Origin: Schizochytrium sp. TIO01
Taxonomy: Eukaryota > Protista > Bigyra: Labyrinthulomycetes
Assembly: GCA_004764695.1 (NCBI GenBank)
Contig: SMSO01000032.1
Span: 1,302,001 to 1,366,000 of the forward strand
Direction of reading: 5' to 3'
Length of the DNA: 64,000 nt
The position numbers and the translations under genes were made by a program. Below are positions 1-64,000 of the stretch, piece by piece (the first letter of the stretch is position 1; each line of letters opens with the position of its first letter). The notes beneath the pieces were generated by a model. The model was not told the DNA's origin, ran no database searches, and saw only the letters and a program-made list of their open reading frames with translations.

Positions 1-813
1 TTAGGCACCCTCTTACCCCTTGCCAGATGGGAACAAAAGGAGAGAAAGAACAGGCAGCCAAAACCGAGTGACAGCTGGGCCGGGAAACGGGACGAGGTCG
101 GACTCCTCTGCTTGCCTAAGCCCGCTGGTGCTTCTCGAGACAGCTCGCTGCAAGGTCGCCGTGAGGTTACGACTGTGGCTGTGGTGCGCTCGCTGTATGT
201 ACCCTGAAGCTCCTTCGTGTCGCCGCTCCCGCTCCCGTGCTTGGTGTCTAAAATGAAAGAGGCGCAGACACTGAGAGAGTCTTCAAAAGAAAGAGAGAGA
301 GAAAAGAGACAAAGAAAGGGTAACGAAGACAAGAGAAGTAAGTGCCTACTAGGTGGGCACTAAGGCGCTCCTAAGAGAATCAACTAGCACCTCCTCAGGG
401 AAAACGAACGAGTTTCTTCTTTCTTTCTTTCTTTTTTACTTTCTTTCTTTCTTTCTTTTTTTCTTTCTTCGCTCGTTTTCTTTGCGAATCCCCTCTCGAT
501 CTTCGCCGCCTACGCACCGGCTTTGACCAGAGCTGGAGACGTCGAGACTGCGGAGCAGCCCTGATTCCTTCGCACTGCTGCTGCCCCTGGCACCTTGAGT
601 TCCTGGCTCCACCTTAGTTCTCTTTGTTTGGTGCAGAGTTTGGTTGGTTTGTTTTCTTTTCTTTTCTGCTCAGTATTTGGTTCTCTCGGGAGAGGTTCTT
701 TCCGGAGAAACAATTTCAAATAAATCTCCACAGAAACCCCGAACGCCTCTTTGTCCCTCTGAAGTTAGTTTCCCCGAGATCTCCTGATCAGATTTCAAAA
801 GTTTGCACCTGAG

Positions 814-840
814 CAAATCAAATCAAATCAAATCAAATCA
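814..840. repeat. (CAAAT)n microsatellite
   Basis: About 5 direct copies seen in the sequence. Confidence 0.85.
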
Positions 841-1472
841 GCCTGCAGGCAAGCCAAAGTCAAAGCCGGGGCCCAAGACGCCTGCGGCTGACCTTGAGGC
901 ACGAAGTAGCAGCCGAGACTGGTGGCGTGACGACGGGTACCTCAGCGCCTGCTTGCGTGGCGCCGGTGTCCTCCTGGTCTGGCCTGGCCTCCTCCAGAAA
1001 CCTGCGAGCACAATCAGTTCGAAGTTTGTCAGTCTATCTTGTCTATCAGTTTCTTTGTTATCCTGGTTTTTCTCCCTTCCTTTTCTCTTAGTTTTCCTCT
1101 CCTTTCCTCTTAGAGTTTTTCTTTCTTTCCTTCTTTCTTTCTTTCTTTCTTATCTCTTTGTCTCCTTTTCTCTTAGAGTTCTTATTCTCTCTTTCTTTCT
1201 TTCTTGTCTGTGTTCCTCCTGCTTTCTCTTGAGTCCAGATTCGTGCAGAACGCGCTTTTTAGACGCCCTGAAGAGACGGAGACCGTCGCTCTGGCGATGA
1301 CCAAGCTGGCCACGAGAGAACGCCCTGAGGCCTGCCTCGAGAGAGCCCAGAGGAACGGAAGCCGGAGGGTCAGCGAGAGGAAGAGAAGGCGAGGCAGAAC
1401 TCCGCTTGCTTTGCTCGCTTCTTCTCCTCTGCCTTTCCTTGAGGGATTGATTTCAACCCCAAAAGAGTTTTA

Positions 1473-1504
1473 TGATTGATTGATTGATTGATTGACTGAT
1501 TGAT
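1473..1504. repeat. (TGAT)n microsatellite
   Basis: About 8 copies, one of them a variant. Confidence 0.85.
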
Positions 1505-4500
1505 AAAACAAAGAGTTCTATGTAATCCAGCTGAGTAGGGAGGTACCTAGGACCTACTACTCGCCAGCTAGCTAGCCTTAGCCTATTTGGGGAGTATTGA
1601 AAGACAGAGAGAAAGAGGGATCGAAAGAAGGAGAAAGAGAGCACTCGATCTGTTTTGATCTTCCTTTGGTTTTTAGTGATTCTTTCTTCTCTTTTCTTCT
1701 CTTTTCTTTGCTTTTCTCACAAAACAGTGAAAAAGGGAAAAAAGGGAAAAAAGAAAAAAAAAGAAAGAAAGAAAAAGAGGGAATCAACAGGAAAAAGAAA
1801 AGAAAACCACCGTCGAGAGATTGCAAATCCTCCCGGTTCTGCGCCCTCCTGGCCCTCCCAAGCCGCCGCGAGCCTGAGCAGACGCGTGGAGGCGGGCCGG
1901 CAAGGGCCTCACTGGCCCTCTTCGAGGCCCTCTCTGAGGCCTGCCTGCTCGCCTCTCCGGCAGGCCACGCAGGCAGGAAGGAGACTATCAGCAAGCGGCG
2001 ACGATACGTACCTACCTATCTAGTGAAAACGCTATCCCCTGATCTCGAGCAGTACCGATCGAGGAAGTCCTATGGATTTGTCTAGTTGAGTGCTAGTGCT
2101 CCTCGTGTCCTCGCCGTCGAAGATGGTGATAATGAGGACCTGCGCCGCTCTATCCGCTCCGGAGACGCGGCAGCAGCGCGAGAGGCGATGGCAGCGCAGG
2201 AGAGGACCCGCGGAGGCACCCCGCGTGGATCGGCGAGGGTCGGAGGCCCGGGGTCGCAAGGCTCGCCGGCTCGCCGGGCGCTTGAGAGCGCTTTGGGGTG
2301 CGTGAATGGCTGAGTTTGAAATTTGAAATTTGAAAATCCAACCTCGAACCCAGCAGATCGCGGGCTCCCTTTCGCGCCGCGACGAGAACCGAGGCGCGGG
2401 TGGCGGCACGGGGCGAGTGGCGGACGGAGGGGTTTGAGGAGGTCGAGCGGCGATTCGACGCGGCACAGGGACTCGCACGCTCCCTGCGCGGAGGGAGGAC
2501 TATCTTGCTCAAATAAACAGGAAAGAAGAAGAAGAAGAAGAAGATGGTGATGATGCTGTTTGAAGGACTTAGTTCCCTCTCTCTTTGGGCGGGGACTGCC
2601 AGTGGAGGTAGAGAGGAGGCTGTTCTTTGCCCACTGTGACATCCACGAGGAAAGATCGCAAGATTTTCATTGTGGGAGAGGAGGGGATTTCAAAATTAAT
2701 TTGCGCCAGTGGGGTACTGTCTATGAAATTTGAATTTTGAAATTAAACTTAGAATTTTACGGATCCGAAGAGAGGGAAGATTGCTCAATATTCTCCAGGG
2801 GTTCCCTCTCTCTGTAGAGCAAGACCTTTTTTTTTGAAATCAGGAGGCACAGTGAGGGGTCTATATTCCTATAAACCCCCTCTGTGGCCACTGAGATTGT
2901 TGTTTAGTCTATAAAATAACACTGTGGGAGAAGTAGCGAGGCAGTTCCCTCACACCCCCACTGAGATGCGCCGTTCTGGTGCCGACGCATGTGTTCCAAA
3001 CCTGTTCGTTCATTCGTTCACCTTCTCTGTACAGCGATGCCGCCGCGCGCAGCTTGGCGCTCTTGCTTGCGCTGCTTTTTCTCCAGGCGAGCGATCTCTG
3101 CGGCATCAGGAGCCTCTTCGCCTTGCTTTGGTGAAAACACGTAGCCTGCAACCATCTTGCCCACCTTGTACAAAGCGAAGGCAGGAATCTATCACATTTG
3201 AACACAAGCACATTTTATACCGTCAGTTGAAATTGTCGAGGTTCATTTGAAGCCAAGTATTGCGCTTTGTGAAGTTGCATATCGCTGCATTACTTACCAC
3301 GTAATAAAGCTTCCAGGCGTGGGCAGTGTACAGTGAAAGTACCTGCACTGCCCAATTAAGGGCAAGAACGTCAAACGTGTACCTGTGTGAAAAGCAAATT
3401 AAGTCCTCATTTCGTGTGAGTTTTACAGAACTCTCTGGGCGTCGTTTCATTTTAACTCGAAGGTTTTGTGACGCATTGTCGCGGTCTTCTCCATGCAAAA
3501 CTTACTCGCTGCTGTGACCCTGCTTCTCGCAAGATACTACGCGGTAGCAGAGACCTGCAGATGCAACGGTTTGCAAAATAAAGTAATACAAAAAGCTCTC
3601 CTCGGGCTCCGCAAAGATCCCATACTGGAAAGCAAGCGTCAGGACGGTCATAACGCCAAAAACAATCGCCAGGTAGCGAGTTGCCGCGCGTGCGCGTTGG
3701 GCACGCTTCTTCTCTGATGCGTTTGCCTATTTGCCCATTTGCCCAAGTTATCAGTGTGAATGAATTCACATGCATTTCATAAGAAAAGTTGACCAAAGCA
3801 ATGTAACGATGCATTATAAGTTAACACACCACGTTAGTCTCAATATGCATGCAGCAAGCACTCAGCGGCAGTCGGCAGGCATGTAATGCAGCCACTTTTC
3901 ATCTCAAACCCCGCAAAGATTCGGGCGAATTCCGAATTCGACAATAAGCCAAAGCAAACGGTGCCTCTCATGCCGTTCTCACGCTATAGTTTCTTAAATT
4001 CTAGTAGGCTCTATACTGTTGCATATACTTGCACCGGCCACGCGGGCAGGCTCAATGCTGCCCTAACCAGCCCTGGCCTCACAGGACGGGCTTACCAAGG
4101 AAGGAGCACTGCGCTGACAACGTACCATTGTGGCGTCTCGTAAGGGTCTCGCAAAGGCGAGGCGCTTGGGCTTAAGCCGGTGTTCGCTGCGTTCGAGGTC
4201 TGCCGCGTCCTCGTGCTCAGTACTAGAGCAAGCCACTATTGAATGTCAAAAAGAAGACAAAGGTGCATTGATTTATTTGTTATCAATGGTAGTAGGTACT
4301 ATGCAGGCCTATTGGTAGTAGTGTATTTTTAGTTTTTCTTTCTCTTTTTCTCTTCAACTCTTTTCTTCTTTCTTTTTCATCTAGTACGGGTGAATATTGG
4401 AATAAGAACACGGCGAACAAAATTTGGAGCATATAAGTTTGATCCCATTTCCTCGGTCAACTAAATTAAGCGCCACACTGCCACAAACTTATCATTGTTT

Positions 4501-4884
4501 TACAATACTTGAAGCCTTCGTTGATTTCGCGACCTTAACCCGTCAAAATTCCCAGGTTTAGAAAGGATTAAATTTGTTTGTGGCTTTCTTGAAAGTACAA
4601 GATCTTCGATGTGATCTTTTTATTCCTCATCTTTAGTACAAGCACGCTACCTATCATTTCATTATTCACTTCATTAATGGTAGAAGAATGAAGAGCAGGG
4701 ATGACCATGGAGCTCAGCTCAAGACGACTCAGATCTACATTTGCGTCTTTGCGTCGCGTCGCCAGTGCTGTGAAGAGGCGTGGGTAGCGCCTAATAGGTC
4801 TTCCCGCTCTAGCAACCTGGTGTACTCGCGGATCTGATATAGATTATAACGTGTGAGACTCGCAGCCCGTGGTCATCACCCATC

Positions 4885-6438
4885 ATGGAGCTTGGCGGTG
4901 TCCAAGGCACCTCGTGAGTGGCGAAGAGATTCATCCTAGCTTAGGAATTAAGCAAAGGAGATAGAGTTTCTGCTAAAGCAATGCAACACTGATGAATTCT
5001 TGGCACGGAGGAGGATGTGTAAAAGAGCTGACTGACTGACTGACTGACTTTCTTTTCATATGAGGTGATGAATTGCTTGCTACGCAAATATTGGTTGACA
5101 TGGGGAAATGGACTTGCTGTTACTCTGGGGTTGGCTCCACTGCCTTTAAAAACAATATTATCCCTGTTAGAGACGATGCTGCTGTGAGCAAGTTGTCAGC
5201 TTGCTTGTTAGGGTACTATGACGATGATTTCATGCGCATTTTTGTCGGTAAAGAAACTCGTCGCTCACCTCTGATCAACCGTGGATACTTTGCACGAGTT
5301 GCTGCAATGGATATGATCATTGAGCGTTTCATGGAGGCAACCAAGGGAGGCAAACGCCAAATTGTTGTTCTTGGTGCCGGAAGTGATACTACTTACTTTC
5401 GTCTTCGGAAGCGTGATCTTCTGCCTGATCTTTATGTTGAAATGGATCTCGAGGGTGTTGTTGCCAAAAAGCTCGAAGTGATCCGTCAATATAAGCATGT
5501 TCAAGAAGCATTGAATGTTAGTCTTCAGGATGTAGAATCGGCTTTGGCTGCGCCCTCATCGGCTCGCCTCCTCAAGTCCTCAAATTATGTCCTTTCCTGC
5601 GCTGATATTCGTCAGCCTGAGCTTTTTGAATCCCTTCTCAACACACTGGACGGGTTTGACTATAAGTAAGTTTCCCAGTGTCGCTGAAGCAGACGATCCC
5701 ACCATCACCCCTATATATTCACAGAATGAACAACAGGATGCTAATTAGGGACGGTGGGTGTTGTAATAACTGAAAACTGACAAATTGACATTATGCCTTA
5801 TTATGTGATGGAAAATAATGAATATGGCTCGTATTATTTGGACACTTAGCGCCCCTACGCTTTTCATCTCGGAGTGCGTTTTGTGCTACGTTGAGCCCAA
5901 GGATTCTGAACGTTTCTTGAAATGGGTTCTCGGCAAATTTCCTCAGGCAGCTTTCACTTCATATGAGCAGATTCTACCGGATGACGCTTTTGGTCGCACG
6001 ATGCTGAACCACTTTGAGAGCCGCGGCTGCCCGCTTCTGTCCATCCGGACATTTCCAGATATCCAGTCTGAGACTCGCCGTTTCGAGACTATGGGGTGGC
6101 CTCAAGTGGAGGTCTACGATATGAATGACGTATACTACAAGTGCCTACCTCGAGATCAGGTGCGCCGTGCTGAACGCATTGAAATTTTTGATGAATTTGA
6201 AGAATGGCACATGATGCAGGCGCACTATTGTGTCATTTTGACTGTGCAGTCTCCCGATGGTCAACTCGATGGACTCCGTCTGCTTAGAAAAGATGCGCAA
6301 ACAAAGGCGTCTGGTGCAACAACTAAACCCTCAGAAATGACCTCTGCTGATCTTGTGGCACCACTTGGTGGCGGGGCCAAACCAAAGATCCCCTTTCCTA
6401 TGCCAGAAATGGCCCCACTTTCTCCGAAAAACAACTAA
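4885..6438 (+). CDS. LCMT1: Leucine carboxyl methyltransferase 1 (PP2A C-terminal methyltransferase); exons 4885-4913, 5171-5665, 5850-6438
   Basis: The spliced translation MELGGVQGTS|DDAAVSKLSACLLGYY...RSPLINRGYFARV...QIVVLGAGSDTTYFRL...DYN|APTLFISECVLCY...YEQILPDDAFGRTM...IEIFDEFEEWHMMQAHYC matches LCMT1/Ppm1 motifs. Introns 4914-5170 (GTGAGT..TAG) and 5666-5849 (GTAAGT..TAG) keep the frame. Confidence 0.93.
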
Positions 6439-6759
6439 ACAGCTCCATCACCAAAAACATTTTTGTTATAATTTTTCCTTCAGATTTGCTGTCTTGTAAA
6501 TTGAAGTCATTTCAATGCTAAAACCCAATCTTCTTCGCTGCAAATATTATCTTATTTTTTTAACGAAGATACACGCAAGCAAGCGCAAATGGTTCCAGCA
6601 CGTGCTGACATGCTTCTTAATAGGAATTTGATTAGCTCAAAATAAAAGAATGAGAGATTGTATGATTGCTTAGGCATTCGGTCAGGAAAGGGACAACTAT
6701 GCAAAGGGGATTGAAGACAACTTCATATTAAAATCGTGTGCTTAAATAACACGAGCGAG

Positions 6760-8394
6760 TTATGATGAGGCCTGTGCCTGCGGCGTTGCTTGCTGTTGCT
6801 GTGCAATTTGTTGTTGCTGTTGCTGTTGCTGTTGCTGTGCTTGAGGGTTGCCAATTGCAAACATTGCTTGACTTGCCATAAAGCCAGCACTTAGAGTGCT
6901 TGCAACCGAAGCGTTCGTGAAAAGCCTAGGCTCCCACGATTGAATGTCAAAGTAAACATACTGTGGAACATCAGGCGGGAGCTGATGCGCAGGTGGTTTT
7001 GCCATTTCTTTGGACTCAATAAACCAAACCTTATGCTCCGTATGATAGTGCCACTTGCGCTTATACAGCTCTTGAGCAGCCTGTACCTGCGCTTTATCCC
7101 TCGGCATTCCATAAAAGATATAAAACAACGTCTCCAGCTGGTACTTGGAAAAGTGTTTCGGTGCTTGGCGCTGCCCACCGGATCCGGAACCACCCGTGGC
7201 TCCTGCGCTGTTATAACAGGCTGGCAGCTGGTATGGTGGGTCACGCGTCGACTGCCGATCTGACCATGGCGACGAAAAGCTAGTGTGCAGTGATTCTGAC
7301 GAATTCAAGTTAAGTCCAAGTGTAGTCAAGTCCGTACCAAGTGCTAGAGTGCCCCGATCAGCATCTTCCATGCGAATCACGCTGAGCAAACCCAAAAGAC
7401 CATAATGCTGTTCTGGCGGAAGTCGTTTTTTGGCACCCCCTGGAGCTTTCTTCATGGGTTGCTGTTGCACAGAAACCTTGCTTGGGTCCGCCACGCCGCC
7501 GAGACTACTTAATCCACTTGAAGAATTTGATCCACCTGGTGCAGAGTATCCATTCGCATCAAAGTTTCCAAGAACACCAGGTGGTGGAGCACCGTTAGGC
7601 CGTTTTCCAGCACCCGGTGCTGCCGAAGATGGAGGCTGTGATGCTGCAGAGGTTTGCTGCGACTGTTGTGACTGCTGTGACGAACTTGTTACTGCTTGTG
7701 GTGTTCCCTGCTGAGATGAATGTTGATGTTGTTGTTGCTGCTGCTGCTGCTGCTGTTGTTGATGTTGCGGTGCTGCTTGAAACCCAGCGGGGACACTCCT
7801 TGCAGAAGCTTGTTGTGGTTGTTGTGAAGCCTGAGTAGATGACGCGGATGCCGTACCCTGATAGTATTGACCTTGCACCTGGGAAGGTCGACCATTTGGT
7901 GCATCCCCAGGTCTGGGACCCATGTTTGGGCTCGAGGAGTTTGCGTCAGAGGTCGCTCCTCCTAATGCAGGAAAGTCTTCGTTTTGCATGGCAAAATCTG
8001 ACTGATGTTGAGAACGATCTTGCTGTGCAATGTGCATTGCATATGATCCGCCTGGGAGGTCGCCAACTTGTGAAGTTCCAGGGCCTGAACGATTCTGTGC
8101 CAACGCAGGGAAGTCAGACATGTCAAAGGGAGCACTTCCGTTGCTCCCTGAAGAATAAGGACCCGGGGTTGATCTCGTTTGCATCAATCCAGGGTTTGAT
8201 CCGCCTGCACTGCCAAGGTTAGGCGAGTCATGTGATATTGACCGGCTCAAGCCGTACCCGCCCATACCATCCTGAGAGTGCATAGACACCATCCCGCCGG
8301 ACTGTTGTTGTTGCTGCTGCTGCCCTGGTGCTCCTCCGTTTCCAGAACCAGAAGAACCTGCACTTGAATACCGGCCAGCCATACCTTGGTGCAT
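6760..8394 (-). CDS. CNOT2: CCR4-NOT complex subunit NOT2
   Basis: 544-aa ORF with a Q/S/G-rich N-terminus and two DFPAL motifs. The C-terminal NOT2 region and NOT box read YGLLGLLSVIRM...LALGTDLTTLGLNLNS...FSSPW...LPACY...ETLFYIFYGMPRD..Q..AAQELY.R.W.YH. Confidence 0.93.
   Translation of the reverse strand: MHQGMAGRYSSAGSSGSGNGGAPGQQQQQQQSGGMVSMHSQDGMGGYGLSRSISHDSPNLGSAGGSNPGLMQTRSTPGPYSSGSNGSAPFDMSDFPALAQNRSGPGTSQVGDLPGGSYAMHIAQQDRSQHQSDFAMQNEDFPALGGATSDANSSSPNMGPRPGDAPNGRPSQVQGQYYQGTASASSTQASQQPQQASARSVPAGFQAAPQHQQQQQQQQQQQHQHSSQQGTPQAVTSSSQQSQQSQQTSAASQPPSSAAPGAGKRPNGAPPPGVLGNFDANGYSAPGGSNSSSGLSSLGGVADPSKVSVQQQPMKKAPGGAKKRLPPEQHYGLLGLLSVIRMEDADRGTLALGTDLTTLGLNLNSSESLHTSFSSPWSDRQSTRDPPYQLPACYNSAGATGGSGSGGQRQAPKHFSKYQLETLFYIFYGMPRDKAQVQAAQELYKRKWHYHTEHKVWFIESKEMAKPPAHQLPPDVPQYVYFDIQSWEPRLFTNASVASTLSAGFMASQAMFAIGNPQAQQQQQQQQQQIAQQQQATPQAQASS
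7722..7763 (-). repeat. CAG/CAA repeat encoding polyglutamine in CNOT2 (further tracts at about 6790-6838 and 8303-8321)
   Basis: (TGC)n/(TGT)n on the + strand, translating to Q runs. Confidence 0.85.
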
Positions 8395-9179
8395 TTTCAG
8401 ATAAACCTTACTACCTTTGGCCCCAAGGTGTCAAGAACGTTAATCAACTGCTCTTTTAGAAGCGTACGAACCCTCTTCGCACGTGCCCCCAAAAGTTTAT
8501 GCCTCTTTGAGAATATACTAAGAAATAGTCCACACCTACACGGCGCAAGAATCTCTACGAACTCTACTCAAGATCACGTGCAAATAAGCTTGACAACTAA
8601 TTTCTCACCAGACTCCACGCTCGTCCAAGCCCACGTGTAGCTATAGCTTTCTGGCAGGGTCAATCTTGTGGCCCCAATTAATGTCTGTTCAACACACTCA
8701 GAGCCAGAAGAACAGGTCTATCGTGATTTAGCTTAAGCGCCTTCAGACTATCTTGCTGCCGGGATCCACAGCCAGCACGTAGATGAAGAACAACTTGCAG
8801 AAGGAATGGAGAAGAAGGAGCAGAAGTCGCAAAAGAAGCTAAAGAAGAACAACGCCACGCCAAGGGAAAGACCGCCCAAAGCCAGCTTTCACAGCCACCA
8901 GGCGCGCCTTTAGGCAGCCGGTCCAAACCAAGCGCGCAAAGCCGCCTGTTATCCGCTGCTCAAGTTCGCCCCGCCGCCAGACAGCGAGCTTCGCAGCGCA
9001 CGGAGAGCGGCTGCAACTCTGTCTCTGTCTGTCTCAGCGTCTGTCTGTCTATCTATTCACTACTCTTACTTCTCTACTATTGACTATCAATCAATCAATA
9101 GGCGAATAAGCGAATAAACTAGCAACTAATGAGCTTAAGCAAGGGCTACGCTAGTACCTACTAACAGGTTGAGTGTTTT

Positions 9180-9203
9180 GTTCTGTTCTGTTCTGTTCTG
9201 TTC
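9180..9203. repeat. (GTTCT)n microsatellite
   Basis: About 5 copies. Confidence 0.8.
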
Positions 9204-10365
9204 CACTTTCGCCTATTCAAGATAACAATAAGTTGTTTCATTCCAGAGATAAATTCTGCTTTTAGAACGCTAAAACAAAGCTCATCGTGACTCATGTTTA
9301 ATAATGTTTCATGTTTAATGCTTAGAGTTTAGCTCTACTCTTAGCGGGAGTGCTACCCCTCCTACGGCAAACTGGGGCCAGTTGGAAGAGAGTGCTATAA
9401 ATCTACTATCTATTTTAGAAAGCCCCTTCTCCCTCATATTAGACCCACTAGTAGGTAGTTTTTTATTGTCTCTTTTCTTAGAGATAAAGGGATAGAAGCA
9501 TAGGACTGTGCTATTTGGACGCTAGGGAGTCCTACACCCTCTACTTTACCAAACGGTGTAAGCAATTAAGGTGATAGGTAGTTTGGAACAGGCTGAGTAG
9601 GACCCCATTAGATCTTATTAGGTCATAGGTGGTCATGGATATAGGAAAAGAGAGTTGTCAGAAAGGGCTGATTAGATAGTTGTTGGTCTTCTAATCTTGA
9701 ATGAAAGTTGCAGAAAGGGTCGAATAGAAGGAGCTCGGGAAGAAGAGATGAGCGAGAACAAATTAGGATTCAATCTAAACATTCGCTGATGGATTTCATT
9801 TTGGCATACGATCTTTAGGCATCTTTTATCCGCGTTTGTGTCTTCCTTCGTTTTTTTCCCTTCCACTGTATGCCAGGTGTCAAAAGTAGTCTATTCAAGA
9901 AGGGCTATAACCGACTTGCAAAGGCTTCCAGTATATGAAGTATTTGAATTAAGTTGCACTTGTAGAAACTTCAATAAGCAATCTTTTTTCACTGTCGGTG
10001 ATACTTTAACACAAACTATTTCTCCGACTCTAGAGAAAAACTAAACATACACTACTAGGTATATGTTGACATTCACGCAGAGACCCGAAAAAGTCTTCCT
10101 CACAACTGTAGTGAATTGAAATATAGGGAGCTCCACTAAGACCCGGGTAAACTCAGGGGGAGCTACTAACGGACAAACACCAAATATAAGCGACCCATGA
10201 CTTAAAGGCCTAACGGTCCAAAGCAAGGAGCAAACCAAATGTGCATGGGATGCGGCGAAGACAAAGCGAAAACGCTCACGTGGACCGGCCTGGAGTGGTT
10301 CACTTCAACTAGAATCCGGTTTTTTGCAGGTTGCTGTGAGAGGCTTGAAATTGTGATTTCTTAAT

Positions 10366-11860
10366 ATGTTGGTCAAGGATGAAGATGACTGCCTCTGGCA
10401 GGACCGAGAGCTCCACTTTGACGCCCCAGATATGTAAGTCAGAGACACCTCGAATCAACCGGAGAAGTATGCTATCATGGATTGCTTTAGAATGGTTTCC
10501 AGAGCGCTTGTGAATTTTCAGTCTAACCTGTGTCAATTTGGTCTATCTGTATTTCCACAGAATTTTCAAGCCGAGGAAAGGAGAGACAGTAATTGATTCT
10601 ATCAACTCTGTTGAGGATACGAAAGGTAACAATGGCATGCGTGGTAGCTTGTACATTACAAATTTACGAATCGAATGGATTGCTCACAAAGGTTATCGCA
10701 CAAATTTAAGTACGTTGATATTGTCAACTATCTAGGTCGGTGAGCACGTTTACAGTCCCGATTTCGTATATTTCAAACTAATATTAGGTTCTCTCACTCA
10801 CTAACGTCTTACTCTCGTTTCGAAAATTGTCCTCACGTAATATTTTCAGGCATTGGGTTTAAGAATATTCTAAAGCTTCGTATCAAGAAAGCTCAATCTA
10901 AACTAAGAGGTGTGACACGTGCGCTCTTTGTAACATGCAAGCATGAGACGACCCGCTATGAGTTTATTTTCACTTCTCTCGTAAACACAAGCCCGCGTCT
11001 TTTTACCACAGTTCTTGCAGTTTTCAAGTAAGTTTATTCTATTTTCAAGAAACTTCTCATTAATGTCCAGGTTTCTGACAATGCAATTGATAAACTGTCT
11101 TCATCACAACAACTATTCAGAGCATACGAGTCTACAACTCTTTACCGTGAGCTCCGTTTACGTGGTGCTATTGTGAAAGATAAATCTCTTCGTCTTCTCC
11201 CTGGAGAGGAAGTCTATCAAACGCTTCCTGGTGTTTGGAATCTCTCGTCTGAGCAGGGAAGTCTTGGTACTTTTGTCGTGACCAATATTCGGATAGTTTG
11301 GTTTGCTGACCTTGCCAATAATTTTAACGTGAGCATTCCATACATACAAATTGTCAATGTTGCAATTAACAATTCACGCTTTGGAGATGCACTTGTTGTA
11401 GAAACAGCTCGCACAGGCGGAAAATATACCTTAGGGTTTTCGGATTGATCCAAAAGATAGGTTGACCCGCACGCTTGAAACGATCACAAACTTACATGCT
11501 ATTTTCTTCAAGTCTCCGGATTTTGGCGTCCGTGTATCTGTGGAAAGTGCACCAAAGCAAAGTCCATTTAATGCCATTGAAAAGGCAGCTGAGGAGGACC
11601 TCAGTATTGAAGAGAATGTGGATGATTTTATTCCGGCGTCCTTCTCTGCAGCCCCTCGTGGTCCTGAGGCGTACCTGGCTGGGGAGCCTGATGAGTCAAA
11701 TGACGAGTCAAAGGACCCAGAGTCCTCAAGCGATAGCGCTTCCTCAATCCCTGTGTACAATGCTCACCTTGGGCTTGCTGTACAACCACTTCTTTCGGGG
11801 GCAAGTGTGCAGTCCTTATGGAGCCTTGTTAGTGGTCCATCAACATCGAAAAAGGCCTAG
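10366..11860 (+). CDS. BBS5: Bardet-Biedl syndrome 5 protein (BBSome subunit); exons 10366-10433, 10561-10709, 10850-11027, 11121-11860, with one extra base at 11434-11440
   Basis: The spliced translation LWQDRELHFD...SVEDTKGNNG.RG.L.ITNLR...SKLRG...RYEFIFT...PRLFTTV...AYE...GVWNLSSEQGSLGTFVVTNIRIVW...FNVSIPYIQI...LGF(R)IDP...LGLAV...LW matches BBS5 throughout. Donors are GTAAGT/GTACGT/GTAAGT and acceptors are CAG. Confidence 0.93.
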
Positions 11861-12391
11861 ATCATGAAGTCTTCAAAACGCAAAGCACGTTAGATGCACC
11901 CGAACCTCCTACTGTAAAACTAAATTTTCTCTCTGATACATTTCATAATTTGTTCTCGTTCCCAATTTCAACCCTTTTATGTATGCGTTTGTGCCTGCCT
12001 TCATTGCATGCTAGGTTTTTTTTAGAGTGGCCCCGACGGATATTCCCAGGCAACCAGTGAAGTGGTTGAGGAACTACAAATACCATCATACCCGATATCT
12101 TAAGATATCATGTGCAAGTCCAAAATTACTGTCAACGGTGAGCATAAGCCTGGCATTCCATGTTTAAAGATATCTCTCTTGCTTTTTAATTATATATATA
12201 ATTGTTAATTTTAAACAAGGCCTAGCCAATCAAGGCAAAAACAACCATCTTTCTCAATTCAAGCAGTTCATTAAATCCCTCCGCCGCTGATCCTAAATTG
12301 CTTGGAGAAATCCCTTCACGGGTCTCGGCTCTGGGTTCCTTAGCGTTGGTGCATCTTACTGTTCTCAAGTGAACACTTCATATCGGCCGGC

Positions 12392-15300
12392 ATGTCAAGC
12401 GCTCGACGATGGGTGAGTGACCACCTGCACGATTTACTTGGGTTTAGCGAGCGTGCTGCTGAGGATTTCGTGTTGGCGTTGGGCAAGTCAGCAAAGAGCG
12501 TTGCGGACGCAGAGGTTCGCCTGCACGCATTTGACTTCCCGCAAGATTCCCGTACGTATGAATTCGCGAGGGCTCTGCTGGCAAAAGTTGGGTCGTCCAA
12601 ATCGTCGTCATCATCTTCGTCCTCTTCAAATTCGAATATAAATGCTGTTTCGGCTTCGGGCTCCGAATCATATGGACTTCTCCTCGAGGATCCTGAAGGC
12701 AATGCAGGTGCGGATAGAGATAGAGATGGGAAATCGCGGAAGCGCAAGAAGCATCATAAAGATAAAGACAACAAAAAAAGCAAAAACAAAAAGAGCGATA
12801 AATCTCGTGAAGAACGTAAGCAAGAACGCAAGAGGGCCCGTGAAGACCGTCTCCATGCACCCTCTGCAGATGGATTTGCTGAAGAAGATGTTGCCATCGT
12901 CATCCCTGGCCAAGACAATGAGGAGGATGATGTTGAAGAACAAGAAGATGTGCAAGAAGATGTTCAAGAAAACGATGGCCAAACCAGAACAAGCGATACC
13001 AACGACACAGATAATTCAACCGGGCTTCATGACGCAGATGACAAGAAGGAAACCGAGCATGAACGCAAGCTTCGCGAGTTCAAGGAGTTCGTGGGCTCAG
13101 GAGAAGATGGCAAGGCCGAAGATCAACGTATGAAAACCCGAGCCGCGGAGAAAGAACAGGAGAAACTCAAGCAAAAGCTTCAACAAAGCCAGGATGAAAG
13201 CGAGCGACTTCGTCGTGAATTCACAATAGACGAACTGCGCGATGAGTCTCGATTTGCTTATTTGAAGAAACGCGAGGAACGTGAACTGAAACTTCTTGAA
13301 GCGAGTATTCAAGACGAGGAAAACCTTTTCCAAGGTCAAGAGCTCACAGAAAAAGAGAAAAAGGATTTAGAAATGCGCAAAGAGCTAAAAAGGTTGATTG
13401 AAAGTCGTAAACAAATCGAACAAAACGCCAACAGCGAGTTTTACCAGCTTCCTGATTCCTATGAAGATTCTGAAGGCAAGATCAATGCGCAGAAAAGGGA
13501 TGCGCTGCTATCTCAGCGGTATCATGATGAGGGTAGAATGAAAACAGAAAACGATGTATGGGAAGAACAACAAACCAAGCTTGCAAGATCTCAAAATCGG
13601 TACGCCTCAACGGGGACATCAACTTCATCAACTCAAAATGGCGAGGATGCTGCCTATGAGCTTATTCGGGCTAGTGAAATTGGTTTTGTACCCACCAAAC
13701 GCATTCCAGGGTCGAAGCCATCGAATAGGCTTAGGAAAAGGCTATCTGCGTCCCCAAGGTGGTGAAGAAAGCCCAGCTGAAGGTGCAACAGATCCCAATA
13801 AAATTCAAGAGGGGGGGGATGCTGAGGAGAAGCCTAAAACGATGGCTGAGGTCAGAGCTGCACTTCCAGTCTTTCCTTATCGTGAAGAACTGTTACGTGC
13901 AATAAAAGATCATCAAATCTTGATTGTTGTCGGTGAGACCGGATCTGGTAAGACAACGCAAATCCCTCAGTACATTCATGAGGCTGGGTATTCCGCTCTA
14001 GGAAAAATTGGTTGTACTCAGCCACGTCGAGTGGCTGCTATGAGCGTAGCTGCACGTGTCGCACAAGAAATGTCTGTAAAGCTTGGTCGCGAAGTAGGGT
14101 ATTCTATCCGTTTTGAAGATTGCACATCGGACAAAACACTGATTAAATACATGACTGATGGTATGCTTCTGCGAGAGTTCATGACATCCCCTGATCTTGC
14201 GGATTACAGCGCGATGATGATCGATGAGGCGCATGAACGTGGATTGAACACTGATATTTTGTTTGGGTTAATCAAGGACATTGCTCGGTATCGTAAAGAC
14301 TTGCGCGTGATTGTGGCTAGCGCTACACTTGATGCACAAAAGTTTGCAGCTTATTTTGACAACGCTCCAATTTTTAATATCCCTGGTCGGCGTTATCCGG
14401 TTGACATTATGCACACCAAAGCTCCGGAAGCTGACTATCTTGATGCTGCGGTAGTCACTACTCTTCAGATCCACATCAGCGAACCAACTCCTGGTGATAT
14501 TCTTATTTTCCTTACTGGTCAAGAAGAAATTGAAGCTGCACGTGAGAGCCTTGTTCAACGTACGCGTGGCCTCGGTAGTCGTATCAAAGAACTTTTAATT
14601 TGTCCAATTTATGCTTCCCTTCCAAGTGAAGAGCAAGCTAAAGTATTTGTTCCAACGCCTAAAGGTGCTCGCAAGGTTGTGCTTGCAACTAACATTGCAG
14701 AAACTTCTTTGACCATTGATGGCATCTGCTATGTAATCGACACTGGATTTTGCAAGCAAACAAGTTACGATGCCAGAACTGGAATGGACTCTTTGATGGT
14801 CACACCAGTATCGCAGGCCGGTGCGCAACAACGTGCTGGTCGTGCTGGTCGTACAGCACCTGGTAAATGTTTCCGCCTTTATACCGAGTGGTCTTTTAAA
14901 CATGAATTGGAGGAAACTACTACTCCAGAGATTCAGCGAAGTAACTTAACCTCAGTGGTTCTTATGCTCAAAAGTTTAGGCATCAATGATCTCATTGGCT
15001 TTGACTTCATGGATCCGCCGCCTCCAGAAGCCCTGATACGATGCTTGCAGCAACTATATGCGCTTGGTGCATTGACTGACAAAGGAGAACTTACAAAGCT
15101 TGGACGCAGAATGGCTGAATTTCCAGCGGACCCAATGCTCTCCAAGTCACTGTTGGCTGCAGAGCATTATGGTTGCGTTGAAGAAGCCTTGACCGTATCT
15201 GCAATGCTCGATGTTAATGCATCGGTTTTCTACCGACCACCAGACAAAGCCGTTCTTGCAGATACGGCTCGTAAAACTTTTGCTCAGGGTGAAGGTGCTT

Positions 15301-15851
15301 GGGGCGACCATATGGTGCTAAAAACTGTGTATGAGCAATGGGCCGCTACAAACTATAGTGCTGCATGGTGTTATGAAAACTATGTGCAGGTTCGAAGCAT
15401 GCGCCGTGCTCGAGATGTACGTGATCAACTTGCGGAGTTGTGCGATCGCGTTGAAATGGAACGGAGCTCTAGTACTGACTCAGAGGCTCTGCGTAAGGCC
15501 ATCACTGCAGGATATTTCTTCCATACAGCTAAGTTGCAAAAGGATGGCTCCTACAAAACGGTCAAGGACCAATACAGTGTCCATGTTCACCCGTCAAGTA
15601 GCTTGCACAAACGTGATCCTCTGCCAAAATTGGTTCTTTATCATCAACTCCAACGCACAAAGCAGGAGTACATGCGTCAGATCTTAGTGATAAAGCCAGA
15701 ATGGCTTTTAGAGATTGCACCTCACTTTTACACACAACGAGATATTGACGAGATGATGCGCGCAGGCAAGCCTCGCAATAATGTAATTGCATCAGTTATT
15801 AACGCAAAGGGCGATGCCCCTGAGAAATATCAAGTAGAGAAGAGTTCTTGA
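12392..15851 (+). CDS. DHX16: Pre-mRNA splicing DEAH-box helicase DHX16/Prp2, split over two overlapping frames (switch at about 13700-13760)
   Basis: ORF 12392-13765 has the N-terminal [30 protein letters not shown] and WEE.Q segments typical of DHX16. ORF 13554-15851 has [56 protein letters not shown] and the HA2/OB region. Confidence 0.9.
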
Positions 15852-16157
15852 TGTTTAAGATAGAGAAGAAGAAAAAAGGAGTTATGGCAACAGACTGGAC
15901 TCAAAACTATGAAACTAAAACTGGAGGAGTCATTAAGTAAGAGTTTACGCTATGGCAAGATCATCATTTGCTATAAAGTTTTAGAAATCTGACAAGATTT
16001 ATTATTAAGTGTAGTTGGTAGAGTATAACATAGTCTTCTTTTTTCTTTCTTACTTTGTTTATTGTCAGTAAAGACGAAAGATCAGAAAAGATTGATTTGG
16101 GGGAGAAACACGATGTTGTAGCTTGGTAAAAACCCAGCTGCACTGCTTTCGCTTAAT

Positions 16158-16799
16158 TTAGACCTCGGAGCCATGGGGGGCATTGGAGTTCATGTGGCCA
16201 AAACGGTTGACATTGTGGGAGAAAGGGAGAGAGTACATGAAGGAAAAGAAGAGAAAGAAGAAGAATGCCGCACCAGCGCCGATGGTGCCACAGTAAGCCG
16301 ACGTACTTCCAACGTAGGCAATGGAATTCAGGTATGTGATATTTGTGGAGCACATGCGTGAATACACAGCAGTACTTGTAAATCCAGAAATGGTCACGTA
16401 CGAGATAACAATATCACCAATAAATCCGCCATGACCAAACACCTTCCCAGCCATTTCGTTGTTTTGCTTGAGGAGAAGAATTCCACTGACAGCCATAACG
16501 AAGGCGAAGATCAGAGTAAAGGCTGCAGCAGCAACAGGCCAGCCAAATTGGATGGACCACTTGCTAGCAACGAGGCCGATGACGAGACATGAGAGGCAGA
16601 ACTGGACGATGCGAACAATGACCAGGTGCTTCGCAAGGGCTTGAAAGTCGGCAGCATTCGTGACATGCAATTTGCTGAAGCCAGAATATTTGCCAAATGT
16701 GCTGCTACCAGAGGAGGCATGTGCACGAGGAGGGGGGGTGTTGTGCTCCTCAATAACCGGGACCGGTTCAGCCGGAACGGCGTGGTCTTCTCCACCCAT
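16158..16799 (-). CDS. Four-transmembrane MARVEL/CASP-like protein (paralog A)
   Basis: 213-aa ORF with four hydrophobic segments. TM1 has R-x-x-Q-F (VRIVQFCLS), TM3 has a conserved D (GDIVISYVTISGF) and TM4 has AGAAF, which fits a MARVEL pattern. Confidence 0.7.
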   Translation of the reverse strand: MGGEDHAVPAEPVPVIEEHNTPPPRAHASSGSSTFGKYSGFSKLHVTNAADFQALAKHLVIVRIVQFCLSCLVIGLVASKWSIQFGWPVAAAAFTLIFAFVMAVSGILLLKQNNEMAGKVFGHGGFIGDIVISYVTISGFTSTAVYSRMCSTNITYLNSIAYVGSTSAYCGTIGAGAAFFFFLFFSFMYSLPFSHNVNRFGHMNSNAPHGSEV

Positions 16800-17032
16800 G
16801 CTGGTTAAAGTTCTTCAAGCGTTTATAAGCAAAGATAATATCTGTAGTGTTATGCAACTGATTCTCGAGTTTGCGGAATTACAGGTTTGCTGTTATGTTG
16901 CTCCACCCCCCAAAAGCTCCTAGTGCAAGTAAGTACTTTTACTGATGGAGTTGTTTTGTATCGTATTTCAATACTATCTAGAAGAGAATTATATACATAA
17001 AGTTAAACTAAAATTTGACTATTCAAATTTAT

Positions 17033-17056
17033 AAAAAAAAAAAAAAAAAAAAAAAA
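17033..17056. repeat. poly(A) run
   Basis: About 24 consecutive A upstream of the MARVEL-A gene. Confidence 0.85.
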
Positions 17057-20000
17057 CACTGCCTAGGAAATAGCTCGTGAGAGTCTGATAAAATGTGTGC
17101 CAGGCCAAAGTTGCTGCAAATGAGCCCATAGCTCCACCCACATAGATAATGAGTATTTTAAGATGCATATAGGCGCGAGTATCTGTTTCTTTTGATTAAA
17201 TAAAATTAATAAAATTAATAAAAAAGAAGAAAAGACAGGAACCTGAATTGAGAATACGAAGGAGGGTGTGCGTCTCGCTAGCTAGCTATTGACAAAAATT
17301 GACTGACTGCCACTTTCATTCATTTACTATGCTTCCAAGAACCTCAAGTCCCTACACCAACTCAGCTGCTGAATGATTTCTTCTTCAAGTTCTCTTTCAT
17401 TAGGATGTACCTGCCTACCTGCCTGCACCTGTTGCGTGCGTTGCTTTGTCATTTTAGATACCTTGCCGACAGTGTTGTCTGTTCGAGCTGCCAAGATTAT
17501 TGCTTTGCACGTCATCCATATTTTAGCAACCATTCACTGAGTCAAACCAAATAAGTCGTTTCTACAGGGAGACCAACAAACATTCCTTCACTTACTGTTT
17601 TATTCATGCACTGCCAGGGACCGCATTTTGCATTTTGCATTTTGGCGCCTCTAGTGGTGGTCGTCAGCACAAGGCGTCCCCGTATTTCCCGCCTGCTGAC
17701 GTGCTGCGAGGTTATGTGGCGGATCAAACTGTGCTCTGTGTGTCCCTGGAGCAGCAGTAGTACAAGTTCAGATCGCAGGAACGGGGTGCCATTCTGCGCT
17801 CTTCAAGTTCTTATCAGCAGCATCCTTCGCAAAGTTCAACCAATCAACATCGAGGTGCTCAAAGTCGTTCGCTGCACGCCATCATCGAGCGCACAAAAAG
17901 CAGTGGTGGTTATGAATCGCCATGCCCAGACGCACGTAGGTGTGCCTTGGTGTCTTCTGTAGATGTTGCGAGCGATCGTCATTCCAAAACAATGCAGATG
18001 GAAAGAGACCCGAAGCCAGAAAAGTGATTGCGATTGCGATTGAGCGAGTGTGTTTTCCATGCGGCTTGTAGAACTGTAAAACCTTTCTTACACTAAAAGC
18101 TTTCTTTCTTTCTAATACGTGGCTACGCACCCACGCAAAGCAATCGCTGTCTTCTTGGAGCTCTGTCCGCTATTTATTTCCAAATCGCCTTCGTGCAGAC
18201 CATCGATTTGAGCTCTCGCGTCTTGCGTGCAAGCAGCTCCGGAGATTGGCTCAAGTGCCTCCGCAATTCCAGTTTTCGACAAGCCCTTAGACACCCCCAC
18301 TTCAGAGGATAAACTGGCGCCTCATTATTACATTTGAAAGCTCCTGAGCTGTCAAAGGTTCCCTCTTTGGTGCACACTCACAGTGGAGAGCGACCATCGC
18401 TATCGACAGCTATCGATAACAGCGCTCTGAAGAGCTTGGCTCCGCGGTTCAGAGCGTCAGGCACATTACTCGAGAAGCTCGAACGCAGAAACTGTAGCAT
18501 CGAAGGTGGCAGGTAGCTAGCTACGTATTGCGTCAAACGCGCTCTTAAACTTTGGTTTGAGACTGAAAGAAAACCACTCTTTGCAGCAAATGGGTGAAGA
18601 ATGAATATTAGGCCTAATCGTTGAAAAGTTTACCTCTAGAGGTAGGTAGCACGAAAAGAGCCTTGCAGGTGAGTGAGTAAGTAGCCACGTCTTGAGACCG
18701 TATGGATGGATGGATGTATTGGTTTCCAAATCTCTCGAGCCCGAAGGTCTCCATGAGGCTTGGAGGTGATATGGCCGACCGTAGGGCCATGATTCGGACT
18801 CCAAAGTGGACCATTGCGGCCGCCTTCCAGTGTGCATAATACGTTTTTTTCTTGTCATCGTTATCGTCTCGCACTTTTTTTTCTTCTCTGTTAAATTAAG
18901 AATTAAAAAATAAAATCGAAAAAATAATCAAAGAAACATTGTGACATTTATTGATTTATTCATTAAAATTATGAAGCCGCTGCTCCTGTTGAGTCTGTTG
19001 AATGAATATGTGCATCGTAGAAGCACGCCAAGAGCATCGAAATCTGTTGTTGCGCTTTTGCTCGCTTATTGTTGTTTGCTTTACTGCTTGCTTGCTTGAT
19101 TGCTTGCTTGCTTGCTTGATTGTTCAGTCTGAGGGTGAAAGCGCCTCCTGCAAGAATTACCACCCGCTTCTTTGCAGGAAATGAAGTTAAAAGAACGGTG
19201 TGTTGAATGCATCGATCTTAGATTTTAATTTCGTTCGCGATTGAAGTTTGATCCAAGTACCTTGGATCCCTCAATGACAAAACTCAGACCTCCAGCTTGA
19301 GGCAGCATTTTGGTGCCGTGGCGACCATATACAGGTCCCTGGCTTCAGCATCATGGCTTCTTCCCAGCTTGTGAACGAGGTTGTGGTGAGATCTTCATTT
19401 ATTAAATCGCAGTGGAAGAACCATCACGGTTTATAGGTTTTAATATGTGGCTGTTGATCAAAATATCAGAACGCAATGAGGTTATCAGGTAGTCGAAGTG
19501 AATCATTGAGCGAGGGAGATGGCACGAGCCAGTTTGGGCGCAGAGGTGCTGTTAGATGGATGGCCTTGGACGACGAAGCTTAGTGAGCTTAAGTCTCGAC
19601 GACTATCATGTTGCCAAGCAGCACGTGCAAACTGGAAGATGGAAACTCTTAGTGAAATCGAGACGTCAAAAGCAGGTGAGCACGACAGGAGAGAACGTTT
19701 GCAGCGGAGGATGAATATCACTCGATTGAAGTTGTCACTGCAATCATGATCGAGCTGGATAGCAGCGTGATACAACCAATATGACCAACAACCCTAATAC
19801 ATCGCTGATGATCTTCTGGCTTAGGGTGGGCGTCATAATTTAGTATCGCCTTGACGATTCGCAGAGAAAATATGATATTCGCCATCGATATTGCTGCTCA
19901 TGAGTGATTGTTTTGGCTTGAGTTTATGCCCAAGCTGCTAACTTGAGTCCTCTTGATCTTACTTACATACCATAGTAGGTAGGCCATGCTTTCGGTATCG

Positions 20001-21916
20001 TAATTGTAGCCATCATAAATAGTACGTAGCACTTCTTATTTTGATTTAATTTATTACTATTATTCTAAGTATGTGATAATAGTAGGTACTAGGATACTAG
20101 TTTTTGTTTTCGTGTGTTTTGGGTTTTCTAAGAAGATTGAATTTGAGACCTAATGGCTCAAATCCAGGATGAAGACGGAGAAGGGTCCCTATTGTATGAT
20201 TTAGGCAGCCTGTCATTGGTTCGCTTTCACTTCTACAAAATAATTTAGTTTTCAAGTTATCAAACCGTGCTGCTTGCTAACTGGAGTAGGTCTGCAAAGT
20301 TACAAACAATATAATTCACTCCAGGCAATGTCCCATAGGGATGATGACGGCCACAATGTGAGCTGCTCGATGAAAAGGCTTACTTGGAGAGTAATCTCAT
20401 GACGGTTGTTGACGGTTATGGCGGCATTTTGGAACACTGGTCTCTGGTCAGCTCTTCTGAGATGAAATATTGAAATCAATGTTCCGTAACATTAACAAGT
20501 TGGGACGTTACTTCAGCGTGGGGTCGAACAACTTGAGCGCTGCATGGACCTTTCAAAGCAACGAGAAGGCTCTCAAGTGACCTACTGCTTCTATTTGACA
20601 ACAAAGGCATATGTTTTGCGTGTAAAAAATACTCTGCCTTGCCAACGCACTCTGGCTACATGTGGCAAACGGCTTTCCGCTTCCTGACTAAGTGTTCAAT
20701 AGAACTTTTTCTCAGCCACACTTGGCGATGATATGTGGTCTTTGGCTCCTACTACTGTCAACAAACCAACTTAAGTGGAGTCCTATGTTATGCTCTGTAA
20801 TATAGTAATAGTAACAAGAACATGCATAACTTCCCTCGTCGATAAATTACAACTTTGGATATCTTGTCAGCAATTTCTGAAAATTGACTAAAACAACGCC
20901 GCGCAATATGATCTAACCTCTCGCCTTCGTCTATTATTGATGAGTTTGATGGTTTGCTGTGTTAAGGTCAAATTCTCCTGGGCTGGTTCGTGGCGTGCTC
21001 TAGGGACGCTGTCATTGTCCGCCTACCAGTGAATAATGTCCCACCTTCGACAGATTGTTCTGTGGACAGCACAATCTGGGTTTCTTGGAATGACCTATGC
21101 TATAGTATAGAATATCAGACGGAAAGTAGAAACTCTCCCCCTTTGCTTGATCAGGACTTGGGATGTTTTAAAACATGTCTCAACGTCATCGAACAAATTA
21201 AGCTAGTCTCAATGGGAACCTCCAAAGTCCTTTCAATACTGCAATGATTAATTACTTTATCCTATATTAGAGGTCGATGTACCGGCTTAAGCAGAAGCCA
21301 ATTGAATTTACCCATTGCGCACGAATTTCCAGCTCGAGTGTTCACAACTATCACATTGTACAAATAGCGACTTCAAATAATCAAGGCTTCACCGAGTCAC
21401 TATTCATTTTGTGTTAAAGTATTTCATCTATAATATGACCTTGTATCTTCTATGATGAGTAACCACTAACACTGAACTAGATTAATAAGATGTCGTGTTG
21501 AGAGTTGACTGCTTTATGCTGGTGATAAAATCGTTCAATATTTTGAACATGATACAGATGATACAGGTGCATTGTTCTAGACACCAAGTAGGGCTGAGAC
21601 TGCCATCTCATCAATGTGAAAGAGGAAAAGTTAAAGATTTATTGCTTCTAAGACTAGGCAAGAATATTCCTTGGTTTTAATTGACATTTTCAGTCGAACT
21701 TAGAGTTCGTAAATGAATTAAATCAAAATCGAACTCAGGACCTCATCATCGAATTGCCAGATGTCAGGGCGTTAGAGCGAGTATGAAATTTCAATTAATT
21801 TTAAGCTAATCTCATAGAACAAAGATGATGATATTAGGAAGTAAGTTTATTGTTCCCTGAAACGATAGCCAAAAATTGCGCACGCAAAAGAACAGATGAA
21901 GTAGGAAAAACAGGTT

Positions 21917-24007
21917 TTACATCATTGAGCCCTTGATGATGAGACTGGTTCTTCGGCGAGGCGCAAGCTCATCATCTTCAAGCTCATCTCGAGTGGTGCT
22001 CTGGCCTGTTCCTGAATGTCCGTCAGCCTTGCTTTCGGCTGTAGCGTTGGGCACAAACGGAAGGGGCATTGACTGGTAGTTCAGTCCTTGACGGCTATCT
22101 AGGGGCTGAGGAGCACTGGCCTGTTCTTGGGGGGACATTGTATCCAGACTCTGCTCGGGAGCATAGTCAGAGCTCGAAAATTGCGAGTGCTGCTGATGTT
22201 GTTGCTGCTTAAGACGAGCAACTTGTTCTTCCTCGGCCTTAAGCTGCCGGCGAAGGTTGTCGTTCATTGACTCAAACGAGCTCTTTCGTCGCATAGAGAT
22301 CCTCCCTCCTGCTGGACTGCTGCCAGATCTAACTCCCGGGGCTGCACTGTCAGCTTGAACAGAGCGCTTAGTTGCGGCAGAGGAGGTGGTTGCCGGAGTT
22401 TGGGTGGATGGGCTTACGGGGCTTAAAGGGCTTACAGGTGAGTTTGCATAGTCGACAACACCCCCTGACGCAGGTTTGTCGTTATAACTCGGCCCTTCTA
22501 CAAAGCGACCAGCTGACTTTGAGCTGGGCTCGCCCTGAGGCTGGCTTTCAAGGTCATTCTTATAGTCAATGAAGCTGCTCATACCTTCAGCCTCGCCATC
22601 CTGGATAGGGGCCATGTGGATTCCTTGCACGTGTTGGTGAAGCCTGCGTTCCATGTCTGCGGAGTCATCGATTCCGCGCCAATGGCTTGACGCCTCACGC
22701 CAATGAGTTATTACATCATAAAGGTGACCTTCGTCGAGAATGTGGCGAATGAAACCATCCGAAAGATTGCGCTCAACTTCTTCACGCTCGACCAGAGGTC
22801 CATAGCTCGTGTCATCGAAACAGTAGCCCAAGAGAGGAAGGTAGAAGGGTTTCCGGCGGAACTGCATACGGAATTTCTGAGTATCGACACGATTTTCAAA
22901 CGCAATGGTGAGATTAAGAATGATTGCATCATAATGTGTAAGTGGGTCGCGACGTACAATCTTACTTGCGGTTTCGAGGTCAAAAGCAATCTCGCCCTCA
23001 ATCCCAGCATCGCGGAGGATGAACATAAAGAGTCGTTGAATCTCGATGCGAGGCTCAACAATGAGTACGCGGGGAGCACGAGGGCCAGCTTTGGTACGCT
23101 TGGAATTCGTTTTGCGGTTGAGGAAAGATACATTGCGCATTTTATGCGGGGCCATTGCATCAGAGCCGCGTTGGTATGGGGTAACCGCGCGAGCACTGCG
23201 AATACGCTTCACAAAAGGCTCAAGAACAACAAACCTTACATACCAAGCGAAGAAACCGAACAAGTTCTTAGCGAACAAGTCACCAACTGAGTGTCCAATC
23301 TTATCACCGTCCGGGCCCATCAAATTAAAGCACGGCGGTCCAAAGGCATAAAGAAAGATAAATAGACTCTGTGCAAAGAAAAAGTAGGTCATGACGGCAA
23401 GAACCCACTCCCAGCAGCGTTCGTGAACGATGAAATGCTTCTTTTTTTCGCGAATCATTGCCAAAAGATCAACGACAAGCCAGAAGCACACGAAATAGGA
23501 TGCAAGGTTGAAGATCCATTTAAGTGTCACGTTCTTCTGCATGGCTGCCAACACACCAAAAGCAATCATCACGATATCTTTTACCATCATAAAGGTGACA
23601 TGACCAAGCTCTAGGTCGTCAGGGGTCATAAGATTCAGTAGAATGTTAACGTTCGAGATAATCACAGGACAGGTCATCATCCAGAACAAGTAACGGCCGA
23701 TAGCTAGATCAAAAACGTCACCAGCGTGGTTTTCAATGGGAATGTAAAGGAAATCAGTTGTTCCAAAGCAAGCGAGTGAGTAAACACAAAAGGTCACAAA
23801 TTGCACATAGATAGGATGCAAATTACAGCGTCCATTGCGATACTGGAAACCATAAAAACAAATCAGTGCAGTACTGCAGGAAAACACGCATAGACTTGCG
23901 CCTGCGACTCCTTGCGACACAGTTTCATCTGTTGTTGGCTGGGTTTGTAGTACACGAATAAACTCGCGACGCCAAAGCTCATGTTCACTCATAGCCATCG
24001 CCTCCAT
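21917..24007 (-). CDS. ACR1: Anion channelrhodopsin, red-shifted RubyACR type (AlACR1-like), with a C-terminal pseudo-receiver domain; 696 aa from the ATG at 24007
   Basis: Seven TM helices. TM3 is GRYLFWMMTCP (channelrhodopsin RY..W..TCP, with Phe at the BR D85 position) and TM4 carries D144. TM7 is GHSVGDLFAKNLFG with the retinal Lys247 at 23267-23269. Pocket residues are F108/Y171/Q213/I217. A CheY-like fold begins at RVLIVEP. Confidence 0.92.
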   Translation of the reverse strand: MEAMAMSEHELWRREFIRVLQTQPTTDETVSQGVAGASLCVFSCSTALICFYGFQYRNGRCNLHPIYVQFVTFCVYSLACFGTTDFLYIPIENHAGDVFDLAIGRYLFWMMTCPVIISNVNILLNLMTPDDLELGHVTFMMVKDIVMIAFGVLAAMQKNVTLKWIFNLASYFVCFWLVVDLLAMIREKKKHFIVHERCWEWVLAVMTYFFFAQSLFIFLYAFGPPCFNLMGPDGDKIGHSVGDLFAKNLFGFFAWYVRFVVLEPFVKRIRSARAVTPYQRGSDAMAPHKMRNVSFLNRKTNSKRTKAGPRAPRVLIVEPRIEIQRLFMFILRDAGIEGEIAFDLETASKIVRRDPLTHYDAIILNLTIAFENRVDTQKFRMQFRRKPFYLPLLGYCFDDTSYGPLVEREEVERNLSDGFIRHILDEGHLYDVITHWREASSHWRGIDDSADMERRLHQHVQGIHMAPIQDGEAEGMSSFIDYKNDLESQPQGEPSSKSAGRFVEGPSYNDKPASGGVVDYANSPVSPLSPVSPSTQTPATTSSAATKRSVQADSAAPGVRSGSSPAGGRISMRRKSSFESMNDNLRRQLKAEEEQVARLKQQQHQQHSQFSSSDYAPEQSLDTMSPQEQASAPQPLDSRQGLNYQSMPLPFVPNATAESKADGHSGTGQSTTRDELEDDELAPRRRTSLIIKGSMM

Positions 24008-24881
24008 CTTGGCAGAATGTGCTGGCTTTTGAAATTGTGAACTTGCCCAAGCGAAAGGCAAACTTATCAACTATACCTCAGGCCTCTCGAATTCGAATTC
24101 GAAGCAAGTATGCGTCTGTCCCAGCCCAGGCTCCAGCGTCAGCGTCAAGGTTGTTTGTTTGTGTGCGTATGCCTTACACAACCGGTACCTGACGTGCCTA
24201 AGCAACTCAAGCACCCAAGGTCTGGTGACCTGCTCGAAAGACGTAAAGGGTTTTGCCAGATTTTGCCAAACCCACTCGTCAGGAAAAAAAAAGTTTACGT
24301 TCTACAATTTCATAGATTTAGAACCAAAGAGAGCTCAGTGAGGTCAATGTGCAACACAAAAGCAAGAAAAACATTATTCTTATTTTAAATAAAATTTTAA
24401 TATTACAAAGAAAATGAAAGGGATAACAAGCAGATTTAGCAAGATTTAAAAACATGCCAAGTTTGTTTCCCGCAGAGCAATTCTCTTTATGCTACCCTTT
24501 TGCTACCAATATCATTTTTGTTAGAGCACCAAAATTCAACTCCGAAAGAGCCGTCAAATATTCTTACCAGTTAACTGTACAGTCAGGGCTTCCACCGGAT
24601 CGTTTAACGGACACTGGTGAGGGGCACTGTGTATTTTAATTAATCTCCTTGAGGCAGAAATGAAAATGAATAAATAAAACATGTCGTGATTAAAGAAGTA
24701 GAGTTCGTTACTTGAGCAGATTCGTAAGATCAGAGCGACTCAACTGACTGAGCCTCTTCTGGTATTAGTGCTGAGCCTGTGTGACGCATTAAATAATTAT
24801 AAATTCAAATTCCAAATACGATGGCTAAGTTGTTGTGTTACAAGAGTCTGAAACAATCATCTGACAGAAACTGGAAAAATA

Positions 24882-24912
<31 letters not shown>

Positions 24913-26588
24913 ATTCAATGGCTCTTATTACTTCCTAGAAATTACTGAGAAACGCTGCTTCAAGTTGCGTTATCTCAGAAAATAAACAAAACAGAAAGTA
25001 AGAAATTGCAATGAAGTTGCGAGACAAGCTAGAACATGACCCAGGCGGGAGACATTTTGAGGAACTTGTTTACCCGGCTCAACAATAAGGGTGTTTATCT
25101 AATTTGAGACAGATTGTACCTGCTGCGTCATCTACACAAGCATGGATAATCTGGAAAATCAACGATAACATATTTCTGCCTGCGCGTCAGAGTTGCCAAA
25201 TCGTGTGCGTGCGTGCATGCATGCATGCCTGCAGAACGAGGCCCTTTGGTTTATATATGTAAAGGTGCAAAATGCTTGTTTTTGAAAATGTTAAAAAACA
25301 TAGAATGTGCCACTTCGACATAAAAGTTGTGGTCAGGCGATTCATAAATCTCCGCAGGAATCACAGTGAACATCAATCCGTTTGAAGAACTGCAGCTGAG
25401 GCGCAAACTCGAGAGGTGCTATATGCCAACCCTACTCAGTAGATGATGCAGCGTGGCCATGTTAGAATATTGCCTTGTTGTATATCCAGAATTTTAAACT
25501 TGCTAAATCAATTCGGAAGCTGCCTCTTCATTTATCAATTCCATTGATCATTAAAAAGTGATAAACTCTTTAAATCCGGCCAGGTGTACAAGGTTCTACC
25601 ATGTCCATTTTGGCTCCTTTCTTTGTTATAGTTGCTTTGTGCTTCATTTATAAAAGAATAAAAATAATTATAAAAACATAACCGTTTCCCTGGAATACTT
25701 TTTATTTTACAAGCCTGGACCGAAAGAAGCTCGTTTTGCTTGACTTGGTGTCATTGAGGGGGGAAATAATATTGATTCAGAGTAGGAACAGGTTCAAAGT
25801 TTTACTGGTGCGGTGACTGTAACGCAGATACTGCGACACAGTTGTGTCATTTTGAGTATCAAAAATCCCAACGGACATGTCTGTTCATCGAATGCGTAGT
25901 ACGCAACCTGAAGGCACTTCCACAGAGGAGGTAAGAAATGTCTCACTTAACTCATGCAGGCTACTCAAGGTCATAACAACCCCACTTGGTTTGTGAAGAG
26001 GCTGGCTGGAATATGCACTACGCTGTGTAGAAAAACATGAACGGATATGATCCGTTCCAGATTCTCTGTTACCAACAATTGCATCGAATGCATGTATCCG
26101 CTTACGCGCTGTGAAAAACCATAAGGCTTTGTTAATATTCAAAGAGGGAAAATGTATTGAGTGATCAGATGGTTAGATAAGATGAACGTTTCATAAGTTG
26201 GAGGAAACTAACAACTTGGCGAGAAGGGTACATTTCCAATTTGCGAATTTAAACTTAAACGAACATCATTTAATCAAGGAAGCAACTCTTGAAAGGGATC
26301 GGCGGCAAATCTGTTTTTGGCAGTCAGCCTTTGCTTGCTTTGGCTATCAGTCTTGGGCCTTGGTAAGGCAATTGCAGAAGTCTTGGCCTCGAGCATCAAG
26401 CAATAGCTCAGCCCGGCAGTCCACCCGCACTCTTGCAACGTGGACAGACCTCTGTCTTACACAACCTTTTACAGATTGGTAGACGTGTATAGCAAGACCT
26501 TTTCGTTGTTATCAAATTAATAGATAATCGAAGGCGATTCTGATTGCTGTTGAGGAAGGAAAAGAGAATCGTTGAAGCATACTTTAAA
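24008..26588. promoter_or_regulatory. Divergent (probably bidirectional) promoter region between the two channelrhodopsin genes
   Basis: 2.58 kb between two head-to-head ATGs with no credible ORF. The regulatory role is inferred from gene geometry only. Confidence 0.5.
24881..24914. repeat. (AAAT)n microsatellite in the ACR intergenic region
   Basis: About 8 copies. Confidence 0.9.
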
Positions 26589-28496
26589 ATGTCTTCTCTC
26601 GTACTTGGGGCAGGCCAGTGGTTTTCAGAAAGCCTCTCAACACTTAAGCCACGCTTGCTTTCTGTAGATGACGAACTTCCTTCTGGCGTCTTTGGCGCCC
26701 GTTTATGCGTCTTTGTTTGTTCAGCTTTTTTAATTCTCTTTTACTCATTTCAGTTCCAGGCGAAGCGTTGCAACCTCTCTCCAATTTTTGTGCAGCTCGT
26801 CACCGTGACCTACTACTGCATTAGTACATTTGGATCTACTAGTTACCTGGTTCTAAATGTAGAAGACCCGGACAACTCTACCCATTTTCAATTCATGCTG
26901 GGAAGGTACATTTTCTGGATGTTAACTTGTCCTATGATCATCTCCAACCTTTGTGTGCTTTTGAATATCCTGACTCCAGACATGCTTGATTTGGGTCATA
27001 TAACTTTGCTCATGGTCAAGGATATTTTTCTCATGTGCTTTGGAATTCTTGGTGCTGCACAGAGTACGATGGGTATCAAGGCTGCTTTTGTTAGTGCTTC
27101 ATTCCTGTTTGCGGCGTGGCTTGCATACGATATTATCAATCTTGCTATTGCTCGCCGTAAGTACTTTATGGCTCATCAGTACTGCTGGAATTGGATGATC
27201 GTTGTGATCGTTCTATTTATGGTATCATGGACAGTCTTTCCTGTTCTTTTTGTCGTCGGTCCTCCGCTGCTGGACATTTCGAGCTCGGGAGCTGACCAGA
27301 TCGGACATGCTGTAGGAGATTTATTTGCCAAGAACTGCTTCGGCTTTGTAGTTTGGTACGTACGTTTTGTCGTTCTTGAGCCATACACCACACGCAATGC
27401 GATGCATCGTTCCGTTTCTCCCTATGCCTCGAACCTTTCCTCCAAGCAAATCAAACTTGGAGAAATTTCCGACGAGGCCCTGCGAACAAAACGTATCCGT
27501 CGCCACATTGGTCGTCGTAGCCCAGCAGTGCTTATTGTGGAGCCTCGTATCGAGATGCAGCGCCTTTTCAGCCTTATGCTTAACCAGGCAGGAATCATTA
27601 CTGAATTTGCGTTTGACATCAACATGGCTGTTCATATGCTCAAGCGTGATCACCTTGGTACTTATCATGTTGTATTTGTGAACCTTTCAGTGCCTACTGA
27701 AAAGCGCGTTGAAATTCAGCGATTCCGTTCTCACTACCACCGCAAGCCATACTACCTACCAGTACTCGGTTTCACCTTTGAGGAGGATCACATGGTTGAA
27801 GTTCTTGAACGCGAAGAACGTCAGCGCACGATCTGCGACGGTGTAATCCGCCACATTCTTGATGAGAACCACATTTATGAACTTGTAGTTCATTGGAAGG
27901 AGGCTGCAGCTCATTGGCGCGATATTGACATGTCTGCTGACATTGAGCGTAAGCTTTATGAAAACGTACAAGGCATTCATCGTTCGCCAACTGTCCACTC
28001 TGACGATCACAGTGAAGGGTCTTTCCAGGTTGATGACAATCATGACGAAAGTCCGCGGTATCAACAGTCTGGTGTAATGCCCTACGGTGGCTTCGGTCCA
28101 GAAGATGAGTTTGCCTACGGCAATGGGAGCCCCTCCATGACAATGCAGCAACAACCTGGAGCTTTGCCGGGCCAGATATCTGATTTCCCTTCCACGCCTC
28201 GTTCACGAGGACCTGGGTTTCCTGATGATTCGTCAGCTAGGCCCTCGGGTTATCAGCGCTCCCAAAGTTTTACAAGCGGAGATTTTGGTGCTGAGTATGA
28301 CATGTATCCCCGTCAAGACCGCGCTCACATGATGCGTAGGTCCGACTCAGCTCAATCTGGACAGTACAGTCCCCAACAGCAGTTGCAACGCTCCAACTCA
28401 ATGAACAGCTACTCTGCACAGTCTTATAATGATAATGCAGGTATGGGTGCTGGCCCTATGCAAAATGGTGCAATGTTCCGTAACAAATTCTTGTAA
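26589..28496 (+). CDS. ACR2: Anion channelrhodopsin paralog (AlACR2-like) with a C-terminal pseudo-receiver domain; 635 aa from the ATG at 26589
   Basis: Colinear with the 21917-24007 protein: GRYIFWMLTCP, MVKD, helix 6 SWTVFP and TM7 GHAVGDLFAKNCFG (retinal Lys248 at 27330-27332). These are followed by the AVLIVEPRIEMQRLF receiver-like domain and a low-complexity tail. Confidence 0.92.
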   Translation: MSSLVLGAGQWFSESLSTLKPRLLSVDDELPSGVFGARLCVFVCSAFLILFYSFQFQAKRCNLSPIFVQLVTVTYYCISTFGSTSYLVLNVEDPDNSTHFQFMLGRYIFWMLTCPMIISNLCVLLNILTPDMLDLGHITLLMVKDIFLMCFGILGAAQSTMGIKAAFVSASFLFAAWLAYDIINLAIARRKYFMAHQYCWNWMIVVIVLFMVSWTVFPVLFVVGPPLLDISSSGADQIGHAVGDLFAKNCFGFVVWYVRFVVLEPYTTRNAMHRSVSPYASNLSSKQIKLGEISDEALRTKRIRRHIGRRSPAVLIVEPRIEMQRLFSLMLNQAGIITEFAFDINMAVHMLKRDHLGTYHVVFVNLSVPTEKRVEIQRFRSHYHRKPYYLPVLGFTFEEDHMVEVLEREERQRTICDGVIRHILDENHIYELVVHWKEAAAHWRDIDMSADIERKLYENVQGIHRSPTVHSDDHSEGSFQVDDNHDESPRYQQSGVMPYGGFGPEDEFAYGNGSPSMTMQQQPGALPGQISDFPSTPRSRGPGFPDDSSARPSGYQRSQSFTSGDFGAEYDMYPRQDRAHMMRRSDSAQSGQYSPQQQLQRSNSMNSYSAQSYNDNAGMGAGPMQNGAMFRNKFL

Positions 28497-29624
28497 GGAA
28501 CCAGCTTAAGGAATGCTTTTAAAGAAAAAGGCTATCTAAAAATGTACTTCTTGTTTTATTCCTCTCTTACGTTGCTTAGTTGTTGCGTGAAACACCGCGA
28601 GCTCCCCGGTGCTTGAATTGTACTAGCGCTTCTGGCGAGTAAACTTAAACCGAATTGCATTATCATTGGATTTTTATTTTTTTAATGACGAATGCAGCAA
28701 CGTTCTTCTCGTTGATAGATGTGGCAATCTAGTCCTTATTTTCATGCCCAACGTACGATTACGTTTTCCATTTCTGTATAAAATTTCCTGTTTCTCATTC
28801 ATGTTGTTGCTTAATGAGATGTACACCCTTCTGCCTTTTCTCTGGGGTTTCTCGTTCCATCGCTATTATTTTCGAAACAGAGCGAACAGTAAAAAGCGAA
28901 GAACCCCCAAGACAACCACTTTACTATGTAACCGCAGATTCAGAATTCCCAGAAAACTGTCATCCTACGCAGCAGCACAGCTGATTGTTGGGACTATGCC
29001 AATCTTATTTGCCTTACGAAACTTTCTCCTGAGTAAGCCCGAAATCAAGTATTGTCAACCATTGCCATGAGCTTTATTTCAATAAGAACCACAAGCTTAA
29101 GGTTGCGCCACAACATCTGATTACTATATTTTACATTTGAAAAGGAGCAAAATAAAAGCAAAAATAAAAACAAAAAGGAGAAGTAGCACTATTTAGATTT
29201 TATATATAGGCCTGCTTTATAATTCTATTTGAAAAATTGAAACTCCCCAGAAAAACAGAAACAGATAGTAGTAAGTAGGTAGGTAGGTACTACCTAATAC
29301 ACCAGTTTTAATTGAGTAACCAAAACTTAAGAAGATAACCAACTAGACCCGTGCCGAACAAATGGTAACAGGCCTCAACAACAGCCCCATAGTCAATTTA
29401 AATTTAACCTCTGCGGTACGAGAGCCAATTTTTGGCTTTCTTGTTCCCAACTCAGAAAACAGGTATTGTTTCCCCCGAAATATTCTCTACTCGCACTGCT
29501 CTAGAAATGCTAAAAGTTTTACCTATCAACAGCCTCCCAAAACGACGAGGAAACACTAGAATTTATCAAACTCCAAACATATTACTCAGCAGCCCCTTCT
29601 TCGCAAGCGCTGCCAGGGCGCTTC

Positions 29625-30536
29625 ATGTCGGTCAGCACTGGCCGCGACTCTGGCGTAGGCCTTCCGCGCTCCGCCGTTGCCACTCTTGCAGGTGGCTACA
29701 TCTTCGTCTTAGGTGTAGCTGCTGGCCAACTGGCTGGATTCGCAGCAGGATTGAGCTGCGCCGTGCCGCTGGCTAGCTCTGTCGCAGGCGCCACCGTGGT
29801 GTCTTGTGCCGCTGTAGCATCATGTTCAGTAGCTCTCAATATCTCCGGATCGTCCTCGTCTTCCTCGCAGGCTGTCTCCTCGGCGAGCCCTGCCGCTGAT
29901 TCTTTTGTTTGTGACGGTAGTTCTGGTTTCCACGAACGTCGCATTTCGGCGCTCTTGAGTTTAGAAGATGTCGCTTCGGCGGTATCTTGCACGGCCGGCA
30001 AGTACTTTGACGCCTCTGGTCCATCCGTTGAGCAGCTATGGTGGGCTTCGGCAGCGCTGGCAGTCTACCGTTTACTCGGGGGGCGATTTGCGGCGGTCAT
30101 GCCAAGCGACCTCCTCAAGCCCGGCGCCTTTGCTCGTGAGAGCCTTCCTGCAGGTCGCCGTTACGCAAACACTGCACAGCGACAAGAAGTCGTTCGCATC
30201 GGTCGCTCCCGAGGTTGCCATTCTTGCGGCAGTCGCCGCCCAGGTGCGAGCGGATTCCATGCGGATCACATGCCACCTTCTAAGCTACGAGCTGTTCGCG
30301 AGGCAAAGCTGCCACTGCGTATCTTCAACATGCAGGTGCCACAGGTTTTCCTGCCGCAGTGTGCACAGTGCTCTGCCCTCCAGGCCTTTGCGGCAAGACA
30401 ATGGAACTCGATGTCACTGCGTAGACATGCTGCACTGCGACTTCACATCGCTGCGCTACGCCCGTATCACCTCACTGGAATTGTGGTTTGTGCAGGGGTC
30501 CTTGCAGGAGTCCCCACGAATGCACGCACACACTGA
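29625..30536 (+). CDS. Membrane-associated protein with an HNH/His-Me-finger-like zinc-binding domain
   Basis: 303-aa ORF with good coding character. It has Ala/Gly-rich hydrophobic N-terminal segments, then GCHSCG-x(9)-HADHMPP-...-PQCAQCS..Q, and a hydrophobic C-terminus. Confidence 0.65.
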   Translation: MSVSTGRDSGVGLPRSAVATLAGGYIFVLGVAAGQLAGFAAGLSCAVPLASSVAGATVVSCAAVASCSVALNISGSSSSSSQAVSSASPAADSFVCDGSSGFHERRISALLSLEDVASAVSCTAGKYFDASGPSVEQLWWASAALAVYRLLGGRFAAVMPSDLLKPGAFARESLPAGRRYANTAQRQEVVRIGRSRGCHSCGSRRPGASGFHADHMPPSKLRAVREAKLPLRIFNMQVPQVFLPQCAQCSALQAFAARQWNSMSLRRHAALRLHIAALRPYHLTGIVVCAGVLAGVPTNARTH

Positions 30537-32520
30537 TAGAAAACAATAGTTGCTCTAGCCTTCCCCTTAGTGCACACTGTCTTGACCAAATGCACGAGCT
30601 CACTAATCTGTGGATTTATATCAAGGCATCGTGGAGCTCAGAGGAGGCCGCGTGCTTGATAAGCATTGCGTGTGATCACCAGCTAATACTGAAAATGGGG
30701 TGGATCTTGTGGGGTCAACGAACACGAGGAGCTTTGACTCTTGCTGACAGCCATCAACTTGATCAATAGAAGCGTGCTTTCCGAAGGCGTCCGGGCCTGC
30801 TGCGGCTGCCTCTCGCTGACTCCTTCTCTTCCCAGATTATAAAAGCACCATCTAAGGAGATGGATGGTGTGTACCCAGGAAGAAGGAGTCAACGGAGACC
30901 CTTAGCGGAGCTTCAAGCGTTGCTATTCCGGATGCTAATTCTGGTGAACCATCGATTAAGACGCGTCTCTGAGGTTCATTGGTTCTTCAAGTTGGGTCTG
31001 GGAAACGTTTGCGACGAGGCAGAGCATTGCAGGTCTGGCGAAGACAGTGCCTCTGGGCAGAGGTGAGAGAGGCGAGCAGAACTCGATGGCAGGGGAGGTG
31101 TTGGATGAGCCTCAGCTACCGAAGCACAAACAAACGGGCTACCAGCCTCTAGAGAAAGCAAGCAAGCGAGAGTCTAGCTACCTAGCTATCTAGACAGAGC
31201 CAACCTGCTAGCTGGCTATAGCTGTCTCTCTCCAGGCGAGAGTGGCGGCGGATGCATGGAGCGAGAAAACTATGAAGTATTCCGAAGCTAGCCAAGGTTT
31301 ATAGCGACTTCTTGGGCTCGCGATAGCTCTCTTCAGCTTGAGTCATCGAAAAGTTGCTGGCGTCACTTGAAAAGAAGCGAAGTGAAACTGGGAACCTGAA
31401 GCAAAGAGGCCTGTAGGAAGCTATTGTTTCTAACTGGAAAGTACGACTGTTCAGTGGACCTCGTCTCTAGGAATCACTGTCCTCTGCAAGGAGCCCGAAG
31501 GAAATAACGACGCTGAAAGGTCTCATTTGGAGCAAACAGATCAAGTCTGTAGCTGCTCCAGCAGGCCCGGCCGGTGGGATCGAGATTATCTGGTAGACCC
31601 TCGGAGAAACTGAGGAGATCTTGATGTCTTCTTTGCGGAGGGAAAAGACCTCGCTTGCAGTTGCTTGCTTACCTCGATAGGGAAGTGGCATCTGCTAGTA
31701 GATGGTCGAGTTTCAATGACCAAGATAAAGGAATAGTTTCCTAGTGAGATTTGAGCGACAGATTTATGTCTAGGGAGTCGAGGGAAAGTAAAGTTGATTA
31801 TTAGTGTGCTAAAACTTGAAGTCATCGTCATGAGACCGATCTACGCTCTTAAATTGTACTGAAGCTTGGAACAGAGAAAGGAACTTGAATAGCAGTTCGG
31901 TTTCGCGGAACAAGAAGCTCACAGATCCAGCGCTTTTGGGCTGGTTTAGCGAACTGCTTCTGACTTGGTGGAGCTGAGCTCCTTGAGTATGACACTATTA
32001 TAGGAAGAAAGCAAAGCAAGACACATCACTAGAAAATGAATGTAGCACGAATCATTTTCTCAGTACAATCTAGGCTATTCCTAAAGAATTGATGGTGATG
32101 AACTTAAGGGATGAAGAGCCACGCAGCTTTTGCATTAAAATAGACAATGTTCTTGAAAGAGAGTTCACCAAGCTGATTGAGAGCTAAGACCAGCTTGAGT
32201 CTTAGGTGAGGAGGAGTAAAGAAGAAGTTCCCCAGGACTATCTAGCCCTTCTATAACTTGAAAAGTGTTTCTCAGTGTTGGTAGGCGAACTTGACGCACT
32301 GCGCTGACCTTTAGGTCCAGCTTAAATTTAATGGTCAAAGATGAGGCGGAGCCTGCATTCATAAAGATAAGCCTCCACTCTGATACACACTGCTAAGGCG
32401 AAATAGCTTTGTTGTCTTGCCGAAGCGTGGCAAACCCAAATCACTCAAGTGCCCTTCTTCGAGGTGCTGACAGGCCAGAACATATTAAAATTGCTACAAA
32501 GACGTGCGTATTGAGTAAAT

Positions 32521-33648
32521 ATGGCCTCTATGAACGAGAACTCAGTCAGAGAAAGCAAGCTCGCCAACGAATATGAGGAAACTCATAGTGATGATGGCAA
32601 CAGCACGATCACCGGCGAAGATGCCACACACTATGGTGACTCACAAGCGCAGGATGATGTCCCTTCGCTGCATGATGATGCCACCAACGAGAATAACGGG
32701 GACGATATAAAGGTCGACATGAAAACCTACAGAAGTCATAATGAGCAACCGAGCTCAGCAGATAGCCATTATGAAAATGCTCCTCAATCACGAAAGAACA
32801 AAAGCTGGGATCACTCAAATAGTCATCGCCCTGAGTCGGTAGAGTCTCACAACCATGACCATCACAAAAACTCCACTTTCAACTACCGTGAAGGCCTTGA
32901 GGAGCTGAAACCTGACTTTAACAAGGTAAGGGAGGCAGCACCTGGAGTTGCTGAAGCACTTGGTGTCAACTTCCGTGCTAACTCGGTGGGAGCCGTGAAG
33001 AAGGCGCTCAACTTCTTGATCTATACACGTGTTCTCCAGTTCATCTTTTCTATTTTAGCTTGGGCAACTCTGGCAGCTGCCATTCAAGACTTCAAGACAA
33101 CTCTCGACGATATCGGCCAGGGAAGTATTGATTCAACACCATTTCTATCTGGTGTTATCTACGCGCTCGTGCTTATGGCTTTACTCACTGTCTTTTCAAT
33201 TCTCACGGGCCTCGCTGGGTTTCTCCTTCTCGGAGGCAACTACAACACAGAGACCCATGTGAAAGTCTTTGCTCGCTTCATGGCAGCAATGGACCTGATG
33301 TTTGTGTTTCTGACCTTTTCTGCCTTTTCATCTTGTGCAACCTCTACCATGGTCATTTCTGGTTTTGCTGATATGAACGGGGTGGAATTTGGCTCCGGCA
33401 AAGCAGCAGCGGGGGCTTCTTTTACTATTATCTCCTGGCTTACGTTGTGCTACTCCGCTGCTTTGGCGACGACAGTAAACTTGGGTCGTAACTATCTTTT
33501 GCGACCTACAGACTTTGAGCGCCCCAATGCCCGGACTATGAGCAGCTCTCAATCAAGCGATGCAAACCGCAGTAGCCATAACTTTCACGAAACCCAGAAA
33601 TACGCCCGCAATGACTTGAATGATAACACTACTGTAGCTGAGGTTTAA
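32521..33648 (+). CDS. Four-transmembrane MARVEL/CASP-like protein (paralog B) with a long acidic N-terminal tail
   Basis: 375-aa ORF containing TRVLQFIFS, GFLLL..N...KVF, MDLMFVFLTFSAFSSCA and AGASF. It aligns motif by motif with the 16158-16799 protein. Confidence 0.75.
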   Translation: MASMNENSVRESKLANEYEETHSDDGNSTITGEDATHYGDSQAQDDVPSLHDDATNENNGDDIKVDMKTYRSHNEQPSSADSHYENAPQSRKNKSWDHSNSHRPESVESHNHDHHKNSTFNYREGLEELKPDFNKVREAAPGVAEALGVNFRANSVGAVKKALNFLIYTRVLQFIFSILAWATLAAAIQDFKTTLDDIGQGSIDSTPFLSGVIYALVLMALLTVFSILTGLAGFLLLGGNYNTETHVKVFARFMAAMDLMFVFLTFSAFSSCATSTMVISGFADMNGVEFGSGKAAAGASFTIISWLTLCYSAALATTVNLGRNYLLRPTDFERPNARTMSSSQSSDANRSSHNFHETQKYARNDLNDNTTVAEV

Positions 33649-34587
33649 AAGGAAGGTGGTTTACACGAACCCCGTAAAACCTTCAACACCAAAATTCATT
33701 CAAAACTGCAACCCTCTCTTAAATAACTGTCAATATTTTCATGCAAGTTTCTATTCTTGCGGTCCTTTACTTGAGTAAAAGAATTTAAAAAGAAAGGATA
33801 TGCGTCATGGTACGTCACCGTTCGGTTTTCGTGTTGTAAATTGTTTCTTTTTCCTATCACCCGCATGAGACAAATCAATACGGAAAAGCCGCTGGGAACA
33901 TTATTTTTGGTATTCTAAAAGAAAAAGGAAAAAAGAGAAGGGTACCCATCATTTAGATCTCATCAAATTTTAAAACAATGCGACAAGCAAGGTGAGGTTT
34001 GATCGAAAGTTCTACCAAATGTTCTGCTGTATGTGAAGTAGCCTAAGTTTTTTAAGAATAATATTTCCTGTCCTTTTCTGGTGAAAATCATTATAATCTT
34101 TAAGATGTAAGTATGTATCTGGTTCGAGGAGGTTGCAACGAGGCATTTAAACAGGCGACCGCAAGATAAATGTCATACGACCTTTTTTTACTTTGGAGTC
34201 TTTCTAGAGGAGTTTAAAGATCAGAAGGACAATCAATGCAAACTCAGCATGAAGATATAAAGATTGTAAACATTCCTTTTTTATTTAAAATGGAGAAGAC
34301 ACAGGTTTTTGTATTGATCTTGTACAGATTGTTGAGTCAAACAGAGTAATGGCTAGTACGGTCGGTCAGATCGGTATTAGATGTAGATTCATTCAAGTCA
34401 GCTGCTTCAAGCAAGCGGGATATGTGGTGGCATGTTAAAACACAAAGAAAGATATCAAAAGAAGGTCAGGATGTAAAGCTCTCTAATAGAACTCTACAGG
34501 CGCATGACACTACCACACTATGCTTTTGCTGAAGTTTGGCAATCAACGAGTCAGAATGTACCGCCATTGGACAAAAGGGAAAGGTTA

Positions 34588-37191
34588 TCAGAAGTAAGCT
34601 ACGTAGCACTGCTTACTGGATGAAGATGGGGCAGGGTCGACGTCATTGAATTCCGCAGCCTCGCATTTAATGGAGGTCGATCCGTCATACGTCTTGAAAA
34701 CATAGTCGCCGTCAGCACCGAAGCGAACCATGCCAGCCTTCTTAACAGTTCTAGTAGCACCCTCGTTACCAAGCTTGGAGAAGTCAAGTGCAGTAGGATA
34801 GAACCAGCAGAACTTCTTCTTGTTCGGCAGAGGATCGAAGCCAAAGACATCCGTTGAGCAGTCAAAGTCCGCAGCATCATCAAAGTAGTAAAACGCGTAG
34901 GCATTCTTGTTACCGAAGCGAACTACACCAGGTTCAGAAGTAGAGCAGGACTTGTTGAGTTTGCAAAGCTTGCTACTAAAGCTCAGAGCCTTCACCTTGG
35001 TTGGTGCAGGAGTAGGGGCTTTGGTGGGCTTGGCAGTCGGTTCCGGCGTGGGAGCCTTGGTTGGTCTTGCTGTAGGAAAATCTGTCGGAGCCTTTGTCGG
35101 CTTCGTGGTGGGTTGGTTGGTGGGCTTCTTCGTAGGCTGAGCTGTGGGCGTCTTTGTAGGTTGCGGCGTAGGCTCCCTGGTAGGTCTAGCAGTTGGCTGG
35201 GGAGTGGGAGGAGTCGGGGAAGGAGTAGGGCGGTCTGTCGGCGGGCCAGTGTAGACGCAAGTTCCACTTGAGCAAACACCCTCACCACCGGCGCTGGTAG
35301 TGCAGATAGATCCATCTACAACGTTGCCAATGTAAGCTCCACTCATCTTCCAGTTTGCAGAGCAAGTGCTGCCATCCGTGCACTTGATGCGGCATCCTTG
35401 GTTAGATACTCCACAACTCTCAAGCGAGGAGGAGGCACTGCACGGATCTAGACATTGGCCGCCAGCGCTGCAGTATCCACCATCACATTCGGTATCCGCA
35501 TCCATAAGCACACCGTCGACACAGCATGAAGAATCGGAAAGGGTACCATAAGTAGTTGCACTTCCTTGTGCCACCATGTAAAATGTTGAAGTACTGCATT
35601 CCACATCTTTAGTGAGCGCGCAGTTCTTGCAGCCAGTGCAAGAGGTTCCGCCACCTACACATTCACATTCTTCATCACCACTAATGATCTCATTGCCACA
35701 AGTGGTTTCTTCCTCATAAATAGTGATGTACTCACAAGAAGCAGTAATAGCAGATTGCAGCTCTCCGCACATTTCATCGCGACGAGCGAGACGGAAGCGG
35801 TAAAGGTTAGTGCCAAGAATTTTGCCGTTGCCATAGTCCATAATACCACCTGTAGTTCCAACACCATTTTCAAAGGAATGCACAGCGGCAAAGTTATGAC
35901 CAAGTTCGTGCGCAAATGTACGCCAGAGGGAGGAAGTGTAACGAGAGATACCAGCGTTGTAATTGTTGTTGCAGAGAGTGCCAATCCAAGCAACACCAGT
36001 GGTGCTGGATCCAGAAGGGCATCCAGTAAAGTAGTGCAGAGTAGCAGCTTGCTTGGAGCTTGCAAGAGAACGGGTGAATGACGTAGCACTGTTGAGCTGG
36101 CCGCTGATGTCAAGAGGGCAAGTACTGTCGTCCGTCGAGTAGCTAAAGAACGTAGGCCATGAGCTAGGTACAGCTGAGTCAGTGGCCATCCACATGTTGC
36201 TGATCGAGAGCTGCATGTTCATCTGAATCTCATAGATAGCGCTTGATTGAGTAAAAACCTTCTCGTACTGAGCCAAGACACTTGCATTAGTACCTCCGAC
36301 GGAAGTATAGAATGCCACATCGGAGACAATGTTGATAGCAATCTGGTGAGCGCGATCGTCATCCGTGTAGCAGTCCGGAGTGAATGCATAGTCATCTGTA
36401 AGCTGGCGGCGCATAGAGTGGTCCTCAACAGATGATGTCGTGGCGTTGGTACTCTTCTTTGGCAGCTTGACCTTCTTGGCCAATGTGCTGATGGTGTATC
36501 CACTGACACCCATTGCAGAAGCAGTCTCGGAATCATCACCCAAAAGAATTTCAAGGTCATTGAGATCACTACTCTTGGCAACGATACTTTCAGGTACCTC
36601 CCAGGCTAAGCAGTCCGGGTCTTCATCATCACTGTCATCGCTAGAAAGGTGACGCTCGCTGTCGTACTTCTTGAAAATGTTATCGTGGGCCTCATCTACC
36701 TCATACCAGAACTCAGAGTCAGGGACTTCAGCAAGGATACGAGCGCCTTCGTCCTTAAGAAACATGTTGCGATGGCCGACTTGCACGGTCTTAGTGCCGT
36801 TGCGGACAATGAGTTCGATGATGTCCTCATCCGGGTGGTATGAACAAGTGAACCAGCCATACTCATGTTTGGCATGGTAGGTATATTTTGCATGTCGGTT
36901 CTCCATTGGCATGACAACCTCGCCTTCTGGTTGAGCAATGTGAATCGTACTGCCAACGGCGTACAAATTGCGCACGCGAGAAAGTTCATGTGATACATGG
37001 ATATCATCGCTGGCGCGAACGTCAACGTGGACTCTGTCCTCATCAAGACGACGTACATGGAACTGGTCAACTGGGTGAAAGGTACGGTCATTCTTTTCTT
37101 TAAGCTCTCGTGAGCGAATGTGACGAGCTTCGCTTGTACATGCAGTGCTGGCAAGCACAGCCACTGCAATGAGTAAGAGATTTGGCCTCAT
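34588..37191 (-). CDS. Secreted M12B/reprolysin (ADAM-like) zinc metalloprotease, paralog A
   Basis: Signal peptide and prodomain, then GVAWIGTLC, zinc motif HELGHNFAAVH and Met-turn GGIMDY. These are followed by the disintegrin-like start CGN.....EECEC, a Cys-rich region, a PT-repeat stalk and two C-terminal VRFG...DP..K.C repeats. Confidence 0.88.
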   Translation of the reverse strand: MRPNLLLIAVAVLASTACTSEARHIRSRELKEKNDRTFHPVDQFHVRRLDEDRVHVDVRASDDIHVSHELSRVRNLYAVGSTIHIAQPEGEVVMPMENRHAKYTYHAKHEYGWFTCSYHPDEDIIELIVRNGTKTVQVGHRNMFLKDEGARILAEVPDSEFWYEVDEAHDNIFKKYDSERHLSSDDSDDEDPDCLAWEVPESIVAKSSDLNDLEILLGDDSETASAMGVSGYTISTLAKKVKLPKKSTNATTSSVEDHSMRRQLTDDYAFTPDCYTDDDRAHQIAINIVSDVAFYTSVGGTNASVLAQYEKVFTQSSAIYEIQMNMQLSISNMWMATDSAVPSSWPTFFSYSTDDSTCPLDISGQLNSATSFTRSLASSKQAATLHYFTGCPSGSSTTGVAWIGTLCNNNYNAGISRYTSSLWRTFAHELGHNFAAVHSFENGVGTTGGIMDYGNGKILGTNLYRFRLARRDEMCGELQSAITASCEYITIYEEETTCGNEIISGDEECECVGGGTSCTGCKNCALTKDVECSTSTFYMVAQGSATTYGTLSDSSCCVDGVLMDADTECDGGYCSAGGQCLDPCSASSSLESCGVSNQGCRIKCTDGSTCSANWKMSGAYIGNVVDGSICTTSAGGEGVCSSGTCVYTGPPTDRPTPSPTPPTPQPTARPTREPTPQPTKTPTAQPTKKPTNQPTTKPTKAPTDFPTARPTKAPTPEPTAKPTKAPTPAPTKVKALSFSSKLCKLNKSCSTSEPGVVRFGNKNAYAFYYFDDAADFDCSTDVFGFDPLPNKKKFCWFYPTALDFSKLGNEGATRTVKKAGMVRFGADGDYVFKTYDGSTSIKCEAAEFNDVDPAPSSSSKQCYVAYF
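34999..35250 (-). repeat. Coding PT(x)x tetrapeptide repeat (mucin-like stalk) in protease A
   Basis: PTDRPTPSPTPPTPQPTARPTREPT...PTKAPTPAPTK, with 12-nt periodicity. Confidence 0.85.
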
Positions 37192-40100
37192 ATTCTGATG
37201 CGCCTAATTTAGAACTAGGTGCTATGGCGTTCTCTTATGCTCTTTTCTTATTGTTATTCTTATTCAAAGAACGGAGACACTTTGGTTAAACTGCTAAGTC
37301 ATGCACTAATTTGTTACAAAATTTAAGCAGTCTTTCTAAGCAAGCTAATGATTAGCACGCTCAAGACCCTTATTGATGAGTGTTGATTGTGGAGTTGATG
37401 CTTTGCTTTCCCATTCAGGGTTTGCTCTTCGTTCCCGCTCGCTTGCATGCCCACTCCTACGTGCCCTTAGCCAACCTCTACCTGGCGCCTCCTTTCCAAT
37501 AGCTGCTCGATCGCTTTGTTTTCCTTTTTACTATGGCGCGGACGAGCCACTAAATGTCCCCCTCTATGACTGACATGCTCTCTTCTTACACACATTCGTT
37601 TTCTCTCTTAAAAAACAATAATAGTATTATTATGTTTAATTTTATTTAAAAAGAAGTAAGAGAGTATGTTTCTTCCGGGTAATTGCTACTGATGTGTTGA
37701 ATATTTCTACTGAGATCTGCTCGTAGAGAGTCTGTTTATGTGATATTAAAAAACAAACAAAAAAACAATGTTTTCTAAGGCACCTGAAAGCTTTCACACC
37801 AACTCTGTTGCTCCTTGATATTAGGGGTGAGTTTGGCCTGCTTCTCTTCTGTTTGATGGTTTGCCTGTCTGACCTCTTGGATTTTTGTGTGAATGACGGG
37901 GTGTACAACAGAAGGAAAGAGCTTGTTGTCTCATTGCCTTTGAATATACTTTCCCATCCTTTTTTTTCATCAAAGCTTTTCCCAATACGATTAAAAAAAA
38001 AGGAGAAAGAGAAAGAAAGAGAAAAAGAAGAAGGAGCAAGCAAGCAAGCAAACAAGTTCATACGGACTTCCTAGGCACGCGCGGATAAGCCTCCGCTGCT
38101 CGTTACCGGCACTTTGGTTGCTCCTTCACGCGCGCGAGAGAAGAGGCCTAGCGAACCAGCATAAACTTGAAGGCTCAGATGCACAAGCAGACGGTGGTCT
38201 CAGTCGATTCATATGTCCTGGACGTCTCGGCACGCCGAGCGGATGCCCAACGCCGCTGAGACCCTATCCTTTCATTTCCGAGCTTTCTTTCTTTCAACCT
38301 CACATTATTCTCTAATAAATTAAAAGAAGTCGTTCTTTTTCCGCTGCCAGGCACGTTTTTTATTAATTATTATTGCTATAACGTGCTGGAGCAGGTGTTC
38401 TTACCTTCGTATATTTGGGAGACAAATACTTACTATGAAATGTGTAGCACGTGCTAAGTAAATGTGAGCTGGAAGCACTGTACTGTTTGTCTTAGTTAGC
38501 TACGTACCTATGTACCTACCTATCATTGCAAGAGACAACCGTGAATTAATTAACTTTCCGAGCTCTTTATCGTATTACGAAGCGCTATATTAGTATATTA
38601 GAGGGAGTGTCTGTCGCATTTAAGGGAACTCGGACATAGAGAAGTTGCATAAAAGCATTATCAGATAGTAATAGAAAATCCTTCAAACGTGCTATTAATA
38701 TATTAATTTATTATTTTTAAAAAATTGAAAAAAGAAAAAAGAAAAAAGAAGAAGAAAAAGACTCATGATCATCTCCAAATGCTTCGCGAGTGAGAGCTCT
38801 TGCCCTCCTCCTGCTGCTCAATCTGTTGTCGATGATTGTACGGGTTCTGGCCCGCCTCCCTGCTGGACCTTGCGTTTCTTGTGTCTCACAGCACCTATCC
38901 AACGTAAAACGAAGGTGCCTTCCAGCCTCAACTGTTTTCTCGCCGCCGCGCACATGCTCTATTCTCCCGTTCTCTCGCCACATCGATCAGTCCATCACAA
39001 TGTCTCCTTTTCATGCACGCCTCTGGCTGCTTGGTTGTCTGAAATTATGTTCCGCCTGAAACCGATAGACGCTCATGAACATGAGAAACATCCTCTTCGG
39101 CCGCAGCCAAGGCGCATATTCATCAGCGCAGTCTATCACATTGGCATCTCTCGGGGCGGCTATTCCACAGCAAATGTCTCCGGAGCAAATGAATGCGGAA
39201 ATGTGTTACCGTGGAAAAGAACGAAGGATGAGAATCCTTTGTATCTACAGTTGTTTTTCCATGCATCTCCTTGAACATGTGTATTTCTTTTTTCTTGCCA
39301 TTGTTACTTATTAAAGAACTAGAGATGCTACACCATATCTATGAGAATGCCCATTCTTCGCTGAAAGGAATCATGTTCTACACATGCGAGGTATACTATA
39401 AAATCATGCACCCGGAAGGTGGTCTTTCTGTTCTTTTTCTTTTCTTTTCTTCTCTTTTCTTTTTCTTTCTTTCTTTCTTTCCTAAACAATAAGTGGTCGT
39501 CTCCTTCAATTCAAGAGGAGAAAAACACGTCGACTACGACTTCGCGAGCTCTCATTCGACGACTGAGAGCCCTTTCGGTTATCCATCGAATAACCGAGCG
39601 CTGCTGCTGTTCCGCCGCCAGGCAGGAAGACATGTGACTCCCGGACTCAGCGCGGGGACCTCGGGTGATCATTTTCAGCCTTCTAGTCTTGAAACTCATG
39701 GACGTTCCTAACTTTTTTTTCTTTTTTAAAAATTTAATTTTAAGTTTTAAATATTAAATATTAATAGAGTGTTGCAATTTGCAGAGATAAATGGAAAAAC
39801 GTGCCTACACTCACTGACGCACGTACATCATGATGGACACCCATTGATTGCTATGGATGGAGATGTGGCACCAAGACATGCCTCTGCGGAGCCGAGGTGG
39901 GGTGCCGCACATGTGGCCGCCGATCCTACCCCCGGCGCTGCATCTTACGTCGCGCTCCACTCGTGCGCTTGGTGATGGGGCTCTTCCCGCCAAACGTCTC
40001 GAGCGCGGGGCGGACCTTTTGCCCGCTTTCTCTCTAAAACCTTTTTTTCCTTCCCTTTTTTCTTTTATGTCGAGACTATTCAAGTTCTTTCGCAGTGATT

Positions 40101-41933
40101 TGTTTATTTCCAAACTTAACAATAATCTCATTCCTCATACCACGGTGGTAGGGTACTAGGTAGACCCAACCACCTTTACAAAAAAATATTTAAAAAATGT
40201 TTTATCTTTTGAAATGATTGAAGGTTAAGGAAGGACCAAAACACTATTTTTTCATCTTTTCAACAATCCACATAAATATACACAATAGGCCCTATCAAAA
40301 TATGTAAAGAAATAAAATTGGGAACCAAAGAACAGAGGATCAGAACATAGTAACACCATGGTCGCTCTCCTATTGCAGTGGTGCAAACCCAGAGCTTCTC
40401 CCGGTGCTGGTTCTCATTTTTTTTTAACGCCTTCTTGTCGAGGATGCCAAGACAAACAAACTCAGGTCGTAGAGTAGGGGTGAGTAAAAGGAGTCTTCAT
40501 ACCTTTTCATTTGTTTTAAGTACTTTTTAAGAACGCACAATGATCAAATGACTCCTCCCACGGAAATGGGGAGGGGGACAGCAACAAGGTGTACTATGCT
40601 GCTCTCTAGAACTAGCGTACCAGTGGAAGTAGAAGAAGAAGAAGAAGAAAAAAAAGCACAGAACATTGGTATGAAGTACTTTTCAAGAACAAATTCTACA
40701 ATTGCAAATGCGGCGTGCCTCGATTATGCAGCATATGAGCGACGGTCCTTAAGCGCTGCTTCCTCCTCACGGAAGGTGCTTCAAGGTCGGTCGGTTATTT
40801 GAGCAGCTGCTGCCGCTAGCTGGCACGCATTTCCAGAGACGAAGAGAGCTAGTTTGAGCGCGGGCGGGCGAGCTATGCGTTGTGTGGCCCCAAGAGGTAC
40901 CACCGTAGCAGTAGGCTTTGATAGGGTTTGATAGGGGCCTGGTAGGTGGGTATTTCGCGACCATGGTTGAAAAAGGGAAAGAATGGTGTAACAAATAAAT
41001 GAAAGTAGATGATTGATCGAACCATCCTCTTGACGCTCTGATGAGTTCACACTCAAGTTTAAAGGGAATGTGTCTCTAAGTTATCGATGTTTCTACGCTA
41101 TCGCTCCCTGAAGGCGCTCGTCGTGAACACATAGGAAGTATGGAAATGGTGAGTCTACGAGTGCAAAAAATGATTTGCAGATGGTGGTCGATTGCATCGG
41201 ACTTTGGAGACTCACGCAGTAAATGCAAAAAAGTGCGTGCAAGAAATGAAGCGATCGCCACGGCGATTGTCAGGAAGTACGCATGTGCTATTTCCATGCA
41301 GCTTTTCATTTAACAACAATTATGACTTGGTGAAGGACGCAATACAGCCATTTATGAGGGTAAACGAAGTATGATTTTGCGAAATTGCATTTTTAAAAAG
41401 CGGCTAGCAATTGCAAGATGTCAGGCGTCGCTGTGCTCATTGATATCGATCCGGTATAGATAGCTTTTAAATCTCGTGTGTTTGTGCCATCACCAAAGTG
41501 ATTTTTCAATATAAATTCACCGTTTCGAATCAACAAAGATGCCTCCAGGGTCCCCAAAACATTGTACATTGCTGCGAAATGAGGGCTAGCACTACACCAC
41601 AAACAGGAGTTAGTTTCCCAGATAGATAAAATGTAACTATGGACACTTCTTATCAGCTTTAAAATAATAATACACCAGGAAGGAATGCAGCATAATTATT
41701 GATTTTGATCCTTCTTTCCGCGTGCTCCAATTTACTATTCTGCAACAGCAGGCTGACCTAATTTAATGGTTGGCGCATGTTCATCGTGGCCGCGCTGCAA
41801 ATAAAAACCAAGCCTGACAACATGCGACATTTCAGAAGTGGTGGGCTACAGATCCAGTGCGTCGTTGTTGCTTATTTCCACACAGCTGCTACTACACTAC
41901 CACTACCAATACTGGCTCAGTACTAGCAAGCTA

Positions 41934-41961
41934 GAAAGAAAGAAAGAAAGAAAGAAAGAAA
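41934..41961. repeat. (GAAA)n microsatellite
   Basis: About 7 copies. Confidence 0.85.
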
Positions 41962-42954
41962 GGAGACAAACACAGAGGTGAACAAAAACGAGGGAGAGGG
42001 AAAAAAGGTCCACCAGAGACTGACAGTTCGACAGACTTGGCAGACACACAGCTCTTAGCTAGCAACAGCAGAGACGATTTCTCCTGTCTGCAAGGACCTC
42101 TTAGATATTCTTCCCTCGCGAAGAACCGCACCCATAATACAGCAACTTGAGGATGCAAAACAGAAATGGATTATGTAATACTTACTTTCTTTCATTCTCT
42201 GTGACAACATGACACGTTGATAATCGGTCTCTGAAAGAGCAAGTTTTTTGATGCCGTAGTACCTTCGCTATCAGCGTTGGCGAGGCCTCTTAGCACGGGC
42301 CATCTCTCCTACGCGTACTCGCCTATTTTACTTCAAGTCTGAGTATGTTGTCTTACAAGCCTAGAGTCTTTGCCTTTAGGCAGGTTCCTCTCTGATCCTC
42401 CTTATCGGTCATGGTGTTTTCGAGTTTGAGCACTTTGTTCTTCATTCATACTGTTTTTCTTGAAATAACAAAGATCGCTCATTCACAACGACCATAAAAA
42501 GAAAACGATCCGGGCTGTTGGTTGGTTGATTTGTTATGACCGCAAGCCGTTCTAAGAACAGAGTTCCTACGGACCTTATGCAGTAGCTAACAAGTCTATT
42601 TTCCAACTTGGAGGCTGCACCATTCATGTCGCTTGAACAGGTTGCAATCTATAGCGGAACTGTATTATGCGACATTTGTTCTTGAAGCTTGCTGCTAATA
42701 CCCAGAGTAACTTTTCTACCTCTTTCATTTTTAGACAAATTCAAGTTCTCACCTCTGCATACTTCCGATGTGAGCCAGTCCATACAAAATAACTCAATAT
42801 ACTCTTAGACAGACAGATGTAAAACAACTTGATAGACGTACATTCAACAAATCTATCGATCGATTGAATTAGAAAACAATCCGTGCAGGCAGGGACGGGC
42901 AGCACCAGCCACAATAAGTCGTAATCGTAACAGCAATTCCCACGTTTGGTTGGT

Positions 42955-42955
<1 letters not shown>

Positions 42956-42983
<28 letters not shown>
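42956..42983. repeat. poly(T) run
   Basis: About 28 consecutive T. Confidence 0.85.
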
Positions 42984-42990
<7 letters not shown>

Positions 42991-45900
42991 GAAAAGCGGC
43001 GTTTTTCTAATTTTAATTTTTAAAAAAATAGTTTAGTTTTACATTTGTGGTACTATCGCTTCTAGTGGAAGTTCTATCTATACCTTTCAAAGTAAAACAT
43101 CTCATTAGAAAAGAAAAAGAAGGGGGGAAAAGGAGTCAATTCCTGAGGAACAACTTTCAACAGAAAAAGGAAGGGGAGCTAATATGTATAATATGAGAAA
43201 GAGGAATGAAAGAAGTTCGGAAAGAGAAAAAGAGAAGGAAGGAAGAACACTTTTTAGGCGCGGAGTGTGTTTATAGAGAGCGCGGGGCGCCCAGCTGACG
43301 GTTGAGAGGGGTCTTCGCTTAGATCGTGATTGCTCATTTCCTTCGATAGCTCAGCACGATTAACCGCGAGATTGGCTTTACTCGAACAGCCGCCTCGAAA
43401 GCCAGATTATTCGAGGGGTTCAACCTCTGCTCGACGCGGACATACAAATACCGACCGGGCCTTCCGAGATGGTCGTCGGCGAGACTGGTCTTGCATTTTT
43501 GTTCGATTTATTTCCTCAAGTAGTGCAACAGGAGGATCTACGAATCATGTCCTGCACAGGAAATGAATACCTTGACGAGATAGTACTATATCAACTCTAG
43601 CACAAGCTAATGGATATCAACGGCATAGAGTCTGCTGGAGCATTATATTCCCTTTGCATCAATGATATGATCATGAGTCTAGGGGGTTCGGAGACATTTT
43701 TTATCCTTTTGATGACTAACAAACAAAACGAAAAGGCAAATTTCAAAGGGAAATGGGGGAGTCATCTGCTTATACTGATAAAGGCATCTGCCTTTAGCGA
43801 TGAATCGTGGGGGTATAACTTTAGGAACAAGGCGCCAAAGGGCACCCACTTGCTGTACTACGCTACGGAAATGGAAAGTGACTTTCAATGATGAAACGTC
43901 CTCAGCTTGGCACTGCCCATGAAGCATGCTTACAAAAATTGAGCCATGACATATTTTACACTAGCCTTCGCTGACTGCCATGTCCAAGAGTCGTCATTTC
44001 GAGCCATCTGAGTAGTGGCCATGACACAACAAAACCTTGTTCTACTTGAAATAATTTTGAAATTTTGCAGGGATGGACAGAGTGCGAAGTTGGCCTTCTT
44101 GTGGGTTCTAAATCTCAGTTCGTAATTCGAATAAATATTCTTTTTTAAGCAGGCCAATAAAGTAGGAAATTGCCAGCTAGCTCATGCTTCAAATATGAAA
44201 GGAAACAATAGCATTTTATAATATTCTTCCTCGGTTTCCAGCAATTACTTTGAGCAAGGACGGCCCTTTTCACATAAAAATTCGAGCCGCTTATTTCATT
44301 GACACCTTTTCCACACTCTGCCAAGGTTGTACTCTTCTCTACACCATGGATGACCAATTTCACCGAACTCTAGACAAGCTTGTGCGTGCGCCATCCCGTT
44401 ATCAACATGTCTGATCCCATTCTATATTATACGAGCTCTCTTGGCCAGACGTTGCGGCCCTAACTTTGTCTCGTCCGACATTGTCAGCAAGATCTTTTTG
44501 ACCATCGATCGAATTGGATCTTGCAAACAAGTCAAATTTCCTATTCTAGGATTTTAGACTGCAACTGATCATAAAATAGTGAATCAGCGTCCTGCACACT
44601 TGTTACTCTCACGTCCCTCCACGGCCTTGCCTTGAGGCAAAGGAAAGTCAGCTCCTTGGCGGCCCAAAGAGTTGCACTTATCAATACTCAATACTCTACC
44701 TCAAAGCCTTCGCATCTCTCGTCACCAAATCGAATGTCCTAGTATTTGGGCAAATGAGTTAGTCTAGACTGCTGCGGGACGCCCCAACGTGTGGTTTGAA
44801 GCATGTCACACTACCTATTACTACTTGGTTTTGCAAAGCGTCCGACAAACTAGTGCTAGAATTAAGAAAGAAGAGGAAATTAACATATAGAAAAGAAACA
44901 GTCTCCTCTTTAGAGGAAATGCTAGGTGTACCTAGGCACTGGTGCAAAGCGGGTTCTTGGGGGTGGAGGGCTCATTGAATGTGGCCTTTTCTGCCAATTG
45001 TGCGGACGGATCGCTCGTAAGACATCGAGTGTGGACGAATGCTGCGCTTGCTTGCAGTTTCAGTCTGAAAATCCTACATGGTACTATGAGAAGACTTTCA
45101 CAAATCTTCTTGTTGACACGAACAAGTGTCTGCGGTTCGCTCAAGCTTTTGAATAAATACCACCTACTTTGTTGACAATGAACGTGCGGCTTTGTTGTCG
45201 CACGTGCTTTGGAACCATTATGCTTGTAGTTTGACGAGAAGAAAAAAAGGAGTCTTTAAAAAGAACCCAATCGTGTTGCTCTTTGAAAAAAAATAATCTG
45301 AAAACATTTTTTAAATTTTTTTAAATATGAAAATTAATTTAAAATGTAGAAAAGAAGCAATTATTTGGATGTCTATTTATTATAAGGTTAATTGAGCAAC
45401 ACTGCGCATGGAATAATAATGTGAAGGTCTAAATAAATTCAATGCCTTACAAAGTGAGAGGAGTGGTTCAACAGTTTGGCGAATTGGATTAGGTTTTTTA
45501 TTTACTTTATACTATTCACCATGATTAAACAATTCTGCACGTACATATTTGAGTAACGATCTGCTAAAGCTTGCAATGCATTTGAATGTGCTTATTCTTA
45601 AAGTTGATCGAAATCTTAAAAGTCAAATTGAATACCTCGTTCATTTCGAGTTGACAATTAGTTTTAAATACCTTTCCGGCCTCAGGGCGTCAGCATCCAT
45701 CGAACTCCAGACGCGAAAAGCCAACTTTCGGCAATTTGGCTCGACTTTATAAAAGATTTGCCTTAAAACAAAGAATTGAACGTTGCATGAATTGCGCATA
45801 TTCTCATCGTCTCCAAATTAGTTTCCAACGGTAGTCAAACGGTAGTCAAAACAAGTCCGCGCGTTATCCAAGAAAGTTTCACGGGAAGAGTCCTCACTGA

Positions 45901-46840
45901 TGTGATGAATGACTCTGCCGACCCGGGTGCCTTTTTCCAACCCTTGAGCTCAAAAGACTTACTCATTTTCATTGCCCAAACTAATCGAGGCATCGTATGC
46001 CGGAACCAGCACCTAATAATAGTAACAGCCTCAGAACCTGTGAAACAACAAAGTGTTTTGCCTCATTGCACCCCCCTTCATAAACAAGCTCTATAGCTTG
46101 AAAAGAAGAAGCAAGAGACAATTTAAATATTTAACGTCTCCAAATTGTCCGGCCGTGCTAGTTTTTCGCATTGTCTGCCTTCCCCGAAGAGGCTCCGCTC
46201 TTGCTACTGCTCCTTTCTCGAAGTTCATCAAGACTGAGCGTTATTAGCTAGAGCACTTATTCTATTTATTTACCTTTAAATTTTATACAAATAAAATGAC
46301 TTTATTTCATTAAGAAATCAAAATCTCGTACATAGTAAGCAGCAGCAGTCAATGAATGAATGAATGAATTAGTGTGGTATTGCCCTTTAAATGCACCTCC
46401 TCTTAGTCTGAGCATGGCTGCGTAAGAAGAGCATCGTTGATGATGACATATGGGTAAGTTTTCAAGAGCGTCCGGGCTTTAGACGCTAGACTTTGGCGCG
46501 CGTGCAAATGTGACCAACCATGACTTCGCTTGGTTTCAAGCGTCCCTTGTTTTTTCAAAGAGTACTCTAGCTAGAAGAAGAGGGGAGGGATTCCAAAAGA
46601 TGCAATAAGCTGGAAAAGGAGAGACAACCTTCCCTTCATAGTGTGCCGATTGGTAAATATTGTCCTTTGGCTTGTGAATCCACAGCCAAACAGCAGATAC
46701 TTGCACTTTGGCCAAGACTTAAGGCATAAGTTTTGCCTCTACTGTAGTTGCTTTGCCTCTGTGAGGTCTTTGGCTAGGTTTGATTTCACTTATTTCAAGC
46801 TATAGAAACTTGCTGCGCTGCACAGCGTTGCACGGCACTG

Positions 46841-46876
46841 CACTGTGCTGCACTGTGCTGCACTGTGCTGCACTGT
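46841..46876. repeat. 10-bp minisatellite (CACTGTGCTG)n
   Basis: Three exact copies plus a partial one, with degenerate copies upstream from about 46812. Confidence 0.85.
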
Positions 46877-49800
46877 ACCACACCCTGTTCCAAAACTATT
46901 CTATGACATTTTTAGAAGAATACAAACGCACAGTCCCTCATTCTCTTGAAGTTTCTTAAGAAGCAATTTGTCGTTTTATCGTTCGAGGCAAGCCAGTAGT
47001 GCCACCAAATAACTCACAAAGCTGCCTTACCCTTGAATTCCGAGTGAAAGGAGGCCTTTCGAGGTCACGACTTTATGCTGCTACGCAAGTTTCAGTCAGA
47101 AATCAGCACAATCCCATCTGCTGTGATTTTTATTTAATGTAAAAAGCACGTTTCATTGAAAAATAAACAAAGTTATAAAATTAATATATATTTCTCTACC
47201 TACTCGAAAAGTTACTCTACTTTGCTTCAAACCGCAGCTTTTTGATTTTTTTGTATTTTGTATTCTATAAATAAAAAATTAAAAATGGTTTTTAAAAGAG
47301 CAAATTTAACCTTCATTATTGAATTGATAATACTCTTTAGTATTATTCATTTTTCGTATGGCTTTAAAATAGAACACTGACCTGCTGTCTTTTAAAGTTC
47401 GAGCAACTAATAAGATTGGAGTCGTGTTCTCCACCACGCTGTTTGCTTTATAACTGATGGAAGCCTTAAAAACCTCGTTCGCGCCACTTTATGAGTCACG
47501 AATCATGAATCATTCGAACTTGAAAAATTTGTCGTTGGTATCCCGAAAGATCTCGACTTCCCAAACCAGACTGGACATACAGCTGCGCAAATCCCTAATT
47601 CTATGGTGGTAAAGCTGTTTGCATTCACGAAAAAAAAAAGAGGTTGATGGATGGCTCGCTTGCCTACTATGGTATTCTTAACCATACATACACTTTCACT
47701 CAAACAAAAAACAAAACTTCAAAGCACGCAATAGTCTGGTAAGTACCTACTTGCCTCTATATATGTTGTCTTTTCCTTTTGAAAGGTGATGTAGTCAAAG
47801 CTCGTTCGTACATAATTCTTTTGCTCCTGTCAGGAAGAAAGAAGCTCAGAGCATCACGTGCAAACAAAAGCGACTTAAAGCAAGCAAGTGCAGCTTAGGA
47901 ATCGAGGCGCGTTCAAGTCCAAATTCTTCAAATCCGCCAAGTTGCACGCACACACACCTATACTCGAACTTGAACTTGGGAAGACGCCATCAGCGGTAAT
48001 CTGCTCGATTCAAGATCTCTTTCCCGTCACTCATTCATAACTAGAATGTAATTATGCGAAATGAAATGCGGCTTTTTAGGGTACCTGCCTTGCTAGCGGT
48101 GCCTAGTGTAGCAAAGCCCTTACCCTGAATACTTCTACACTCACAGTTAGTCTCCTGCTAGCATCCTTATTATTCCTCCGAACTGCGATGGTATTCCGCT
48201 TATTCCGAAGTAAGAGCGAGCCAATATAATTATTAGTACATTCATTCATTCAGGCTGATGCGGCTCAGTATCCAATTCTGTGGCTGTGAGTGTGCGTCCC
48301 TTGGCACAACCTCAAGGTCTGCAGGTCTACAGAGTCCTAGGTGCGCGTGAGATGCGGTGAACTCCGTTTCCACAAGTCGGCGAGGTCAGCGGAGCTATAC
48401 TGATTGGTCACCGCAAGAAAGCAAAGATGCAGCAACCGACCGCTTTGGAAATAACGTGACGATTTTTTGTGTTTGCACGTGAAGACGTGCTTTCTGAGGT
48501 GAGTCGCCGCGCGTGCGAGTGAGTCATAATAGCCCCTATTCGCAGTAAGTAAACCAGCGCTAGCTGGAGCCGCTAGGTGGTCTTCTGCACGTATTTCTTG
48601 GGCTAGCTTGGCTCTTCCGTGATGCCTCCTTCAAACCCTCCCTACGCTGCAGGTGCTATAGTTCTTTTGCTGCGTGGACTCTTCCGTTTTAGGTGCGAGG
48701 CTGCATGGATGCCAATGTAGAACAGCGGGGAATCTGAGAGGGAGAGAGAAATGAGCGATACTAAAACAAAATACTAGGTACCTCCCTACCTGCCTGCCAA
48801 CTAACATTATGGGCATATTTTCAAGAAGAAGACATAGCCATCCATTGGAACATGGTGTTGCTCGCTGCTGACACCTGAAAGCGCGATGTCAGTCAGTCAG
48901 TCACGTGTGTTAGAGCAGCGCTGGAGAATCTATCGCAAGTCCGCAAGGAGCTTCGACGGCAGTACCTCTCGTCATACTTGTTCAGGGATCGCATACTCGA
49001 TATTCTTTCATGCGTCGCAAATGTATGAATGAATGGTAAGAAGAACTAGCACTGACCTTTCTCTTGCTTACTCTTCTTGTCTTTAGCCAGATTTACAGCA
49101 GGCAGGAGGGTAGCTGAGTACCAACGTAGACCTCTTGTCTTCGGCCCCAGGCAAGAGGGTTCAGAGGATCGGGAGGATCAAGATCATCAAGAAGACCGAG
49201 AGGAGCAGGAGGAGCAGCAGAAGGATAATAGGCCGCAAAAAACTGCGACCCTGCACAACAATAGTAACTTTTGGCGCATACCTTGAGATGAAGAAAAAGA
49301 AAAACTATTCCATAGTATTAGCTAAGAGTTGCCTAAAAGATGGCGGCCCACTTTGCACAGCAACGACATACCAACAAAGATCGCCTCTCATTATGATCGG
49401 GAATGGAGGAAAAGAACTTGCAATACACTTTCTCTGCTGCAGGAGCCTATGGATACAATAGGCCTAGTTAGTGAATACTATTTTAATTGAATTTTTCGTG
49501 ATCAGTGCACAACCAGATGAATATTATTTTCTTCTCTCACCTCATTCGGGCTTTATTACGAGTTTCTTTTAAAAACATTATTTACTGTTTCGCATTTGAG
49601 AATTATGTTTTAAAAAAGAACAGAAAAAAAATGATTATATGATATTAACTTACTAAAACTTATTTAAAAAGACGTCTTTGACACAGCAGAAGAAGCCTTA
49701 TATAACAGTCTAAAAGGGTGAGTAAAATTAAGAAAGAAAGTAGGAAAAAAATTAAAGGTGGAAACTGCAGCAGACTTGCTTCTTCCAGTTTGTGCCATGA

Positions 49801-52800
49801 AAAATATGTTTAATCATTTTTTGAATTCTGAATATAGAGTCTTTTGAGAATAAACATTGGAACGTTAGCTATGATTAAGTGATTAGTAGGAGATGTTCTG
49901 AGTTGAAGCGATAAATAGACGATTTTGTTTCCTTTTAGTCACAGTGTCTCCTGAAGAAGCGCATACTGAATAAGCGAGGCGGGCACGTGCGGAGTGAGCG
50001 TGAAAGACACGCGAAAGGTCTCGGATTGCTGGAGCTCACTTCGGCACCTGCTAACACCACCACCGTGCAGAGCATACATGCCACCATTGTAGCGCCTTGC
50101 AACCAACCCGATTGCCGCGGTAAAAAACCAGAGCAGATGTCTCTAATTCATGTTGCGGTCTAAGAGAAGCATCAGCAAAATGATAAAGCTCGCGTATTGT
50201 TGGCTGTAGTCGTTCGGTGTTTTCTTAATTTCATTTATTTTCAATGACTAATTATTTTCTTTTTCCTATATTTACTGTTTGAATAGTCTTTTTTATTAGT
50301 CTTTAATTAAAAGAAAAGAAAAGTAGGGCATTTCATGACCCACCATGGATGGAGAGTCGTTGAGGAGCCATATGGATGCCAGGGCGTGCGCCAAAGTTGT
50401 GTAGCGTGGATAAATGGCTCGCTATAGGTGAATAAAGATGGCGTGTACCTTAGCTTGATGTTTTACAAGACGTGCAATGCTCCATCAACCAAATCAATAG
50501 ATGAGGGTCACGCCTTGTTTATCTATTCCTTTCATTCTTACTTGTTCTTTCAGGTAGGAGGAATTCATTAGGACCATCATAAGCAACTCTTAAAACTCGG
50601 ATCATCGGAGTAAGCGGAAACAGCGAGCTGTGCAATTAACTGTGAAAGACGCTTATAGCTGGTTAGCGCCAAGAATACGTTGACACGTTCCATCGATTTC
50701 TCAAGCTGCAAGACATATCTCTCGAATGCAAGTGCAACCGGCCAGGTCTCCGCTCATGTAGTTGCTCAATGCTTGGAAAGATTTTAAGTCCCAATCATCA
50801 TTATCACGATAAAACCATATATCTCGACTTGCAGGCGGACAGTCTCGCTCAACTGTCTAAGAGTATATTGTTTCCGGTCCAGTCTTACCACCAACGGGCT
50901 CGGGCTCGGGCCCAACTGAAAGATCTCTCAGCTTTGGTGGAGCGGCGCGAAGCGTCCTTGACTGTTCACTCTGCTCTCTCAAGCGCTTCTTTGTGCTGAA
51001 GTGTATACCTTCAGGCTGCCAGAAGCTCGAACCGTTGATTGGCAAGGACATTTGGCCTGAACAAACTATTGACATTGGCCAACATGCTTTGAGCAGCACG
51101 CCTTTTATTCATTCTATGTAAGACTCGGGAAACTAGAAATTCGCAATTCGTACCCACGGAACTTACACAAGTTGGTGGCCGCAAGCACCAACATGCTATC
51201 GAAGATCGCGTCGCACGCCAGTCAATTTCTTAATTATAGAGCTGCCTCCTCGCTGCTAATCACCGACCTGATCCCATGATTGATTGCTAGAGCAAATTGA
51301 CCATCATGGTGAGAGACTCTAGATCAAGTCGCACCGCGTTATATGTTAGGTTCTGCACACTAGGTACTACCACAGAGAAGGGACTGTGGCAGATCGTCCA
51401 GATGGCCGTTTAGTGAGAACTCTATATTGCAAAAATAATTCTGAGTTGGATTTCAATTTAGATTGGGCCCGAGAGATCTCTTCGTCACTGAAAGTGATCC
51501 CAAGAAAGTATGTATTTTCATCCTCACCAAACGCACATTCAACAAGCTCTTTGTAGATTGAGCCATCTTGAGTGGGACCAGCAGCACATAGATCAAGGAT
51601 GGACATTAACCCTTACAACCTATGCTGAATTTATCCCAAATTCGTTCTACGCGCTTACATCTTTCGGTTTTCATGTTAGAAGAGCACAGACAAGTTGCTC
51701 TCTGCTGGACTGCACTAGAAGGTAACTGTCTACTCAAGGATGTTTAATTGCCCTGGTACTGGTGTTAGTTGTGTCTTTTTCTTTTCCTTTGTTTTATATA
51801 AATTATATAATTACAGTTACACGTCGGAAAGTCAAGCAAATACTACCCACATAGACTTTGATAGGCATGAAACTCTATCCTATTATCTTGCATATTTCGG
51901 TTCTAGCTCAAGCAAGCGAACTTGCTCTTTCGTATCTCCGATTGTTAAAGTGTATCAAGAAAAGCAGCTGTTTTTAAATAGCTTCTTTAAGCCGAGAAAC
52001 TAGCCGTTATGCTGTATGCTCCTCTCATTTCCAGCACTTGCCTCAGCCTAGCTTTCTCATCCTTTGAGTGGTGTTGTAGTCTACTTTGATACCTCAAACT
52101 CTCACAAGCTTTTGATGTTCATGAACTTCCCCTACCTCAGACTTACCACTATAATTCGCGTAACCAAACATCTCGCGCCGGCATATAGCCGTCACAACCT
52201 AAAAGGTTGAAAATATTTTAAACTCCGTTTATTGAGTGAAAAAAGCAAAGCATGAGCAAGGAAGAAGTGGTTATCCGAGTGAGAAACGAGTTATTTATGT
52301 TCATTTTGAACTACTCTTTTCCGATGAGATGAAAAGTTTTCAGCAGGCATTATTTGTTGTTCAAGATTTCTTTGGTTTATAGCAGCACCTGTTGTTCATA
52401 GATCGACAATAAGCCCTTTTCAGGATATCTTTTTGGAGTCGAATGCTTTCATTTCAATTAAAACCTATCATAATGCCTAGGCTAAAAAGAGGTTTGAATA
52501 AGTACTACAACAGTTGCAGTACGAATATTGCAAAGTTGACTCTAATCTTCACAAAGAACTGTTAACTTTGCCTCGGTGATTCCTACAATTCATGTATTTG
52601 TTTAATAATCATTCAGTGATCGTACAAATTCAACAGCAATTTGTTCATACACACGAAAATAAAAGACATAGCAATTTGTCTTGAGTTAATGTTTTGATTA
52701 TAATTATCCATTGAAGTTCCCTCTAGGCGAAAAGTATATATAGCCCAGAAAACGCACTTCAATACGATGTGGTACTTAGATCAAAAACTTGATGCAAGAG

Positions 52801-53799
52801 ATGGTATGGTATGACTATGAACGATGCGGGAGCTATTGGAAACTGTACACGTTGGTGGAGGAAAATAGTATATGAAATAAAGGTCATCAACATATAGTCG
52901 CTGAAATTGTAGATAATCGGATGTGAAGGAGATAGCTATATACCTTGTATTGACTCGGGCACTAAATTTTCACTATTAGAGATCGACTTTTTATATATAG
53001 TTACCATCCCTGTACTCAAGCTTGGTACCTTTTTGAGAAATAGCCCTGTTTTTTTTGGTTTGTTTTTTTCAGAAACTGCAGTACTTTAGTAAAAAGAGGG
53101 CAGAGCTTTTACAATTATCTTCTGAGATTTGCTTATCACAGTTTGAGGAAAGAAGCTGTGTTGCAGATGAAACAAAGCCAACTTGGCAAATCAATCGTAC
53201 AGAGCTTCAGTTATCTTCAAATAATTATAGTACACCTGTTAGAGTTTACTAGCATCTATACCACTTTTCAGAAAGCATAGAAAAAAGAAAAGAAGAAAGA
53301 ATTTGAGAAAGGGTTAATTTTTTTTTTTCAGTTTTAGAAACATCGAGTTTTGTCTAAAGTCAAGGGCAACCAAGATTTTTTAGAGTCTCTGCTCACAAGG
53401 CTCGATTACTTGGCAGGCTCAATCAGAGGCTTGGTCGCATCAGAAAGCTCAAATTGGAGTCAACAAAAGAGTGTCCAGTCAGCATTGAGCTTTCACCGGC
53501 ATCGCATTTCAGAAAGAAACAGTCATGTTGGGTGCGATCCGGCTTGAAGAAAAAACAACAGTTGACATGTATAACAGCATCGGTCGATCAGAATAGCAGG
53601 AGTAAAGAATATCATCAATCAGTCAGACCGTACGTGTATGTTATGTAACACCGATGGGCCAGTTGTGTGGCCAAAGTCAATGGTGTCATCATCATTTTCA
53701 TCATATAAATTCCTTGCATCTAGCTACATGGTTAGTTAGCAGTAGCCTTCCGCCAGGTCAGAGAGTCAAAAGTAGCAGCACAGATAGTGTGGATGGAAC

Positions 53800-56364
53800 T
53801 TAAAAGTAAGCGACGTAGCAGTATTTGGTCGCGTCTGTATCCGGCTCCACATCGTTGAATTCCGAAGAGTCGCAAGTAATTGTTGTTTTGGAGTCATACG
53901 TCTTAAAAACGTATTCGTCATCAGCGCCATAGCGCACAATACCAGCTGCCTTCACAGTCCCCGACCCACCATCACTAGTAAGCTTAGAGAAGGACAAAGT
54001 AGTCTCAGCAAACCAGCAGAACTTCTTCTTGTTGGGGCGCGGGTCAAATCCAAATGTACCAGAGTTACACTTGAAGGTCGTGGCATCATCAAAATAATAA
54101 AATGCGTATGCATCATCGTAACCATAGCGTGCTACACCAGCCGTGGTGATCTTGCATTTCTTGTTGTTCTTGCACAGCTTCTTTGAAGGAAAAGTTAATG
54201 ACTTTGTTGAAGTGGGGTTGGGGGTCGGCGATGCAGTTGGGAAAGAAGTGGGGTATGCAGTAGGCGAAGCGGTTGGGTATGGAGTTGGGAATGCGGTGGG
54301 AAAGCCTGAAGGCTTGTTCGTAGGGCTGGGCGTAGTTGGGAATGGAGTCGGAAAACCCGTGGGACTGGGTGTAGATGCAGTGGGTGAGCTAGTAGGCTTG
54401 ACCGTAGGGTCACCGGAGTAAACGCACGAACCAGAACTGCATTCACCATGAGTACCCGAGGATGTCAAACAGTAAGTGCCATCAGCTTGGTTGCCAATGT
54501 AAGTGCTGCCTGATCGCCAGTAAGCACTGCAAGTATCTCCATCAGTACACTTGAGTCTGCAACCTTGGTTTGAATAACCGCAGGTGTCCAGTCCAGATGA
54601 GTTGCAAGGGTTGACACAAAGACCGCCAGAACCACAGTATCCTCCAGTGCAGGTTGTAGTAGCATCAAGAAGTTCACCATCAACGCAGCATTCCTCGTCA
54701 GAGAGAATACCGTATGAAGCTGTCGCACCTTCTGGAACCATGTAGTAAGTGCTAGTGCTGCACGAAACGTCCTTTGTGAGAACACAAGCTTTGCATCCTG
54801 AACAAGATTTGGAGCCATCAACACATTCGCATTCTTCGTCGTCATCGATCACCAAGTTACCACAGCCCGTACCGTCATCATAAATGGAAATGTACTCACA
54901 CGAATCATCGACAGCATCCTGGATTTCTGCACACATTTCATCACGGCGAGCAAGGCGGAAGCGGTACAGACTAGTGCCAAGAATCTTGCCGTTGCCGTAG
55001 TCCATGATACCTCCAGTCGTGCCAACGCCGTTCTCAAAAGAATGTTGAGCACCAAAGTTGTGACCAAGCTCATGAGCAAAAACACGAAAAAGGTTCGAGG
55101 TGTACAGAGAAAGGCCCGTGTTGTAGTTGTTGTTACATAGGACACCAACCCATGCAACGCCGATAGTACTGTCAGAAGAAGAGCATCCTGAAAAGTAGTG
55201 TGTGGAGGCAGCTTGATCATCATCATCAAGGTCCTGGACCCAAGAAGTGACAGTGTTGAGCTGGGTGTCCACATCACCAGGGCAGCCATCATCGTCAGTA
55301 TAGGAGATGAAGGCCGGCCAAGAGCTGGGAATGGTGCCATCTGTACCCATCCAGACATTGCTAATCACCAGCATCATGTTCATTTGAATCTCGTAGATTG
55401 ATGAAGACTCGGAGAAGGCTTCCTCAAACGCAGCGAGTGCGCTAGCATTTGTTCCGCCGACAGTATCGTAAAAGGCAACATCAGAAACAATGTTTACCAG
55501 CATTTCGTGAACGCGATCATCATCGTCGTAACAATCAGGGGTGAATGCATAAGCATCAGTAAGGCGGCGTCCCGAGGTGGGAATTTCATCCAAGTCAGCA
55601 GAGGCAACCTTCGGGTACTTGGGAGCGCGGGCAAGATTACGAAGAGTGTACCCAGAAGTACCCATGTCGGATAAAGTTCTGTTGTTGATACCAGGCACAA
55701 TGGCAAGATCAACAAGGTCGGCACTTTTAGCAATCACATCATCAGGCACTGACATGGCAGTGCAACCAGTGATATCCTCATTATCACTGCTGAGGTGACG
55801 GGCTTCAGTCTCCTCAGAAGCATATTTGTTCAGGTCACCGTGAAGGGCAGTGTCATGTACGCTGAGAATTTCGATCCAGTACTCGGAGTCCGGGACCACA
55901 GATAGTTGGCGGACATCATGATCTTTGAGGAAGCGGCTGCGGTGGCCAACGTGAACTGACCGTGTGCCGTTGCGAACAATAATGCTTTGAATGTTCTCTT
56001 CAGGGACATAAGAGCAAGTAAACCAGCCAAACTCGTGCGTGGCCTTGAAGGTGTACTTGGCGTGGCGGTTTTCTAGAGGGATGTCAACTTCTCCGTTGCC
56101 CACAGCCATGCGAATCTTACTGTTCTTGCCATAAAGATTTCTGGCGCGGGTGAGGTCGTGGGAAACAAACACATGTTCTCCCGCGCGAACATCAACATGC
56201 ACGGCGTTCTTGGTGAGCTGGCGCACGGTGAAATGTTCTACCGGGTGGAAGACGCGGTTAACCTGGCGCTGTGTGGTTTGGAATCCCCCAGAGTGGGCCT
56301 GCGCCCCCTCAAGCGTCACAAGGAGGGTCGCTAATGCCAGAACAACTGCTTTAATCATGCTCAT
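53800..56364 (-). CDS. Secreted M12B/reprolysin (ADAM-like) zinc metalloprotease, paralog B
   Basis: Colinear with 34588-37191: HELGHNFGAQH, GGIMDY, CGNLVIDDDEECEC, PT repeats and two RYG...FGFDP.PNKKKFC-type repeats. Both proteins end in CYVAYF. Confidence 0.88.
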   Translation of the reverse strand: MSMIKAVVLALATLLVTLEGAQAHSGGFQTTQRQVNRVFHPVEHFTVRQLTKNAVHVDVRAGEHVFVSHDLTRARNLYGKNSKIRMAVGNGEVDIPLENRHAKYTFKATHEFGWFTCSYVPEENIQSIIVRNGTRSVHVGHRSRFLKDHDVRQLSVVPDSEYWIEILSVHDTALHGDLNKYASEETEARHLSSDNEDITGCTAMSVPDDVIAKSADLVDLAIVPGINNRTLSDMGTSGYTLRNLARAPKYPKVASADLDEIPTSGRRLTDAYAFTPDCYDDDDRVHEMLVNIVSDVAFYDTVGGTNASALAAFEEAFSESSSIYEIQMNMMLVISNVWMGTDGTIPSSWPAFISYTDDDGCPGDVDTQLNTVTSWVQDLDDDDQAASTHYFSGCSSSDSTIGVAWVGVLCNNNYNTGLSLYTSNLFRVFAHELGHNFGAQHSFENGVGTTGGIMDYGNGKILGTSLYRFRLARRDEMCAEIQDAVDDSCEYISIYDDGTGCGNLVIDDDEECECVDGSKSCSGCKACVLTKDVSCSTSTYYMVPEGATASYGILSDEECCVDGELLDATTTCTGGYCGSGGLCVNPCNSSGLDTCGYSNQGCRLKCTDGDTCSAYWRSGSTYIGNQADGTYCLTSSGTHGECSSGSCVYSGDPTVKPTSSPTASTPSPTGFPTPFPTTPSPTNKPSGFPTAFPTPYPTASPTAYPTSFPTASPTPNPTSTKSLTFPSKKLCKNNKKCKITTAGVARYGYDDAYAFYYFDDATTFKCNSGTFGFDPRPNKKKFCWFAETTLSFSKLTSDGGSGTVKAAGIVRYGADDEYVFKTYDSKTTITCDSSEFNDVEPDTDATKYCYVAYF
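54205..54415 (-). repeat. Coding PT repeat stalk in protease B
   Basis: PTVKPTSSPTASTPSPTGFPTPFPT...PTASPTPNPT. Confidence 0.85.
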
Positions 56365-59300
56365 GATTTCTGTGATTTCTGTGATTGATGCTAAGTGCTA
56401 TCGTGCTTGCTATCTCTGCGCAATTTTGCAGCAGAGCTATAGCCACAAAGCTTGCTAGTTAGCAATACTTGGTTACCCCGACCCAGTCAATCGAGAGATG
56501 CCACGACGGTGTCCTGCCTGGGCTTCTTCTTTTTGTTATCTTTGGTTTGGGTTGGGCGGCGCAAGCCGTGTTTGGGGTTTGCTGATCTGCCGAGGCTGCC
56601 GGCGAAGGCTGTCTCGACTGCTTCCTATGTATCACCGATTTTGTTGTGAGATTGGTCGATCGCTCTTATATTTTGCCCATTCTTTCTCATCAATACCGGC
56701 GGCAAGTGCTGCTTCCCCCTCTTATCTTCTCTCCCTATAACTTAGAATGTTTTAGTCTTTTCTTTAAGTTGTTGTTTTTTAATTAAAAGATAAATAAAAT
56801 TAGTAAATCAACTGAGTAAAAGAAGTAAAAATCACAATTTAACAGATAAAACTGTTCAGTGTCACTTTCTTATTTAAAAGAAACAGCAATAGTGCTTAAG
56901 ATTTCCTGTTCTCTTCCTAAAGCTCTCTGCACAAGAGCGGGGTGGAGGTGCAGGAAAGAGAAGACCAGCTGATGTAGCTTAACAGGTAATTTTATCTAAT
57001 GTTGTAAGGATACCTCAAAATTCTCAAAGCAAGAAAGTTTTTTCTTTTTCTTTTTTCTTTAAGAATAAAATGTAGTATGATATTTGGAAAGCAAATATTA
57101 AAGTGCAAGCTGGCATATTTTAATTAAGGCTCATCTTATTTTAGAAAGAAAAAAAAATGTTTTTTATATTATCGCTCACATTTATGTTGCAAAACGTCGT
57201 TCTCTTCTCTTTCTAAAAGAAAAAAACAAATACACTTATCTCAAGCCTGACAGAGTTCATATTAAGTCTAACATATTTCACCTATGCAAAATTGCTTTCT
57301 AGACAATTCGATACCCTGAGGCTGGTTTATTCGAGGAGGTTTTAAAATAAAAAGAATAACGGAAGTTCAAAATATCGATGAGAGATGTCTCTCAGTTCAG
57401 AGAGGCTAGGGTGTATAATTAGTTTTTTTCATCTTGAAGACCCATCATTCAACTCTACGAATGATCATAGCCTTTATAAAATCCTGATTCAACGTGCCTT
57501 CACACACAATGCGATGATCTTCTCTCTCTGATGTTCAACACTTGAACCCTCTCTGTGATGCTCAAATGGTATGAAGTCCGGCCCTCGTGTACGAAACATT
57601 ACAATTTAAGCTCTTTTTCTTTTTTAAATTAAAAATATAACATTTTCAAAAAGTAAACAGATTACCGTCGTGCTCAATCAATAATATGGACATGTCCTAA
57701 ACATCTGCCTCCTTTCGAACAGCAACAGCAAACCGATAGAATACACCTTATGATAACTAGCAATATTTAATTATAACAAAAAAATAAAAATAAAAATAAA
57801 AGTTGGGGGGAAAACCAGGGGCTCTTGGCATTGCTGATGCTCAATCCGGCCGCCAGGTTCGTTGAAACAAGTCGTCGGAAAGGCTCCGTTGCAAGACCTC
57901 TTGGCGGTCAGTCAGGCTAATGTGAAGGTATGCGCTGCACCGCTTTGGAGTTGTGCAAATCAAAACCCTCTGTCGGCTAATGCAAAGCCTTTAAGAGCTC
58001 TTTCCTAAATCTTGGCTCGGCCTCTCCGACGATGCGATTGATTGAATGGTTTTAGTCAATACCTTCCTACCTAAACTTATTTACTGCTATGCTTCGTACA
58101 AGCAAGTGTTCTTTTCTTTCTCTAATAAACAAAAACTAAAAATAATACATACATATATTACAGATGGGCCTAATATATAGATTACATCTTTTTTGAGATA
58201 CTATACGAAGGGGACCCTTGGACCCTTTTTGAGATCACCCAGCTCTACATTCTCATTGATTGTTCTTGCCGCTTTCTCTTTTCTCATATCGGCCTGTCAT
58301 ACTTTTTCATATTCAATTTAAAAAATGACATCTTGAAGAGATTCAGGTCTTCTGTGGTTCAGGCGCGAACTTTGCACACGAATGCCTACTCTATCGTTCA
58401 TTGACAGTTCGTTGCAAGGCGCCAAGGTGGGCAAATTAATGAACCAAAGTATGAAACATATTTGCCTGCCGCGTCGCGGCCGAACCAAACACTTGAGATG
58501 TAGCGTATCGATCAAATCATATGAATAATAGTTTGCCGCACTTTTAAAAGAAACAGTATAAAAAACCTTCCATCCTTCCGAATAAAGAGCTCCGACCTGG
58601 CGCTAGAACACAGAGGCATTGAGCATGGCGGAAGACGTATCATCTGCCTGCAGTTCGGCTCTTGGTTGAGCTCGCAAGCCGTCTATGCATCTTTGCTACG
58701 GCCAAAGTCAGGATAGAGAAAGAAAACAAAAAACGTGAGTGCAAGTGCTCCTTCGCCAGCGCATTTCTGCGGCTATAAAGGTGTCCCTTTATAAAAAGAA
58801 AAGAAAAAAAGTGTTTTCTATTTTTCTGCTTTTTAATTCTTAGAAGAGCTTATGCTATAATCATTGCACAGCTGTTCTTTTGGACGGCATATTATATACA
58901 ATACATACTTAAAGCTTAGGAAAGAAATACATTACTTAGTTACATGAGGAAGTCTCACGCTGCTACTTGTTTTCACAAAGCAGCGCGTTCACGAGGTGAG
59001 AACAAGTGCAAGATAACGTGCGTGTCCAAGATCGCTACACTGCTAGGAGCAAGCACTATCTGTTTGTTAGAGTGTTAGAGCCTAATCGTAACTTGAGTAA
59101 GGAGGCAGTTTACTTATTGCCTTCGACGTTCTCTCCTCTCTCGTTCCAAACATGATCCCAGAAACTCACGCCTATAAGGCGTCAATCCTTTTCGAATTAT
59201 GAATCACCACAACACCTTTTTACAGGTCAAACTAAGCACTGTTCTAAGTTAGTGTTTGTCGAAGATGCGATGCTCTAGTTGTGATTGACACTCTGCGCTC

Positions 59301-62300
59301 GTAGGTCGTGCGAACGCATTCAACGAAACAGCAGCCAATTTCCTTTGCAGCATGCTAAAGCTATCCCTTGCACAATGAAGAAGCTCGCATCCACAAGAAC
59401 ACAAGGATCCAAACGGCAGGTTTGGTTAGGCGTCGTTCGGGGCCCACTACGGAAACCAACTACCGCCAGCGCTTATCCTTCGTGTAGGTTAGTATTATCA
59501 GGAGCCGTACGTTCACTTCACCAACAATCCACATATCCCATTATTTGCCACTTTTTCATTTCTACTACTATCATGATGAGTATGTAGGTAGTAAATACAT
59601 AGTAAATACCTACCTGCCAGTGTTCTTGGTGACCCCTAGTCCGGTGGTGGGTGGCAATGCGTCATTGATTTCTTTCTAAACTAGCCATCATGCTATAAAC
59701 TATAGTAGAAGTAGTTATCGAGAGAACACTGATACTTTTGTTCTTCAGGTTTTAATTTTTCTAAAAAATTGTAAATTCTTAAATTTTAATTTCAAAAGCG
59801 ATAATAACTTTTTCCCCCAACTACTATATGAATTACCATGTGCGATCATATGATTAAAATTTAAAACCTTTAAAATGTTTGAAAAGTTTGTTTATACTCT
59901 TCTTGATCCTTCACGTTCTTTTTATTTTACTTTAAAGAAATAAATTCAGGATGTCGCAAGGGAGACTACGAATTATGGTGATTGTTAGCTTCCAAGAGAG
60001 GTCGATCGAGATCGCGTTGGTTGTTCGATTCGATGAGTTGGGCGAGTTCGGAAATCAGGGAACGAGGTAATGCGGACGTCAGAAGCAGTCAGTCAAAGCG
60101 ACTGTCAAACTCTCAGTTTGATCAGCCTGGATGCCCTTCTTACGCAGCCGTCCGCGTGAGCCTTGACATAAAGGCGACAAAGTTGAGATTCTCTCGGTGA
60201 TATTGAGAACCACTGGTGCTCTCGCTTCTTCAAATTGATTCTTCAGCACTGTTCTAATTTAGAAAACTGTTCCGCAAACTTGTGCTGATACTGATTCTGG
60301 GACTAGTTCAATATAAAGCAACCATGGTAGTAGTAGTAGTAGGTATCTGCTACTGCTGTTCTTTATACCTCCTCTTGCCTAATTGCCCCGTCCCTCGGCT
60401 CCTTCCATGTAAGCGCAACTCCGACGCGGGAGTACGCATGGCTGCCCAAGCTAGATTGCCGCCCGATTTGCTCACCTGCACAAGGTCTTTGGCGTGGGCA
60501 GTACGAGACGTTGCTCTTCTGGTTTCATTTTAGCAGGATCAGACCTACTGCAAAGCCTTTTAATAAAATGAAAGATGGGGAAATTCGTCTCAAGTAGCTG
60601 TAATTCCAATGCCGAAAAATCTGAACAACACCTAGCATTGACATAGGTAGGAGATCTTTCCCCCATTTCAGTTTGAGTAAGCGTGCACATCGGCAAGCAG
60701 CTGCAATTATCACTTCCTACATCAACTGTGATATAGGGCATTGCAATTGGTGAATTTGGTAACATGGCAGCGAGAGAGTCGCTGCAATAAAACAAACTGC
60801 ATAGTCGAATTATGATTTTAAACAATAAGCTCGGATGCTACGCTCAATAGAGTTTGCTTCAATCGGCAAGTTGAATTATGAAAGCTCGGAACACTCGATA
60901 TATAAATTATGATGGAACATTTTTAATATGAACTTTGCAACTGATGCCGAAACCAATTAAAGAAAACAAAGAAATACATATCGGTTATCCATATTCATAT
61001 CAAAACGACATATGTCTTTTCAATGTCTTTGTGTAAGAAATTGCAAGAAAGTATGCGCATTATCTCACAGTAGCATTCATCAAATTTTGATCGTCGTTCA
61101 GCCCTTGCCGACGCACGTTCATTCTAATTACTATGCAAAGAATACGCGTTACCTTTTATTTTTCTTTCTTGAAAGTCTAGAGAACTTCAGAAACTGCAAG
61201 TTGGGTATCCATTTCAAGACTTCATTGGTTTTCAAGCCGAAATTTTGTTCATGTCTGCGGACGAAGATCGTCCAACCTTCGCTTTTCTCTTGATGATCTT
61301 TAGAATTCAAGAAGTCAAGCCAATTAAAATCGCTCGTCTGTGATAACCCACCTCAACGCACTACAAGTCTTGTCATCGCCACAGAGTGAATTTTGTTCTA
61401 CATTCGACTGCGAGCTTTACCTCTCCAAGTCAGAGTAATCTCTATCCTACAAAATTGTGGCTAAAACCTACATATTTACTTTTATTGCAGTATGTGAATG
61501 AATGTGTTTACGTGGGTAGCTAGTATGTATTACGCATATAGCAGTTCTCTCTTTCGTTCAGGTCTACCTAGTCTGCTAGTATGGGAAGACCCGCCTCTTT
61601 CCGAATCGAGCCGGCCGATGTTTTTTTCTCACGTACACTGAGCTGCCAGGGGGACACATGCTAGGATTCTTGATCCGACTCCATAACTTTACTTGTACTT
61701 TCACTCTTTCATTTGATTTGCCGACCACGAAGTCAGGCATGCTCAGGAAGGGGCTTGGCCAAGCATGTAAGGGCTCTGGGAAACTATGGCTTAAGAAGAA
61801 TACTGGCAGAGACCAGGAAGTTAGTTATTAGCGCCGGGTCGCGCGCGCCTCCGACCATAAAGACCTGCCCGAGGGCGGCTTGTGCACAACTTTAATATAG
61901 ACAAAGCCAGGCTCGGTTTATGAAGTTTGGCATCTCTTAGGACCACCACTCTTTTTACTTTTTGTTTTAAAAAAACTTGTTTATCATTTTAGTTCTTGTT
62001 ACAGAATATATGTAGGAATGTTATAGATATAGCCTAATTGTGGTGGGAGAAAAATAACTATTAGCAATAGCATTGTTACCATTATTACGATGTTTATGAC
62101 TTTATTAATTTGTTTAATTGTAATAGTAATTATTTTAGAAAGACAATTATAATTACCGTACCATTCGAGGTCTGTTCTGTTCTTGAGAGTTTATGACTTA
62201 GGGTTGACTTTTGTTTTCGTTTAAATAGAAATCAAATGGCCCCAAAATCTGAAAGCAGACTTACTCAATTTTAAGAGAGAGTGAATGTGGCGAATCATTC

Positions 62301-64000
62301 ATCGAAACAAATGAGAGACGTGAATCTGCACAATCTTCTTCACCATTATTCTCGTGCAACATATTCATAACATTCATTTTAGCAGGGAATCTGACTGTTT
62401 CTGCCAGACAGAACATCTCGATCGGTCGTTTTCACTCTCGAATGAGTAGTACACAGATTGATAATTCGTCAATAACATCCCGAGCAGAGGAAACTGGGAA
62501 CCAAGAGAACAAGTGACCCTCTTTCAGTCTCTCTTTCAGGTTCGAATTATTTAAGGCAGCCTACCTCCATTCAAGACATACTTTAAGCGCTTAAGTTTTT
62601 CCCCTTCCTTCCTTGCTTATTATATTTCTATTTTTATTTTTTAATTAAAAACCAAAACCCAGTAATCAAATAAAAATTAATAATATAGCCTAGCTAGTAA
62701 ACATTTTCAATTGTTTTCAATTGTTTACACAGTCAGGCCTGATGAAAGCATCATGAGGCGGCCTCCTGAATCATCAAACCGCGTCTAACTCGCATACCTA
62801 CTCTTCTTCTGTTCTGACCAACCTATTTCTTGGCCAGCCTCTTGGCCGGCGGCGCAGACTTTCTCATGGTTTGCACGACCTCTCACCGAATTGAATAGTA
62901 CCATCCATACCTACCGTTCAAGGTAATTGAAAGCTAATAAGCGTCTTTTAATTAACAAAACAGATGATTTCTCATTCGAACAACAGAAATATGGCGGCAC
63001 CACCGCGCCATAGACGCTCGCTCCCTTCTCATCCATCGGATGAATATGTTGGCCGTCGTGGACTCGTGGCAGTCCCGGCACCGCCGGCCATCTCGCTTTT
63101 CCCCGCCGCGGGGCGAGCACAGAGTCTGCGTCGGAATTGCGGAGGATCAAACATCGGCCTTCTGCTCGACTTCTTGAATGGCTGGAAAGGCCTACCCGGA
63201 GCCTCTTAAGGCTCTTCTGAGCTCAGCTCAGCTCAGCTCAACTCGACGACAAAAATCAAATGAGGGTTGAATGAACGAGGCAACGGAGACGAGCAATTCC
63301 CGTTCTCACCTTCGAGAACTGTAGCGCAAAGGTAGCTAGCTACCTGGTTTGTGTCCGCTGGAGTGATGTATTTATAATAAATTCTTAGAAGTAGAACTTC
63401 TTAAAGCCTGATTTTGACATGAAGAACGGCAAGTGGATTAACACATGTCTCGACATCTAAAATCTAAAGTTGGTATGAACCTAATTCATAACGAGGCAAA
63501 TATACGCAAATGAAGAAAGGCTTGAAGAGAAACAATGCGTCGAGGACAAATGGTGAAGCATGCTTTGCACGCGATGAAATGAATCACTTAGTGCACGTGC
63601 TCTCAATCTAAAAGTTCGCTTTTATTACCTCCTATCACGACTTTTTATAATTCACCAAGTAAGTACCTACATACCTTGCCTCGTTACCTTTTGTGATTTC
63701 CTTTTTTAACTTATTCTTCAAGTCGTTATTTTTTCTTTTAACAGGTTTTTATTTTTGTGGTGATTGTTGTGGTTTGATCATAATGATGTTTTAACCACTC
63801 GTGAGAGATACGAGCAAGTCGCAAATGAAATCGAGCAAGTGCTCTACTTTTTCCTCAGCTAGGAGGGTCTATCTTTACGATGCGGCGACGAAGTTTGGTT
63901 GAATAAGTAACAATCTTCTTCAATTTTGACATCAACATGGATTATATGCGAGCATTCAACTCCTCGATCGTGTCGTTATTGCTGGATGCAGATCAATCAC

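What the first reader, a model, noticed from the sequence alone, without database searches (positions are those of the whole stretch)
21917..28496. Head-to-head pair of light-gated anion channel (channelrhodopsin) genes in a probably non-photosynthetic protist
Seen: two colinear 7-TM proteins with a retinal Lys (DLFAKN), the RY.FW..TCP helix 3 and a TM4 Asp (C113/D144, the channelrhodopsin DC pair). They are transcribed divergently, 2.6 kb apart. Established: a non-carboxylate at the BR D85 position marks anion channelrhodopsins, and labyrinthulid ACRs are a described family, so the proteins themselves are probably known. Inference: the shared upstream region would co-express two spectrally different channels, giving a two-colour photosensory unit, probably in flagellated zoospores (BBS5 points to a flagellated stage). 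The physiological role is not evident from sequence.
Basis: partly seen in the sequence, partly recalled or inferred. Interest (0 to 1): 0.85.

Follow-up and report, generated by a model that had tools for sequence, protein, structure and literature searches.

The report
Known AlACR1/AlACR2 channelrhodopsin gene pair
The two divergent genes are the already published and electrophysiologically tested anion channelrhodopsins AlACR1 (red) and AlACR2 (green) of the thraustochytrid Aurantiochytrium limacinum, so only their back-to-back layout, which is also adjacent in Hondaea, is a small addition.

Summary
Two intronless, colinear channelrhodopsin genes lie head-to-head, with 2,581 bp between their ATGs.

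They are not new. From the first ATG they encode 696 and 635 residues, the lengths published for AlACR1 and AlACR2 of Aurantiochytrium limacinum. Gene A carries every published AlACR1 marker (F108, T112, Y171, Q213, I217). Govorunova et al. 2020 reported action maxima of 590 nm (AlACR1) and about 520-545 nm (AlACR2). Anion selectivity was shown for the labyrinthulid family. AlACR2 gave only a residual Cl- conductance. That paper had already proposed three-colour sensing and zoospore phototaxis. A 2025 proteome paper found the ACRs higher in zoospores.

- The Hondaea orthologues are consecutive genes, so the duplication and the adjacency predate the split of the two genera.
- Transcript-like contigs show two separate mRNAs whose 5' ends lie about 1.9 kb apart.
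- Many RNA-like assemblies hold only about a third of the stretch. In the two I laid, that third was AlACR1. This argues against obligate co-expression from a shared promoter.
- The conserved cytoplasmic domain folds as a receiver-like domain without the acceptor Asp.

The parts
21917..24007 (-). AlACR1 coding sequence (696 codons plus stop), a RubyACR-type red-absorbing anion channelrhodopsin
   Evidence: Length 696 aa and residues F108, T112, Y171, Q213 and I217 match the published AlACR1. It is 694/696 identical to an MMETSP0960 transcript protein. Pfam Bac_rhodopsin E 7e-22.
23153..23911 (-). AlACR1 seven-helix rhodopsin domain (about residues 33-285), with C113, D144, D243 and K247
   Evidence: Alignments to C1C2, ChR2 and iC++; invariant columns in alignment A1.
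22742..23071 (-). AlACR1 receiver-like (pseudo-REC) cytoplasmic domain, about residues 313-422, followed by a long helix
   Evidence: AlphaFold2 model with mean pLDDT 81 and a (beta-alpha)5 topology. The top Foldseek hits are all receiver domains (PhoP, PhoB, NtrX, CheY4; target-normalised TM about 0.7). The acceptor-Asp position is N365 (read).
26589..28496 (+). AlACR2 coding sequence (635 codons plus stop), the green-absorbing paralogue with the canonical Trp/Pro retinal pocket
   Evidence: Length 635 aa as published. It is 634/635 identical to a Logan protein. Pfam Bac_rhodopsin E 1e-21. K248, C114 and F109 are present.
27528..27857 (+). AlACR2 receiver-like domain
   Evidence: Weak Pfam Response_reg match (E 0.016 on the excised piece). 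It is colinear with the AlACR1 domain.
24008..24414 (-). AlACR1 5' untranslated region (up to about 407 nt) with two short upstream ATGs
   Evidence: Transcript-like contigs of four runs end at 24313, 24373, 24409 and 24414. Upstream ATG count.
26327..26588 (+). AlACR2 5' untranslated region (at least 262 nt)
   Evidence: The contig of run X3 starts at 26327. A low-depth contig of X1 reaches 25764.
24415..26326 (.). AT-rich spacer (1,912 bp, 39% GC) without transcript-like cover in three of four runs. It presumably holds both promoters and contains an (ATAA)n microsatellite at about 24880-24915.
   Evidence: Depth is 0 in runs X3, X7 and X12. No Rfam match. No ORF above 94 aa. No upstream words shared beyond chance.
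21339..21916 (-). AlACR1 3' untranslated region (40 to about 578 nt, depending on the contig)
   Evidence: Record lengths and offsets of the contigs, table 8.

Best explanation
The stretch holds the genes for AlACR1 and AlACR2, two of the three published anion channelrhodopsins of Aurantiochytrium limacinum or a nearly identical strain. Each protein has a seven-helix retinal-binding domain. In both, the Schiff-base counterion position is a Phe and helix 2 has no glutamates. A phospho-acceptor-less receiver-like domain and a disordered tail follow. AlACR1 is a RubyACR (590 nm) that passes Cl- when lit. AlACR2 absorbs green light and on its own gives mainly an intramolecular charge movement with little Cl- current. 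The genes are an old inverted duplicate pair. The duplication predates the Aurantiochytrium/Hondaea split, and the two copies have stayed neighbours since. They are made as two separate intronless mRNAs from 5' ends about 1.9 kb apart, most likely from separate promoters. Shown in the literature: spectra, Cl- selectivity, and higher protein abundance in zoospores. Inferred: that they serve zoospore photo-orientation.
For: Identity. The ATG-to-stop lengths of 696 and 635 aa equal those published for AlACR1 and AlACR2. F108, T112, Y171, Q213 and I217 are all at the published positions. Gene A is 694/696 identical to an MMETSP0960 transcript. The genome holds exactly three paralogues, as published.

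Family features. The BR-D85 position is non-carboxylate, the D212 equivalent is kept, and helix 2 has no Glu.

Function, from papers. The labyrinthulid ACRs tested were strictly anion-selective, with spectra at 485, 520 and 590 nm. AlACR2 showed residual conductance only. AlACR1 dropped significantly after zoospore settlement, and AlACR2 and AlACR3 also fell.

History. The tree groups (AlACR1, Hf_007872) at 96/94 and (AlACR2, Hf_007882) at 99/99. The Hondaea proteins GBG24568.1 and GBG24569.1 are consecutive on one 535-kb contig. The only DNA-level trace of the duplication is a 100-nt, 73% complementary inverted repeat inside the coding sequences.

Transcripts. The contigs are separate, show no joints, and leave a 1.9-kb gap.
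Against: I could not align the window proteins to the GenBank AlACR entries directly, because those sequences are not held by any tool. Identity therefore rests on lengths, marker residues and a 99.7% match to an MMETSP transcript, which differs at 2 residues, so the strain may differ. The runs laid are only guessed to be RNA, and contigs cannot measure expression. Run X3 shows both genes at similar word depth (71.5 and 64.2), so co-expression under some conditions is real. Gene orientation in Hondaea is unknown.
Confidence: 0.9

Rival explanations
1. The spacer is one bidirectional regulatory region that obligately co-expresses a red and a green channel as a two-colour photosensory unit in zoospores.
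For: The genes are divergent, and their adjacency has been retained since before the Aurantiochytrium/Hondaea split. In run X3 both transcripts are assembled at similar word depth. All three ACR proteins fall after zoospore settlement.
Against: The 5' ends lie 1.35-1.9 kb apart, which is wide for a bidirectional promoter. Runs X7 and X12 assemble AlACR1 (depth 172 and 11) but only a 196-nt scrap of AlACR2, or none. Twelve of 18 RNA-like runs hold only about a third of the stretch, although a genome-size assembly labelled with the same organism as 10 of them holds 85%. The gene-oriented upstream halves share no words beyond chance. The third colour, AlACR3, lies on another contig, so colour vision here does not need linkage. 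The AlACR2 change was not significant in the proteome.
Confidence: 0.2
2. AlACR1 and AlACR2 form a heteromeric photoreceptor. AlACR2, nearly non-conducting alone, would act as a green-sensing modulatory subunit of the red channel, and linkage would help keep the two matched.
For: AlACR2 alone gives mostly a fast charge movement and only residual Cl- current. The paralogues share 45% identity in the rhodopsin domain and a conserved receiver-like domain that could mediate association. Adjacency is conserved.
Against: No test was done here. AlACR1 works well alone in HEK cells. Expression looks uncoupled in several RNA-like assemblies. Weak AlACR2 currents may simply reflect poor behaviour in a heterologous cell.
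Confidence: 0.08

Closest known systems
AlACR1 / RubyACRs (Govorunova et al. 2020, PNAS 117:22833; preprint 10.1101/2020.04.15.043158)
   Same: Gene A has the same length (696 aa) and the same retinal-pocket residues (F108, T112, Y171, Q213, I217). It also shares the missing helix-2 glutamates and the weak REC-like signal in the cytoplasmic part.
   Different: Nothing at the protein level, apart from 2 residues in the disordered tail relative to an MMETSP transcript. The papers I read do not mention the genomic layout.
AlACR2 (same paper)
   Same: Gene B has the same length (635 aa). It has the canonical Trp/Pro pocket, as expected for the green-absorbing paralogue.
   Different: None found. 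It also carries Phe at the BR-D85 position (F109) although it is not red-shifted.
HfACR1 and its neighbour in Hondaea fermentalgiana (GBG24568.1 / GBG24569.1)
   Same: They are orthologous one-to-one (64% identity each; tree) and are consecutive genes on one contig.
   Different: Orientation and spacer length in Hondaea could not be read here.
Cryptophyte ACRs (GtACR1/2) and chlorophyte ChR1/ChR2
   Same: All are light-gated channels of the channelrhodopsin superfamily. The position equivalent to the ChR2 Cys128/Asp156 pair is kept. Like GtACRs, the counterion position is non-carboxylate. As with Chlamydomonas ChR1/ChR2, several spectrally distinct paralogues occur in one flagellate.
   Different: By sequence they are nearer to chlorophyte cation ChRs (C1C2, E 1e-17) than to GtACR1, which did not appear among the solved-structure hits at E<0.01. 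All helix-2 glutamates are absent. A receiver-like domain is attached.

Membership tests
Labyrinthulea anion channelrhodopsins (both genes) | Microbial-rhodopsin seven-helix domain with the Schiff-base Lys in helix 7 | tested here: met
   Pfam PF01036 E 7e-22 and 1e-21. K247 and K248 lie in DLFAKN and align with the ChR2 Schiff-base Lys motif.
Labyrinthulea anion channelrhodopsins (both genes) | Non-carboxylate residue at the BR Asp85 position, with the Asp212 equivalent conserved | tested here: met
   F108 and F109 lie in RY[LI]FW against RYAEW of C1C2. D243 is invariant. The paper states the same for the family.
Labyrinthulea anion channelrhodopsins (both genes) | No glutamates in helix 2 | tested here: met
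   The helix-2 segments aligned to the E82-E101 region of C1C2 contain no Glu in either protein.
Labyrinthulea anion channelrhodopsins (both genes) | Groups with labyrinthulid ACRs by sequence and carries a cytoplasmic part of about 350 aa with a REC-like domain | tested here: met
   The nearest proteins are the two Hondaea ACR homologues, at 64% identity each. The REC-like fold is modelled. That domain occurs in only 17 representative clusters out of 1.84 billion; 9 of the 10 newly found ones I scanned have a rhodopsin domain N-terminal to it.
Labyrinthulea anion channelrhodopsins (both genes) | Light-gated, strictly anion-selective conductance | not testable with these tools
   Reported by patch clamp for the family and for AlACR1. 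For AlACR2 only a residual Cl- conductance was found.
RubyACR subgroup | Pocket residues Phe108, Tyr171, Gln213, Ile217 (AlACR1 numbering) | tested here: met
   Gene A has all four at exactly these positions, and its Hondaea orthologue keeps them.
RubyACR subgroup | The same pocket in gene B | tested here: not met
   Gene B has Phe at the 171 equivalent, and Trp and Pro at the 213 and 217 equivalents. It is therefore a labyrinthulid ACR but not a RubyACR, consistent with its published green maximum.
Two-component receiver domain (cytoplasmic domain) | (beta-alpha)5 CheY-like fold | tested here: met
   Model pLDDT 81. There are 137 Foldseek hits at E<=0.001, and the top of the list is almost all receiver domains.
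Two-component receiver domain (cytoplasmic domain) | Phospho-acceptor Asp at the end of strand 3 and an acidic pair after strand 1 | tested here: not met
   The end of strand 3 is N365 in AlACR1, Asn in AlACR2, Ser in AlACR3, and Asp only in P0003. After strand 1 the residues are Glu-Pro. The Pfam Response_reg match is far below its cut-off (12-16 bits against 30.2). It works like a pseudo-receiver, not a phosphorylatable one.

The most novel reading that the evidence does not exclude
The adjacency of a red RubyACR and a green, poorly conducting paralogue has been conserved since before the Aurantiochytrium/Hondaea split. This could reflect a functional two-subunit photoreceptor, either a heteromer or a strictly matched pair, in which AlACR2 needs AlACR1, perhaps through the shared pseudo-receiver domains. 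That would be analogous to the heterodimeric rhodopsin cyclases of chytrid zoospores.
Probability: 0.08. Interest if true: 0.55.

Novelty: already known. Interest (0 to 1): 0.15.

Why it matters
[quoted passage not shown] That is established work from 2020 onwards, so re-finding their genes adds nothing to it. The small additions are a divergent layout with adjacency conserved in a second genus, separate transcripts, and support for a rhodopsin-specific pseudo-receiver fold. These may help anyone who wants to dissect native regulation or knock out the pair in thraustochytrid zoospores. None of them opens a new question by itself.

Tried and rejected
1. The look-up of encoding contigs on the Hondaea orthologue, to read orientation and neighbours.

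2. Two scans of metagenome contigs. The scan with P0003 confirmed nothing. The scan with alignment A1 gave only two distant (27%) rhodopsin loci, L010 and L011, which are not labyrinthulid and say nothing about synteny.

3. Extended synteny through the flanking MARVEL-like protein. Only a 92% identical Logan protein was found and no Hondaea homologue, so gene order beyond the ACR pair could not be compared.

4. Shared promoter motifs. Gene-oriented upstream halves of AlACR1, AlACR2 and AlACR3 share no 9-mers, and the 7- and 8-mers in slight excess are mostly AT-rich. The AlACR1/AlACR2 pair shares one 11-mer against 0.58 expected.

5. An 11-mer visible in both 5' UTRs lies in the same genomic orientation in both, which means opposite orientation relative to the two genes. 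About one such match is expected by chance, by my own estimate. Rejected.

6. Rfam scan of 21000-29500: no match.

7. The 'mirror cassette' MARVEL<-ACR ACR->MARVEL noted earlier in the scan is only weakly supported. Both ORFs are below the Pfam MARVEL cut-off and their pairwise E is 8e-4. An own-genome search with one does not find the other. A 303-aa ORF intervenes on one side only. No comparable ORF lies downstream of AlACR3.

8. Complex prediction for an AlACR1/AlACR2 heteromer was not sent. I do not claim binding, and paralogous channelrhodopsins would be expected to score as dimers anyway.

9. The MMETSP header's TAXON_ID 87120 resolves to a fungus, while A. limacinum is 87102. I treat the header number as unreliable and do not use it.
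Full report
**What is there**

Two long open frames face away from each other: 21917-24070 on the minus strand and 26544-28496 on the plus strand. The ORF lister starts both at a TTG. The first ATGs are at 24007 and 26589, and the two proteins begin to align exactly there. From those ATGs the products are 696 and 635 residues, and the start codons are 2,581 bp apart.

Both match Pfam Bac_rhodopsin well above its cut-off (78 bits against 24.6). Their best solved relatives are channelrhodopsins: C1C2, iC++, ChR2, Chrimson and KnChR, at E 1e-13 to 1e-18. They are colinear over 637 residues at 39% identity.

- the Schiff-base Lys in DLFAKN (K247 in gene A, K248 in gene B);
- RY[LI]FW..TCP in helix 3;
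- C113 and D144, invariant in eight homologues.

**Which proteins they are**

The 2020 RubyACR paper (preprint 10.1101/2020.04.15.043158, later PNAS) describes three channelrhodopsins of Aurantiochytrium limacinum. It gives the full lengths of AlACR1 and AlACR2 as 696 and 635 residues. It names the AlACR1 pocket residues Phe108 (the BR Asp85 position), Thr112, Tyr171, Gln213 and Ile217.

Gene A has exactly these residues at exactly these numbers. It is also 694/696 identical to a protein of an MMETSP transcriptome. Gene B has the canonical Trp/Pro pocket.

The window's genome (64 Mb, 37 contigs) holds exactly three paralogues. The third is on contig 13 (583 aa, L003) and fits AlACR3.

The family features stated in the paper are met in both genes: a non-carboxylate at the D85 position, a conserved D212 equivalent, and no glutamate in helix 2. 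I could not align to the GenBank entries themselves, so the strain may differ slightly. The identification is otherwise secure.

**What is already known about them**

- The seven labyrinthulid ACRs tested gave photocurrents, and under all tested conditions the reversal potential followed the Cl- Nernst potential. The three A. limacinum spectra peak at 485, 520 (about 540-545 for the rhodopsin itself) and 590 nm.
- AlACR2 is unusual. In HEK cells its signal is dominated by a fast, voltage-independent charge movement, and only a slow residual Cl- conductance was resolved. Calling both genes 'light-gated anion channels' therefore needs that caveat.
- The authors already proposed colour-sensitive sensing and zoospore phototaxis.
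- A 2025 proteome study (PMC12221091) found AlACR1 significantly lower at all vegetative time points than in zoospores. Its main text says AlACR2 and AlACR3 also fell but not significantly. One of its supplementary tables marks AlACR3 'yes' and AlACR2 'ns'.

**The layout**

This is the only part that I did not find in the papers I searched.

The Hondaea fermentalgiana homologues FCC1311_007872 (GBG24568.1) and FCC1311_007882 (GBG24569.1) are consecutive genes on one 535-kb contig. In a maximum-likelihood tree of the rhodopsin domains they pair one-to-one with AlACR1 (96/94) and AlACR2 (99/99). Both orthologue pairs are 64% identical. The duplication and the adjacency therefore predate the split of the two genera.

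At DNA level only a 100-nt, 73% complementary inverted repeat inside the coding regions remains, so the duplication is old. Two JGI proteins (P0003 and P0007) both report a longest contig of 136,917 bp and may be a third such pair, but this is unverified.

**Is the spacer a shared promoter?**

I laid the Logan contigs of four RNA-like runs from four studies on 22300-28299, which is 6,000 letters.

- No joints were seen, so both genes are intronless here.
- AlACR1 contigs end at 24313, 24373, 24409 and 24414, giving a 5' UTR of about 300-410 nt.
- The AlACR2 contig of run X3 starts at 26327. A low-depth contig of X1 reaches 25764.
- Positions 24415-25763 are uncovered in all four runs, and 24415-26326 in three of them.
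- In X3 the two transcripts have similar word depth (71.5 and 64.2).
- In X7 AlACR1 has depth 172 while AlACR2 is a single 196-nt contig at depth 2.9. In X12 AlACR2 is absent.

Twelve of the 18 RNA-like runs hold only 0.28-0.34 of the sampled words, about one gene's worth. A genome-size assembly (X19) labelled with the same organism as 10 of those 12 runs holds 0.85.

Caveats: the 'RNA' label is a guess, contigs cannot rank expression, and X1 contains a 49-kb record, so it may include DNA. Even so, the picture is of two separate mRNAs with start regions about 1.9 kb apart and an expression that is not obligately coupled. Gene-oriented upstream halves share no words beyond chance, and Rfam finds nothing. 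I put the shared-promoter reading at about 0.2.

**The cytoplasmic part**

The conserved segment after the rhodopsin domain (AlACR1 residues 305-470) was modelled with a seven-sequence alignment. The model has mean pLDDT 81 and a strand-helix pattern repeated five times, followed by a long helix. Foldseek returns receiver domains almost exclusively at the top of the list: PhoP, PhoB, NtrX, GacS D1 and CheY4, with target-normalised TM about 0.7.

The acceptor-Asp position at the end of strand 3 is Asn in AlACR1 and AlACR2, in both Hondaea proteins, and in P0006 and P0007. It is Ser in AlACR3 and Asp only in P0003. The acidic pair after strand 1 is Glu-Pro. This supports the weak REC signal that the 2020 paper mentioned and points to a non-phosphorylatable pseudo-receiver.

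A full HMMER pass over 1.84 billion representative proteins finds this domain in only 17 clusters, almost always starting around residue 250-320. Of ten newly found representatives scanned, nine have a rhodopsin domain in front of it. Three of the ten end in a MYND zinc finger: two of those nine, plus P0011, in which Pfam found no rhodopsin domain and the receiver-like stretch starts at residue 67. What the domain does (localisation, partner binding or dimerisation) is inference only.

**Surroundings**

- The ACR pair is flanked, 5.1 kb and 4.0 kb away, by two four-helix ORFs. Both score below the Pfam MARVEL cut-off and resemble each other only faintly.
- One side has an extra 303-aa ORF between the ACR gene and that flanking ORF. 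AlACR3 has no such neighbour.
- The 'mirror cassette' noted earlier in the scan is therefore weak.

**Verdict**

These are the already named and characterised AlACR1 and AlACR2, so the finding is already known. The co-expression inference is not supported by what could be checked.

Noticed in passing
window 22742-23071 (-) and 27528-27857 (+); P0011-P0022: The pseudo-receiver domain of the ACRs occurs in only 17 representative clusters out of 1.84 billion proteins. Nine of the 10 newly found representatives I scanned carry a rhodopsin domain in front of it. Three of the 10 (P0011, P0013, P0017) end in a MYND zinc finger, an architecture (rhodopsin, REC-like, MYND) that I did not see described in the papers read.
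   Followed up: partly
window 16158-16799 (-) and 32521-33648 (+): Two four-helix ORFs flank the ACR pair, each pointing outward. Both are sub-threshold Pfam MARVEL matches (29.3 and 21.8 bits against 32.8) and resemble each other only faintly (E 8e-4). No counterpart lies near AlACR3, and no Hondaea homologue was found.
   Followed up: partly
window 16800-21916: The 5.1 kb between the MARVEL-like ORF and the AlACR1 stop has no ORF above 118 aa. It is either non-coding or an intron-rich gene that ORF listing misses.
   Followed up: no
window ~10565-11824 (+): A BBS5 gene (PF07289, best exon 177 bits) split into at least four matched pieces, so this genome does have introns although both ACR genes lack them.
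   Followed up: partly
P0006 (CAK9108303.1): A labyrinthulid-type ACR with the receiver-like domain (49% identical to the AlACR2 rhodopsin domain) is deposited as a protein of the dinoflagellate Durusdinium trenchii, on a 12.4-kb contig. It is probably a thraustochytrid contaminant of that assembly, or less likely a gene transfer.
   Followed up: no
window 26589-28496 (+), residue 109: AlACR2 also has Phe at the counterion (BR D85) position although it absorbs green light, so Phe there is not sufficient for the Ruby red shift.
   Followed up: no
window 24880-24915: An (ATAA)n microsatellite sits in the middle of the spacer. The reads tool skipped 24872-24923 as a repeat.
   Followed up: no
window 29625-30536 (+): A 303-aa Ala/Ser-rich ORF in a locally GC-richer stretch (52%), with no Pfam match, between AlACR2 and the second MARVEL-like ORF.
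   Followed up: no
L010, L011 (marine metagenome contigs Ga0115000_10001435, Ga0114997_10002147): Two distant rhodopsin relatives (27% identity over residues 104-255 of AlACR1) on 16-21 kb contigs. Their family was not determined.
   Followed up: no
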